Source: Flectonema sp. DT1601 (Eukaryota). From it: 64,000 nucleotides of DNA. The stretch's first letter is position 1; each line of letters starts with the position of its first letter. Below the pieces are notes generated by a model. That model was not told the origin of the DNA. It worked only from the letters and a program-made list of their open reading frames with translations, and made no database searches. The position numbers and the translations under genes are program-made. Location: NCBI GenBank assembly GCA_964019425.1, contig OZ025792.1, forward strand, positions 1,364,001 to 1,428,000. The letters run 5' to 3'. Shown here piece by piece: positions 1-64,000 of the stretch.

Positions 1-10500: not shown

Positions 10501-13088
10501 ATTAGTTTATCGTTTTTAAATAACACAGAATTAACATTACCATCTGTAGGACTGTACATCACAGACTCACTTGATGGTTTTGTTCCATTTTGTGATGGTG
10601 GTGGTGGTGGTGGTGGTGGAGGTGCACATCCCAGAACAGGTATCACACTCTGAATTGGTTGTTCTATTTGTACGGTTTCTGCTCCTTTCGCGACTACCAG
10701 TATTGCATTTTCAGTTTTTTTAGCCTGATGCCAACCTTCAAAATCACTAATAGGATGACCATCGACAGAAACTACTACGTCGCCAGCAGCGAAGTGATTT
10801 ATTGCATTGTTTTCTCCCTGGAGGACTTCAGTGATGACTACCTTTTCGTCTCTTAGTATTATTGACTTTACGATATCTGTTTTTGAGTTGTATTGAAGTT
10901 CAATGATTTCCTGCTGTTCTGATAAGTCGCAAAGACCATGTCCTCGACCGATTGTTATATCGGATGAGTGTTTTGGATTGAGTGATTGAGTTGTGTTAGT
11001 CTTTTGACTTTCCCAGGTGTCAATAGTTACTGGGTTTCCATTAATTAAAAGAACTTTATCTCCCTGAAGTAGTTGACTGATGTTATTAGATTCTGTAACC
11101 TCAGCTATGAACAACCCGCGATCATCACATGCAACTGAGACGACTTGATCTGTTGATGACAATGGAAGTGACATTCTTATTTCATTTCTTGAAATCTCAA
11201 TTGTGGATGAAAAAGATGATCTCGTTGATAAAGTAGATTGCAGTAGAGTCTCTTGTTTGTTTACAGCAGCAGTCCAATCATTTACAGTAAGAATTCTCTC
11301 TCCTCCAGCAGATAATATCTTATCACCGGGCAAGACAGCTGATCCGACGGACTCTAACACTAAAATATCTTCTATTTCCGCTACCTCCACATGTTTAGCA
11401 TCGTGTGGACTGAGCATTACTTGCATCTTAACCCCGTTCCTCATTAGATGAATAGTAATCGACACGGGTTCGAACTTGTGAGAATTCCAAGTTTTTAAAT
11501 TGGTCAACAACTTTCCATTCACCGAGTAGATAACATCTCCCGGATGAAGTTTACAAGATTGTTCATAATAAGGAGATGAGTAGTTTACGGATGTTACGAT
11601 GGTCCGACCATTGGCAAACCCGAGGCTTTGAATAATACAATTAGACTCTAAGAAGAAATCAGACATAACCTTTTCCTTTTCTTGATTAACAACAATGGAA
11701 CCTGATGTTGATGATCTGCTAACAATCGGTGGAGGATTCAACTCATCATATCGTTCTTGCCATTCGTGAGGGTGCAGACACTCATAAAGTGAACATTCAT
11801 CAGCAACAGTAACATGTTCATCATTAAAGTTATACCATTCTCTATCTTTACCCTTTACCGATAGATCTCTAATGTAAGCAATGTAGTGTCCTCCTGAAGT
11901 AGTTCCCCTGTGAGCTAGTACAGAGAATAACTCGTATGTGTGATGAGAGAGAAATGGCCAAACTGAACGAAGAAGATCAGCAGTTATACTTTTACAACCA
12001 GCTGCAACTAAGAACAACTGTCTTTTATCAGAAGGGATATATTTACCGTTGTAAGAATCTGTTAGGAAGGGGGATAGGTTTATCTCTTCCTGGATGTCTA
12101 CGTCGTCGTAAACCTTTTCTCGACGAAGAGTTTCAAAGTCGAAATCAAACCTACGAAGCTGAACAGTTAAAATAGGAGGCAACTTTTTCAGACTCAAACC
12201 CTTCAGTGAGGGTTGTTTACTACTACACTCATCGCAGTTAATTTCATTGTCTCCTTCCATACATTCTGCTTCGACGAATTTCTCTAATGCTTCCTGTACG
12301 CTAGAAGTGTTCTTAACGGCTAACGTAATGTCTTGAAAAGTGTCAACTCGTTCTCTCCTTGCGCCGCAGGTTTTGCATTTTATGTAGTCGCCAAGCTCAC
12401 CTTCGAAGTAGTCAATAAGAAATGAATTCCCCTTTAAGTGATCAATGTATTTCTGTAATGCTTCAAAGAGTACTCGATTTAGTTCTTGAACGTCGTGTTG
12501 AGCAAAGTGTTGGCTTGACGTCCATCGAAAAGATTTCGTTAATCCCTTCGTGTCAACAGCTGATTTCTTACCGTCACGAAGACGTGCAAATAAAGATTGT
12601 AGTTGGTAAGGGACATTTAATTCAGTTCTCATTTCTTCTGGAATTTCCCATGTTAGTAATTGTTCTCTGAAGTCGGCTGATAAGAACAATGTCTGCAATA
12701 GTGAATTCATATAACAAGTAGCACCTTGGTTGAGTAATCCTGTGAATGATTCTTTCACAGCAATTTTGTTTTTTAATTTCTGTCGTTTGAGATACGTTTC
12801 TGGTGGAGCAACACCACCAGAAATCCCTTCGGTTGACATTCTTCTGTTACCCCGTTTTATACTTGGTTCTGCTATGTCGTTTGTTTCGCTAACGTCGAGG
12901 ATGAAACCTACGTTCTTCTTATTCTTCTTTCCATCATATTTGGTATCGCTACAAAACGAGCCTACTGTAACTTTTCCTTCTGTGACGGGAATAACTTGGC
13001 CATTGACAACAACACAAGCAGCTTCATGATCGTTTATTTCATGCAATGGAAGCATATGATCGCAATACGTGCAGGATACTTTATCCAT
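7566..13088 (-). CDS. USP-family deubiquitinase (USP7/40/47-like) with N-terminal Zn finger, PDZ-like insertion and C-terminal RING-H2
   Basis: Cys box GLLNQGATCYMNSLLQ, QHDVQE, His box HRGTTSGGHY, WYNFND. Six G-D-x-hydrophobic PDZ-like motifs. C-terminal CSIC..C.H..H..C..W..CPVC. Confidence 0.9.
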   Translation of the reverse strand: MDKVSCTYCDHMLPLHEINDHEAACVVVNGQVIPVTEGKVTVGSFCSDTKYDGKKNKKNVGFILDVSETNDIAEPSIKRGNRRMSTEGISGGVAPPETYLKRQKLKNKIAVKESFTGLLNQGATCYMNSLLQTLFLSADFREQLLTWEIPEEMRTELNVPYQLQSLFARLRDGKKSAVDTKGLTKSFRWTSSQHFAQHDVQELNRVLFEALQKYIDHLKGNSFLIDYFEGELGDYIKCKTCGARRERVDTFQDITLAVKNTSSVQEALEKFVEAECMEGDNEINCDECSSKQPSLKGLSLKKLPPILTVQLRRFDFDFETLRREKVYDDVDIQEEINLSPFLTDSYNGKYIPSDKRQLFLVAAGCKSITADLLRSVWPFLSHHTYELFSVLAHRGTTSGGHYIAYIRDLSVKGKDREWYNFNDEHVTVADECSLYECLHPHEWQERYDELNPPPIVSRSSTSGSIVVNQEKEKVMSDFFLESNCIIQSLGFANGRTIVTSVNYSSPYYEQSCKLHPGDVIYSVNGKLLTNLKTWNSHKFEPVSITIHLMRNGVKMQVMLSPHDAKHVEVAEIEDILVLESVGSAVLPGDKILSAGGERILTVNDWTAAVNKQETLLQSTLSTRSSFSSTIEISRNEIRMSLPLSSTDQVVSVACDDRGLFIAEVTESNNISQLLQGDKVLLINGNPVTIDTWESQKTNTTQSLNPKHSSDITIGRGHGLCDLSEQQEIIELQYNSKTDIVKSIILRDEKVVITEVLQGENNAINHFAAGDVVVSVDGHPISDFEGWHQAKKTENAILVVAKGAETVQIEQPIQSVIPVLGCAPPPPPPPPPSQNGTKPSSESVMYSPTDGNVNSVLFKNDKLIVSEICSVPETLNNKDTVLLLEGDVIYSADNIIMENIDMWSEIESSQKTGISMIVKRGDGLEELNQHKETLAKQEIISKNGETNIKPEGLDEIVLFAVDYSQIQLNDKCEVEKSTSASLESGDVIKFVNQISIKSDLEFRTLCGSEDTNGGMATVWVNRSKSDKASSPTAPADDDEGSSFFASIFDDLPAVMTPSSTTGIVQGKPVQSRLPTVTSRMYPYMIVYRLRSTCPLEHSSIPTSEGSIPEYLSKLVSSENEEFDQEISDYEAVKDLVEFKAYHNNTMKWCVCLRTDSIWDATVKAAAVFNIPTENATPSTLRIRHYLEASSVPGRSVLLGKEKPSDVPLEEVLGLGPLSAICVETRTEVDPEFKECAAADIKIFCSVYNPSSDTNSEEVGKPSMVIPATSTLQDLVTRVVIITDIPQSELYITIARGSDAHVLFEPNMSSINDLTEEKKIEIQSMLSAQVTNTHDICNLETIYVESAKHACNPEEESKKYGGVEQSCINSVNKIKNTKLCKADYWFPGNDDVEGLLYLPGLTKCSDLKEKIAAAHGIETSSFTMTCLPTKMARKGRSMEEPKKPLQAFVTNKHANVLLTASAASGGVNIDVYFIKQKPGKATWFYTSPGTAVETETEDFKKNICWDCTELKSAGITYSNCRYRKLDTRRQKTDCYLTGTVLSQWLQQSSPIVSGTSTISVVLEQGEIDEELTETSLFLWVQQFFPSERRYGDKKEIILNTDSRLYELVECMTEYTGGEGDPNNVPNERIRIIDKPLSNHFNRETTQAFHCGIQWNSVSQNSSTWMLKKCGYSQNDLVLFCDGSDLERAETDGPTEGNSGGGKRNLQLFLPSLKTTKSTEKGIVIKTEWDNDSPLEEPLTVAGPENKPDDVIYTNYSPAVVWSPEAHSTSCEDDELPQELEKQSRLYDTDLLEYQECSICLETYETEDIVIQLVCDHVLHTKCLCRWYKATGTCPVCKAELRP

Positions 13089-13556
13089 CTCTTGTGTACT
13101 GTGTGGCTGTTTGATGTAATGATATTTGTTAAATTCTTCTTCTTTTTTTTTTTTTTTTTTAACTCTTTTTTTATTACCAAAAAAAAAAAATTAATTATAT
13201 TTTTTTTTTTGGTAATAAAAAAATCAAAAAAAAAAGATCAGAGAAATCTCGCCATATTCGATTTTAAGAAAGAAAAAAAAAAATAAATATAAACACCGCA
13301 AATTGCAGCTGCTCCCCTTTAAAATGAAGCCAGTTAGGTCGCAACAAAACATACATGCGGCAGGTTGATATCGCTATTTACTATTTACCCCAATGAATTG
13401 AGTGACATCCAGAGGGGAAAAAAAAAAGAAAAGGGGGAAAGAAAAAAAAAAAAAGAAGAAAAAAACGTTAAAATAAAAATATTATTCATAAGAACTATAT
13501 AACAGTAAATATCATAAATCACTAACAGAGGTGGCTGTAGATGAATGTCAGGGTAG

Positions 13557-14181
13557 TTAGCAAGGCATTTCCGCGAGGAGATCCTGTTTTTTTGGTTTGT
13601 GTTGTTGTGATGTTTTGTTTTTAATCAAATAGGCAATGCTAACGCTAACTATGAAAGCATACCTGTCTCTTCTGACGTCTCTTTTCTTCACGTGCATCAT
13701 CTCTACGCTGTTGGGCGACAGAGTCTTCACTGCGAGATTTGTCTGCAGTTACGCCGCAGCATTTTTCTTCTTTTTTAATCCGACGAAGATCTGATGCAGC
13801 AGATCGCTGAGATTTAGTTTCTGACGATGTATTCGCTCTCGCGTTTACTAGTCGCATGTTTGCTTCTACTTGTTGAAGTCGATTCTTAAGCTGGTCAATT
13901 ATTTTATCTTTTTCATCACTTCCTCCACTACCTCCACCACCTCCATTGAAGAATGCTCTCAGTACACTTTTGTCTTTCAAGACCGTCTCGGAATCGCAGT
14001 CAACGAATTCTTTAAAGTCCGGGTCGAGCCATTCTAATCTTTTGAGACCTTTTAAACTAACTTCGTTTGAGAATAATTTTTCAACTGCTGTTCTTACATC
14101 GCTTATTTTAGTTTCATCATCAATAGAAAGTTTCTTCTTTCTTTCTTGACCATCAATAGTAGTGGAGACAAGGATTAACAT
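13557..14181 (-). CDS. Small protein with possible ubiquitin-like (beta-grasp) N-terminus and coiled coil; 2 exons (14181-13663, 13583-13557)
   Basis: First plausible ATG at 14181. The ORF runs into a GTATGC donor; splicing to AAACAG at 13584 gives ...KRQ-DLLAEMPC-stop. Fold assignment is inference. Confidence 0.65.
13584..13662 (-). other. GT-AG intron, 79 bp
   Basis: Donor CAG|GTATGC; A/C-rich acceptor ...CACAAACCAAAAAAACAG|GAT. Size and signals match the other introns, but no conserved domain confirms the join. Confidence 0.65.
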
Positions 14182-14743
14182 GGTGTGTGTGGTTTGGGTT
14201 TTTTTCTTTTTGCTAAAATAGAAAAGAACAAAAACATTTAATATTAAAACCCTACGTGCAAGCATTCTTCCTCACCAAAGACAAGTGATAGTTTATTGTG
14301 TATCCTACAAAGTGAGTGTGTAAGCTACTAATAAATACAACATACAATGATAGTCTGTAATAAATGTGTCTAAAAGTGATAACGTAATTGATACAAAGAC
14401 ACAGTGATAAGACTCAAAGAGCGCACATTACAGGTACAGATCGAAAAGTGAGGTACCTATTTTTTTTTTTTTTCCCCTTGTCAAGTCAACCCGAATGATT
14501 TTTTTTATAATCAAAAAAAAAAAAAAAAAAAAAAAAAAAAGAATAAATCATCATATGCCACGGAACAAAAAACCCTCAGTAGTTTTTTTTTTTTGTTACC
14601 TTCGATGTGTTATCAGTTTAGCAGGGGTGGGCAGTATATGGGGATTTTGGGAGAAGAGAGGGAGAACCACAATCAAATAAGATCATTTTTCGTCATTGGA
14701 TATGTCTACCCGGGCAATGATATACGAATATAACAATAACATA

Positions 14744-16771
14744 CTAAGGTGGAAGCTGCTCGTCGTGAATGCCAAACTTTTGTTCTTGTTGTGAAAGAAG
14801 TGCTTTAGATGCATGTTTTCTTTCTAAATCTGTTTGGATACTTATATATTCATCGGGGGATAGAGTTTTACGATCAGAAATAATGTGCTGAGGTGTATAT
14901 TGTTCTCTGACAGTAAAAGGACCAGTAGTAATTGAGTCACTTGAGATACGCCCAGGCTTCCACGAAGGATCAGAAGACGGAACGAATACATTACGAGCTC
15001 TTTCAGAAAGAGGAGATTGTTCATAAGGATTAAAGTTTGTAAGTGATGATGGTGGGGGTCTCACTATTTCCGATTCTCTGATATCAGTTGCAAGTGACTT
15101 CATTGATTCTGGGATCTCATCATCCAGTGGTGATGCCGGTATTGAATATGGAACATTCGGTAATTTTGTTATATCACCTCCCATTCCTTTTAGTATCAGA
15201 TTATAATGTTTAGTATTCAGTTCCAGTCCTCTTGCCAACATCTCTTTCCAAATCTCATGAACAAAGTGAGGATCATCTTGACACTTTATAAGTGACATAT
15301 AAGCAGATCGCGAAGGCTTTGTATTGGAATCCGGCCCAAAATGAACGCTAAAAACATAAAGAGCTTCCGCTGGTGTCCCAGTTAGACATTTCAAGTATGA
15401 CTTTGGTATACTACAATTGTGAAACCATAAGTAGTCAGGATTATTCTTAGCTAGATATTGGTATACTTGACGAGCCTCAGAAACACGATTATTCTTAGAC
15501 ATCACTCTAATTAGAGATCTGTAATCGTTATACGACACCCTGATACCATATTTCGACATAAACGACCAAAGACGAAGAGCTGTATTTGGTGATGCTGCAG
15601 TAAGCGCTCTAGAAAAGAAATTTTTCGGAATTCCCACCATTCCCTCTTCTTCTATAACTCGTTGCGCTGATAGTTGTAATTCCTCAACTAAAAAGTTTAA
15701 AACATCTTGATCTCTGAATTGCTTACATTCACTTAAAGATCCAATTATGTCCATATACCCAGATATAGTAATATGAGTCCCAGCAGATGATAGAGTCATG
15801 TATATTTGTAGAAGCCTATCAACGTCACGTCGTTGACGAAGATTGTAAAATAAAGCTTCTGAAACTTCAGCAGGAATGTTTCCCTCCCCATAATCAACAA
15901 GGATTGCTTTATATATGATTGGAAATATAACTTCTCTCAGGGAATGGATACCAAGTCCTCGGACGATGGCGGCACATGCAACTGGCGAGAGGAGTTTTTT
16001 AGAACGAGCTTTCAACCAGACGATTAAGATATCACGTTCAGAGACAGGCGATCCAAATTCAGTCATCAGTAAGATTGCTAATTCATAGTGTTGTGATGTA
16101 AGCCATTCCGGTACAAGTGCTTCTAGCTCATCAAGCCACATTGCTGCTTCCATTCCTGTTGGACATTTGTACAGAACATCGAGATACGCTTGTGATGACT
16201 TGAGTCTCGGTGTCATGTGATTATGACGTTTTCTAATTGCAATCGAATTGCTTTCTAGTTTTGAAATCCTCGACTCGAGATCATTAATACAAATATCAAA
16301 ATCAAACTTGTCTCCAACGAAAGGTGTAATCGATTTATTCACATCTTCCTGTCCATCAGTAATTTGTAAAGGTATTTCTTCTTGCATTCCCAAGGCTTCT
16401 TTTATTACAGATGACTCTTGATGCCATCCCTGGGGTATTCTTGTGAGCATTTTACCTGCTTCTAAATATGATTTTTCAGTTTCTTCTTCGGGTGTCAATG
16501 GTTTCCTTGGAACCATAACCTTTTTCTTCTTCCTTTTCTTCCTTTTTGCAATTTTGATTTCCTCTCTTTTTTCATTGTATTTAATAAGCTTTTCGAGTTT
16601 ATCGTCAACCATTTTTGAGCTTTTGCGATATGCTGCTTCGTCTGGTTTTTTGATATTCTTATTAGGAGGAGGAGTTTTTCTTGTCTTCCTTCGGAAGTTG
16701 GCATCAATAGTCCCCCAATTAATTAATGAGCCGCTAGACTTTTGCAATAAATGTGCGCATTGCCGGAGCAT
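14744..16771 (-). CDS. PPR-like helical repeat protein, probably mitochondrial
   Basis: ATG at 16771 (MLRQCAHLLQKSS, presequence-like). PPR-like units YRSLIRVMSKNNRVSEARQVYQYL, PSRSAYMSLIK, IWKEMLARGLELNTKHYNLILKG. Confidence 0.75.
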   Translation of the reverse strand: MLRQCAHLLQKSSGSLINWGTIDANFRRKTRKTPPPNKNIKKPDEAAYRKSSKMVDDKLEKLIKYNEKREEIKIAKRKKRKKKKVMVPRKPLTPEEETEKSYLEAGKMLTRIPQGWHQESSVIKEALGMQEEIPLQITDGQEDVNKSITPFVGDKFDFDICINDLESRISKLESNSIAIRKRHNHMTPRLKSSQAYLDVLYKCPTGMEAAMWLDELEALVPEWLTSQHYELAILLMTEFGSPVSERDILIVWLKARSKKLLSPVACAAIVRGLGIHSLREVIFPIIYKAILVDYGEGNIPAEVSEALFYNLRQRRDVDRLLQIYMTLSSAGTHITISGYMDIIGSLSECKQFRDQDVLNFLVEELQLSAQRVIEEEGMVGIPKNFFSRALTAASPNTALRLWSFMSKYGIRVSYNDYRSLIRVMSKNNRVSEARQVYQYLAKNNPDYLWFHNCSIPKSYLKCLTGTPAEALYVFSVHFGPDSNTKPSRSAYMSLIKCQDDPHFVHEIWKEMLARGLELNTKHYNLILKGMGGDITKLPNVPYSIPASPLDDEIPESMKSLATDIRESEIVRPPPSSLTNFNPYEQSPLSERARNVFVPSSDPSWKPGRISSDSITTGPFTVREQYTPQHIISDRKTLSPDEYISIQTDLERKHASKALLSQQEQKFGIHDEQLPP

Positions 16772-17563
16772 ATTTTTCTTTTTATTATTTGTCTCACAAC
16801 TGTAATAATAAAATATAACGATACGATTATTTGGTAACCAGCAAGACATCAGTTCTCATCAAACAAAGTGTGCTATTAATCGTTTGATACATCGACTGTG
16901 TGACCTGTTATGTCAGAGGAAAAAAAAAACGATTTTTTTTTTGAATTTTAAAAAAACGAGAAGAAAGAAAGAAAAACAGAAGCGTTAACCACATTTGGAT
17001 GCATTCTTCTTTTTCCTCTTTTTTTTTTCTAATGTTCCTTACAGAACTAACAAGCAAAACCCTCTTGGGGCTGCCTAATTAATAACACAACAAAAAGACA
17101 ATAAATAGCCACTACAGGATGACCCCGCCACCCAAGAAGAAGACCACACGAATTATAGTCCCTCCGGCCTTAAACACAGCACAACAGAATAAGTAAAAGA
17201 GGGAAAGAGAAAAAATAAAAAAAAATTAATAAAGGACAAGCTGCTTTATTTGTTTCTTGGATAATGCCAATTTTTAAATTTCCACAGCGAATAGAACCTT
17301 ATAGGGGGAAATAATAATTATTTCGGGATTTTTCTTTTTTTTTTCTTCTTCTTTTTTTTTTTTTCTTTGTAAACTATACTACAACTGAATTGCATGTCAA
17401 CAATAAAAATATAGAAAACTGAACATCAGACTACAGTGATGTTTATAGATAAGGGGAAAGGATAATAATAAGGGAAAAACAACAATCTTTTACGCAAGGA
17501 GGGGTAAAGAAAATCAATATGTCGATTTGTCTTAGAAGTTATCTTGTAACAAGCCGACGTGTG

Positions 17564-17594
<31 letters not shown>

Positions 17595-20500
17595 AGTTCA
17601 CTGTTTGTGTTTTTTTAACACCATTAGTGTATTCAAACTAGAAAAAAAAAAGAAAGAAAAAAAAAAAGGAGATGGTTTCCACTTTTCCAATTCTACTGCA
17701 ACTTTTCATTTCACGAAAATAAACACGCTCTCCATAGCGATCAATTGGTGAGGAGACCATTCCTTCTTTTTTTTTTCTTTTTTAATAAAGTAAAAAATTG
17801 ATCTTTTTCTCTTTATCAGGCAACAAGTGTCCTCACAACAGGTTACTTATATACGTACGGTGATCACAATATATCGATCGTACCAAAAAGGAATATTTAA
17901 CTAAACTAAAAAGACTTTATGATACAGTTCCCTAAAAAGGAAAAATCTGCGAACATGTCTCTTTTTTTTTTTCCGTGTTATTATTCAGCAAGGGGGAAAA
18001 AAAAAATATTTATTTATTTATCTTATTTACGAAGCTTAGGAAGCCAAAAGTCAGGAAAAGCTCACAAGGGTAACAGTTATATCGCTACCAGCAACCATGA
18101 GACTCTCACAGACGATAAGAGACGTAGAATAACCTGAAACAAATGTCAACCTAAACCCACCGCCCGCGTGAGCAGACAGTGTTAGAGACGGCTGATAACG
18201 CCAATTTTCGTCATTTTAAGATATAACTTAATACTGTAATTAAAATATAAAGCAACTTGAAAACCCGGCTTAAAAATACAATAAGATTCCGACACGGCTG
18301 CCATGTAAAAAAGACTAAGCAGCCCGGTATCGATAAACCCATACGTGCTGTCGAATATGGGAATTCGGGAGGCCATACTTGGGAGGAAAAGATGCGGTAG
18401 TAAACGAAAAAGAAAAAAAACGGGGAAAAAAAATAAAAGGAAAAAATACCATACGAGGGACGCAGTATTCAGGCCACCCCGATGAACCATTTGAGGCTCT
18501 ATTAGAAAAAAAAAAAAAGAAAAGCAAGATAACATTTTATAAACGTTCGCACGATATGAGGTTATCAATAGGTTCCAAATACAAAACACACACTTTATTA
18601 ACAAATAAACACTTCACAATTGTACATAATTCAGGACAGAGGTTTAAAAGGGGAGAAATGTAAGAAAGTGACAAGTTACTTATAGCGTTGCAGCAACAAG
18701 CAGAAAAAAAATGAAAAGAAAGGGGGAAAAAATGAAACGATTCTATCACTGTGGAACAAACCACGAAAAAATTTTTTTTGTTTTTTTTTTCCCTCCTGAA
18801 AAGACTGAACCACTCAAACAAGCGGACGACTAACCAGCAAAAGACAACTGGAAGCACTCAAGGCGAAGCGTCTCACCCAATGTGTTTAAAGTAAATAGTT
18901 ATAATAAAAAAGTAAGATGGTAAAAGAAAAATGATAAAAACTTTTCTTTTTATAAGATTAAGACGGAACAGAGTGATCTCAAATAAATAAATCAAATCAA
19001 TCAATAAATCGTAAGAAATAATAAGTTTTTCAGTTTTAAAAAAAAAAAAAAAAAAAAAAAATATTCCTTCTTCGGATCTTATACCTCGCACTATTCAGCA
19101 AAGAAAGTAATTAGCTTTGAGACAGCTAGCTGCAAGAAAGAAAAAAGAAAAAAAAAAGCAGGCAACTGTTTGGTAACGAATTCTTTAAATAACCATACTA
19201 AATCATCAGTACAACCACTATCAATAAACAAAGTTGTTATTCACTCCCAATTCATCACCATTCAAAATTAGTTAAGGAGAAAGAAGGGACGGGAGAGCTA
19301 ACCATTTGAGCATACTTATAATGATATAAAATATATGTACTTCATCAAAAGTTAAGTAGGGTTGAGAAGAGAGAAGAGAACAGGGAAATTAAATTCTGGA
19401 AAAATAAAATAAAAGAACAGTAAACACCAAAATCAGGGAAACTGTGTACAATTGGTTAATTAGTTATCAAAATACAACTTAACTGATTACTACGAATAGT
19501 TTGGGTACCCCGCAAATTAGGAGGACAATCGCGAAGATTGCAGTTTTACAGCCTCGGCTGGAAGAGGCTAACAAGTTGAAAACAGCGAAGGAAAAATAAA
19601 AGAGAAATTATCTGAGACTTTAACGATGTAAAAAACAGTAACAAATTTAGTTATGTACTGTAGCAAGTACTTGACTGAAAAAACATAAAAGGGAGTGGGG
19701 AGGAAGGTGAAAAAAAAATAAAAAAAATCTTTTTTATTTCATACATAGCATTATTCTTTATAATACGACCATGTGTGCCTTATGCCTACAAACCACGAAA
19801 TAAAATAGAACTCCCCGGAACAATACCGAGGATCGTTCACCCCCAGTTGTCCAAAGCATTATAATTGTACTGTGGGCTTACCGAAAGCTTTTAAAAATAC
19901 CACAAAAATTGGGCAGCACATAGCCATATCACTCAGCAAGAAATGAAAACGAAAGGACCACAGTCAGTTTATGATCATAACTTCACCGGACCCAAATTAG
20001 TATTCACAAGCAACAGAAATTGTTAGTGAGAACATCAAGCAGAGAATTACAGAATCTCCTTAATAAGTGACAACACGTCTTATTAGTTGGCAGACACTCA
20101 ATAGTGACAATAAAACCGACATCACAATACAGAATTTTTAGTTTATCTTTTTGGACTTGATTTTTTCCCTTTTTTTTTTTTTTTTTTTTTTTTTTCTGTA
20201 TGGAATATTACCAATAAAAAAAAACACCAGCAACAACATTAAATAAACAGCCATCATAATAAGGAAAGAAAGAAGGGAAAAAAAGGAGAGAGAGGTTAAC
20301 TTTTTCATTTGTACGTAAAATACAAAAAGTATTGTATCATAACGATAATTTAACATTAGTTTTTAGATACAGTGACTAGGTGTGATGGAGGGAGGCGAAA
20401 AAGACGGCTTTGTTTGCATGCTATTACTTGTTAACAACATGTTATTTCATCTAAAGGCGACGATACACTACTGACCTTCAGAAGTAGAGTCATTGCACAA

Positions 20501-22366
20501 ACGGAATATATTAATTTAGAAACTTATAAAATGTTCATACAATGCGATAAAAGATGAAGAAAAAAAAACAGTTTCGTGGTTTGCAGTACCTTAATTGCGT
20601 TCAACACATGAAGTAACGAGTAGTACGGTAGTCGTGTTTGAGACCATCTCAATAAAAATATATTTCGAGTGCGAAAGACGAGGACTGCTTTGATGTCAAT
20701 TTAGCACAGCCTCAGATGGCACTTCTTTTCCACAAAAAAACAATAAAGTCACCTGGTGGTTATCACCAGCATATCTTCTCTTTTCATTTTAACAAAGTAT
20801 CGCAAAAAAAAAAAAAAACTAAAACGAATGTTGGGCAACAAGCGTAAACTTTCTTTACTTTTTATTAGTATAAGTAGGTTCACGGTTTCGTACACAAACA
20901 AAACATCAACAAAGTGTTATATATTACCATTCTGTTGTATTGCTTAGGATGAAGCCAATTATTTCTTTTTAGTATCGTTAGTTAGTTGTCGTTAACCTAA
21001 AAGAAAAAGAAGAAAAAAAGGGGGTAACCGACAATCTTGACTGTCAGCGGCAAAGGGGGGAAAAGTGACAACGCACCTATTTTAAAGGAGTTATAAGAAA
21101 GAGGAAGGGAGAAGAAGAAAAAAAAAGACAAGATAGGCAAACTAGTGAGTAGGTATTTCATTAATAGAAATACAAAACAAAAATAAAAAAAATAGCAAAA
21201 AAAAAAACTATAAAAATAAAAAAAAACTTAACCAACAACTATCCCATTATCAAAAGAGTTGTGCAACAAGATGAAAGATTGGCACAAAAAAAAAAAAAGA
21301 GATGCAATTAATACAAAGCAACTTGGGTTCGGCCAACCCAACAGTTGATTTCGAAAAAAATCTCATGCGTGTCCTGCACATGCAGCTAGCTTTCAAATTG
21401 TAATTATCCGTTTGTAAATGAAATAAATTCAAAGATAGATAATAAAGGGACACTTATATTAAAAAAAAAAATTAAGAAAACACCAAAAAAAAAGTAATTA
21501 TAAAACACTATTCACTCAGAGCAAACCGCCGCAAGATTATGCTGCGGGGTGACAACCGAGTGTTTTTCGCATTTGATTTTGAAAATATTTTGCATTTATT
21601 TTGATGCGTTTTTTTTTTTTGGAACAGATTTCACAAATTTCAAACCAACAAACTAATTAATATATCTACACCATGGTGATCTTGAATGTATTCTTCTATA
21701 AGAAGAAGAGGGGAAACTAACTCCAGAAAATCAACGTAACCACAACAAAACAGAAGGAAGGAGGGAGAAGGGGAAAAAGGGATTCTTCGGATATTTTTTT
21801 TTATGTCACGAATTGACAGTCAAAGCTCCGGATTTCTACGTAGTTTAAAATAAGAAATTTAAATAAATAAAAATAAAAATAAAAAAAAAAAAAAAAGGAA
21901 GTAGAAAAAGTAGCAGCTATAAACAATCTTCGCGGACCGAGATTCCGGAATAATATAATTTTTTATTTCAAGACAACCACACAGCAGTGGTGCCGATACA
22001 GAGAGACAATTAATCTTTTTTTTTTTTTTTTTTTCGTTTGTCAGGATGGATTCTGTTCAGAGGCTGCCACACTACTTTCCTATTCCTCAAGTGAGGATAT
22101 TGTTTTCTTTGATTGTTTAAATGAACCGGAGAAAAGGGAACATGGGAAAGGAGAAAAGAGAAGAACAAGAGCTTGAGCCATCTATAACTCAGCAAAAATG
22201 CGATTCAGACACGCGGTAGTTTCTACCTTACGTGTGTGATTGTTGCAAGAAATAAATATTAAAAAAAAGAAAAATTAATGCAGATGCCAAACAAATCAAA
22301 TCAAGTGACTTGTTGAATAATAATAAAAAGAATGACTCATATACAGGAATAATACCATGTTAGTAC

Positions 22367-25300
22367 TTAAACAAATGACCTGCTGTTTCTGCTGTGAATT
22401 TGAGACATTGGAATTGCAGAAGTCATCGACTTTCGTCGAGGAGAAGAAGCATACTGAGAGCAGTAGAACTCACGAACAGCACTGTGATCATCAGTCATCA
22501 TACCGAGAGAGTGGTTTGCACTGTCATGACTTGGAGGAGAATAGTCTTCAGAAGACGAATCCATATCACCACAGGCGTCATCTTCGTTTGATGATACAGA
22601 CTGAGATAGTAAAGGTTTCCCCAAGTCAGTTGTTTCGTTTAGTGATTGACTTCCTTCGTATGGAGTCGCGTCTTTCCATTCACGGTGATTCTCAAGCATT
22701 GTTCTTCCACGTTCTGTACCTTGTTTACAGAATTCAGAATATGATCTGGGCTTACCACCATAGTCAAGACGTTTTTCAATCTCAGCTGCTTCCCATTCAA
22801 CAGTCCCACCGAACGTGTCAACGAATGCTTGTTTTACCTCATACTCATGAGTAGTTGGATGTCTTCTTCTTTCTTGATACTCTTGGTAGTCAAGCATATC
22901 GAATAGTTCTCTCTCACCAAATCCCCTGGCCTCCAAGACATCGAGAGCCTTCTTTTGAATCTTTCTTCTTCTTCCGACTTTCATGTCCCATATGAATGTT
23001 GCCAAGTCGTACAGCGCTTTGAACGCAATTAAGAATGTGACGGCAATTAGAATCCTGCCTCCATGACCGAATAAGTTTGTTCTGGTGGAGCTGGGTTGGA
23101 TTCCCATTGCTATAGATAAAAACAGCATTGCGACTACCATAAGAAGAGATATTAATATTTGGATGAAGTTTTCAAGTACTGACATAAACGGTCTGAATTT
23201 AACAACTGCTACCAAGTACATGAACAGTAAAAGTAAAATCAATGAATTACGAACATTACAGGCAGTTTGATCCGATGTCGTCCAAGCAGCAAAGAAAGAA
23301 AACAAAAGAAGATGGCCTATGTCAAGAAGGGGAAACCATTGGTAGCCATGTCGGTAAGATTCAAAAATTGCACCGAAATGCTCTACAAAACGACCATGGG
23401 TGGAAACCCATATAGACTTTCCGAAAACAAAAATATAAACCCTGCGGAAGAATGATCCCTTTTCGAGAAACCCTTCTTGGCGAGTTCCTATTTTTCGTTC
23501 GATAGCATCAACGGAATGATCGACTTCAAGTAAATTATGATCATAAAGCCTCGGATCAGGGATTGTTATAGCATCAAACCCACGCTGTTTAAGAACCGTC
23601 CACCACAATATGATTGGTGAGCAACACATAGAAATCATAAACACCCATCCCAAGACTGCACAATACGATGGAACGTTTTCATGATCCCATCCGAATGCCA
23701 TGTGTGCTGCCGATAGAGACATTCCGGGTAAGAGAAAAAAGAACGGCAGATATAACAGTCCAGGTGCACGGATGTTGCCCAGGGCTACTGTGAATTTTAT
23801 GTCCCACAACTGCATTTGAATGAAGCAGGCGAATAGTAAAACGAGACTGAAGAAGAATATTAAAAGTGGATCCCAAATGATTGCACCTAAAAAGTATCGT
23901 TGAGAATGAGTTCCTATTCCCATACCAACAGGGTGAAATTCCCAATCAAGTGGTTCTGACTCTCCCAAATCTAAGTCCTCAACTTTACAGTCGAGGTTAG
24001 CTAACATTCCTATTGGTCCCGCTTTTGTACCAGCTCCTGCTAATGCCACATCCAACACACTTTTTAATCCCGTATCTATTCCAGTTGGAAAGCATGTTGG
24101 AGCCTTGTCCATATTCCACTTCCCACCTGTTAAACACACTGCACTAGCGCAATCCATGCCCTTCTTCAAGATCTTACAGCTGCCAGCAAAAGCAACTTTC
24201 TCCCCCGTGGCACATCTTTCCCCTCGGACCATGAAGTCCTTCGTCCACGTTCCTAAATCATCAAATAAACATGGCAACTCAGCAACTGTAGTTGTTGGGG
24301 GTGTTGGTGTCGGAGGTGTTGGTGTGTTTGGAATATCAGTTTTGGGAACACTCGTCACAACTGCAGTCGGCACAGCAGTCGGTACTGTGGTCGGTACTGC
24401 GGTCGGTATGGCTGTAGGCAATGTAGTTGGTATCGAAGTTGGTGTGGCGGTAGGTGCATAAGTCTGGTGAGGAGGTAGCGGTGTAGGAGGAATTGGAATG
24501 GGTGTCGGTGGTGCATTAGTCGGGACAGTCGTTGGTACAGCCGTCGGGACAGCGGTCGGGATAGTTGTAGGAATTACTGTTGGTATGGCAGTCGGTCCGT
24601 AAGTCATAGCAGGAGGTAACGGAGTTGGAGGAATCGGAACCAGGGTAGGTACTGCAGTTGGAGCAACTGTTGGTATGGCGGTTGGCACAGCCGTTGGAAC
24701 TAATGTTGGCACCGCTGTCGGCACTGCGGTTGGCACCGCTGTTGGTACAGCAGTGGGAACGGCTGTTGGGACTGCGGTTGGGACCCCTGTCGGAACGGCT
24801 GTCGGGATAGAGGTCGGAATGGCAGTTGGCACAGCAGTGGGTATAGCAGTAGGTACAGCCGTAGGTACAGCCGTAGGTACAGCCGTAGGTACAGCCGTAG
24901 GCACAGCCGTGGGCACAGCCGTGGGCACAGCCGTGGGCACAGCAGTAGGTACAGCAGTAGGTACAGCCGTGGGCACAGCCGTAGGCACAGTAGTAGGTAC
25001 AGCAGTAGGTACAGCAGTAGGTACAGCCGTAGGCACAGCAGTAGGTACAGCGGTAGGAATGGCTGTTGGTACAGCAGTAGGGACTGCCGTCGGAACGGCA
25101 GTTGGTACCGCGGTCGGAATCGCAGTCGGCACCGCAGTCGGCACCGCAGTCGGCACCGCAGTCGGCACCGCAGTCGGCACCGCAGTCGGCACCGCAGTCG
25201 GCACCGCAGTCGGCACCGCAGTCGGCACCGCCGTCGGTGCAACAGTGGGGACAGCTGTTGGGACTGCAGTTGGAACCGCAGTCGGAACCGCAGTCGGAAC

Positions 25301-25930
25301 CGCAGTCGGAACTGCTGTTGGGATCGCTGTTGGGACTGCAGTCGGGATTGCCGTTGGTACTGCAGTTGGCGCATCTGTAGTCGGAACACAAGTGATAGTA
25401 GTCGTTGACCAACTACCACTCATACAAGTTGTGCTATCACAAGTACCAGTACCTGTATAAGAACATGTCGTACCTTCAGCAACACTACTTGTTGTACAAC
25501 TGCTGGTAGCACTTGCAGGAGCAGTGACGTCAGCAAGTACGCATCCTCTGAAATCCCAACACGAGTACCCTGCGGAGGCAATTATTCTATTAACAGGGTG
25601 AACACCTGCAGCTGCAGCAAAACCTGCCTCAAAATCACTCCAAGTATCAGTTGGTCCGGTTCCAATAGTGCCAGGAAACATTACTCCATAGTCAGTCTCT
25701 AAATAACATTGTCCGCTAGTAAAAGAAATCGATTTACAACCGTTGGTGTTGTAATCTTCACAGAGAGTCTTACAAGCAGCTAGTGTGGCCACATTATCTT
25801 TTACATAGTGAGGGCAGGTTGCAACTGTTGCTCCATTGCACTGGCAGATCCCATTTCCCATATCAACCCATGCCGTGCTCGATACTTTTGGTATCAAAGC
25901 AATAACGCATATCAGCCACCTCAGTAGCAT
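22367..25930 (-). CDS. Surface glycoprotein/receptor: signal peptide, PAN/apple-like Cys domain, (PTAV)n mucin-like stalk, multi-pass membrane domain
   Basis: ATG at 25930 (MLLRWLICVIALIPKVSS). CKTLC..CKSISF..CYL motif, long PTAV array, at least 7 hydrophobic segments in the C-terminal half, then a cytosolic tail. Confidence 0.85.
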   Translation of the reverse strand: MLLRWLICVIALIPKVSSTAWVDMGNGICQCNGATVATCPHYVKDNVATLAACKTLCEDYNTNGCKSISFTSGQCYLETDYGVMFPGTIGTGPTDTWSDFEAGFAAAAGVHPVNRIIASAGYSCWDFRGCVLADVTAPASATSSCTTSSVAEGTTCSYTGTGTCDSTTCMSGSWSTTTITCVPTTDAPTAVPTAIPTAVPTAIPTAVPTAVPTAVPTAVPTAVPTAVPTVAPTAVPTAVPTAVPTAVPTAVPTAVPTAVPTAVPTAVPTAIPTAVPTAVPTAVPTAVPTAIPTAVPTAVPTAVPTAVPTAVPTTVPTAVPTAVPTAVPTAVPTAVPTAVPTAVPTAVPTAVPTAVPTAVPTAIPTAVPTAIPTSIPTAVPTGVPTAVPTAVPTAVPTAVPTAVPTAVPTLVPTAVPTAIPTVAPTAVPTLVPIPPTPLPPAMTYGPTAIPTVIPTTIPTAVPTAVPTTVPTNAPPTPIPIPPTPLPPHQTYAPTATPTSIPTTLPTAIPTAVPTTVPTAVPTAVVTSVPKTDIPNTPTPPTPTPPTTTVAELPCLFDDLGTWTKDFMVRGERCATGEKVAFAGSCKILKKGMDCASAVCLTGGKWNMDKAPTCFPTGIDTGLKSVLDVALAGAGTKAGPIGMLANLDCKVEDLDLGESEPLDWEFHPVGMGIGTHSQRYFLGAIIWDPLLIFFFSLVLLFACFIQMQLWDIKFTVALGNIRAPGLLYLPFFFLLPGMSLSAAHMAFGWDHENVPSYCAVLGWVFMISMCCSPIILWWTVLKQRGFDAITIPDPRLYDHNLLEVDHSVDAIERKIGTRQEGFLEKGSFFRRVYIFVFGKSIWVSTHGRFVEHFGAIFESYRHGYQWFPLLDIGHLLLFSFFAAWTTSDQTACNVRNSLILLLLFMYLVAVVKFRPFMSVLENFIQILISLLMVVAMLFLSIAMGIQPSSTRTNLFGHGGRILIAVTFLIAFKALYDLATFIWDMKVGRRRKIQKKALDVLEARGFGERELFDMLDYQEYQERRRHPTTHEYEVKQAFVDTFGGTVEWEAAEIEKRLDYGGKPRSYSEFCKQGTERGRTMLENHREWKDATPYEGSQSLNETTDLGKPLLSQSVSSNEDDACGDMDSSSEDYSPPSHDSANHSLGMMTDDHSAVREFYCSQYASSPRRKSMTSAIPMSQIHSRNSRSFV
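24345..25380. repeat. Coding 12-bp minisatellite encoding (PTAV)n
   Basis: Units such as GGCACCGCAGTC, GGTACAGCCGTA and GGAACCGCAGTC on the + strand, repeated in tandem for about 1 kb with interruptions. Confidence 0.95.
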
Positions 25931-26338
25931 TTCTATTAGTCTGTTTGAAATGAATGGTAATAATCGTGGCTTATTATTATTATTATTGTCATTTGGGAAA
26001 CTGTTAAAAACAAGCTCCATGTCGGTCGGAGAAACCAAAAAAAAAAAAAAAGAGGGGGGAAAATTAAAAATTAAAACACCTTTTCACATAAATTAAAATA
26101 ATCAAAATTCGCATTATTTTCTTTTTTTTTGTTTACAAAAGATCGATGAGTGATTTTTTTTACTGTGCAGAGTGTAGTTGTAATTCAAAGAGTCGAAACT
26201 TTCTCTACTTTATATAAAAAAACACCGCAACAAACTACGATGGAGGAACTCAAGCCGTGAAATGAATCGGCTGTAAATAAATTTCTCCCTCTATTTTTTT
26301 ATTTTTTTCAATATTCGTTAATAAGGTACTCAATACTG

Positions 26339-26812
26339 TTATTCGATGCAACGTTCTCTTTTTAACGCTTCTTCTTCTTCTTCTGTGAAGTCGTTTTTGA
26401 GACCGAACATTGCTCTGATTTCTTCTACTGATTGGGATTTCATTTTTTCAGCAACCACGGCTGACGTCAATTCCAACAAGTCTTTAACTCCGAGAAAGTT
26501 TGCTCCATTTATGATATCAAAAACAACTGCGTCTTCGGAATTAGTTTCAACGAACTGACGATCCCAATCTCCCAGCAACTCTTTCAAGTTACGTCGAAGA
26601 GGTTTTTCTAACTCTGGTGCCTGACGCTTCCAATGAACTTCCATATAATCGATAATTTTTTTTAAAGTGACACCTTCTACAGTTGTTATCGGTATCTGTG
26701 TAATTGTATCATCATCAGCCAACAGATCTTTTAGTAAGGAACTTAGCATGCAGGCATCCCGAGATACTTCTATTCTCATTTCATCTTTTGATATTAATGT
26801 AATTGAACTCAT
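26339..26812 (-). CDS. SKP1: Skp1 family protein
   Basis: ITLISKD, LKKIIDYM, WDRQFV, ANFLGVKDLLELT, VEEIRAMFGLKNDFTEEEE. Confidence 0.93.
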   Translation of the reverse strand: MSSITLISKDEMRIEVSRDACMLSSLLKDLLADDDTITQIPITTVEGVTLKKIIDYMEVHWKRQAPELEKPLRRNLKELLGDWDRQFVETNSEDAVVFDIINGANFLGVKDLLELTSAVVAEKMKSQSVEEIRAMFGLKNDFTEEEEEALKRERCIE

Positions 26813-27619
26813 GTTATAGTATTGGTTGGTCAGGTTATCTACTGTTGAATAATAAAATCAAAATTAGTTTATTTTGGGTCAATAATCTTCTGAGTGTATT
26901 AACGAAAAAGGTATTCTTACCCTCCTATGAAACCTATTATCTATTTTACGGTGTAATAATAAAGAGCGCCTTTAGTCTCGGGTAAACTTTTGCCAAAAGT
27001 GCCAATTACCTTTAAAACAAAACGAAACGAAATAATTCATGATAAGCATCGCAAGATTGCACTGTAATCATAACATCAACAAGGTAATCAAAGCTGCAGT
27101 TTGAGATCATGTTATGTACTGTTTGGAAAAGTTATGTTAAATATTCCAATTCAAAATTTTCCAACAAAGATCTGACCACAAGGTGTAAATATATTTTATT
27201 ATAATTTTAAAAATCAACAAACAAACAAGAACTACCACTTCATCAGTAGATTCGAATAACTCGAAGACGTGATGTGGAAGTATAATTCTGAATGATAATT
27301 TACAAAATCAACTCCCACACCCTCCCTCTCTCATAACCTAATTGGATTCACAGAAAGTAGAACTAATTCACTTGTTGTAAGTTTTTGACAAGATTGACTA
27401 TAAAAAAATATATTATAATTAAATTTAATTAAGTGTATTATTATTTTGTTGTAAATAAATTTTAAAAAAAAAAAAAGTTTTTAAAAAAAACAAAGGAGAG
27501 ATTTCGCTATCGGAGACAATTATTGGTAGCACACTACTAACAGAGCTCTCTTGGTTATGATCCACAGATATCTAGTATTGAAGAGCGTTGTGGACTGTTT
27601 GCTTACAGTTGAATTAAAG

Positions 27620-29167
27620 TCACTCCCAAACGAATATACCAACAGTGGACTCAGGACTAGTTGAGATTGAGTGAGTCTCCTCAACAGACAGTCTGTCGAC
27701 TGTCGGATCGATGACTGAGATCGTTTCCTTCCAATTCATTGCCTTTGAAAGCAGATTAAATAATTGTAAATAGTGAACACAATTAACAGTTCCTAAATAA
27801 GCACACCACTCACTACTAGAAGATGATTGAAAACCTGCCTTCATAACTTGTTGTCGATGATACGATGATGACATCACAACATTTTCAATAAACGAAAAGG
27901 ATTTTTCTAAAATTGATTTCGGAACTTCAGAACAACAAAGTTGGTGTAATTCCTTCCCACTTGAGACGTAAATCATTTCTACTTCTTTGATTATTTGTTT
28001 TCCTGGTGAACTCATTGCCAACTGCGTCATTATTTCTAAAAATAAACAACTCCTAGTATGAGTTCCGTTTAGCGCTATCTTCGAGAGAGAAGGACAATCT
28101 GACACAGAAACAGCAATAATCACATTCTCAAACACGCTCGTTGACAACACCACAGAAGACGGTAATATCTGTAACGGTGGTAGTAGATTTCTGATATACT
28201 TTCCTTCAATGCTAAATAACAACGATAGGTGCTTTGACAATCCTGATACCGGCATTCCCGTCACAGGATCTAACTTACTGAAGAATTTCCTGCTGGAAAT
28301 GGTTGCGATGGTTTTTTTAGATTTATCCAACAACATAGGTTTTAACAAATAATACAGCTGACTAAAATGAATATTTAACGTACTTGTTGTTGATATTGTG
28401 GTTATGTGTTTTTTTTCTGAAACAGAAAGACGGATGTCAGACACATGCTGAAGACCAACAGCAATCATTGAAGAAAGACTGCTGACTGACTCATTATGGG
28501 ACGAGTCATAATCTCGTGTGTCGATTATAATGAGAGCTCCGCGATTGTTCTGAATTGATGAATCAGTCGGCAGGTTAACTTCTGAACAATAATTCTTCAC
28601 AGCATCCAATGAAATATCATTATCAACTAATACGATTAACGACCAACTACTGGTTGGAATTGTTTCGTACAACCAGTGAAGTTCATTCCATTTCTGTTTT
28701 AATAAATCTTCTCCAGTAGAATGACTGTTGCTGCTTTTAATTCTATCAACACATTCTGCATCTGACGTAATTGGTAATAGAATACTACAGTGATGTGGTG
28801 GAAGTAATTTCATCATAAGTTTTGATTTTGCTATTCTAACAGCCAACAGGAATGATGTTGGATAACTCTCATCAAGTTCTCTTTCAAGGTAATCAAGTAA
28901 CTTATTATCAGAATATAGTTCCATTAAAGAATTAGCAATTGTGAAACAGTCTCGTTGTTCACACTGTCTACGAACATCCATACCGAGAACACCACGAGCA
29001 GATCTTTTCGCTTTTGAATGAATTTTTGAATCGATTGATTTATATATTCCAGAGAGAGGTTCAGTTGGCTTTTCAGCTGCAAGAGTCCCAAGCATTTCAT
29101 CAACAATTGTCGCGACATCTGTTTTGTGAAGATAGTCAACAAAAGGATGGTCTAAGTCGGCAGCCAT
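27620..29167 (-). CDS. Hypothetical protein; N-terminal RIIa/Dpy-30-like docking motif, possibly degenerate GT-A fold
   Basis: 515-aa ORF. YLHKTDVATIVDEMLGTLAAEKPTEPL fits a D/D-domain pattern; the remainder is only weakly recognisable. Confidence 0.7.
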   Translation of the reverse strand: MAADLDHPFVDYLHKTDVATIVDEMLGTLAAEKPTEPLSGIYKSIDSKIHSKAKRSARGVLGMDVRRQCEQRDCFTIANSLMELYSDNKLLDYLERELDESYPTSFLLAVRIAKSKLMMKLLPPHHCSILLPITSDAECVDRIKSSNSHSTGEDLLKQKWNELHWLYETIPTSSWSLIVLVDNDISLDAVKNYCSEVNLPTDSSIQNNRGALIIIDTRDYDSSHNESVSSLSSMIAVGLQHVSDIRLSVSEKKHITTISTTSTLNIHFSQLYYLLKPMLLDKSKKTIATISSRKFFSKLDPVTGMPVSGLSKHLSLLFSIEGKYIRNLLPPLQILPSSVVLSTSVFENVIIAVSVSDCPSLSKIALNGTHTRSCLFLEIMTQLAMSSPGKQIIKEVEMIYVSSGKELHQLCCSEVPKSILEKSFSFIENVVMSSSYHRQQVMKAGFQSSSSSEWCAYLGTVNCVHYLQLFNLLSKAMNWKETISVIDPTVDRLSVEETHSISTSPESTVGIFVWE

Positions 29168-29592
29168 TTTATTATGTTTGCTGTTTTAATAAACAAATAA
29201 AGAGAGTTAAACTGGCAATGGTGATCATTTGTGAAGGTAGTCAACAATAACGCTGATGAGGTCGATAGCCATCTTGGATGTGTGCTGCTGTTTTTTTTTT
29301 TATGAAAAAGTTCTTAAAGATAAATTTCTAACTTTTTAGCAACTCAACTGTGAAATAACACAAAAAATATAATCCTAACCAGTTTTGACAGTGAACCCAA
29401 CTTGTGAGGTGGTGTTAGTTTCTCCGTCTTTTTTTTTTTTTTTTTTTTTTTGTTCCCCCTTTCAGCAACTTTTCCGTTCCCTTATTTTGTTTGTTCGTTT
29501 TATTTTTTTATTTTTCGAGTCGGTCTTGTGAAGTAGGTCAGGGATCTGCCTCACAAAGACTTCTGTATTTATATACCCCTTATCTTATTCTC

Positions 29593-30678
29593 TTATCTTT
29601 TTACTGGACGTAACTTTAGTCCCTTGGCTCCGTATTTGACATCCGTAGGAAGAGCCTCCTCGATGATTTCACTATCATCGTTTAAAATTATTTTCGACAT
29701 CTCATCGCAGATGGCGTTCATGTCAGTTGCAAATTCCCCGCGAGTTTCAGAATTTGGGACATCGCCCAAGTCAGCTCCTTCGGATCCACTTTCTTTAGTG
29801 AACCAAACGTGTTGAATTGCTTGCTTTGCGGATAGTCTTTTTGTTTGTTGTGTTAGTAAGCTGCTTATTAAATCTTTTCCTTCATCGCTGATATCTTTCC
29901 ATTTGTTATCAGGGAATAAGACTCCTTTGTCGATTTGTCTGAGAAGATTGATTCGTTTGGCGTGATCACCAACTGATCCAAAGAAAGGAGGTCTTCCGCA
30001 GAGCATAACGTGAAGTACACATCCGAGAGCCCACATGTCGGTGTACATTGCCTGATCAACTGTTCTAATCCGAGCAGGGTTTTGTCCGAGTAACTCAATA
30101 GCTCGTATGATTTCAGGTGCCATGTAGAAGGAAGTTCCAACTGGTGTTCGTTGGGTGTCTGCGACTTTTGAAACTCCAAAGTCAGCGATTCTGATATCAG
30201 AAGGGTCGTTAATTAGAATATTTTCTGGTTTCAAGTCTCTGTGAACAACACCCTGATCATGCATAAAGATAACACCCTCAAGTAATTGTTTCATTATCAT
30301 TCTCGCATCACGTTCAGGAAGACCTGCCTTAGTCTGCTTACGAACTGAAGCGACGTAATCATAAAGATCACCTCCCATTCGTTGCATTACTAAATAAGTC
30401 TGACCAGTTGTTTCTACGACTTCGTATAATTTTACAATCTTGGGATGGGTCATGCGACGCATAATTTCCTTCTCTTGTTGTAACATTTCTAATTCTTTAG
30501 TAGTCATACCTTCAGTATTCATAACTTTTATTGCTCTCGATTCCTTACTAGTTCTATGTGTTGCTGTGAGTACTCTCGAAGTCTTACCAAAACCACATTC
30601 CTCACCCAGTTCGTACATGTCTTCAATATTTTTTGACTGTCGAACTGGTGTTGCCATATCAGATGGTCTGCTGGTCAT
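29593..30678 (-). CDS. CAMK-group Ser/Thr protein kinase
   Basis: GFGKTS loop, AIK, HRDLKPEN, DFG, GTSFYMAPE, DMWALG, CGRPPF, WKDISDEGKDLI. Confidence 0.92.
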   Translation of the reverse strand: MTSRPSDMATPVRQSKNIEDMYELGEECGFGKTSRVLTATHRTSKESRAIKVMNTEGMTTKELEMLQQEKEIMRRMTHPKIVKLYEVVETTGQTYLVMQRMGGDLYDYVASVRKQTKAGLPERDARMIMKQLLEGVIFMHDQGVVHRDLKPENILINDPSDIRIADFGVSKVADTQRTPVGTSFYMAPEIIRAIELLGQNPARIRTVDQAMYTDMWALGCVLHVMLCGRPPFFGSVGDHAKRINLLRQIDKGVLFPDNKWKDISDEGKDLISSLLTQQTKRLSAKQAIQHVWFTKESGSEGADLGDVPNSETRGEFATDMNAICDEMSKIILNDDSEIIEEALPTDVKYGAKGLKLRPVKR

Positions 30679-31318
30679 TTTGTTTTTTTCTTTTTTTCTT
30701 TTTGTCGGGGGGTGTGGTTAGGCTGTAATATGAATATACTTGTTGCATCCTCACTCGGTCACATTATTCGAGACAAGAGAGCTGATCATCCAGGCTCAAG
30801 CTGTTTCAAGAATATTAATTTACCAACACAAAAACACAAATCTGAGCAATTAAAAGTGCACAACAGTATGGGCTACGCATGGTTTAGGGAATGGGGAATG
30901 AGTGGGAAAGTCAGGGATGGGGCAGTCTGGGTGTATGTCTGTCTAGTTTCTTAATTGTTATTTATTTAACTGTGTGGGTTGGTGAGTGAGTCGGTGAAAT
31001 TATTATTTTTTTTTTTTAGAATTACTTTCAGTTATAAAAGAAAAAGGGCAACAGAGAACAGCGAGGGAATAAGTCGGCGTCGGCAATCCAGCAACGTCTT
31101 GGTAGCCACAAAGAAAAAAAAAAAGAAAGGGGGGGGAAAATGAAAATCGATGCATTCTTTGCGTTGAGTGAAAAACTCTGAACATGAAAAAAAAGCATAG
31201 CTATTCGCGGGAAGATATTTAATTTAAGTTCGAAACAATATAATTATGTATTTTATCTTCCTCTGTATCGATGTTCAAAAATTAGAACCCCCGGAGGAAC
31301 TCCATCACTCTGTTCTTC

Positions 31319-31358
<40 letters not shown>

Positions 31359-33654
31359 ATAATTACGTACGTTTTTTTTGTTTTTTTTTTTTCTTCTTCG
31401 CATGCGTCGGTTTTCAGTCTTCAATACAGCTACCATGTTCTGCCGGTTGGTTTGAAAGATACGAGTTTAGGCTTCGCCAGCATCTCTGACTTCTTTGCCG
31501 AAGACGCGCGGCTTTTTTTTTTTTTTTTTTTGCTACGAATAGACGGAAAGGCAATCTAAAAAAAAAAAAAAATTAAAAAAAAAACAAAGTGGAGCTACCA
31601 CGTTGCGAAATACTTCTGTTAAAAGCTTGTCTACAACTATATCACGCTACAGGTGGATCATAGCAGACCCAACCCAATCTGATGGTTTATCAGGTGGTGT
31701 TGTGTGTTAAATAACATCGAAAACCAGATCAAGAAAGAGGAATATTTGATCAAAAGATCATTCCAAAGTTTGTATAAAAATTAAAGTAGAGAAAAACACA
31801 GTGGAGAAGAAAGCGTTCCAACAGTGTGGGCACATCGAATTGCACCAAGCAGCTAAACCCCTTATGGTAGCCCTTTGTCACATAAATGAGAAAAAAAACT
31901 TACTTTTTTTTTTTTTTTTTTTTTTTATAAATCTACTCATGCACTCAAAGCTAAAGACTGCCCTCCCATCTCAGTTTTTTTCGTTTTAAATTTAACATAC
32001 TCGTTTGTTATGAAAAAATAATGAAAGAAAAAAAAAGAAAAAAAAAAAAAGGAAAAAAAACAGGAAACAGATCTCTAGAGCTACAATCCAATAAAGAAAA
32101 GAGGAGCTAATAAGAAAACAGAGGGGACGGGGTTATTCGATTTAATTTAATTACGTCGTGTTGAACCACAAAACACAAACGATGGTGAGGGGGCAAGATT
32201 TCCTTTGGCATCAAGCCAATCATCTCTAAGGTAAGAATTATTTAAACCGAAGAGGTAATATAAAATAAGATACTAATCCGTCTGGTGTCCAGAGATGAGA
32301 ACTGCTACTGGTGAAACCTTTTCCTACGTTGTCGTAATCGAAGAAATAAAAAGTGAACGGGAAAGGAGAAATTTAAAAAAAAAAGAGGAGGAGTTACGAA
32401 TTGCGGCAGTTTAATAGTTTCCTTACTTTGAACGATTACAAAACACTCACAAAACAAAGAAAGGCGATCTGTTTATTTATTTATTCTTTTTTTTGTTGTT
32501 GCTATAGTGTGGCCGAATAGGAAAGCATGTCAACAAGTGAGAAGGGAAAAAAAAAAAAAAACACCTAACCAACAGAGTACTGAAGAAACATAAATATCTA
32601 AGTGCGTGAGGGAGGGGAAGTGGTCGAACAAAATGGTTCAGTTTTTTGTTTTTTTTTTTTTTCAACTTGCGATTACTACTGACTTAAAAAAAATAATGAG
32701 CTTGGGTAGGGATGCTCAACTAAATGCACTGAATCCATCCATGAGCTTGTAAATCCATCTAATGTCTAGACTATTTCTTTATTTATTTCTTTTTTTTTTT
32801 TTTTTTTTTTTTTGGAAGAGTGCTGTTTTGTGCAATACCTATGAAAGATGTCCAACCATATTCCGTTTGTTGCAAAAATTCTAAAAATTAAAAAGAAAGA
32901 AAAAAAAAAAATAGGCCATGGCACATTTTTTTTTTTGGTGTAAAGAAACACCATCAAACAGACTTTTCCTTCCCTCGTTATATTGTTTCCCTCCGTACCT
33001 TTTTTTTAGTAATAACATAACAGGTAACTATTCTATGTTCTTTTTTTTTTTTTTTTTTTTTCTTATTGCTGTACTTTCTTTATTGGTATTTTTGCACCAG
33101 TTGCGCACAAACAAAACAAAAGTGTTGAGTAAAAAAAAAAAGTAATTCGTGAAATTGGCTTTTTTTTTTTTTTCCATTCTTTACTACAAATTCTGTTGCC
33201 TGAAGAATACTACTTTTCATGACCTGCCCAATATTGGTACCCGGCAGATGAGTTTTGTTGCAGAGTGGTTGGATAGTTCTGTTGGTAGAGTGCCCGTTTG
33301 CATTTCCTTCTTGTTCCCTTCTTAGCGCTTACGGTTAGCTTTTCTTTGCATTAGAACTTGACTGCAAGACAACCCTGCTGTTGCTTCTTCCAAATCAGAA
33401 TCGCAATCCAACATCACCACAATTAATCCAACGAAGAACAAAAAAGAAGGGGGAAAATGAGTTGCCGGCCTTTCACGGCTGAGCAGTTTCCCCCACAGGG
33501 CAGTCTATCATTATCAGGTAGGTGTTGTCATCACAATTTTAAAAAATTGTTAATTAAAATATAATACACAGTTGTGTGTCACTCTCACGATATTTGAGAG
33601 GATTGGAGGCAGAGATCACAATCACGAGAATACGTAAGAAAGATCAGCTCACAA

Positions 33655-33690
<36 letters not shown>

Positions 33691-33876
33691 CCAAAGCTGA
33701 CGTAGTGTAGTAAGACGTTATTATTATTGATCAGATTACGTGTGTAAGACTCTCAGTTAATCCTAGTCATCCAAAATAACAACTTTTTTTGAAAAAAAAG
33801 AGAAAAAAAAAGGATCATATTTTACAACAAACAATACCATGATGATCTGACAAAACTATCAACCTAACAACATCAC

Positions 33877-36310
33877 TCACCATGCGGATAGTCTGGCAGG
33901 TACATCTTGATTAAGAGTAAGAAGAGGAGCAGAAGATGGATCTTTAACAGCCATCGAAATCTTTCCTCTTGAGATCAGAAGTACTCCTGCACCATTTTGA
34001 TGACCTCCATAATCAGAAGATGAGAATATCGTAATTACACGTCCAGAGTCTGATAGTCGAAGACCAGATGACTTCTCTTGATGAGCTCGGATGATGTAAT
34101 CGAAATTAAAGTTTGCGAGGAACGTATCAACGGCTTGTTTACCAAATGTTTTGATACCTGGACCACGAGGATTAGTACCAAAACCATGTTCGTTTAATAT
34201 CATTCCTGGCTCTGCTGGGTCTGACCAAAGTAAGTCAGACACAAACTGACGATATTCTCGTGTCTCTGCTTCAGGATTTGAAGATTGAACTTCTTCAAAT
34301 CTCGGAAAGTTCATCTTCTCAAGAATATCTAAACGAGAATCAGGTCCTCCATAGTATTGTGGTATTCCTCCGTGACTACAAAATATTTTATCATCAACAA
34401 TACAGGAAAGAGTTAAACAACTAAATAATCCATTAACCTGATTCCATACTTGTGTACCAATCTCTTCACCGAATACCATTAGACACTGATGTCTAAATGA
34501 AACCGTTCCGTATGTTGCAACATCACCATTAACTTCAGGACTTTCATGATTGCCTCTGAGTAGTGTTATTTTATGTGGTGATAACAACTTGTATGCCAAC
34601 AGGAAACAAATACATTCTACTGAACAGGTCCCTCTATCGACGTAATCTCCAAGAAACAGGAGGTCAGCAGCAGTGTAGTTGAGCTCACCAAAGGTGACGA
34701 TATTTTTCATAAAACAATAAAGATCTGCAAAGTTTCCGTGAATATCACCGAAAACATAAAGAGGAGATGAGAGTCGCTGTAGTAGGGGTTCTTTTTCAAG
34801 AACGGGACGAACCGCTCGGCAGAGAGCGAGGATCGCAGAACCGAATTCACGCGGACGATGATATCTAAATTCACGACCTCCATCAACAGCTGCTTCCATA
34901 ATCATATGAAGAACTGTTGTCGCTTCCATTGGTCGATGAGATCCATCTCTGGGAATGTCTGCTTCCAGATCCCGAACTCTCATAATTGTGGATTCTGTTC
35001 CTAAAAGGTCTTGTTCAGCTCCAGCATCTGCCGTAGCGAACGGATCAAATCCTGCCCTGGCACCCATTGGAGTGTCTGGTTCTACAGCAGTCGCTCTGTT
35101 GACAACTTCAGACATCATACAAACACCTTTTGGATCACCTTTCTCATCAATTAATAAAACCTGAGGGCAGAGGTCGGCTGTCGGGTTAAAAGTCGCACGG
35201 GTGCCAGTCTGTCCCCAAGTGGCTCCCTTTGGAGGAGGAGAGCGAGAGTGGGAGCGTGATCGAGAGCGGCTACGAGTGCGACCGGTGACGGGGGTGGCTT
35301 GTTGGCGATGATCGAGAGCCATTCCAGGAATGTTGTTACCACCCTGTTGCTGTAGTAGTACACCAGGTGGAGTTGGTGGAGACGGCGGAGTTAGAACGTG
35401 ACTTGCTGTGTTGACTTGTTGCACTGTTGTACCCAACTTTGGTGTAGTTGGCTGTCGTTGCTGTTGCTGATACAATCGATAATTATCCGGTATACCTGAT
35501 GCACTTATGGGTTGTTGCTGTTGATGCTGCTGTTGCTGCTGTTGCTGTTGCTGTTGTTGCTGCTGTTGTTGTTGCTGTTGCTGCTTCATGGCTGACCCTC
35601 TGTCTTTTTTCCGCAAGGCCGAAGGATCTTGCGGGATACTTTTTAATTCCGATTCAATAGTTTTCATTCTATTCTCAGTGTGATAAATGTCAGTAATTAG
35701 AGATGGTAATGTTGATTGATCTACTCCCTCATACCATCCTTTAACTTCATCTTGTGTGAATATTGAATTACTTACGCAGTCGATGCCGGTTGCTTCGCCT
35801 CTGTGAGAAACACCTTTTCCGAGATCGACGAAAATTCTCCATTCAGAGGTGACGCCGCGGATGCGACCGACTTTGTAGTGAGCTCTTCCATTGGGTGCGT
35901 CCTCGAGACGGAATCTGATATAAAACCCGACTACCAGACCAGGAAATCTGGAGTCCAATCGTTGATGCCAATCAAGTAATCTATCTCTTCCAACCCAAAC
36001 AGAATGGATATTTGGAATCCCTGTTGGATGTGCTGCTGGTTGTGAAACTACTCCCTTTGGATCGAATCGATAAACTGGAGCTGGTCTTTCTACAGCAGTC
36101 TCACCACTTAACTGTTTTATTAATTTATTGTAATAAAGTAGCTCAGCTAATAGCAATAACAGAAAAAGAAAGAAAATCCAAACAACATACCAAATTAACG
36201 TAATAAAAGACACCGTGTCTAGTAGTGCTCTGTCTAACTGCCCATCCTTCTGGAGGACGTGGGTCGAACTTTCGACATGCCTCAGCGTCTTGCTTTGAGA
36301 GGTTCGTCAT
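33877..36310 (-). CDS. WW-Plus3-polyQ/RS-PPP family Ser/Thr phosphatase; 2 exons (36310-36191, 36111-33877), 784 aa
   Basis: PPP motifs GDIHG, GDYVDRG, RGNHE, HGG, DLLWSDP, RAHQ. Splicing rebuilds WW-like PPEGWAVRQSTTRHGVFYYVNL|LSGETAVERP. Plus3-like GFYIRF..YKVGRIRGV..VSNSIFTQDEVKGW. Confidence 0.88.
35510..35585 (-). repeat. CAG/CAA trinucleotide tract (polyQ)
   Basis: Mixed TGC/TGT repeats on the + strand, translating to a long Gln run with one His on the minus strand. Confidence 0.9.
36112..36190 (-). other. GT-AG intron, 79 bp
   Basis: TTG|GTATGT ... TAATAAAACAG|TTA; the in-frame join completes a WW domain. Confidence 0.85.
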
Positions 36311-36690
36311 AACCCTCACTGTTCAGAGAGTTCTACTTATTATTATTTTTGTTCTTTTTTTTTTTTTTTTTTTTATATACGAACTGGATGATAGGGGGGA
36401 AGAATAAAATTTCATATCGACAAGACGTATATCAGTAACAATAACACTTAACATATCGTAGTGGTCGTCGGTGGTCCTTTTTAATTAAATAATCAAATCT
36501 GAAGAGGGGACAAAGATAACGATAAACAAATGGGAGGAAAATAATCACAAAAACAATATTAATTGAGCCAACAAAGTCGTAATGATGGTTTTTTTTTTTT
36601 TTTTAAATATGTATCTCAGTTGTAATTTTTTTTTTTTTCACGTTCGAACAAAATAAAAGAAAGTGAGTGTTATAGCGTTTAAATTTAGTC

Positions 36691-36725
<35 letters not shown>

Positions 36726-37471
36726 CCGTACGAAGAAATACTTAATTTGAGTAAGTGAGAAGCAAAAAAAAAAAGGACAACAAAATATCATTCTACTAAT
36801 CCATTTCCATCTAAGCAGCTAAAAGACATTAGAAAACATAACGAGGTTAAACACACGAATCCTTTTTTTTAAAAGTTTCTTTTTTATAAAAAAAGAATAC
36901 CACAGGCGGGTGAGATTCACAGGAAATCGGATTGCAAGAACTGAACTACTTTTATTGTAGAAACCTGTTAACACAAACAGGGAAACACGCCACTATAAAT
37001 TGTGTACACAAAAAGAAATTCACATCTAACGAATAAACAAGCAAAAGAAAAAAAAAGAAAAAAAAAGAATTCGCCTTTTACAACGATCATAATGACAACA
37101 TGAAAACAGTGATCCGATTGCATCGCCGTGTGTGTTGTCAAAAAAAGGGTTTCTTTTTTTATCTCCAGTAGTGAGGTATTTTTTATATCCCACAGGTTAT
37201 AAAAAGAAGAGAAAAACAAAAGGAACGAAGGAAATGCCGAATCAATGAACTGCATCCCTTCCGAATCTACACCAACCTAATGGCACGTAAAGTGGTTCTT
37301 TCGTCTAAACTCACTTCTTGTGAATAAAAATATTTTTAAAAAGAAAAATAAACAGTTAGCGTGCGTCAAATTAATAACCAGTGAGGATATCAATACTGCA
37401 ACACACGAGGGGGGATTGGATGTTTGATTTCGTAAACACAACGAGGGGAGGGTTTTGTAGTTAGTACGAAA

Positions 37472-39205
37472 CTAATTCTCAAACATTCTCGCAGCAGCTT
37501 CTTCCTTTTGTTTTAAGTACAAGTCATGAGCTGTTTTGTAAGCTGGAGGTCTGTTAGCAAGCCACTCATCAACTAAATTCCAACTAACCTTTGGCAACTG
37601 TTCCTTCTTAACAACAGGAAGTGTAAAGTAAGATGCGTACTGCTCGCTTAAGTGAAGAGTGTTAGTTGCGTTTATAAAAGGACCTCCTTCACTGATGAGT
37701 TTTCCATTATTACGATTTGGCATGAAGCGTGGATTGTTTGATGAAGAGACAGAAACTCTAATGCTGTGACCTCTCGCGAAGATAAAACTTGTATTCCACA
37801 TTGAGACCTCAACTTCGTAAATCTTTCCCGGAGTTACGACTTCTGGTTGATCACCTCCATGAACACCTTGTCTCCATTTCAAACGAATAATCCCATCATT
37901 GAGAAGAATAGATCTCCCGTCAGGATACACGTCAGTAAGTTTTGCTGTGAAATCCGTATCAGCAGCTGAGGTTTCAACAAACAATGTTGCTACTAGTGGA
38001 CCAGTAATTATGACATCTTGTTTAAGGACTTGAGTTGTAAAAGTTAAGACATCAGTTCTATTCTCTGAAGGTCTCTGATCACGAGCTCCACATTTAATCA
38101 TTAAATTATTACCTCCGATAGTTGGAACTGAGTCCTTCGGTTTGAATACGTAAGAGAGTGAATCACTACCAGTTGGTGGTGTTCTACTTAAAGACTTATC
38201 TTTATGCATGTAGTACTTAAGAGGATTGAAAACTGGCCATTCATCAACTGATGTCCAAAAGTTACCAGGAGCTAACGGATCAACATAACTACCACTTTTA
38301 TCACCGGCACCCATCACGTAGAATGTGATATTCTTAATTTCTGATGGTAAAGTACGACCAGCAAACATATCCAAGGCCATGATAAACGCAATATCTGTTT
38401 TACGATCTTCAATTAAATAGAATGGACAACCACCTCCCATGCAGTGACCACAAGCTTGAACAACAAAATGAGAATCGTAGCCTTTGTTACGATAGCACTC
38501 GTAGGCTGCGAAGTTACCCTGTTGAAAGATATCATACCAACCTGAAAGAATAACAGAAGGGAAGTACATTGAATCACACATTCCAGTCATGTTTACAGGA
38601 TTCCACCAACTTCCTGGTGCCTCATGTTGTTCAGTTGTTTTAATTAATCCTTCGTACTGGTTAGGGAACGTAGACTTCATCCATCCAGAAATCAAAGCTT
38701 CACGAAATGCACCACCATCATATGGAGTTGTGTGTGATGTGATGGATGCCCAAACAACGAACTGTTTCTTTAACTGTGGTGGAAGATTCTTCCAAGACAT
38801 GATAGCTCCGATCCCGTCAGCTGATATTCCAGTTTGATAGACGTCCCCATTTGACCATTCTTGTTTTGAGATCCAATCAAAAGTATCAAAACTATCATTA
38901 GCTTGACTACGCCACAAAGTAAAGTTCTGACCATCGTGATGAGATAACCAAGTCCCTCTCATATCTTGTCTTACAGAACAGAAATCATCACCGAGTGCCG
39001 CTGAAATGGCATCAGCAAGATTCTCACTAGCCCAATGGCCGTAAGTACTTGTGTCAAATATCGCTGTCTTCTTATCACTTCCAGTTTCAGGGCAGTTGAT
39101 GTAAGTACTTAACTTAAACCCGTCTCTCATTGGGATCCCAACCCTCTCAGTCTTCCCATAAACAGCTACTGCTGCTGCGACTACTAACGCAGTACTGCGT
39201 AACAT
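37472..39205 (-). CDS. Secreted CocE/NonD (peptidase S15 / X-Pro dipeptidyl-peptidase-like) serine hydrolase
   Basis: Signal peptide, IPMRDG, QDMRG, nucleophile GISADG, GWYDIF, CGH, and C-terminal DTDFTAKLTDVYPDG..GHSIRVSVSSSNNPRF. Confidence 0.92.
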   Translation of the reverse strand: MLRSTALVVAAAVAVYGKTERVGIPMRDGFKLSTYINCPETGSDKKTAIFDTSTYGHWASENLADAISAALGDDFCSVRQDMRGTWLSHHDGQNFTLWRSQANDSFDTFDWISKQEWSNGDVYQTGISADGIGAIMSWKNLPPQLKKQFVVWASITSHTTPYDGGAFREALISGWMKSTFPNQYEGLIKTTEQHEAPGSWWNPVNMTGMCDSMYFPSVILSGWYDIFQQGNFAAYECYRNKGYDSHFVVQACGHCMGGGCPFYLIEDRKTDIAFIMALDMFAGRTLPSEIKNITFYVMGAGDKSGSYVDPLAPGNFWTSVDEWPVFNPLKYYMHKDKSLSRTPPTGSDSLSYVFKPKDSVPTIGGNNLMIKCGARDQRPSENRTDVLTFTTQVLKQDVIITGPLVATLFVETSAADTDFTAKLTDVYPDGRSILLNDGIIRLKWRQGVHGGDQPEVVTPGKIYEVEVSMWNTSFIFARGHSIRVSVSSSNNPRFMPNRNNGKLISEGGPFINATNTLHLSEQYASYFTLPVVKKEQLPKVSWNLVDEWLANRPPAYKTAHDLYLKQKEEAAARMFEN

Positions 39206-39308
39206 ATTATTATCAAACTGTTGAGAAAAGAGTTTATGTTTTCCAATAAAGTATTTATTTTTATATATCCTTCAAAACGTCACTGAGCGTGTAAATATGA
39301 AATCCCCT

Positions 39309-39860
39309 CTACGATGTGATAATTGGATTGTATGGCTCGAGGTCTGGTAAAACAGAATTCAAAGACAGAGAAGACAAACAACCATAATAGTCTTCTGAAG
39401 TGATATCACTGCGTAACGATCTTGTCGATAATTTAACTTCTGATGTTGGTGACGTACACAGAGAAGATTCAATCACGCCAACCGGTATTACAGAACGAGC
39501 AGTACGAGTAGTGACTGCTTCTGAATGAGAGTCAACAGATGTTAAGAATTCACGTGTTGATAAACATCCCTCATACAACGGTCTAGGCCACAGTTTTTTA
39601 AAGTAAGCAGAAGGTAAAGACTCCACAACTGAAGGACACAATGTTCCAGTTGTACGGCTTTTCGTTGAAAGATCGCCTTTACAGCATTCTGTAGTACAAT
39701 CTTCGTTACTGTCAGAGTGATCAGACTCATCAAATAAAAGATATCGATGTCGTAAGTACAATCGATATTTCTCAGTGGTGGGTATTAATTTTATTACTTC
39801 AAAATGTCGGGAGAGAAGTTCTCTTTCTGTCTGTTCATTGGACTCAATGGACAAGGACAT
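39309..39860 (-). CDS. Hypothetical Ser/Thr-rich protein
   Basis: 183-aa ATG ORF on the cluster strand, free of homopolymer runs, preceded by an AAACAG acceptor-like motif. No recognisable domain. Confidence 0.5.
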   Translation of the reverse strand: MSLSIESNEQTERELLSRHFEVIKLIPTTEKYRLYLRHRYLLFDESDHSDSNEDCTTECCKGDLSTKSRTTGTLCPSVVESLPSAYFKKLWPRPLYEGCLSTREFLTSVDSHSEAVTTRTARSVIPVGVIESSLCTSPTSEVKLSTRSLRSDITSEDYYGCLSSLSLNSVLPDLEPYNPIITS

Positions 39861-40056
39861 CTTTATATTATTTTATTTTATTTTCCTGTTTGAGGAAAAT
39901 TAGTGTTACTTCCCTTGCACAAAAAAAAAATACCATTAGTTGGAACTAATTGCAGATTGTTTGTTTTTATGTACTCCTGATGATAACCGTACGGAAACTG
40001 AGTAATTTAAATCAATCCCCCTTTTCGTATTATTATTTAATAAGTCAACAGTAGTA

Positions 40057-41418
40057 TCAACTCCTCCTCTCAGTATTATCAATCCATTGAAGAAAAGGTT
40101 GAATATCACCCTCAGCAGCAAGTTGTAACAGAATAGGAATCTTCTTAGCAGTAGGCGCCAGAACTAAAAGAATCTTACGAAGGTAAATCCAATCAGCTGA
40201 CGGAGAACCGTCATGACGACGAGCAGTAGTTGGAAACAACACTTTCAGAGAATGAATGTCACCTGGATAAAGAGGTGATGCAAATGCGGCAATCGAATGC
40301 GTTCCAATATCACCGTGATGGATACCTGAACTGTGTAGTTGAACGAGTACCATCCCAACAATCTTTACCATTTTAGTTGCATCAAATACTGTTCCCATTC
40401 TGTGATAAATCCATTGCTCAACTGTTGTCGCAAAGTTTGCAATCGTAATAACACCATCCTCTTCAGACACGTCAAGGATATCAATAGTGTATCTACAAGG
40501 ATTCCAAAGTAACTGTCTTGCTATGGAACTGTTGAGCTCACCGATGATGTATTCAATACAAGTACCTCCTTGAACTCCTGTAATCCTCGTCATACCATTT
40601 GGAAGTGAAAAGAATCCTCCAACTTCCTCATTAGGAAATACATTCGGTAATATTAAGCTACTACACTGAGGTGGTTGTTTTGGCATCATTGGGGAATATT
40701 TTCTATCAGGCCAAACACTTCCTTGACTCGGATCCTCAAGCGCCATATCAACAAGAATAAAATTTGACGACAACGAACAAACCACCCAACTGTGACGTTC
40801 ATCAATGTGAGTCCCTCTCTGTAGCCAGGCAGGGATACCAATTAAGTCGCAGAAGTATTTTGTTGCGATGCTGTAGTGTCTGCATACTCCGTGTTTTATC
40901 TCTCCTAAATATCTTTTAACAGGTTTTCCTAATATAGCTTTGTGGTTTTTAGCAGTAATGTTGCCTTGTTCACCATTGAATAACATCCCTACGGCTTTTT
41001 TAACCAACGATATCCTCATTTCTGGATTGGTGATTCCATTCATGCATCGAAGCATTTTAGCAGAACGTTGTAAGGCGATGTCGACAGTAGAGTCGATGAT
41101 GATGACTTCTCGTTGTCCATTATCTAAGTGGTCTGATGATAATATGTCATCGGGGTATTGCGATAACGGAATCAGCTCTCTTCCTGCTCCAGGATCATAA
41201 AACCCATCTGTGATACTCTCACTCCAGGTAAGACGATCGTTTTCATAAAATCTTTTTGTAGCATTCGCACTCCTCTGGACTCTCCAATCAACACACCTTC
41301 CGGATATCTGAAACATTTGAATTAATAAATTTTCTTCTTTTGTTATAATCGTCCAACAAATACATCCGCTCAGAACTACGAGTAGTCGTCCTCCTTCATC
41401 AGAGTGAGAGGAGTTCAT
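40057..41418 (-). CDS. EDR1/CTR1 N-terminal-like (transglutaminase-like) domain protein with degenerate kinase-like C-terminus
   Basis: DGFYDPG, REVIIID, LGEIKHGVCRH..KYFCDLIGIP..RG..HSW..LVDM; later LVQLHSSGIHHGDI. Start codon uncertain. Confidence 0.75.
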   Translation of the reverse strand: MNSSHSDEGGRLLVVLSGCICWTIITKEENLLIQMFQISGRCVDWRVQRSANATKRFYENDRLTWSESITDGFYDPGAGRELIPLSQYPDDILSSDHLDNGQREVIIIDSTVDIALQRSAKMLRCMNGITNPEMRISLVKKAVGMLFNGEQGNITAKNHKAILGKPVKRYLGEIKHGVCRHYSIATKYFCDLIGIPAWLQRGTHIDERHSWVVCSLSSNFILVDMALEDPSQGSVWPDRKYSPMMPKQPPQCSSLILPNVFPNEEVGGFFSLPNGMTRITGVQGGTCIEYIIGELNSSIARQLLWNPCRYTIDILDVSEEDGVITIANFATTVEQWIYHRMGTVFDATKMVKIVGMVLVQLHSSGIHHGDIGTHSIAAFASPLYPGDIHSLKVLFPTTARRHDGSPSADWIYLRKILLVLAPTAKKIPILLQLAAEGDIQPFLQWIDNTERRS

Positions 41419-43355
41419 TAATTGGTGTTAAGAAGGTAGTAAACGATGTGTTCTCGGTAGAATCTTTAGTAGTTCCTGTTATTAATAAAAAAACATAACT
41501 TATCTATTGAAGAGAAACAAGACACTCACCTGTTGCAAAAAACCACCAACATCAGCACAATTACAATGGAATAACTGAGTCGGATGCGCACCTTAAAAAT
41601 AATAATTTGAGATTCGATCCGTTTGGTTCTCAAATCAAATGAAGTCCTTCTGGGGTATTTTTTAGCAGTGCATCGGTAGAGAAAAAAGAAAACAATAAAA
41701 CAGAACCTTTCCAGGATAAACTCAGTTACCAAATTAGCTACTGAGGAGGGGTAGGGGGGAAAGCAATGGAAGCAACGAGAGGAAGAAAAATATTTAAAAA
41801 AATCAAATAAGATAGGGCAGACAGACTGAACACTTCCCTTAGGCAGCAATGTTAACTATAGGAAGTGAATCAGCAGCTAAGAAAATGGTAGAAAGAACAG
41901 GCCGCCACGGTTACGCTTCTAAACCAGAATGAACCAGTTTGTTTATTTATTTTTTTTATTTTTTTGTGTGCTTGGTTAATTCCTTAGAAAAAGAGTTAGA
42001 GAAAAATAACCACGTTTGCGGAAATTGAGAGAATTTAATAAAAAGGGGGAAAAATGAAAAAATGAAAATGAAAGCAAAGGTAAGGAAAGGGGTTTCTTAA
42101 AATAATAATAAATGCAGGAGATGGGGAGCGATGGGAAATGAAATTAAAACTCTTCTTTTTTTTTTTTTTCCCCTCCCCTTATTTTAAAGCTGTTCTGCTT
42201 TTTTTTTTTTTTTTTTTTTTTTTTCTTTTTCCGCATTCCTCTGCCACACACGTGTGCAATCGCGCGCGTGAGAACAGCTTTTCTTAAAGTCGAAATAAAA
42301 GCGTTAACACGAGAACAATAAAAAAAAGAAAGAGAACAAAAAAAAAAAACTGGAATAACAACAAGATCACCGCAAGAGAATTCCTTTTCACAAAGGAGAG
42401 AAGAGCCAGTACCCGCCAAACAATTAAAATATTAGTGTGGTTGTGGAACTCTCTTGTATGACTTATCGTCTTTTTTTTTTTTTTTTTTTTTTTTTTTTCG
42501 AAAGAGAAAAGCAAGTAACAAGAGGAAACAAGGGGGAAAAAAAATCAGATACCTCTTACGATTGTATACTAAAAAGTGTATCTCACAGAACATGCATGTT
42601 GAAACCCCTCCTTCGGGAGAATGAATTTCCTCCGGTATTTTTTTTTTTTTATATTTTAAGTTTATAATCAAACGACTATAAGGTAAAGGTTTTATTTTTT
42701 ATTTTTTTTTTGCTCTTGTTTTTTTTTCCCCCCTCTCCCCCTTTTTTTTTTTTTTTGTTTTTAACTCCTCTTGTCCCTCCGGCAAACCTTCAAAAATCAT
42801 TTCCTGACCTTTGAAAAGCTCACCTCATGGGGGGACATACGGAAGTAAACTGCATTGATTGCCTGAAGCGAAGAATTCACTATTCAAGTTTGAGAAAACG
42901 ATGTTATCGTATGCAATCAAATCAAAAAAAAAGGAAAGCAAGAAGAAAACATTTTATTCTATTTTTTCGACTAATTTTAATTTTAATTAATTCTTACTTT
43001 GAATTCCTATTTTCAATTTTGATGCCTTTTTATTTTTTATTTTTTTTTTTTTATGTTGTATAAAATAGTTTTCTAGAATTTTCCGTTGAAAAAACAATAA
43101 TAAAGTATTGTGTTGTGAATCATATTTTCCTTCTCTCCGTCAATCTGAGATTTAAACGGAAAAAAGGAAAACGTGTTGTAGATCCAGGTTGGATCTAACC
43201 AACACTGCTAGTCGATATGAATATTCCCAAGCTTCCGTTGTTATTTAATTCAGTTCACAATAAAATAAAGAAAGAAAAGGGGGGGAGAAGAAAAAAAAAA
43301 AAAAAAGAAGAAAAAAAAAACGAATAAATCGGAAATGTTATCATCGAAAGTAGGA

Positions 43356-43388
<33 letters not shown>

Positions 43389-46300
43389 TTTTCGATAGAT
43401 CAATCTAGCTGTTCTACAGTATCGTTCTACATGTTCTTATTGCCTGAATTTTTTTTCTTTTTTTTTTTTTTTTTCCCATATCACAAGAAATACATAAAAG
43501 GGATCACCGACAGCAACGCAATACTTGAAACTTCTCACAAATCGAAGCAGCAGGCAAAAAACTGCAAGCTGGCAATCTCTGTAAAGCAAGTGTGTGGGGA
43601 AAAAGAAGGGCGCGATACAAGAAGAATAAATGAAAAAATGAAAGGGAGGGAGGGGGAAAAAAATATTTTGTTGACGAGTTAGGCTCGCTAAAAAACGTAG
43701 ACAAGCACAGGATGCAATGCACATTTATTAGCAACCTAAGTCAACAAGAAAGAAAATAAAGAAAATAATAATAATAAGTCAGAATAATTTGAGTTAGAGT
43801 TGGAAAATTGGCTGAAAAAAGGGAATATATCCCAAATAATAATTCATAAAATAATGGTTTAAAAAAAACAGAAATCGTAAAGGAGGTACTGTTCTTTATA
43901 ATTTCACTCTCCTCTATGAACAAACATCCATCGCCTAAAAATATTCAAAGGGGGAAACAAAAATGCATTGGGTCAAGGTAACGAAGAATCTTAAAATAAA
44001 AAAAAAAAAAATTGTTGAATTTTTTTTTTTTTTTTGCCTCCTCAACTAAAGGTAAACAAAAAAAAAAAAAAAAGAACGGATCAACAAAATAGACGCAACA
44101 AAAAAAATGTAAGGGAAGGAATTTTTCAAGGTGGTCCTTGAGGGAAGCCAGACATATTTATGTACTAAAATAAGAGTATCCAAAGATTTGGTACAATGCG
44201 AAGTAAAACAGCAGCTCGTTATATTATTATATACAATTTTGTTTATTTTGTAATTTTGGTTATTATTGGTACTCTAATTCTACGATAAATCTACACGGCA
44301 ATCCCGTGAGATAATATTATTACTAAAGAATTTTATTTAACGTTTAAATCGTGAAGTTTGGTTTTTTTTTTTTTTTTTTTTTTTTTTTCTTCACTCTCTC
44401 TCTCTCTCTCTTTTCGATTACTTTCGTCAATGATTGTATCTTGTGTCAAATGTGATTATTTTCTTAGTTGTTGGAACTTCAACAGCAATTTGCAGTGAAT
44501 TTGGGAAAAAAAACTAATAACGATGGAAATGAACAAATCAAAAAAAAAAAAAAAAAAAAAAGGAAAAGGAAACAGAAAAAGAGTACTAAAAAAAAGATTC
44601 GTTAGCTCGGCAAACAGTAATAAGTCGGAAGGAGTGACGGCCGACGAATCTTTTTTTTCCCTTTTTTAATTTTTTTTTCCTTTTTTAATTTTTTTTTTTT
44701 TTTTTTTTTAAAATTCCCCCCTCCTTTTTTTTTTGTTCTTTATTATCAATTTTTACGCAAATCACTAGTCAGAAATTTCAACAAACAACAAAAAAAACAA
44801 AAACATAAAAAAAAGAGAAAAAAAAATTCATCGTCACAAAGATTTGATCGGATTTCACCTCAAAAAAGAGAGAGTGAGTGTTCTACTATAAAACTCATAA
44901 GAAGTATGAGAAGCTACGTTGTCTGATGCAGGGCAAATTGTACCACATAGACGATTTATTCTTACTGAGAAACAAAATAAGTTGGAAGGGTCATCGGAAA
45001 ACTAACTAAAAATATCTTACGTGTTATCCAGTGAAGTCTATTTTGTTTACATACAAATAGCAAAGGTATGACAGAAAGAAGCAGAAAAGAAAGGGTGGGG
45101 GGGAAAAAAAAAAAAAAAAGGGAAAGGAATTTTTTTTTTTTTTTTTTTTTTTAGCCATGATTTCTTATTGCAACCCTGTTTTTATACACATTTCTGCGCC
45201 TTTAACGAAAACAGGTCGACGAGGTTCAAAAACAAAAGATGGAGAAGATTCATGAAAAGTGCATCACTGCACTTCGTATCTTTTTTTTTTTTTTTAATCC
45301 TTCTTTATATCTCACACCATCTCTCTAATCGCAATAAGACAAACTCTTTTACATATTTTTTTTTTCTTTTTAAAAAAAGACGGTCAGATCATTCCAACGA
45401 CTTTAATCAAAAAAAGAGAAAAAAAACTAAAAGAGGGACTAACTTGAAAAAAAAAAATAATTATTTTTCCATTCCTTTTTTTTTTTTTTTTGTTTTTTCT
45501 CTTTTTTCAATGCTACTTGAAAAAGAGACAGGTGCTAGGAGGTCAGACAGATTTTTTTTTTTTTTTTTTACTACTCGTTAAGAGTTTGTGTGATACGCTG
45601 AGAGTCATCTTCTCTGAACAAGTAATTTTTAAAAAAAGACACTCAGGAAGAGGGTATGTTTTAATCATTAATCCAACACTGCTCTATCAGTACTAGAGAC
45701 TAGGGTTACTACTCACAGTGTCAGAATACCCAATCTAGGATAATATCTTTTTATGTTACAGCAGACGAAAAAGCAGACCACACACGAGTAAATATTAATG
45801 AATTTTAAAAAAAGATTAAGAAAAAAAGAGGGAAAAAAGGCGGACAGCGTAGAAGTTGAATGAATATGGGATGCTACAAATCGACACGAAAATCTCAACT
45901 AGTCACCAAAAGAATTGGAAATACTACAAAGGAACGGTCGATTTTAATTATTTTTTTTTTTTTATCTTTAATAAGCAAATTAAAAAGTTTTTTTTTTTTT
46001 TTTTTTAAATAAATCATGTAAGAATTTGAGTAAGAAATTAGGGAAAGGGAAAGCAACACTCGCATAAGCCGTTTGAACTTATGTGACGCTGTGAACGAAC
46101 CCATTATAACAAACTGAACACTTCAGGGCATCTCTGGCCAAATGTAAGGTTAGGGACTACTAGGCCGGAAGTTAGGTGATCGAAAGTAGGAAATGTTAAT
46201 AATATGAAAAAAAAAAAATATTTATTTTGTATTATTACGTTTTGCTTTCATATAATAATTTAATTTCTCTTCCTTTTGTTTTTTTTCCTTCCTCCCTTTC

Positions 46301-46781
46301 CTTTTTTTTGGAAAGGGGAAGGGGGGGAAAAAAAAAAAAAAAAAAAGAAGAAACTAAGAAGAAAATTGTACGTCAAATAATGTCATCGTGTTGAATGAAA
46401 ATAAAAACAATAATCGGAAATAGGCAATAAGAGATGCTACCTGAAGAGTTATGGAGTTTTAAAACTAGACGAAAGGGTAGTTCGTTTGTATTTCATAAAA
46501 ACACACACGAGGCAAAAAAATTTCTTTTCAAAGGCGACGGAGAGAGAAAAAAAGTGGAAAGCGAGGGGTTTCTTGGGTACATTGGCATAGCCATTGTACA
46601 TCTTTTATTACTTTTTTTTTTTTTTTTTTCTTTTCTTTTTTTTTTCTGAAAGTGACTAGAAAGTCGTGTCACCTCAAGACATTTCTCTTGCGAGAGAATC
46701 AAAGAGTAACAACAATATCACAACAAAGAGAAACAATGAGAATAGTGGTAGATATTAATACAGAGATACGATACTACGAAC

Positions 46782-47780
46782 TTACATCTTAAGATCAGGA
46801 TCCCATGAGAAGAGTGGCGACTCCATTGCCTCATACATTGGTGAGGCTACGCACGTAGACGTTGTAAAGTAAGGAACCTCAATCGGATCCTCTTCATCAA
46901 CAAGTGGCGGCATGTCGTCCTCCTCAACTGGTGGTGTCGACGACGGTGAAATATTCGATGATGAAGACGGAGAAACTGAAATACTATCATCAGACATTGG
47001 CATTGAAGTCGCTACTAACTTGAGTCCTGAATTCTTGGATACAAAGTCTCTGCAAACATGCAAGTTCGGACAGGACCTTCCAAACTTACATCTGCTGTTA
47101 ACGTGAGGAGTGCACAACTGATGGCTGTTTGATTCTGAACCAGCAGTCTGAGCTATCTTATCGTGAGGGACTTTAATTCCACAAAGAGTAATATCTTTTG
47201 TGTATCCACGATCTCCATGACTACCACAACATGGAGTACGAAGTCTGTACTCATCAAGATCACGAAGTTCACTGTGCTTAACGTGAATGTATTCACAGTT
47301 ACGGTCATCAGGACAGACACCAGTCTTTCCAAGTCCTGGGTTGTACATTCTGCACAAGTTGATTGGAGCAATTCTACCAGAACGAGCGTTACGCTTCGCC
47401 TTGTCGAGAGCTCTAGTACGTAAAACAGCAGTAAATCTAACGGCAAAGACTCTGTTTGTTGTGGTGTTACGGACTACTACTTCTCTCATGAAGTTGTCCT
47501 CTACCTCCACACAGTTCTTCTTACGCATCATAGCGACGAAATCTTTGTTTACGTGGAATGATTTGCACTTGCTGCTTTGTCCACATCTTCCTTTCAAATA
47601 CAATCCACACAGGCAGGCTCTGTGACTCGACTTCTTTTCTCCTCCCAACATTGCGTTGTAGTGATCATCGAATCCGACGGTTCTCTCAATCTGAGAAAGT
47701 GGTACTTCGTATGACATGTGAGTCTTTGCGAAAGGGTCTTTAATTATCATTGTTTGGATCATGTTGTTGTGGGTGTGCAT
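46782..47780 (-). CDS. CCCH zinc-finger (RNA-binding) protein, three fingers
   Basis: CGLYLKGRCGQSSKCKSFH, CRMY..CPDDRNCEYIH, CTPHVNSRCKFGRSCPNLH; PEST-like tail. Confidence 0.85.
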   Translation of the reverse strand: MHTHNNMIQTMIIKDPFAKTHMSYEVPLSQIERTVGFDDHYNAMLGGEKKSSHRACLCGLYLKGRCGQSSKCKSFHVNKDFVAMMRKKNCVEVEDNFMREVVVRNTTTNRVFAVRFTAVLRTRALDKAKRNARSGRIAPINLCRMYNPGLGKTGVCPDDRNCEYIHVKHSELRDLDEYRLRTPCCGSHGDRGYTKDITLCGIKVPHDKIAQTAGSESNSHQLCTPHVNSRCKFGRSCPNLHVCRDFVSKNSGLKLVATSMPMSDDSISVSPSSSSNISPSSTPPVEEDDMPPLVDEEDPIEVPYFTTSTCVASPMYEAMESPLFSWDPDLKM

Positions 47781-47982
47781 ATTAAGTTTTTTAGTTTATA
47801 GCTGATAAGTGTGTGGGGTGAGTAATATAACAAGTTGCTAGTTGTCGTTACTACGGAGTAAATGTGTTATTCTGATTAATCTAATAATAATAAATTGTAG
47901 TACCTGGCTGGTTAGAAAGAAATAATAACAAAACACTTGATGAGGTCACAATGAAGCTACGCACATTCCTGCGATCAGAAAA

Positions 47983-48014
<32 letters not shown>

Positions 48015-48652
48015 ATTTTAAACTATGTGCTTGTTGTTAGTGCGGAGTTTCCCGAAAAACACCGCGAACCGTAGAAAGGAATAAAATACGGAATGAAGGA
48101 CAGACTCATTCCTTCACTCACAGCGTTCGTAGAACAGAAACGGTTTTATTTGTTAACTCGAAGTTGATGTTTAAAATGAAAATGTAAAAACAACAAAAAG
48201 GAAACAAAATGGGGCGGACGAAGCTGCTACGCGAAAACGGGAGGGAGGAAACGCGCACCCATAACAGGTATCCATTACTGAGGCTGCACAGAAGCTGCAT
48301 AATCTTTTTTATCTTTTAAGGCATGCCATCTGTTCAGAAGTCAACCTGACATAAAAAGAATTAACACGACTCACCCGCAATGAAAGAAGTAGTGGGCACA
48401 CGAACACGTAGCGTTCCGTAAATTAAGAAAAGAAAATTCGTTCATCTGTCTTTAGAATAATTCGCTCACCAGACTACTCAGCAGAGAAAGGAGAAGTAAT
48501 ACAACAGGGGCAACCACGCACAGAAAAAGGGGGATGAAAGAAAAAAAGAAATCTTTTCGGATGACATCACTGAAGGGGAAGAAACAATGTCCTCGTGAGA
48601 AGCAGACCCTTTTGTCGTTCCTCTTTTTTTTTTTTTTTTTGCTTCATTACCA

Positions 48653-48685
<33 letters not shown>

Positions 48686-49619
48686 TAAAACATTAAAAAA
48701 ATGGGAGCGGGAGATAAAATTAGCTAATGAATAATACTATTTCACACTGTTTTTTTTTTTTTTCTTCACATATATAGCCTGAAAGATGAAAAGAGAAAAG
48801 AAGGAAAGAAAGGAAAGGGAAGGAACAACTCCCCACTCCCGCTCCCTGCTACTTGTATGTCATGATAGCCTCCCACTTTGAAGGAACTAAAAAGGGGAAC
48901 TCAGCAAAAGAGGGTGATATAGTGATTGGGGAAAACGTTTTTTTGTCATTGTTTTTTTTTTTTTTTTTTTTCTTTTTTTTTATAAAATTTTATTTTGGCT
49001 ACGAATTTGATTAAATTTACCATTATTTTTTTTCTTTTGTTTTTTTTCACACACAAAAAAAGAAAAAGGATGTAAGTTTCTCATCTATCACTTCCAAGAA
49101 CAGTTACATAAGTAACAAACGGCACAGATACAACGAGGACTTTCACTCTTCTTTTTTGTATGTAAATTGCTCCCCAACAGCGGCACGAGGAGATATATTC
49201 GTCAGGTTCCGATGCCTTATAAAATAACAAATAATTATCAAAATATCCTAAAAAGACTCTTTACTTTAGGGAAGCAAAAAAGTACAGGCAATTCGTAGGT
49301 TGATAGTTTGATAATGTAGAAACAGTAATGAACTTTATAATACTACAATGGGTAATCAGGTTAAATTCGTAGGGGGACCAAAAGTCATTTTTTTGTTACG
49401 TTTTTTTCACTTGAATTCTTTCGTTAAAAAGTTTTCTTTTTTTTTTTTTTTTTTTTACAGCATCATCACGTCTCACTCACCTGCTTCGTTTTTTTTTTTT
49501 TTTTCATTTATTATCTCTGTCTATAACCCTTTCTCATAAAACCACAAGACGGAACTGGAATCAGCTTTGACACATCAACTGTGGAATAAACTTGAAAGAA
49601 AGAGCTAACAAGAAGAATA

Positions 49620-51390
49620 TCATGCGAGATCAAGAAGCATTTTGCTTGGAGTCTCAAGGTATGATTTCCACACGTTCGAAAACCTAACCATAGTGGCACC
49701 GTCAATAACACGGTGATCGGCTGTCCAGGAGATGTAAAGGATGTTCTGGCTTTCAATTTCACCGTTTGCGTCGTATTTTGGGATCTTAACAACCTTACCC
49801 AGGGCTCCAATTGCTACCTGTGGAGGCATAATAATTGGAGATACGTATGTTCCACCAATAGATCCAATGTTTGATAAGGTAAAGGTACCTCCCTGAAGGT
49901 CAGAAGGTGTTAATGTGTTGGTCATTCCACGTTCTTGAAGACCAGCAAGTTCCTGAGATATTTCAAAAATAGTTTTCTGTTCAACATTCTTAATATTTGG
50001 AACAACAAGACCCTGCGCAGTGTCCATTGCGACACCAATGTTGTGTGCTCCCTTGTAAGTCAGTTCAGTGACATCAGAGTTTAAGGTACTGTTAACGACT
50101 GGGTATTCCTTCAATGCGAATGAAGCAGCCTTGATGAAGAACGGCATGTAACTCAACTTCGCTCCACGCTTCTCAACAACTGGTTTCAACATGGCTCTTA
50201 CTCTCACAAGCTCATTCAAGTTAATCTCATCGGCCGCTCCAAATGATGGAATCTTTAGGGACTCTGTCATCGACTGGACCATAACCTTAGTACGTCCCTG
50301 TTGTTGTTTTGTTAATGTGATGATTCACTTGAAGAGTAACACTCTTTATAAAGTAACTATCGCATACCATAATCTTTTCCATTCTGTCTTCTGGAGTGTA
50401 CTTCACAGCAGTTGACGCTGGAGCACTGCTGGACGATGTCTTTGCAGCAGCAACAGGAGTGGCAACACCCTCCATGAAGCTGTTGTTATGTTAGTTTTTA
50501 TTGTCATATTTTGAATTAGCAGTAAATAATACAAACAAATAATAAACATACTTAATAATGTCTTCCTTAGTAACACGTCCTCCCTTTCCAGTGGCAGGTA
50601 CCTGAGTAAGGTCAACCTTTTTTTCTGCAGCAATACGACGAACAGCAGGGGTAGCAAGTACCTTTTTACCGGCAGCAGATTGCGTGTAGAGACCACCTGA
50701 AGAGGAAGTTGATTTAGCAGCGACTGGGGCAGTAGTGGAAGCGGAAGAGCTGGAAGCTGGTGCCGAGGTGGTTGGAGCTGGGGTGGAACCTCCCTCAGTT
50801 GTGATCTGACAAATCGGTCCACCAACAGCAAGAGCTTCTCCAACCACTGCGGTGATGTTTTTAACAGTTCCTGAGAATGGAGATGGGATCTCAGCAGTAG
50901 CCTTGTCTGACTGAATTTCAATTAAGTTGTCGCCCTCAGACACAACATCTCCTTCCTTAGCAAAAACCTGAAGGACTTCAACTTCTTTGATGCCTTCAGC
51001 GATTTCCACCATGGCTACGGTCTCGAGAGCACCCCCAGAAGTTGAAGTCGCTGGTGCCGCTGAGACGGGTTCTGGTGTCGCTGATTCCTCACCTTCGACG
51101 TCGATATCAACAAGACCAGAACCTACCTGCTGCATGTCACCTACGTCAGTGTATATTTTTGTAATCTTACCAGTATATTTTGATGTAATTTCAGCCATTG
51201 CCTTGTCTGACTGAATCTCACACAACTTCTGAAATTCCTCAACAACATCTCCTTCTTTGACAAACCAATTCAGTACTTCAACTTCTTTAATACCTTCACC
51301 GATATCAGCCATCGGGAACGTAACAATTTCTAAGTTGGTAGCCGTCCTGCTAAAAAAGCGAGGCTGGATTTTGAGTACCCTGCGGAACAT
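49620..51390 (-). CDS. DBT: Dihydrolipoamide acyltransferase E2 of BCKDH (DBT) type with two lipoyl domains; 3 exons (51390-50552, 50479-50368, 50297-49620), 542 aa
   Basis: Presequence-like MFRRVLKIQPRFFSR. Two EGIKEVEV..IQSDKA lipoyl domains, E3-binding ATPAVRRIA..TGKGGRVTKED, and catalytic GTFTLSNIGSIGG and WTADHRVIDGATM. Exon lengths sum to 1629 nt, in frame. Confidence 0.92.
50298..50367 (-). other. GT-AG intron, 70 bp
   Basis: ATG|GTATGC ... TTAACAAAACAACAACAG|GGA; joins KIM-GRTKVMVQSM. Confidence 0.9.
50480..50551 (-). other. GT-AG intron, 72 bp
   Basis: AA|GTATGT ... ACTAACATAACAACAG|C with branch-like CTAAC; joins EDII-N-FMEGV. Confidence 0.9.
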
Positions 51391-52067
51391 TGTTTTATTA
51401 TTTACTACTGGAGGGGGACTATAAATAGATTTCAGGTGAAATACGAATTGTGATGATATTCCACAGTAGTTATGACATTAGTGATGTGACTCAGAACATT
51501 AAATGTGTTAGTAGCTGTGATGTGTAATATATGTCAGAGGATATCATTTGACTAATAAAGTAACAGTTCTCAGTCGCGTAAACTGTTTTTTTAAATCGAA
51601 TTCCGAACGTGAAGAGAAAATACGACTTCTGGGGAAGGAGAGACAGGGGCTCAACAGGAATGGGGGGGGGCAGAGACAACACACTTGTCCATTTTTTTTT
51701 AAATTTTTTTTTCATCCTTTTTTTTTTCCTTTTATGTATTGAACGTTTCCATCGTTTTGCTTCATTTCAATAATCAGAGAGAAACAAGAAAAAGGAGAAC
51801 CAGGGATGGTGAAAAAGTTAACAATGTAAAGCCTACTAACGGGGTGAAACTTTGACAATGTAAAAACAGTAACAACTTTAGGTATTAACATAAAACCAAT
51901 ATCAAGTACCAAAGCATAGTAAAGGGGGCGGGGGGGGAAAAAAATGAAAATCTTTATTACATACATGTATGAAACTCAAAAGCTTTTTTATATTCATTCC
52001 AGCGGAAAAAGCTCACGAATGAAAATCTTGTTTTGTTGAATACAATATTACTTTAAATTTACCAAAT

Positions 52068-52102
<35 letters not shown>

Positions 52103-52642
52103 GGCCATAAGAAAAGATTTTGATCGCAGAATAATTTAAATTTTCATATTTTAGTCAGTTTTGGGAGCAATTAATTTTTTTCATTTTTTTTTTTTTTTCT
52201 CTTTACCAGTTCCTAGGGATACTATTTTAAGAAGTTTTTACTCAAAAGAATGATACTTGAGAGGGAAAGAAGAAAAAAATAAGAGAAAAAAAATTGCACA
52301 GAAGAAAAATGTGAAAACAAACACCACAACGTCAAAGGAAAAGAACTAAAAGAAGAAATCCGACAAGTCGGAGTAGATAAAAGTGTGAAAGGGATGAATT
52401 GGGAAGCACTTGTTTATTCGTTTTTTTGTTTTTGTTTTTTTAAATTAATTCGAAATAACGATTCATCCCGAGAAGATTCCTTAATCTAAAAATCAACAAC
52501 AGGAACCACAACTACAGGTGTTTTGGTCACCAGAGCAAGTAGAAGGATATTCCTCGTGTCACCTGACTTGTTAAAAAACAGAACTAAGAAAACTCCACAG
52601 TGAATAAAATCGTTCATTGTCGTACTCTCTCGACTGACAATG

Positions 52643-52675
<33 letters not shown>

Positions 52676-53012
52676 CCGCAGTCGGAAACGTTTATAAATA
52701 ACCTTGTTGAACCCCTTCATTCACGCACCTAAAATAAAGGAGAGAAAAGTAAGCGCAAATAAAAAAGCTTTGCTAAGGGGATTGGGAGGGGCACATGTAT
52801 AATTTCTTAAGGGGAAAGAGGGAGGAGGTGGTTTTAAAGTACAGAAGATTTAAACGAGGCAAAGCTCAATTAATCTTTTTTCAGTTTTTTTTTTCCATTT
52901 ACTCCACAGCCACGATAGTGCCCGCGATTCAACGTGACTTTGTGGCACTCCCGTTTATTGGTTCTATTCTTTTTCTGCTAATTTTTTGTGTTGCGTCATT
53001 TCGTCCTATTAT

Positions 53013-56000
53013 TTAAATAGCACAAATGTCAGCACGTAGACCAGTCTCAAGGTTGTATCCCTTAATTGCAGCATCAGCAGTTGCTGAGTCAACGAGACCC
53101 TTGCGGCTGAGTTGAGCGAGTGTAGTGGCAACAATGGACTCGGTGTCCACTTCGAAGAATCGACGAAGGTGAGCTCTGGTGTCAGATCTTCCAAATCCAT
53201 CAGTTCCAAGAACGGTGTAGTCTCCTGGAACAGCTGCTCTGATAGTGTCGGGAAGAGCTTTCTGGAAGTCGCTGGCAGCGATGGTCAATTCAGGTCCACC
53301 TTCGAATTGTTCAGTCACAAAGGATTTTACTTCTGGTTCAGTTGGGTTGAGTCGACTAGTTCTAAGAGCAGCATTCATATCATTATGAAGTTCACCATAA
53401 GAAGTAACTGACCAAATATCACTCGAAATGTTGTATTGCTCATCAAGGATTGCTGCTGCGTCCTGGACCTGCTTCATGATCGAACCAGAACCGAGAAGAC
53501 GAACCTTAAGATCATGTTCTCCAACAGTTTTGAATTTATACATTCCCTTTGCAATTCCAGCGCGAACTCTGTCGAGATCTTCCTCTGGGAGTGCAGGCAT
53601 CGCTACATCCTCGTTGTAGAGCATGACGTAGTAAATTACATCCTTGTCTTCTCCCCACATCTCCTGAATACCATTCTCTAGAATGATGCTCACTTCATAG
53701 GCGAATGCCGGGTCAAAAGCACGGCAAGCAGGGTTACTCATAGCAATAAGAAGAGAGTGACCATCCTGATGTTGAAGACCCTCACCGTTAAGTGTGGTAC
53801 GACCAGCTGTAGCTCCCAACAAGAACCCACGTGCACGAGCATCGGCACCCTGCCAGATAAAGTCACCAACACGCTGGAATCCAAACATCGAATAAAAGAT
53901 GAAGAATGGAAGAGTAGGACATCCCTGTGAGGAGTATGATGTACCCGCTGCAATCCAGGTACACAGAGCTCCAGCCTCTGAAATACCTTCCTGAAGGAGC
54001 TGACCATCAGGAGCTTCCTTGTAGGTCAACAATGCACCAGCATCAACAGGTGTGTACGACTGTCCGAATGGTGCGTGAATCTTAAATTCAGGGAAGAATC
54101 CTTCAAGACCAAATGTACGAGATTCATCAGTAATAATTGGAACAACACGCTTTCCAAAGTGCTTGACCTTCATGAGGGAGCGAAGTACTTCTCCAAAGGC
54201 GATGGTAGTTGAGACAAGTCTTCCCTTTGATCCAGCATATAATTTATTGTATACTTCAGGACCTGGTATCTTTACGATAGAGCTGATTTCAACTGGAGAA
54301 CGTAATGGGAGGTATCCACCAAGAGCTTCACGACGCTCTTGCATATATTTTACTTCTTCAGATTCCGCACCAGGATGGCAGAAAACTTGTTTGTCAACGT
54401 TGCTGATTTGTTCATCAGTAAGTGGAATGTTGAGGGTGTCACGGAAGTCCTGCATAGCGGAATCGTCGATGTTCTTCATCTGGTGAACAGGGTTTCTTCC
54501 AACAAAGGTTTTGATGCTGTGACCCTTTAGAGTCTTTGCTAAGATAACTGTTGGACGGGCTCCCTCTTCAGCGTTTCTCTCCGCCTGTAGAAGGGCATTG
54601 TAGATCTTTTTTTTGTCGTGACCACCTGGGTTCATAAACGCCTCGAGAAGTTCCTCATCAGAAAGGTGAGAAACGCGTTCCAACAATTCTCCACGGAAGA
54701 TTTCCTTACGAATAAGTGCTCCGTCCATTTTTGCGGCAAGTCGCTGACAGTCACCGTCAGGGTGGGACTCGAGCGCGTCAACAAGCTTTCCGTCATTGTC
54801 AGCTTCAACCAACTTGTTCCAGGCGTCTCCCCAAACTAATTTGATGCAATCGAATCCAGCACCTCTGAACAAACCTTCAAACTCCTGAATAACTTTACTG
54901 TTTCCTCTGACAGGTCCATCAAGACGCTGGTAGTTACAGTTCACAATAAAGATCATGTTGTTAAGTCTTTCTCTACCAGCAACAGCAATGGCAGAGATTG
55001 TCTCAGACTCGTCCATTTCACCGTCACCGACGAATGCCCAAACTCTGCTCTTCGATGTGTCAGCCAACTCTCTCAGGTGGAGGTATCTGAAGTAACGAGC
55101 CTGGTGAACGGCCTGAAGTGGACCGATACCCATGGAAACAGTTGGGTTCTCCCAAAAGTTAGGCATCAGTCTAGGGTGAGGGTATGATGAAAGACCTTCT
55201 CCGGCCTGACACTCCATTCTGAAGTTTAAGAGTTGATCACAAGAAAGTCTGCCTTCCAAAAAGGCACGCGCGTAGGCACCAGGAGATGCGTGACCCTGAA
55301 TGTAGATGCTGTCTCCCTCTCCGCCGCCATATCCCTTTCCTCTGAGGAAGTGATTTTGGAGAACTTCCCAAATGTCAGCAACAGATGCGAATGTACCGAT
55401 GTGACCACCCAAACCAGCATTACGCTTGTTAGCGTCGGAAACCATAACAGCAGCGTTCCATCTAACCATGCTGCTAATTCTTGATTCAATATCGAGATCA
55501 CCTGGGTATTCACTCTCATTCTCACTTGAGATAGTGTTTTGAAATGGAGAAATTACAGGCTGACGAATAGGAACTTCAAGCTTCTGCGCTTCCTTCAATA
55601 AGTCATGTAATAAGAATCTTGCTCTTGAAGCTCCGTGGTGGTTGACAACAGCCTCGAGTGACTCAAACCATTCTGCGGTCTCATCGATGTCGAATTTTGG
55701 GGACGCTGGTTTGATGTTTCTCATTGCGGAAGGCATGATGTTACGATGTCCTCCACCGATATCAATTGAGGATGAGAATTTAGGCATCTCACCTCTCAGA
55801 GAACTCATGAACTCATCGTAACCAATATCACCACTATTGTCGCGGTCGAAGTAATCAAATAGTTCTCCTACCTCCTCGTCAGAGGTCTCAATTCCCATCT
55901 TCTTTAATAGGGAGCTGAACTCATCAAATTCCAAGGTTTTTGCTCCATCGCTTGCTGCAGTTCCAAACCATTCGGTCTTCATGGCAACCATTCCCTTTCC

Positions 56001-56114
56001 CATTGTTTTCTGTCTCTCAGAGACAACTTGTTGTATTCTACGAAGACACTCTGGCTCTGCGACTGCCTTTCTAAACATTCGCTGGCCCGACACAGCCTTC
56101 AGCCCTCTCAACAT
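53013..56114 (-). CDS. aceE: Homodimeric (prokaryote-type) pyruvate dehydrogenase E1 with N-terminal presequence and EF-hand pair
   Basis: GGHIGTFAS, QGHASPG, GLSSYPHPRLMP, TVSMGIGP, TPP motif GDGEMDE..NCNYQRLDG, DESRTFG, EGLQHQDG, LGTDGFGRSDTR. EF loop DRDNSGDIGYDE at aa 90-101. Intronless. Confidence 0.95.
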   Translation of the reverse strand: MLRGLKAVSGQRMFRKAVAEPECLRRIQQVVSERQKTMGKGMVAMKTEWFGTAASDGAKTLEFDEFSSLLKKMGIETSDEEVGELFDYFDRDNSGDIGYDEFMSSLRGEMPKFSSSIDIGGGHRNIMPSAMRNIKPASPKFDIDETAEWFESLEAVVNHHGASRARFLLHDLLKEAQKLEVPIRQPVISPFQNTISSENESEYPGDLDIESRISSMVRWNAAVMVSDANKRNAGLGGHIGTFASVADIWEVLQNHFLRGKGYGGGEGDSIYIQGHASPGAYARAFLEGRLSCDQLLNFRMECQAGEGLSSYPHPRLMPNFWENPTVSMGIGPLQAVHQARYFRYLHLRELADTSKSRVWAFVGDGEMDESETISAIAVAGRERLNNMIFIVNCNYQRLDGPVRGNSKVIQEFEGLFRGAGFDCIKLVWGDAWNKLVEADNDGKLVDALESHPDGDCQRLAAKMDGALIRKEIFRGELLERVSHLSDEELLEAFMNPGGHDKKKIYNALLQAERNAEEGARPTVILAKTLKGHSIKTFVGRNPVHQMKNIDDSAMQDFRDTLNIPLTDEQISNVDKQVFCHPGAESEEVKYMQERREALGGYLPLRSPVEISSIVKIPGPEVYNKLYAGSKGRLVSTTIAFGEVLRSLMKVKHFGKRVVPIITDESRTFGLEGFFPEFKIHAPFGQSYTPVDAGALLTYKEAPDGQLLQEGISEAGALCTWIAAGTSYSSQGCPTLPFFIFYSMFGFQRVGDFIWQGADARARGFLLGATAGRTTLNGEGLQHQDGHSLLIAMSNPACRAFDPAFAYEVSIILENGIQEMWGEDKDVIYYVMLYNEDVAMPALPEEDLDRVRAGIAKGMYKFKTVGEHDLKVRLLGSGSIMKQVQDAAAILDEQYNISSDIWSVTSYGELHNDMNAALRTSRLNPTEPEVKSFVTEQFEGGPELTIAASDFQKALPDTIRAAVPGDYTVLGTDGFGRSDTRAHLRRFFEVDTESIVATTLAQLSRKGLVDSATADAAIKGYNLETGLRADICAI

Positions 56115-56641
56115 TTTGCAATACAGAGAATTAATAAGACTGAGTAAATGAAATGTGTTTTTAAAGGAACATTACAAAGACATGCAAACAATAATAAGAT
56201 TATATTGACACCTTTTCCGTTCAAAAGAAACTAACCAAATTCGTAACCTGGAGAGATGAAGAAGAAATTGTTTGTTGTTTTTGTTGTTGTTGTTTTTGGA
56301 TTGATTTGCGAACTATCATTTAAAGTATTGCACAGATAATCGCGCCTGGATCACAATTATATTAAAAGGTTACTAAATAAATTGACACTCTTTGCAAACA
56401 ATTAATTCAGTACCGCAGATAAGATTCACTAATTCAAACTTTAACAAGAGCAAAAACGGCCACCTCGAAGAAAGCGTAGGCGCTCTCTGGGCGAGGAGTA
56501 GACGGTTGTTATGAAAATAACTGCCCGACTACCTTCTCTTATTGGATGGAGAAGAAGAAGGGGAAAAAAGGGGGGGAAGGGAAACAATAAGATAACAGTA
56601 CCAAACAACAACAAGTCTTTCAACATATACATAACAGGTTG

Positions 56642-57781
56642 TTATAACCAAGCACCCTTATTATTAAGGTGAAAGGATTGCCTAACCTTGTCAGGAAACA
56701 TAGACGGATTATAAAAAGCAGGACCTGGAGGCTTACAGCTATTTGATAATCCCTCAGAAAATCTTTCAGTTCCAGACATTGCCCAGCTGGATGAGATAAG
56801 AAGTCTCTTTTTTGGAGGTTCGATGTCATAGTTTCCCGGTCCTGGGTAGTTGAAGTCTGAAGGGACGTATCGGATAGTTGGTTTTCCGAATCTGTCGAGT
56901 ACGGTGGTTGCGAATACGGAACTTGGTTTTGGTCTGTTCTTTCTATTCATAATCTCATCAGCTGCTGTTAGTATCCCTGGTGATTCTCTCTCTGACTTTT
57001 CAAATATTTTGGATGCTGTGCCTGGTGATACCGGTGAACCTGGCCTCCCATTTTGCCCTGTGAACCCTTCCGGTCCACTTCTTGGTGCCTGCGGTAACTT
57101 CCTCGCTAACGCACCTAGTTTAGGATCAACTTTATTAACACGTGTGATGCTCGATTTAAAAACAGCAGACTCTTGCTTAATTCCTAACTCACCTGACTGA
57201 ACCATTTGATATTCTCCAGGACCTGGATTGCTATTTCGACCAGCTAATGGCTCCCGTTTTGTTTTGGATTCAAAAATTGAAGATGGTTTTTCCGACACGT
57301 TTTCTTTCGCAACGTTGTAAGCCCCAGGTCCAGGACCGACACGTGACGACTCGGTTCTGGTGCCGATTGCACGTTTCAGTACGGGTCTCGCAAAGCTGGC
57401 AGAAATATTCTGAGCACTTGGAGCTTCTGGATACTTATAGCTCCCAGGACCTGGTGTTAGAAACAAAGCACGAGGTTGGTTAGCTGTTATTTTGGAAGCC
57501 GATGCAAAGCCACCTGTTCCCCTTTTCGAGAGTGATGGCGTGTTTTTTGTCAACGTCCTCGGCTTTTTATAACTTCCTGGTCCTGGTAAATCATCCTCCG
57601 CGGCGTCGAATCGATTCGTCCTCCTCCCAAAGGCATTCTTCTCCCTCGCTCCTGAGAACAATATTGTCTCAAATCGTGAGGGTATCGATGCTTTCCCATT
57701 TGTACAGCTTACGATTTGTCCAATTCGCAGTCGTCCCCCGGCTGGTGCTTTCCCAACTGTTCGCCCTTCGGAGGTTTCCAT
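56642..57781 (-). CDS. SHIPPO/STPG (PG-rich repeat) axonemal protein
   Basis: Repeated PGPGxY motifs (PGPGSY twice, PGPGAY, PGPGEY, PGPGNY, PGPAFY). Confidence 0.85.
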   Translation of the reverse strand: METSEGRTVGKAPAGGRLRIGQIVSCTNGKASIPSRFETILFSGAREKNAFGRRTNRFDAAEDDLPGPGSYKKPRTLTKNTPSLSKRGTGGFASASKITANQPRALFLTPGPGSYKYPEAPSAQNISASFARPVLKRAIGTRTESSRVGPGPGAYNVAKENVSEKPSSIFESKTKREPLAGRNSNPGPGEYQMVQSGELGIKQESAVFKSSITRVNKVDPKLGALARKLPQAPRSGPEGFTGQNGRPGSPVSPGTASKIFEKSERESPGILTAADEIMNRKNRPKPSSVFATTVLDRFGKPTIRYVPSDFNYPGPGNYDIEPPKKRLLISSSWAMSGTERFSEGLSNSCKPPGPAFYNPSMFPDKVRQSFHLNNKGAWL

Positions 57782-58153
57782 CCGAAATTCCTGAAGAAAA
57801 AAAAGCTAAACATGTGAGATTGTCAGAGGAAATATCCTTACTTTGCAGTAAAAGCATCGCATTGATATCTGGTAAAGTAAAATATATTCACAATCCGAAA
57901 TTTAGGTTTCTGAACTCCCTTCGCAAGAGTGTAATTGGGAATTGCCTATCAAAAAAGAAATGGCAATATCGTCATATTATATTCTTCAATTCTTTTATAT
58001 ATTTCTTTTTTACATTCGTACGTTGTACGAAGTAGTTGACCCACACCAGACGTTATTTGATAGGGTAAGAGTGTAAATCAGTTCTAAAGGTGTGACTCTA
58101 CAGTAGCTGTTTGTGACTAATGTTGACATCAACAGGATGGATATTTTAACGAA

Positions 58154-58510
58154 TTAAAGAATACAACAACCGCAATTTGGATAGTCGTTTGAATTCCTAC
58201 TTTCTGATTCCAAATAATTCTCAGCCGAGTTTATCCCCCGAGACTTTCTGCCTGTCTGCGATGTTTGTCGCTGAAGTCCGTATATTTCTTCAGATTGTTC
58301 TAAAATGGTATTCTTCAGATATCCTTTTGCGTCTTCTAATTCACTAATCAATGCTTCTTTCTCACAAACACATTCCTCCATTTCCTCAAGCATGTTACTC
58401 AGGAGAACTATTTTATCGTGTAGCTCTCTTATTTGGTTGTCTTTGCTCTGCAATTCCTGCCGAAGCGAAGCATTCTCACTCCGAAACAGAGCTGCCTGTC
58501 TGTCGGTCAT
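58154..58510 (-). CDS. Small coiled-coil protein with C-terminal CaaX motif
   Basis: Heptad pattern over about 80 aa; ends CGCCIL-stop. Confidence 0.75.
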   Translation of the reverse strand: MTDRQAALFRSENASLRQELQSKDNQIRELHDKIVLLSNMLEEMEECVCEKEALISELEDAKGYLKNTILEQSEEIYGLQRQTSQTGRKSRGINSAENYLESESRNSNDYPNCGCCIL

Positions 58511-59111
58511 GTGACTAACATTGACTTGATGGGTGTTGAAATAATAAATTACTTAAAAAAAAAGTGTTATATCAAATTCTTCTCAAGGATAATCATATTT
58601 CACTTATCCTGCTTAACCTACTTAGGGTGAATAATTTTTGAATTCAAGTGAGGTACTTATAAACTAAATATATGGTACACACTCAGCTAATTGTTTCTGT
58701 TCCTCCTTAAATGAAATGAAACATTCACTTCATTATTGAGGTAAAACAAGTTTTTTTGTAGTGTTTTTAAAAAAAATTCTTTTTTTTTTTTTTTTTTTTT
58801 TTTCAATATGGGTTGCTACAGAAGGAATTACCCACGATAAAAGAAGGCACTTCTACCATAACAGTTCCCTAAACCAACAGTACAAGTAATACACAGAGCT
58901 AGAGCTAGGGACGGAATATCTCGCTACTCACACAACATGGCAATGTGCGACCTTTTTGTCAGTCACAAGAATCTGCCTTTTTGCAAACGGAACGAGGAAT
59001 CAAAAGTTAGAAGAGGAGACAGGAAACCGAACTGAACAACAATTAGAGATTCATGAACAGAAGTGGTACAAAAATCAATAAATTAGTTCCTAATTGTATT
59101 TAGAATTAAAA

Positions 59112-60182
59112 CTATCGCGGAGCACCACACAACGTACATTTAACAGCTGACAACGGATTGTGAAGTGTACAAGCATTGCAAGACCAAACATTTTGTTGCT
59201 CTTTTGGAGCGTCTTTTCTCACAATCGGAATATCTTTCTTACTTAACTGCGCAGGTACGCGTTCTGCACTCCAAAGGTGTTGCATTACTTCAGCCATTAT
59301 TTCGTCAGGTATTGATGTAAGTCTAGTGATGTACAAGCAATCGCCGTTTGTTACTACGTCGCCTAACTTCTTGCGAGGATCGACTTCCTTGAAATTCATT
59401 AAATGAAATAATTTTAACTTCTCACCTTCTTTCGAAACCTTATTGTTATTATTCGGAAGCTCACCGATACTGCAAAGGGTATCGAGAACACGCCCGAGAA
59501 TCCAGTTTTTGTGAATGCGAATATATGTAGGAAGAATATTTGAATCTTGCGGATAGAAACACAACACAGTACAACCATCCGACACCTCTAAATTCCGCTG
59601 AGCTGACAAAGCTGTATGATAAGTATTCTTATACGATATCCCTGGTAATCCAAGAGTAGGTACAGAAGAGGTTCGCATCTCTGGAGGAGGTGTCTTTGGT
59701 GGTGATCGCGGAGGGGTCTTCGCTTGCCGGTGAACCTTTGTTCCGATCACTTTATTAATCATTCCATTGGCTTTCCTGCAACCATGGTCTTCTTCAGATC
59801 TGTGCTTTATGCAATATTGATTTCCACACAATTTACATATTATTGTAACATGTTCGTTGGTTTTACAACCCGACAACGAACAAAAATTATACCGCTGTTT
59901 CTCCGGGGCAGATGTTTCCTGAGGACAACCAGCGTTTATGTGCTGCATCACAGCAGTATCGACGTCTACTTCACTATTTCTCATTAAGACGTCTTGATTA
60001 CATATCGGACATTTAGGAAGTATTCTGTTCTGGTGTTTTGTGCACTTGTGGTCTTCATATCCCTTGTGATTGCCACAGAATACTCTGTGGCACTTGTTAC
60101 ACTTGCATGGTAGAAAGTCATATTCCCGGCAGGTAGGAACCTCACATTGTCCTTCACCTTTTATGGCAGTGCTGATGCTCAT
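59112..60182 (-). CDS. AN1 zinc-finger protein (ZFAND1/Cuz1-like) with UBL-like domain and C-terminal RanBP2/NZF finger
   Basis: Two AN1 fingers (C..C..DFLP.KC..C..FC..H..H.C), a CPIC..H..C knuckle, WILGRVLD..NNNNK, and WSCNACTLHN..CTLCGAPR. Confidence 0.88.
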   Translation of the reverse strand: MSISTAIKGEGQCEVPTCREYDFLPCKCNKCHRVFCGNHKGYEDHKCTKHQNRILPKCPICNQDVLMRNSEVDVDTAVMQHINAGCPQETSAPEKQRYNFCSLSGCKTNEHVTIICKLCGNQYCIKHRSEEDHGCRKANGMINKVIGTKVHRQAKTPPRSPPKTPPPEMRTSSVPTLGLPGISYKNTYHTALSAQRNLEVSDGCTVLCFYPQDSNILPTYIRIHKNWILGRVLDTLCSIGELPNNNNKVSKEGEKLKLFHLMNFKEVDPRKKLGDVVTNGDCLYITRLTSIPDEIMAEVMQHLWSAERVPAQLSKKDIPIVRKDAPKEQQNVWSCNACTLHNPLSAVKCTLCGAPR

Positions 60183-60434
60183 TGTGTGGATATATCTGAA
60201 AATAACTATTAAACACTTGAACAGCTACTAAATGAAATAAGTCGCGTTGGAATCCCAAAAACCTAAAAACTCGGTATAAGTAGATGCATAGTAACTCAAC
60301 TGATTCATAACAGATGTGCCTCCTCCTCGAAGACAACGAATGAAATAGAATATTAGAGAGCTAACTGTAAATAAATGCCAACAATTAGTTTACACCAGTT
60401 GAAGACGTGTGTCTTTACTAGGTATGGCTCGCAG

Positions 60435-62935
60435 TCATTCCGCATAACCAATACGTAAGTCATTGACTGTTTCATAAATAATCTTGCTAACATTAATAAT
60501 TCTGTAAGTATTACTTTCTCCACTTAATTTACGGGGCTCCCTATAACGAGGAGCGTCATTCTGCAAACCTTCCATTGTGATTAGAATTTCCTTCAAAGAC
60601 AATTGGGTAGTAGAGATATCCCAACAGCGGCATACAATGCGGTCCCAGATCTGTTGTTCGATGGCATTTAAATCAGTTGGAGATCTTGGCATGTGACCTG
60701 CAATAATTTTCTGAGCGACAATCCGAAGATCGTCTCTAGACTTAGTATCCTCGTGGAATGGTGCTTTTCCTGAAAGAACCTCATAGAGTAAGCAACCGTA
60801 TGACCAGATATCCTGGGATGTGAACGCCCTGTTTTCCTGAAGAGTAATTGGAGAACACCACGGGATAGGTAACCTTTTTGTTTTAATCTGTTCCCCACGT
60901 TTTGAGAGTATACCCATGTCACTGAGCTTCAGTAAACCATCAGTCATTACTAACACATTTCTGGCAGCAACATCCATGTGCACCAGAGAGAGTGTTTCCA
61001 AGTACGACAACGCGCGTGCAATATCTATTAGCGCCAAAACCTGCGTAGTACGATCCCTCCAATCATAGTCAAGGAGTTGTCCTCCGGCACAATACTCAGT
61101 TATCATGTACAATTTTCCGTTGTTCCGGGTCCACCCGTAGTAATTTAAGATATTTTTCTGCCGAAGCGAGCATAGCATCCCAACCTCCCTAAGGAGGTCT
61201 TCTCCCTTGTTATGAGATTCCTTAATTGCAATCTGTTTTTTTTTTTTTTTCATTTTCAATTTGCAATATGCAAGCGAAGGCTTCCTGTGAATCTAATAAC
61301 TGTACACACCTGTTCCCGGGTTATATTTGTCCATGCCGTCCAGACTATGCCGTAAGCACCCCTACCTACCTCTTTAAAATCCGAGAGACTGGCCCACGAA
61401 ATTTCATGTAAAGGCTGTAATTCCGGCTCAGTACTAGGAATCACATCCATTGGCTGGTAGCTCAGAGGGACGGTCAAGTCGTCTTCTTTAGGATTAGCCT
61501 TCAACTTCCCACATTTGAGGAAAAAAATAATGAATATAACACAAACTACTAAGAAACACATAACAGTGAACAGCAATATTGAAAGTGTGCCTCCTCTGCC
61601 TGCTTCACTGCTTTCAGAGGGCGAGAGTGTACCTTGTGATGCCGCAGGAGAAAGGGTGGCTTCCATTGGAATGGCGGATTCAATCTGAGGAATATTAGTG
61701 GTAGAGCTCGGCGTTAGTGTGGGTGCCAAGGGAATGGGAGACACTTTCGGAGAGACGGTAGTCGGTGAATCTGTTTGTGGGACAGTGTAATAAGACCTAC
61801 CAAAAATACCACTCTCAGAACCGCCTTTGGATTTTCCTGCCCACACAACATTGTATCCGAAGTTCCACGACCTTACGAACGGATCCTGCGGTGTTGAATC
61901 AGCGGCTTTACTGACTTCGAGATAACTGCCCAGAGGTACGCCATCAAATGAAAATTCAAGGCCGCGTATAATCTTTTGTACATTATCGTACCAAGTTACC
62001 ATAAAACTGTTACTTGCAGATGCAACGTATGGCGGACCATTTCCATTTATCGTGAACTCAGGTCCTACCTTGTCACCTGCGGCATCGAATAACTGACCAG
62101 CACAATTTCGACTCCCAAAATTACCATTTGGCCATGTCTCCCAAACGATAACAAATCCACCCAAGGGAAGCACCGCAACTGAGGGGCGCATCGCAGTGTA
62201 GCCAGATGTGTCTGTCACTAGGAGGGTTATATTTCCCAATACTGTTCCGTTTTGTGATGATATACTCGCAAAAATAACAGAATCGGCTCCACGCATGGAT
62301 GACCAACAAGTCACAAATCCCCCAGTTATAAAAGCTGCAGACACTGGGTCTCTTCCTGGAGAATCATTTAAGAGAATAGTAACGTTACTGGATAAACCAG
62401 AACTGTGAAGAAGCCGACCATAAATTTGACCGTGATATTTATTAATTGGAGTAGCCTGCCAGATTAATAAATACTTACCAGTTGCTAACGAAATAATGGA
62501 CTGGGAAGAAAGCCGAGATTTTGTGTCTAATTTATAATTCGAAAGAATAATACCTTTAGTTTTTGCATTGAACATACTAAGATATATCTCCGTATTATAA
62601 CCAGAAGAAACCCACGGACGCCATGAAATTAGAATTTGATCACTAAGGGTGCTGGCTGCAATTCCCACATCTGTCGGTCCTCGGTTGCCGGTGCTCATTG
62701 TAAACATGTCACTCAGTATTATATTATTCGAGCAATCTATCTGTCGTATATAAACTTCATGCGCACTTTCAGATATCCAAGCACATCTATAATTACAAGA
62801 CGCCGCACCTGCTAAGTCATTGGCCACCATTGGAAGAAACCCATCAGTACTTACCTTGTACACTGCACTCGGAACACTGGCAACCACCAAGCATAAAAAG
62901 CATAAAATTAAGTTAATCTCGAAAAGGCATCTCAT
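60435..62935 (-). CDS. Single-pass receptor kinase with tyrosine-kinase-like catalytic domain; 2 exons (62935-61310, 61232-60435), 807 aa
   Basis: Signal peptide from ATG 62935, beta-repeat ectodomain, S/T/P stalk, TM helix, GRGAYG, then spliced EQ|IAIKE, HMDVAARN, DMG, LPIPW, DIWSYG, CW. Confidence 0.85.
61233..61309 (-). other. GT-AG intron, 77 bp
   Basis: CAG|GTGTGT ... (A)nCAG|ATT; joins kinase subdomains I and II in frame. Confidence 0.88.
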
Positions 62936-63330
62936 TCGTGTGTAGATTACCTTTAAAAAATGATGTGAAGATCGTAAAAGAAAATGAATTGCACACCAAG
63001 TACCTGACAAATACAGCGCATGTAGTTCTCAATGATTCGTTTCCACACTGCTATTATCTTAACAAGTGATCAGCAAAGATCACATGTCTGGTGACTGAAA
63101 GGGAAAGTTAACTTGAAAAGTACTCGGGACAGTTTGTAGGTGGATAAGGCAAACTGCAAACTGACACATTTGCATCCACCGTCTCCACCAACTTTGTACA
63201 TTACAACTGAAACAATTCAACAAGATGGCGATTTTTGGGAATGAAACACCATTAGAGAGTAGTAAGAAAGTAATAACCTTCCCACCTTCGCGAGTTTCTC
63301 AGGTGTTATTAGATGATCTTGGATCAGGTA

Positions 63331-63632
63331 CTGCAACTGGAAATATTACTGCGCGGAAAAAACCGCACTAATTTCCAAATCTGCAAAAAACCGCACTAAT
63401 TTTTCCACGCAGTAATATTTCCACCGCACTAATATTTCTGCTCAGAAGTGATTTTTTCTCCAGCTGCATTTTTCTGCTGGTGCCTTACACAGCAAAAAAG
63501 CAACCAAATTTTTTTCTACCACCAAGTGGAAAAAACCGCACTAATCTTTTCTCAAAAAAACCGCACTAATTTTTCCGCGCAGTAATATTTCCCCGCAGTA
63601 ATTATTCAGCGCAGTAATATTTCCAGTTGCAG
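63331..63632. mobile_element. MITE, 302 bp, Tc1/mariner-superfamily-like (TA target duplication)
   Basis: Perfect 24-bp TIR CTGCAACTGGAAATATTACTGCGC at 63331-63354 and 63609-63632; TA at 63329-63330 and 63633-63634; internal CCGCACTAAT/CGCAGTAAT repeats. Confidence 0.9.
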
Positions 63633-63640
63633 TATTGGTA

Positions 63641-63844
63641 TACTAGGGAACGTGAACCGCTTCTTAGACACGAGTCACCCGACAGACTTTCCAAATGAGG
63701 TGTATGTCGACAGCAATACGGGGTAGTACGAGAGGAACTCCCGTTTCTAGTCCCTGATATCTACGGTTGTTCGATCGGACAGTGCCGTGATGCTACCACT
63801 GGATGGATTATGGCTGAACGCCTCTAAGCCAGAACCCAGTCTAG
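63641..63844 (+). pseudogene. 28S/LSU rRNA 3' fragment including the sarcin-ricin loop
   Basis: TAGGGAACGTGA, AGTACGAGAGGAAC (63725-63738), GCTACCA, GGATTATGGCTGAACGCCTCTAAGCCAGAA. The conserved GCTGGGTTTAGACCGTCGTGAGACAGG tract is absent or scrambled. Confidence 0.88.
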
Positions 63845-64000
63845 GGACATACATGCTTTGCAGTGTTCCAATAGGTTTATCTATCCCACTGGATCTCTCA
63901 TCGTTCATAGTACCTGTGTGAAGTTATAAAATCAAAGGTAAACTATGAACTACAAATGACTTAATCTGTTATTATAATGCCACAGGCAGGCCCTGCATTC

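Follow-up and report, generated by a model that had tools for sequence, protein, structure and literature searches.

An AceE-type pyruvate dehydrogenase E1 of likely archaeal origin and its probable branched-chain E2 partner in the diplonemid Flectonema sp. DT1601

Analysis of a 64,000-nucleotide stretch of the Flectonema sp. DT1601 genome (contig OZ025792.1; hereafter the window, to whose positions all coordinates refer) suggests that this organism has a pyruvate dehydrogenase (PDH) assembled from two sources. We consider it probable that AceE, an E1 of likely archaeal origin and likely mitochondrial, docks on the host's branched-chain acyltransferase (DBT, the E2 of BCKDH), with one E2 core serving both pyruvate and branched-chain keto acids. 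The literature has yet to settle how two groups of protists abundant in the ocean make acetyl-CoA from pyruvate without a normal PDH. That AceE borrows an E2 has already been suggested: for Diplonema (Paradiplonema) papillatum, the published account (Zahonova et al. 2023, as summarized in PMC12699882) proposes it and leaves the partner open between the E2s of BCKDH and OGDH, and what the initial annotation of this DNA says of diplonemid AceE matches that summary. What is added here is an EF-hand pair on AceE and interface-level evidence on the partner, which narrows the question to AceE residues 141-180 and the E3-binding domain (PSBD) of DBT. The side-by-side position of the two genes is the least important part of the finding.

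The aceE gene occupies positions 53013..56114 (minus strand, as do all features below) as a single intronless open frame of 1,033 aa. Its product scored 1146 bits against the TIGR00759 aceE profile (cut-off 859.9) and stayed below the cut-off of TIGR03186. At 17 of 19 E. coli AceE reference positions the residue was the same, among them the catalytic histidines, conserved glutamates and the thiamine-binding motif; the exceptions were positions 598 (Phe for Tyr) and 401 (a gap). The catalytic residues were invariant or nearly so across 73 AceE sequences, and the predicted structure of the Flectonema neradi orthologue matched PDB 4QOY. Judged by its sequence, AceE is an intact homodimeric-type PDH E1, and the conserved residues predict decarboxylation of pyruvate with thiamine diphosphate. 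Bacterial contamination was ruled out by the introns of the neighboring gene, eukaryotic genes on both sides and a third-position GC content of 0.415, versus 0.30-0.40 for six other window genes. The source organism is a diplonemid close to F. neradi.

The first 19-22 residues of both AceE and the E2 are basic and nearly acid-free, in agreement with the presequence-like N-termini noted in the initial annotation; in AceE, residues 1-19 (56058..56114) are entirely acid-free and would act in targeting. For the D. papillatum orthologues of AceE and the E2, a published table gives mitochondrial scores of 0.84 and 0.90, and AceE of the present diplonemid is likely mitochondrial as well. AceE could nevertheless have a side role, with the main route to acetyl-CoA running through BCKDH with its own E1-alpha/beta or through pyruvate oxidoreductase. 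Toxoplasma BCKDH works mainly as a PDH (PMC4102578), and for D. papillatum two E1-alpha and two E1-beta isoforms are listed in addition to pyruvate oxidoreductase. However, full-length AceE was kept in all eight named diplonemids seen as well as in named dinoflagellates, and both the near-invariance of the catalytic residues and the score above the aceE cut-off make such a side role very unlikely in our judgment.

Eukaryotic AceE sequences grouped in a single clade (support 1.0), with Marine Group II archaea as their sister group (0.998 under wider bacterial sampling); all trees reported here are FastTree trees with local supports. The tree indicates that AceE was likely acquired from marine archaea, as is consistent with the initial proposal of a horizontally acquired E1 working with a host E2. 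In these archaea (Poseidoniales), each of the 81 genomes searched had exactly one E2 catalytic domain and 57 had aceE above the cut-off, counts that refer to incomplete assemblies and to a search with a loose first pass. Where aceE and the E2 gene shared a contig, they were 0.9 and 1.1 Mb apart (genomes G008 and G032), and none of 25 archaeal aceE loci had an E2 gene within the flank available. In all five genomes examined, the E2 gene instead came after an E1-alpha gene, within ∼2.5 kb; the one E1-alpha typed scored 415 bits against a solved BCKDH E1-alpha versus 190 against the best PDH-labelled E1-alpha. Since the archaeal E2 and the DBT studied here are only 29-30% identical in the catalytic domain, the archaeal precedent is one of role, not of sequence. 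A possible reason why the swap could work is that the archaeal sister group seems to offer AceE no E2 other than a BCKDH-linked one.

The E2 gene consists of exon 1 (50552..51390; presequence-like start, two lipoyl domains and most of the PSBD), exon 2 (50368..50479; the end of the PSBD and a linker) and exon 3 (49620..50297; the catalytic domain), separated by GT-AG introns of 72 nt (50480..50551) and 70 nt (50298..50367). The spliced model of 542 aa had no internal stop and was 83% identical across its full length to an F. neradi transcript protein. Besides the lipoyl domains, it comprises one E3-binding domain, or PSBD (50557..50661, its last helix running on into exon 2; Pfam E3_binding, 59.2 bits), and one catalytic domain with a His-Asp motif. 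Both members of the pair first described as an intronless prokaryote-type aceE beside an intron-containing E2 gene are therefore real. The catalytic domain scored 289 bits against the BCKDH E2 structure 2IHW and at most 152 against any other solved E2 (DBT 289 versus AceF 119, DLAT 97 and DLST 134). It fell within the eukaryotic DBTs in a tree without DLAT or eukaryotic DLST sequences and was only 31-34% identical to AceFs, which formed a separate clade; it is thus no AceF-type acetyltransferase. On structure matches and tree, the E2 belongs to the eukaryotic branched-chain (DBT) clade, which upholds the original assignment of the catalytic core; both motifs quoted for that assignment sit in exon 3. 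Its placement as a host DBT also led us to reject co-transfer of the E2 with aceE, and the aceE-aceF-like gene order suggested earlier is not inherited, given this placement and the archaeal loci.

The textbook DBT has one lipoyl domain. We considered the presence of two as a mark of AceE partnership and rejected it, since two-lipoyl DBTs also occur in Leptomonas, a fungus and other eukaryotes. Lipoyl domain 1 (51097..51330) is DBT-typical, with 85-97% identity to domain 1 of F. neradi, D. japonicum and D. papillatum. Lipoyl domain 2 (50794..51027) retains the lipoyl lysine and is strongly diverged both here and in F. neradi, with 50% identity to domain 1 of the same protein and 44-49% to domain 2 of D. 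japonicum and D. papillatum. A lipoyl-domain tree drew domain 2 toward AceF on a long branch. This pull is likely an artefact: DBT motifs of diplonemids are retained in the domain, and among single domains BCKDH remained its top match (50 bits, versus 43 for an AceF domain).

AceE likely works with this neighboring BCKDH-type E2. A helical hairpin of AceE (residues 141-180; 55575..55694) aligned gaplessly with residues 9-50 of E. coli AceE, matching the N-terminal segment by which the latter binds the PSBD of its E2 (PMC10849603). Two helices were present at this place in the predicted F. neradi structure, and mean column conservation was 0.74, compared with 0.77 for the AceE core. On the E2 side, the curated mitochondrial table of D. 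papillatum lists nothing for PDH E1 alpha or beta; it gives one BCKDH E2 (two lipoyl domains and an E3-binding domain), one OGDH E2 and one E3. By eye, we saw no PSBD motif in the D. papillatum OGDH E2, and eukaryotic OGDH E2s are reported to lack this domain (PMC9974300). We thus favor the BCKDH E2, both because AceE retains the docking hairpin while only this E2 has the domain docked on, and because the Poseidoniales genomes searched have just one E2 each, encoded within a BCKDH-type operon wherever its surroundings were examined. Dinoflagellates are likewise reported to be without DLAT while retaining BCKDH and aceE (PMC3879968, PMC4102578).

The other option left by the published view (PMC12699882) is that AceE uses the OGDH E2 (DLST), solely or additionally, with the neighboring DBT serving branched-chain acids only. 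Sharing of this kind has a parallel in actinobacteria, where one E2 serves both AceE and the oxoglutarate enzyme (PMC10415282). We nevertheless regard DLST as quite unlikely to be the partner: a hairpin conserved nearly like the core would have no PSBD to bind on a eukaryotic DLST, the single archaeal E2 is linked to a BCKDH operon in the genomes examined for this, and the DBT lipoyl lysines lie in the D-K-A context also seen in E. coli AceF, unlike those of the D. papillatum DLST. A separate canonical DLAT or bacterial AceF elsewhere in the genome as the true partner appears highly improbable, since the entries examined of the mitochondrial table list none for D. papillatum and no second diplonemid-labelled E2 type was found among the best 120 matches of each E2 search, ranked by likeness to the DBT studied here.

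Ahead of the docking hairpin, by ∼30 residues, AceE carries an EF-hand pair (residues 54-108; 55791..55955; Pfam EF-hand_7, 34.7 bits, cut-off 30). This pair is absent from the initial annotation, and the sections of PMC12699882 that describe D. papillatum AceE do not mention it. The defining pattern, two helix-loop-helix units whose 12-residue loops place ligands at positions 1, 3, 5, 9 and 12, is present in AceE: loop 2 (residues 90-101) is canonical, loop 1 is without the position-1 aspartate in this species, and the predicted F. neradi structure has a helix-loop-helix pair in this region. Of 82 eukaryote-type AceE sequences, from diplonemids and dinoflagellates, 73 had the pair, as against none of 39 prokaryotic ones, a distribution that points to one fusion event having put it on AceE. 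Among the 73, loop 2 kept D1 in 67, G6 in 63 and E12 in 62, and loop 1 kept D1 in 57 and E12 in 62. With these ligands, the pair is likely to bind calcium, and we give about an even chance to the idea that matrix calcium tunes AceE docking or activity through it. As a conserved regulatory domain, the pair suggests that a core enzyme gained by horizontal transfer is controlled directly by calcium. In D. papillatum, a genetically tractable species with orthologues of both genes, loop 2 is degenerate.

The two genes are separated by 1,622 A/T-tract-rich bases (51391..53012) with no sense-strand frame longer than 91 codons. Both lie on the minus strand as originally stated; this co-direction is uninformative, however, since all 21 gene-like frames in the window share that strand. 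Diplonemid genes are arranged in one-strand arrays of up to 120 genes, likely co-transcribed and then cut into single mRNAs. Of the relatives, only D. papillatum allowed a test of conserved linkage, and the synteny expected from the initial annotation was not seen there: the orthologues of aceE and the E2 gene are on separate contigs (262,245 and 80,502 bases), and the next gene downstream has its best match on a third (59,744 bases). The best ENA matches of this downstream gene lay on four contigs differing in length from the two aceE-bearing contigs. Gene-number neighbors in D. papillatum were mostly hypothetical proteins, with contig ends not shown; a split at contig ends could explain the separation for at most ∼19% of adjacencies. 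Among the best 120 matches of the E2 search, there were no fragments of other diplonemid assemblies (proteins of 395-489 aa or below 123 aa lay outside the search). Metagenome contigs gave one 1-kb fragment without context. Among sequencing runs, no RNA data set was listed as carrying the sequence; a single contig set of low depth, possibly the source data, had short pieces identical to it, none of which bridged the two genes.

We therefore asked how much weight the adjacency can bear. The linkage itself might be functional, a selected E1-E2 gene pair held together in diplonemids: the pair was a published candidate beforehand, the probability of lying beside any of two or three named candidates by chance is ∼1 to 8 in 10,000, which argues against pure accident, and lipoyl domain 2 has diverged in the Flectonema lineage. 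However, chance alone would yield 0.06 to 1.3 neighboring pairs of interacting partners genome-wide, depending on the numbers assumed, the gap exceeds most others in the window, and the strand and contig data above count against selection as well. We regard functional linkage as unlikely. Given the one-strand genes, the separate D. papillatum contigs and the lack of an E2 neighbor in the archaeal sister group, adjacency is weak evidence, and the arrangement is most likely lineage-limited and not needed by the complex. The initial annotation, which read the linkage as pointing to the borrowed partner, was likely right about a BCKDH-type E2, although the linkage is not what supports the pairing.

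In the mechanism that we propose for AceE and DBT, both proteins would be imported into the mitochondrion, where an AceE dimer would decarboxylate pyruvate with thiamine diphosphate, as its conserved residues suggest. By analogy to E. coli, the AceE hairpin would compete with BCKDH E1-alpha/beta and the common E3 for binding to the DBT PSBD. AceE would then acetylate a lipoyl arm, speculatively the diverged second one, and the DBT core would hand the acetyl group to CoA. The EF-hand pair may, with the even chance given above, let matrix calcium adjust docking or activity. A broader and tentative scenario, possible though not probable, is that a single transfer between eukaryotes gave diplonemids and dinoflagellates a common hybrid PDH gated by calcium. 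An archaeal AceE already borrowing a branched-chain E2 would have been given the EF-hand pair once, beside the docking hairpin; matrix calcium would pick the pyruvate or the branched-chain E1 on the single shared E2 core, so that PDH would again be under calcium control, now without a kinase-phosphatase switch; and, within the Flectonema lineage, lipoyl arm 2 would have specialized for AceE and the genes become linked.

Among the closest known systems is that of D. papillatum, with an orthologous AceE (DIPPA_31725; 69% identical), an orthologous two-lipoyl BCKDH E2 (DIPPA_02535) and hypothesized E2 borrowing; it differs in that the genes are on different contigs there and adjacent here, and in the choice between BCKDH and OGDH left in print (PMC12699882). 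With the E. coli PDH complex (AceE, AceF, Lpd; PDB 4QOY), the Flectonema system shares a homodimeric E1, active-site residues, the N-terminal PSBD-binding segment and an aceE upstream of an E2 gene. In contrast to E. coli, the E2 here is a eukaryotic DBT with introns whose catalytic domain shares 33% identity with AceF, there is no operon and no adjoining E3 gene, and the E1 adds a presequence-like start and the EF-hand pair. Poseidoniales resemble it in having a solo aceE without its own E2, the single E2 being tied to a BCKDH-type E1 where examined, in an E1-alpha, E1-beta, E2, E3 operon; from gene content, we infer that their AceE shares this E2. They differ in having one lipoyl domain, an E2 of 29-30% identity, unlinked genes and no EF-hand in the sequences examined. 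The eukaryotic BCKDH E2 (DBT; PDB 2IHW) falls in the same clade as the E2 described here, and Toxoplasma BCKDH illustrates that a DBT core can handle acetyl groups, although there BCKDH's own E1 acts on pyruvate, where here a foreign homodimeric E1 would. Finally, the actinobacterial PDH/ODH supercomplex (AceE, AceF/DlaT, OdhA, Lpd) likewise serves two E1 activities with one lipoylated E2; there, the shared E2 is the PDH E2 and the second activity is on oxoglutarate rather than on branched-chain substrates.

Both genes that the initial annotation had put forward as a hybrid pyruvate dehydrogenase (PDH) pair are real. aceE (positions 53013-56114, minus strand) is a single frame of 1,033 amino acids, whose product scores above the TIGR00759 cut-off. 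The E2 gene, which starts 1,622 bases downstream, is interrupted by two short GT-AG introns, and its spliced product of 542 amino acids carries two lipoyl domains, one peripheral subunit-binding domain (PSBD) plus a catalytic domain. The latter scored 289 bits against the solved E2 of branched-chain ketoacid dehydrogenase (BCKDH) and at most 152 bits against every other solved E2. In a tree of 55 rows, built without DLAT and without eukaryotic DLST rows, it fell into a diplonemid clade (0.994) within the eukaryotic DBTs, far from AceF and archaeal E2. Since Flectonema neradi is the closest named relative of both AceE (91% identical) and E2 (83%), the window is diplonemid nuclear DNA. The idea of a hybrid PDH is already in print (Zahonova et al. 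2023, as summarised in PMC12699882), as is a dinoflagellate AceE (PMC3879968), and PDH function is left open in PMC8611851.

The linkage of the two genes, from which the pairing had been argued, turned out to be the weaker part of the case. The window's 21 gene-like frames all lie on the same strand and the gene arrays of Diplonema papillatum are described as one-stranded over up to 120 genes (PMC10161547), so that co-direction is uninformative. Adjacency of aceE to any of two or three named candidates would arise by chance with a probability of about 1 to 8 in 10,000, but, on assumed numbers, chance alone should yield roughly 0.06 to 1.3 neighbouring pairs of interacting partners in a genome. 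In D. papillatum, the one relative compared, aceE lies on a 262,245-base contig and E2 on an 80,502-base contig, a separation that could, less probably, reflect a contig break falling between them; the best match there to the gene downstream of E2, among 10 of 116 matches looked up in a family with paralogues, is on a 59,744-base contig. We thus regard the adjacency as a suggestive pointer to partnership that is not conserved in D. papillatum and without which the argument stands, the linkage giving weak support to a hybrid PDH, and better support coming from domain content and from the archaeal sister group.

That downstream gene (46782-47780, minus strand) has no Pfam match and belongs to a cysteine/histidine-rich family with 24 clusters within an E-value limit of 1e-30; every named member looked up comes from a diplonemid. 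Elsewhere on the minus strand, a 1,840-amino-acid single frame (7566-13190) combines a ubiquitin hydrolase with PDZ-like repeats and, at its C-terminus, a RING finger, one frame (33877-36306) joins a Plus-3 domain to a calcineurin-like phosphatase through a glutamine-rich stretch, and a membrane protein (22367-26083) has an extended Pro-Thr-Ala-Val tandem repeat, its TRP-channel-like match being weak.

Domain content is more telling about the partner. E. coli AceE is reported to bind the PSBD via its first ∼58 residues (PMC10849603); the PSBD-binding segment, a docking hairpin, is retained at residues 141 to 180 of the window AceE and is nearly as conserved as the core across 73 eukaryote-type sequences. 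Eukaryotic OGDH E2 is described as lacking a PSBD (PMC9974300), and inspection by eye of the available D. papillatum OGDH E2 revealed none. A single BCKDH E2, with two lipoyl domains and a PSBD, is listed for D. papillatum (PMC12699882 supplement 2), and dinoflagellates are reported to lack DLAT and to retain aceE and BCKDH (PMC3879968, PMC4102578). Together, these observations favour DBT as the predicted partner of AceE. Although PDH E1-alpha is absent, the D. papillatum list also contains at least six PDH-kinase-like proteins, and both BCKDH E1-alpha and E1-beta appear in it as two isoforms.

The first reading had overlooked an EF-hand pair at AceE residues 54 to 108, about 30 residues ahead of the docking hairpin. 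Among 121 aligned rows it was present in 73 of 82 eukaryote-type and in 0 of 39 prokaryote-type AceE; among the named carriers are eight diplonemids and members of four dinoflagellate genera, the remaining rows being assigned from their rank and length and, in part of them, from the tree. The nine eukaryote-type rows without the pair are N-terminally short, partial or apparently chimeric. One transcriptome row (P0080) starts with a cold-shock-like domain where the EF-hand region is expected, possibly an assembly chimera. Ligand positions are conserved and intervening positions variable, a pattern that selection for calcium binding would give, marking a putative Ca2+ site; degeneration affects the second loop in D. 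papillatum, and the window AceE has an imperfect first loop. In a model of F. neradi AceE (mean pLDDT 82.9), the pair is predicted to fold as a unit on a low-confidence linker. Mammalian PDH is activated by calcium via its phosphatase; AceE is not known to carry the kinase sites found in E1-alpha. Because the fusion is in the same register in diplonemids and dinoflagellates, it points to one event plus transfer between these eukaryotes; each is a separate clade in the trees, which would fit a transfer in either direction. Among the titles and abstracts listed on calcium or EF-hands in AceE or E1, none described an EF-hand AceE, and the EF-hand passages of PMC12699882 and PMC3879968 concern other proteins; at the title and abstract level, the conserved fusion is apparently undescribed.

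AceE of diplonemids and dinoflagellates formed a single clade (1.0), whose sister was Marine Group II archaea, in FastTree trees of 46 and 43 rows, their prokaryotes having been picked for resemblance either to the query or to an archaeal AceE. This position is consistent with the label "archaeal type" in PMC12699882. The aceE orthogroup OG0012779 (PMC10161547 supplement file 5) also lists two members under "Ehux" (presumably Emiliania huxleyi), which represent a third eukaryote group or contamination. In a flank search that recovered aceF at the E. coli locus, none of 25 archaeal sister-group aceE loci had an E2 in its flanks (6 kb at most, in some cases less); among 50 bacterial loci, 9 had an E2 on the other strand. 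Exactly one E2 catalytic domain was found in each of 81 Poseidoniales genomes, all incomplete assemblies, 57 of which have aceE over the cut-off and five more strong partial matches. The E2 follows an E1-alpha gene (5/5 Marine Group II genomes examined) and has an E3 motif inside its 1.5-kb flank (35/35 E2 loci); the one archaeal E1-alpha typed is closest to the solved BCKDH E1-alpha. With AceE alone and a single E2 in a BCKDH-type setting, we infer that the AceE lineage may already have been borrowing a BCKDH-operon E2 before its entry into eukaryotes. Titles and abstracts on AceE or E1 with Poseidoniales contained no mention of such E2 sharing. All five Marine Group II genomes (G001-G005) also carry a solo frame of about 950 to 980 amino acids with an E1_dh match; at one archaeal locus (L088:316-3186, minus strand) it resembles a fused E1-alpha/beta extended N-terminally by a cysteine-rich segment; as a third E1, it would need to share the single E2.

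The two lipoyl domains are not special in number, since Leptomonas, a fungus and other eukaryotes also have two-lipoyl DBTs. What stands out is their asymmetry: domain 1 is 85 to 97% identical to its counterpart in three other diplonemids. Domain 2 (50794-51027, minus strand) has diverged sharply in Flectonema sp. DT1601 and F. neradi only, down to 50% identity with its own domain 1; from domain 1 to domain 2, the score drops from 85 to 50 bits against a BCKDH lipoyl structure and climbs from 31 to 43 bits against an AceF lipoyl domain. Two lipoyl arms with divided labour would be a lead only. For an E2 serving two E1 activities, actinobacteria provide a reported precedent (PMC10415282).
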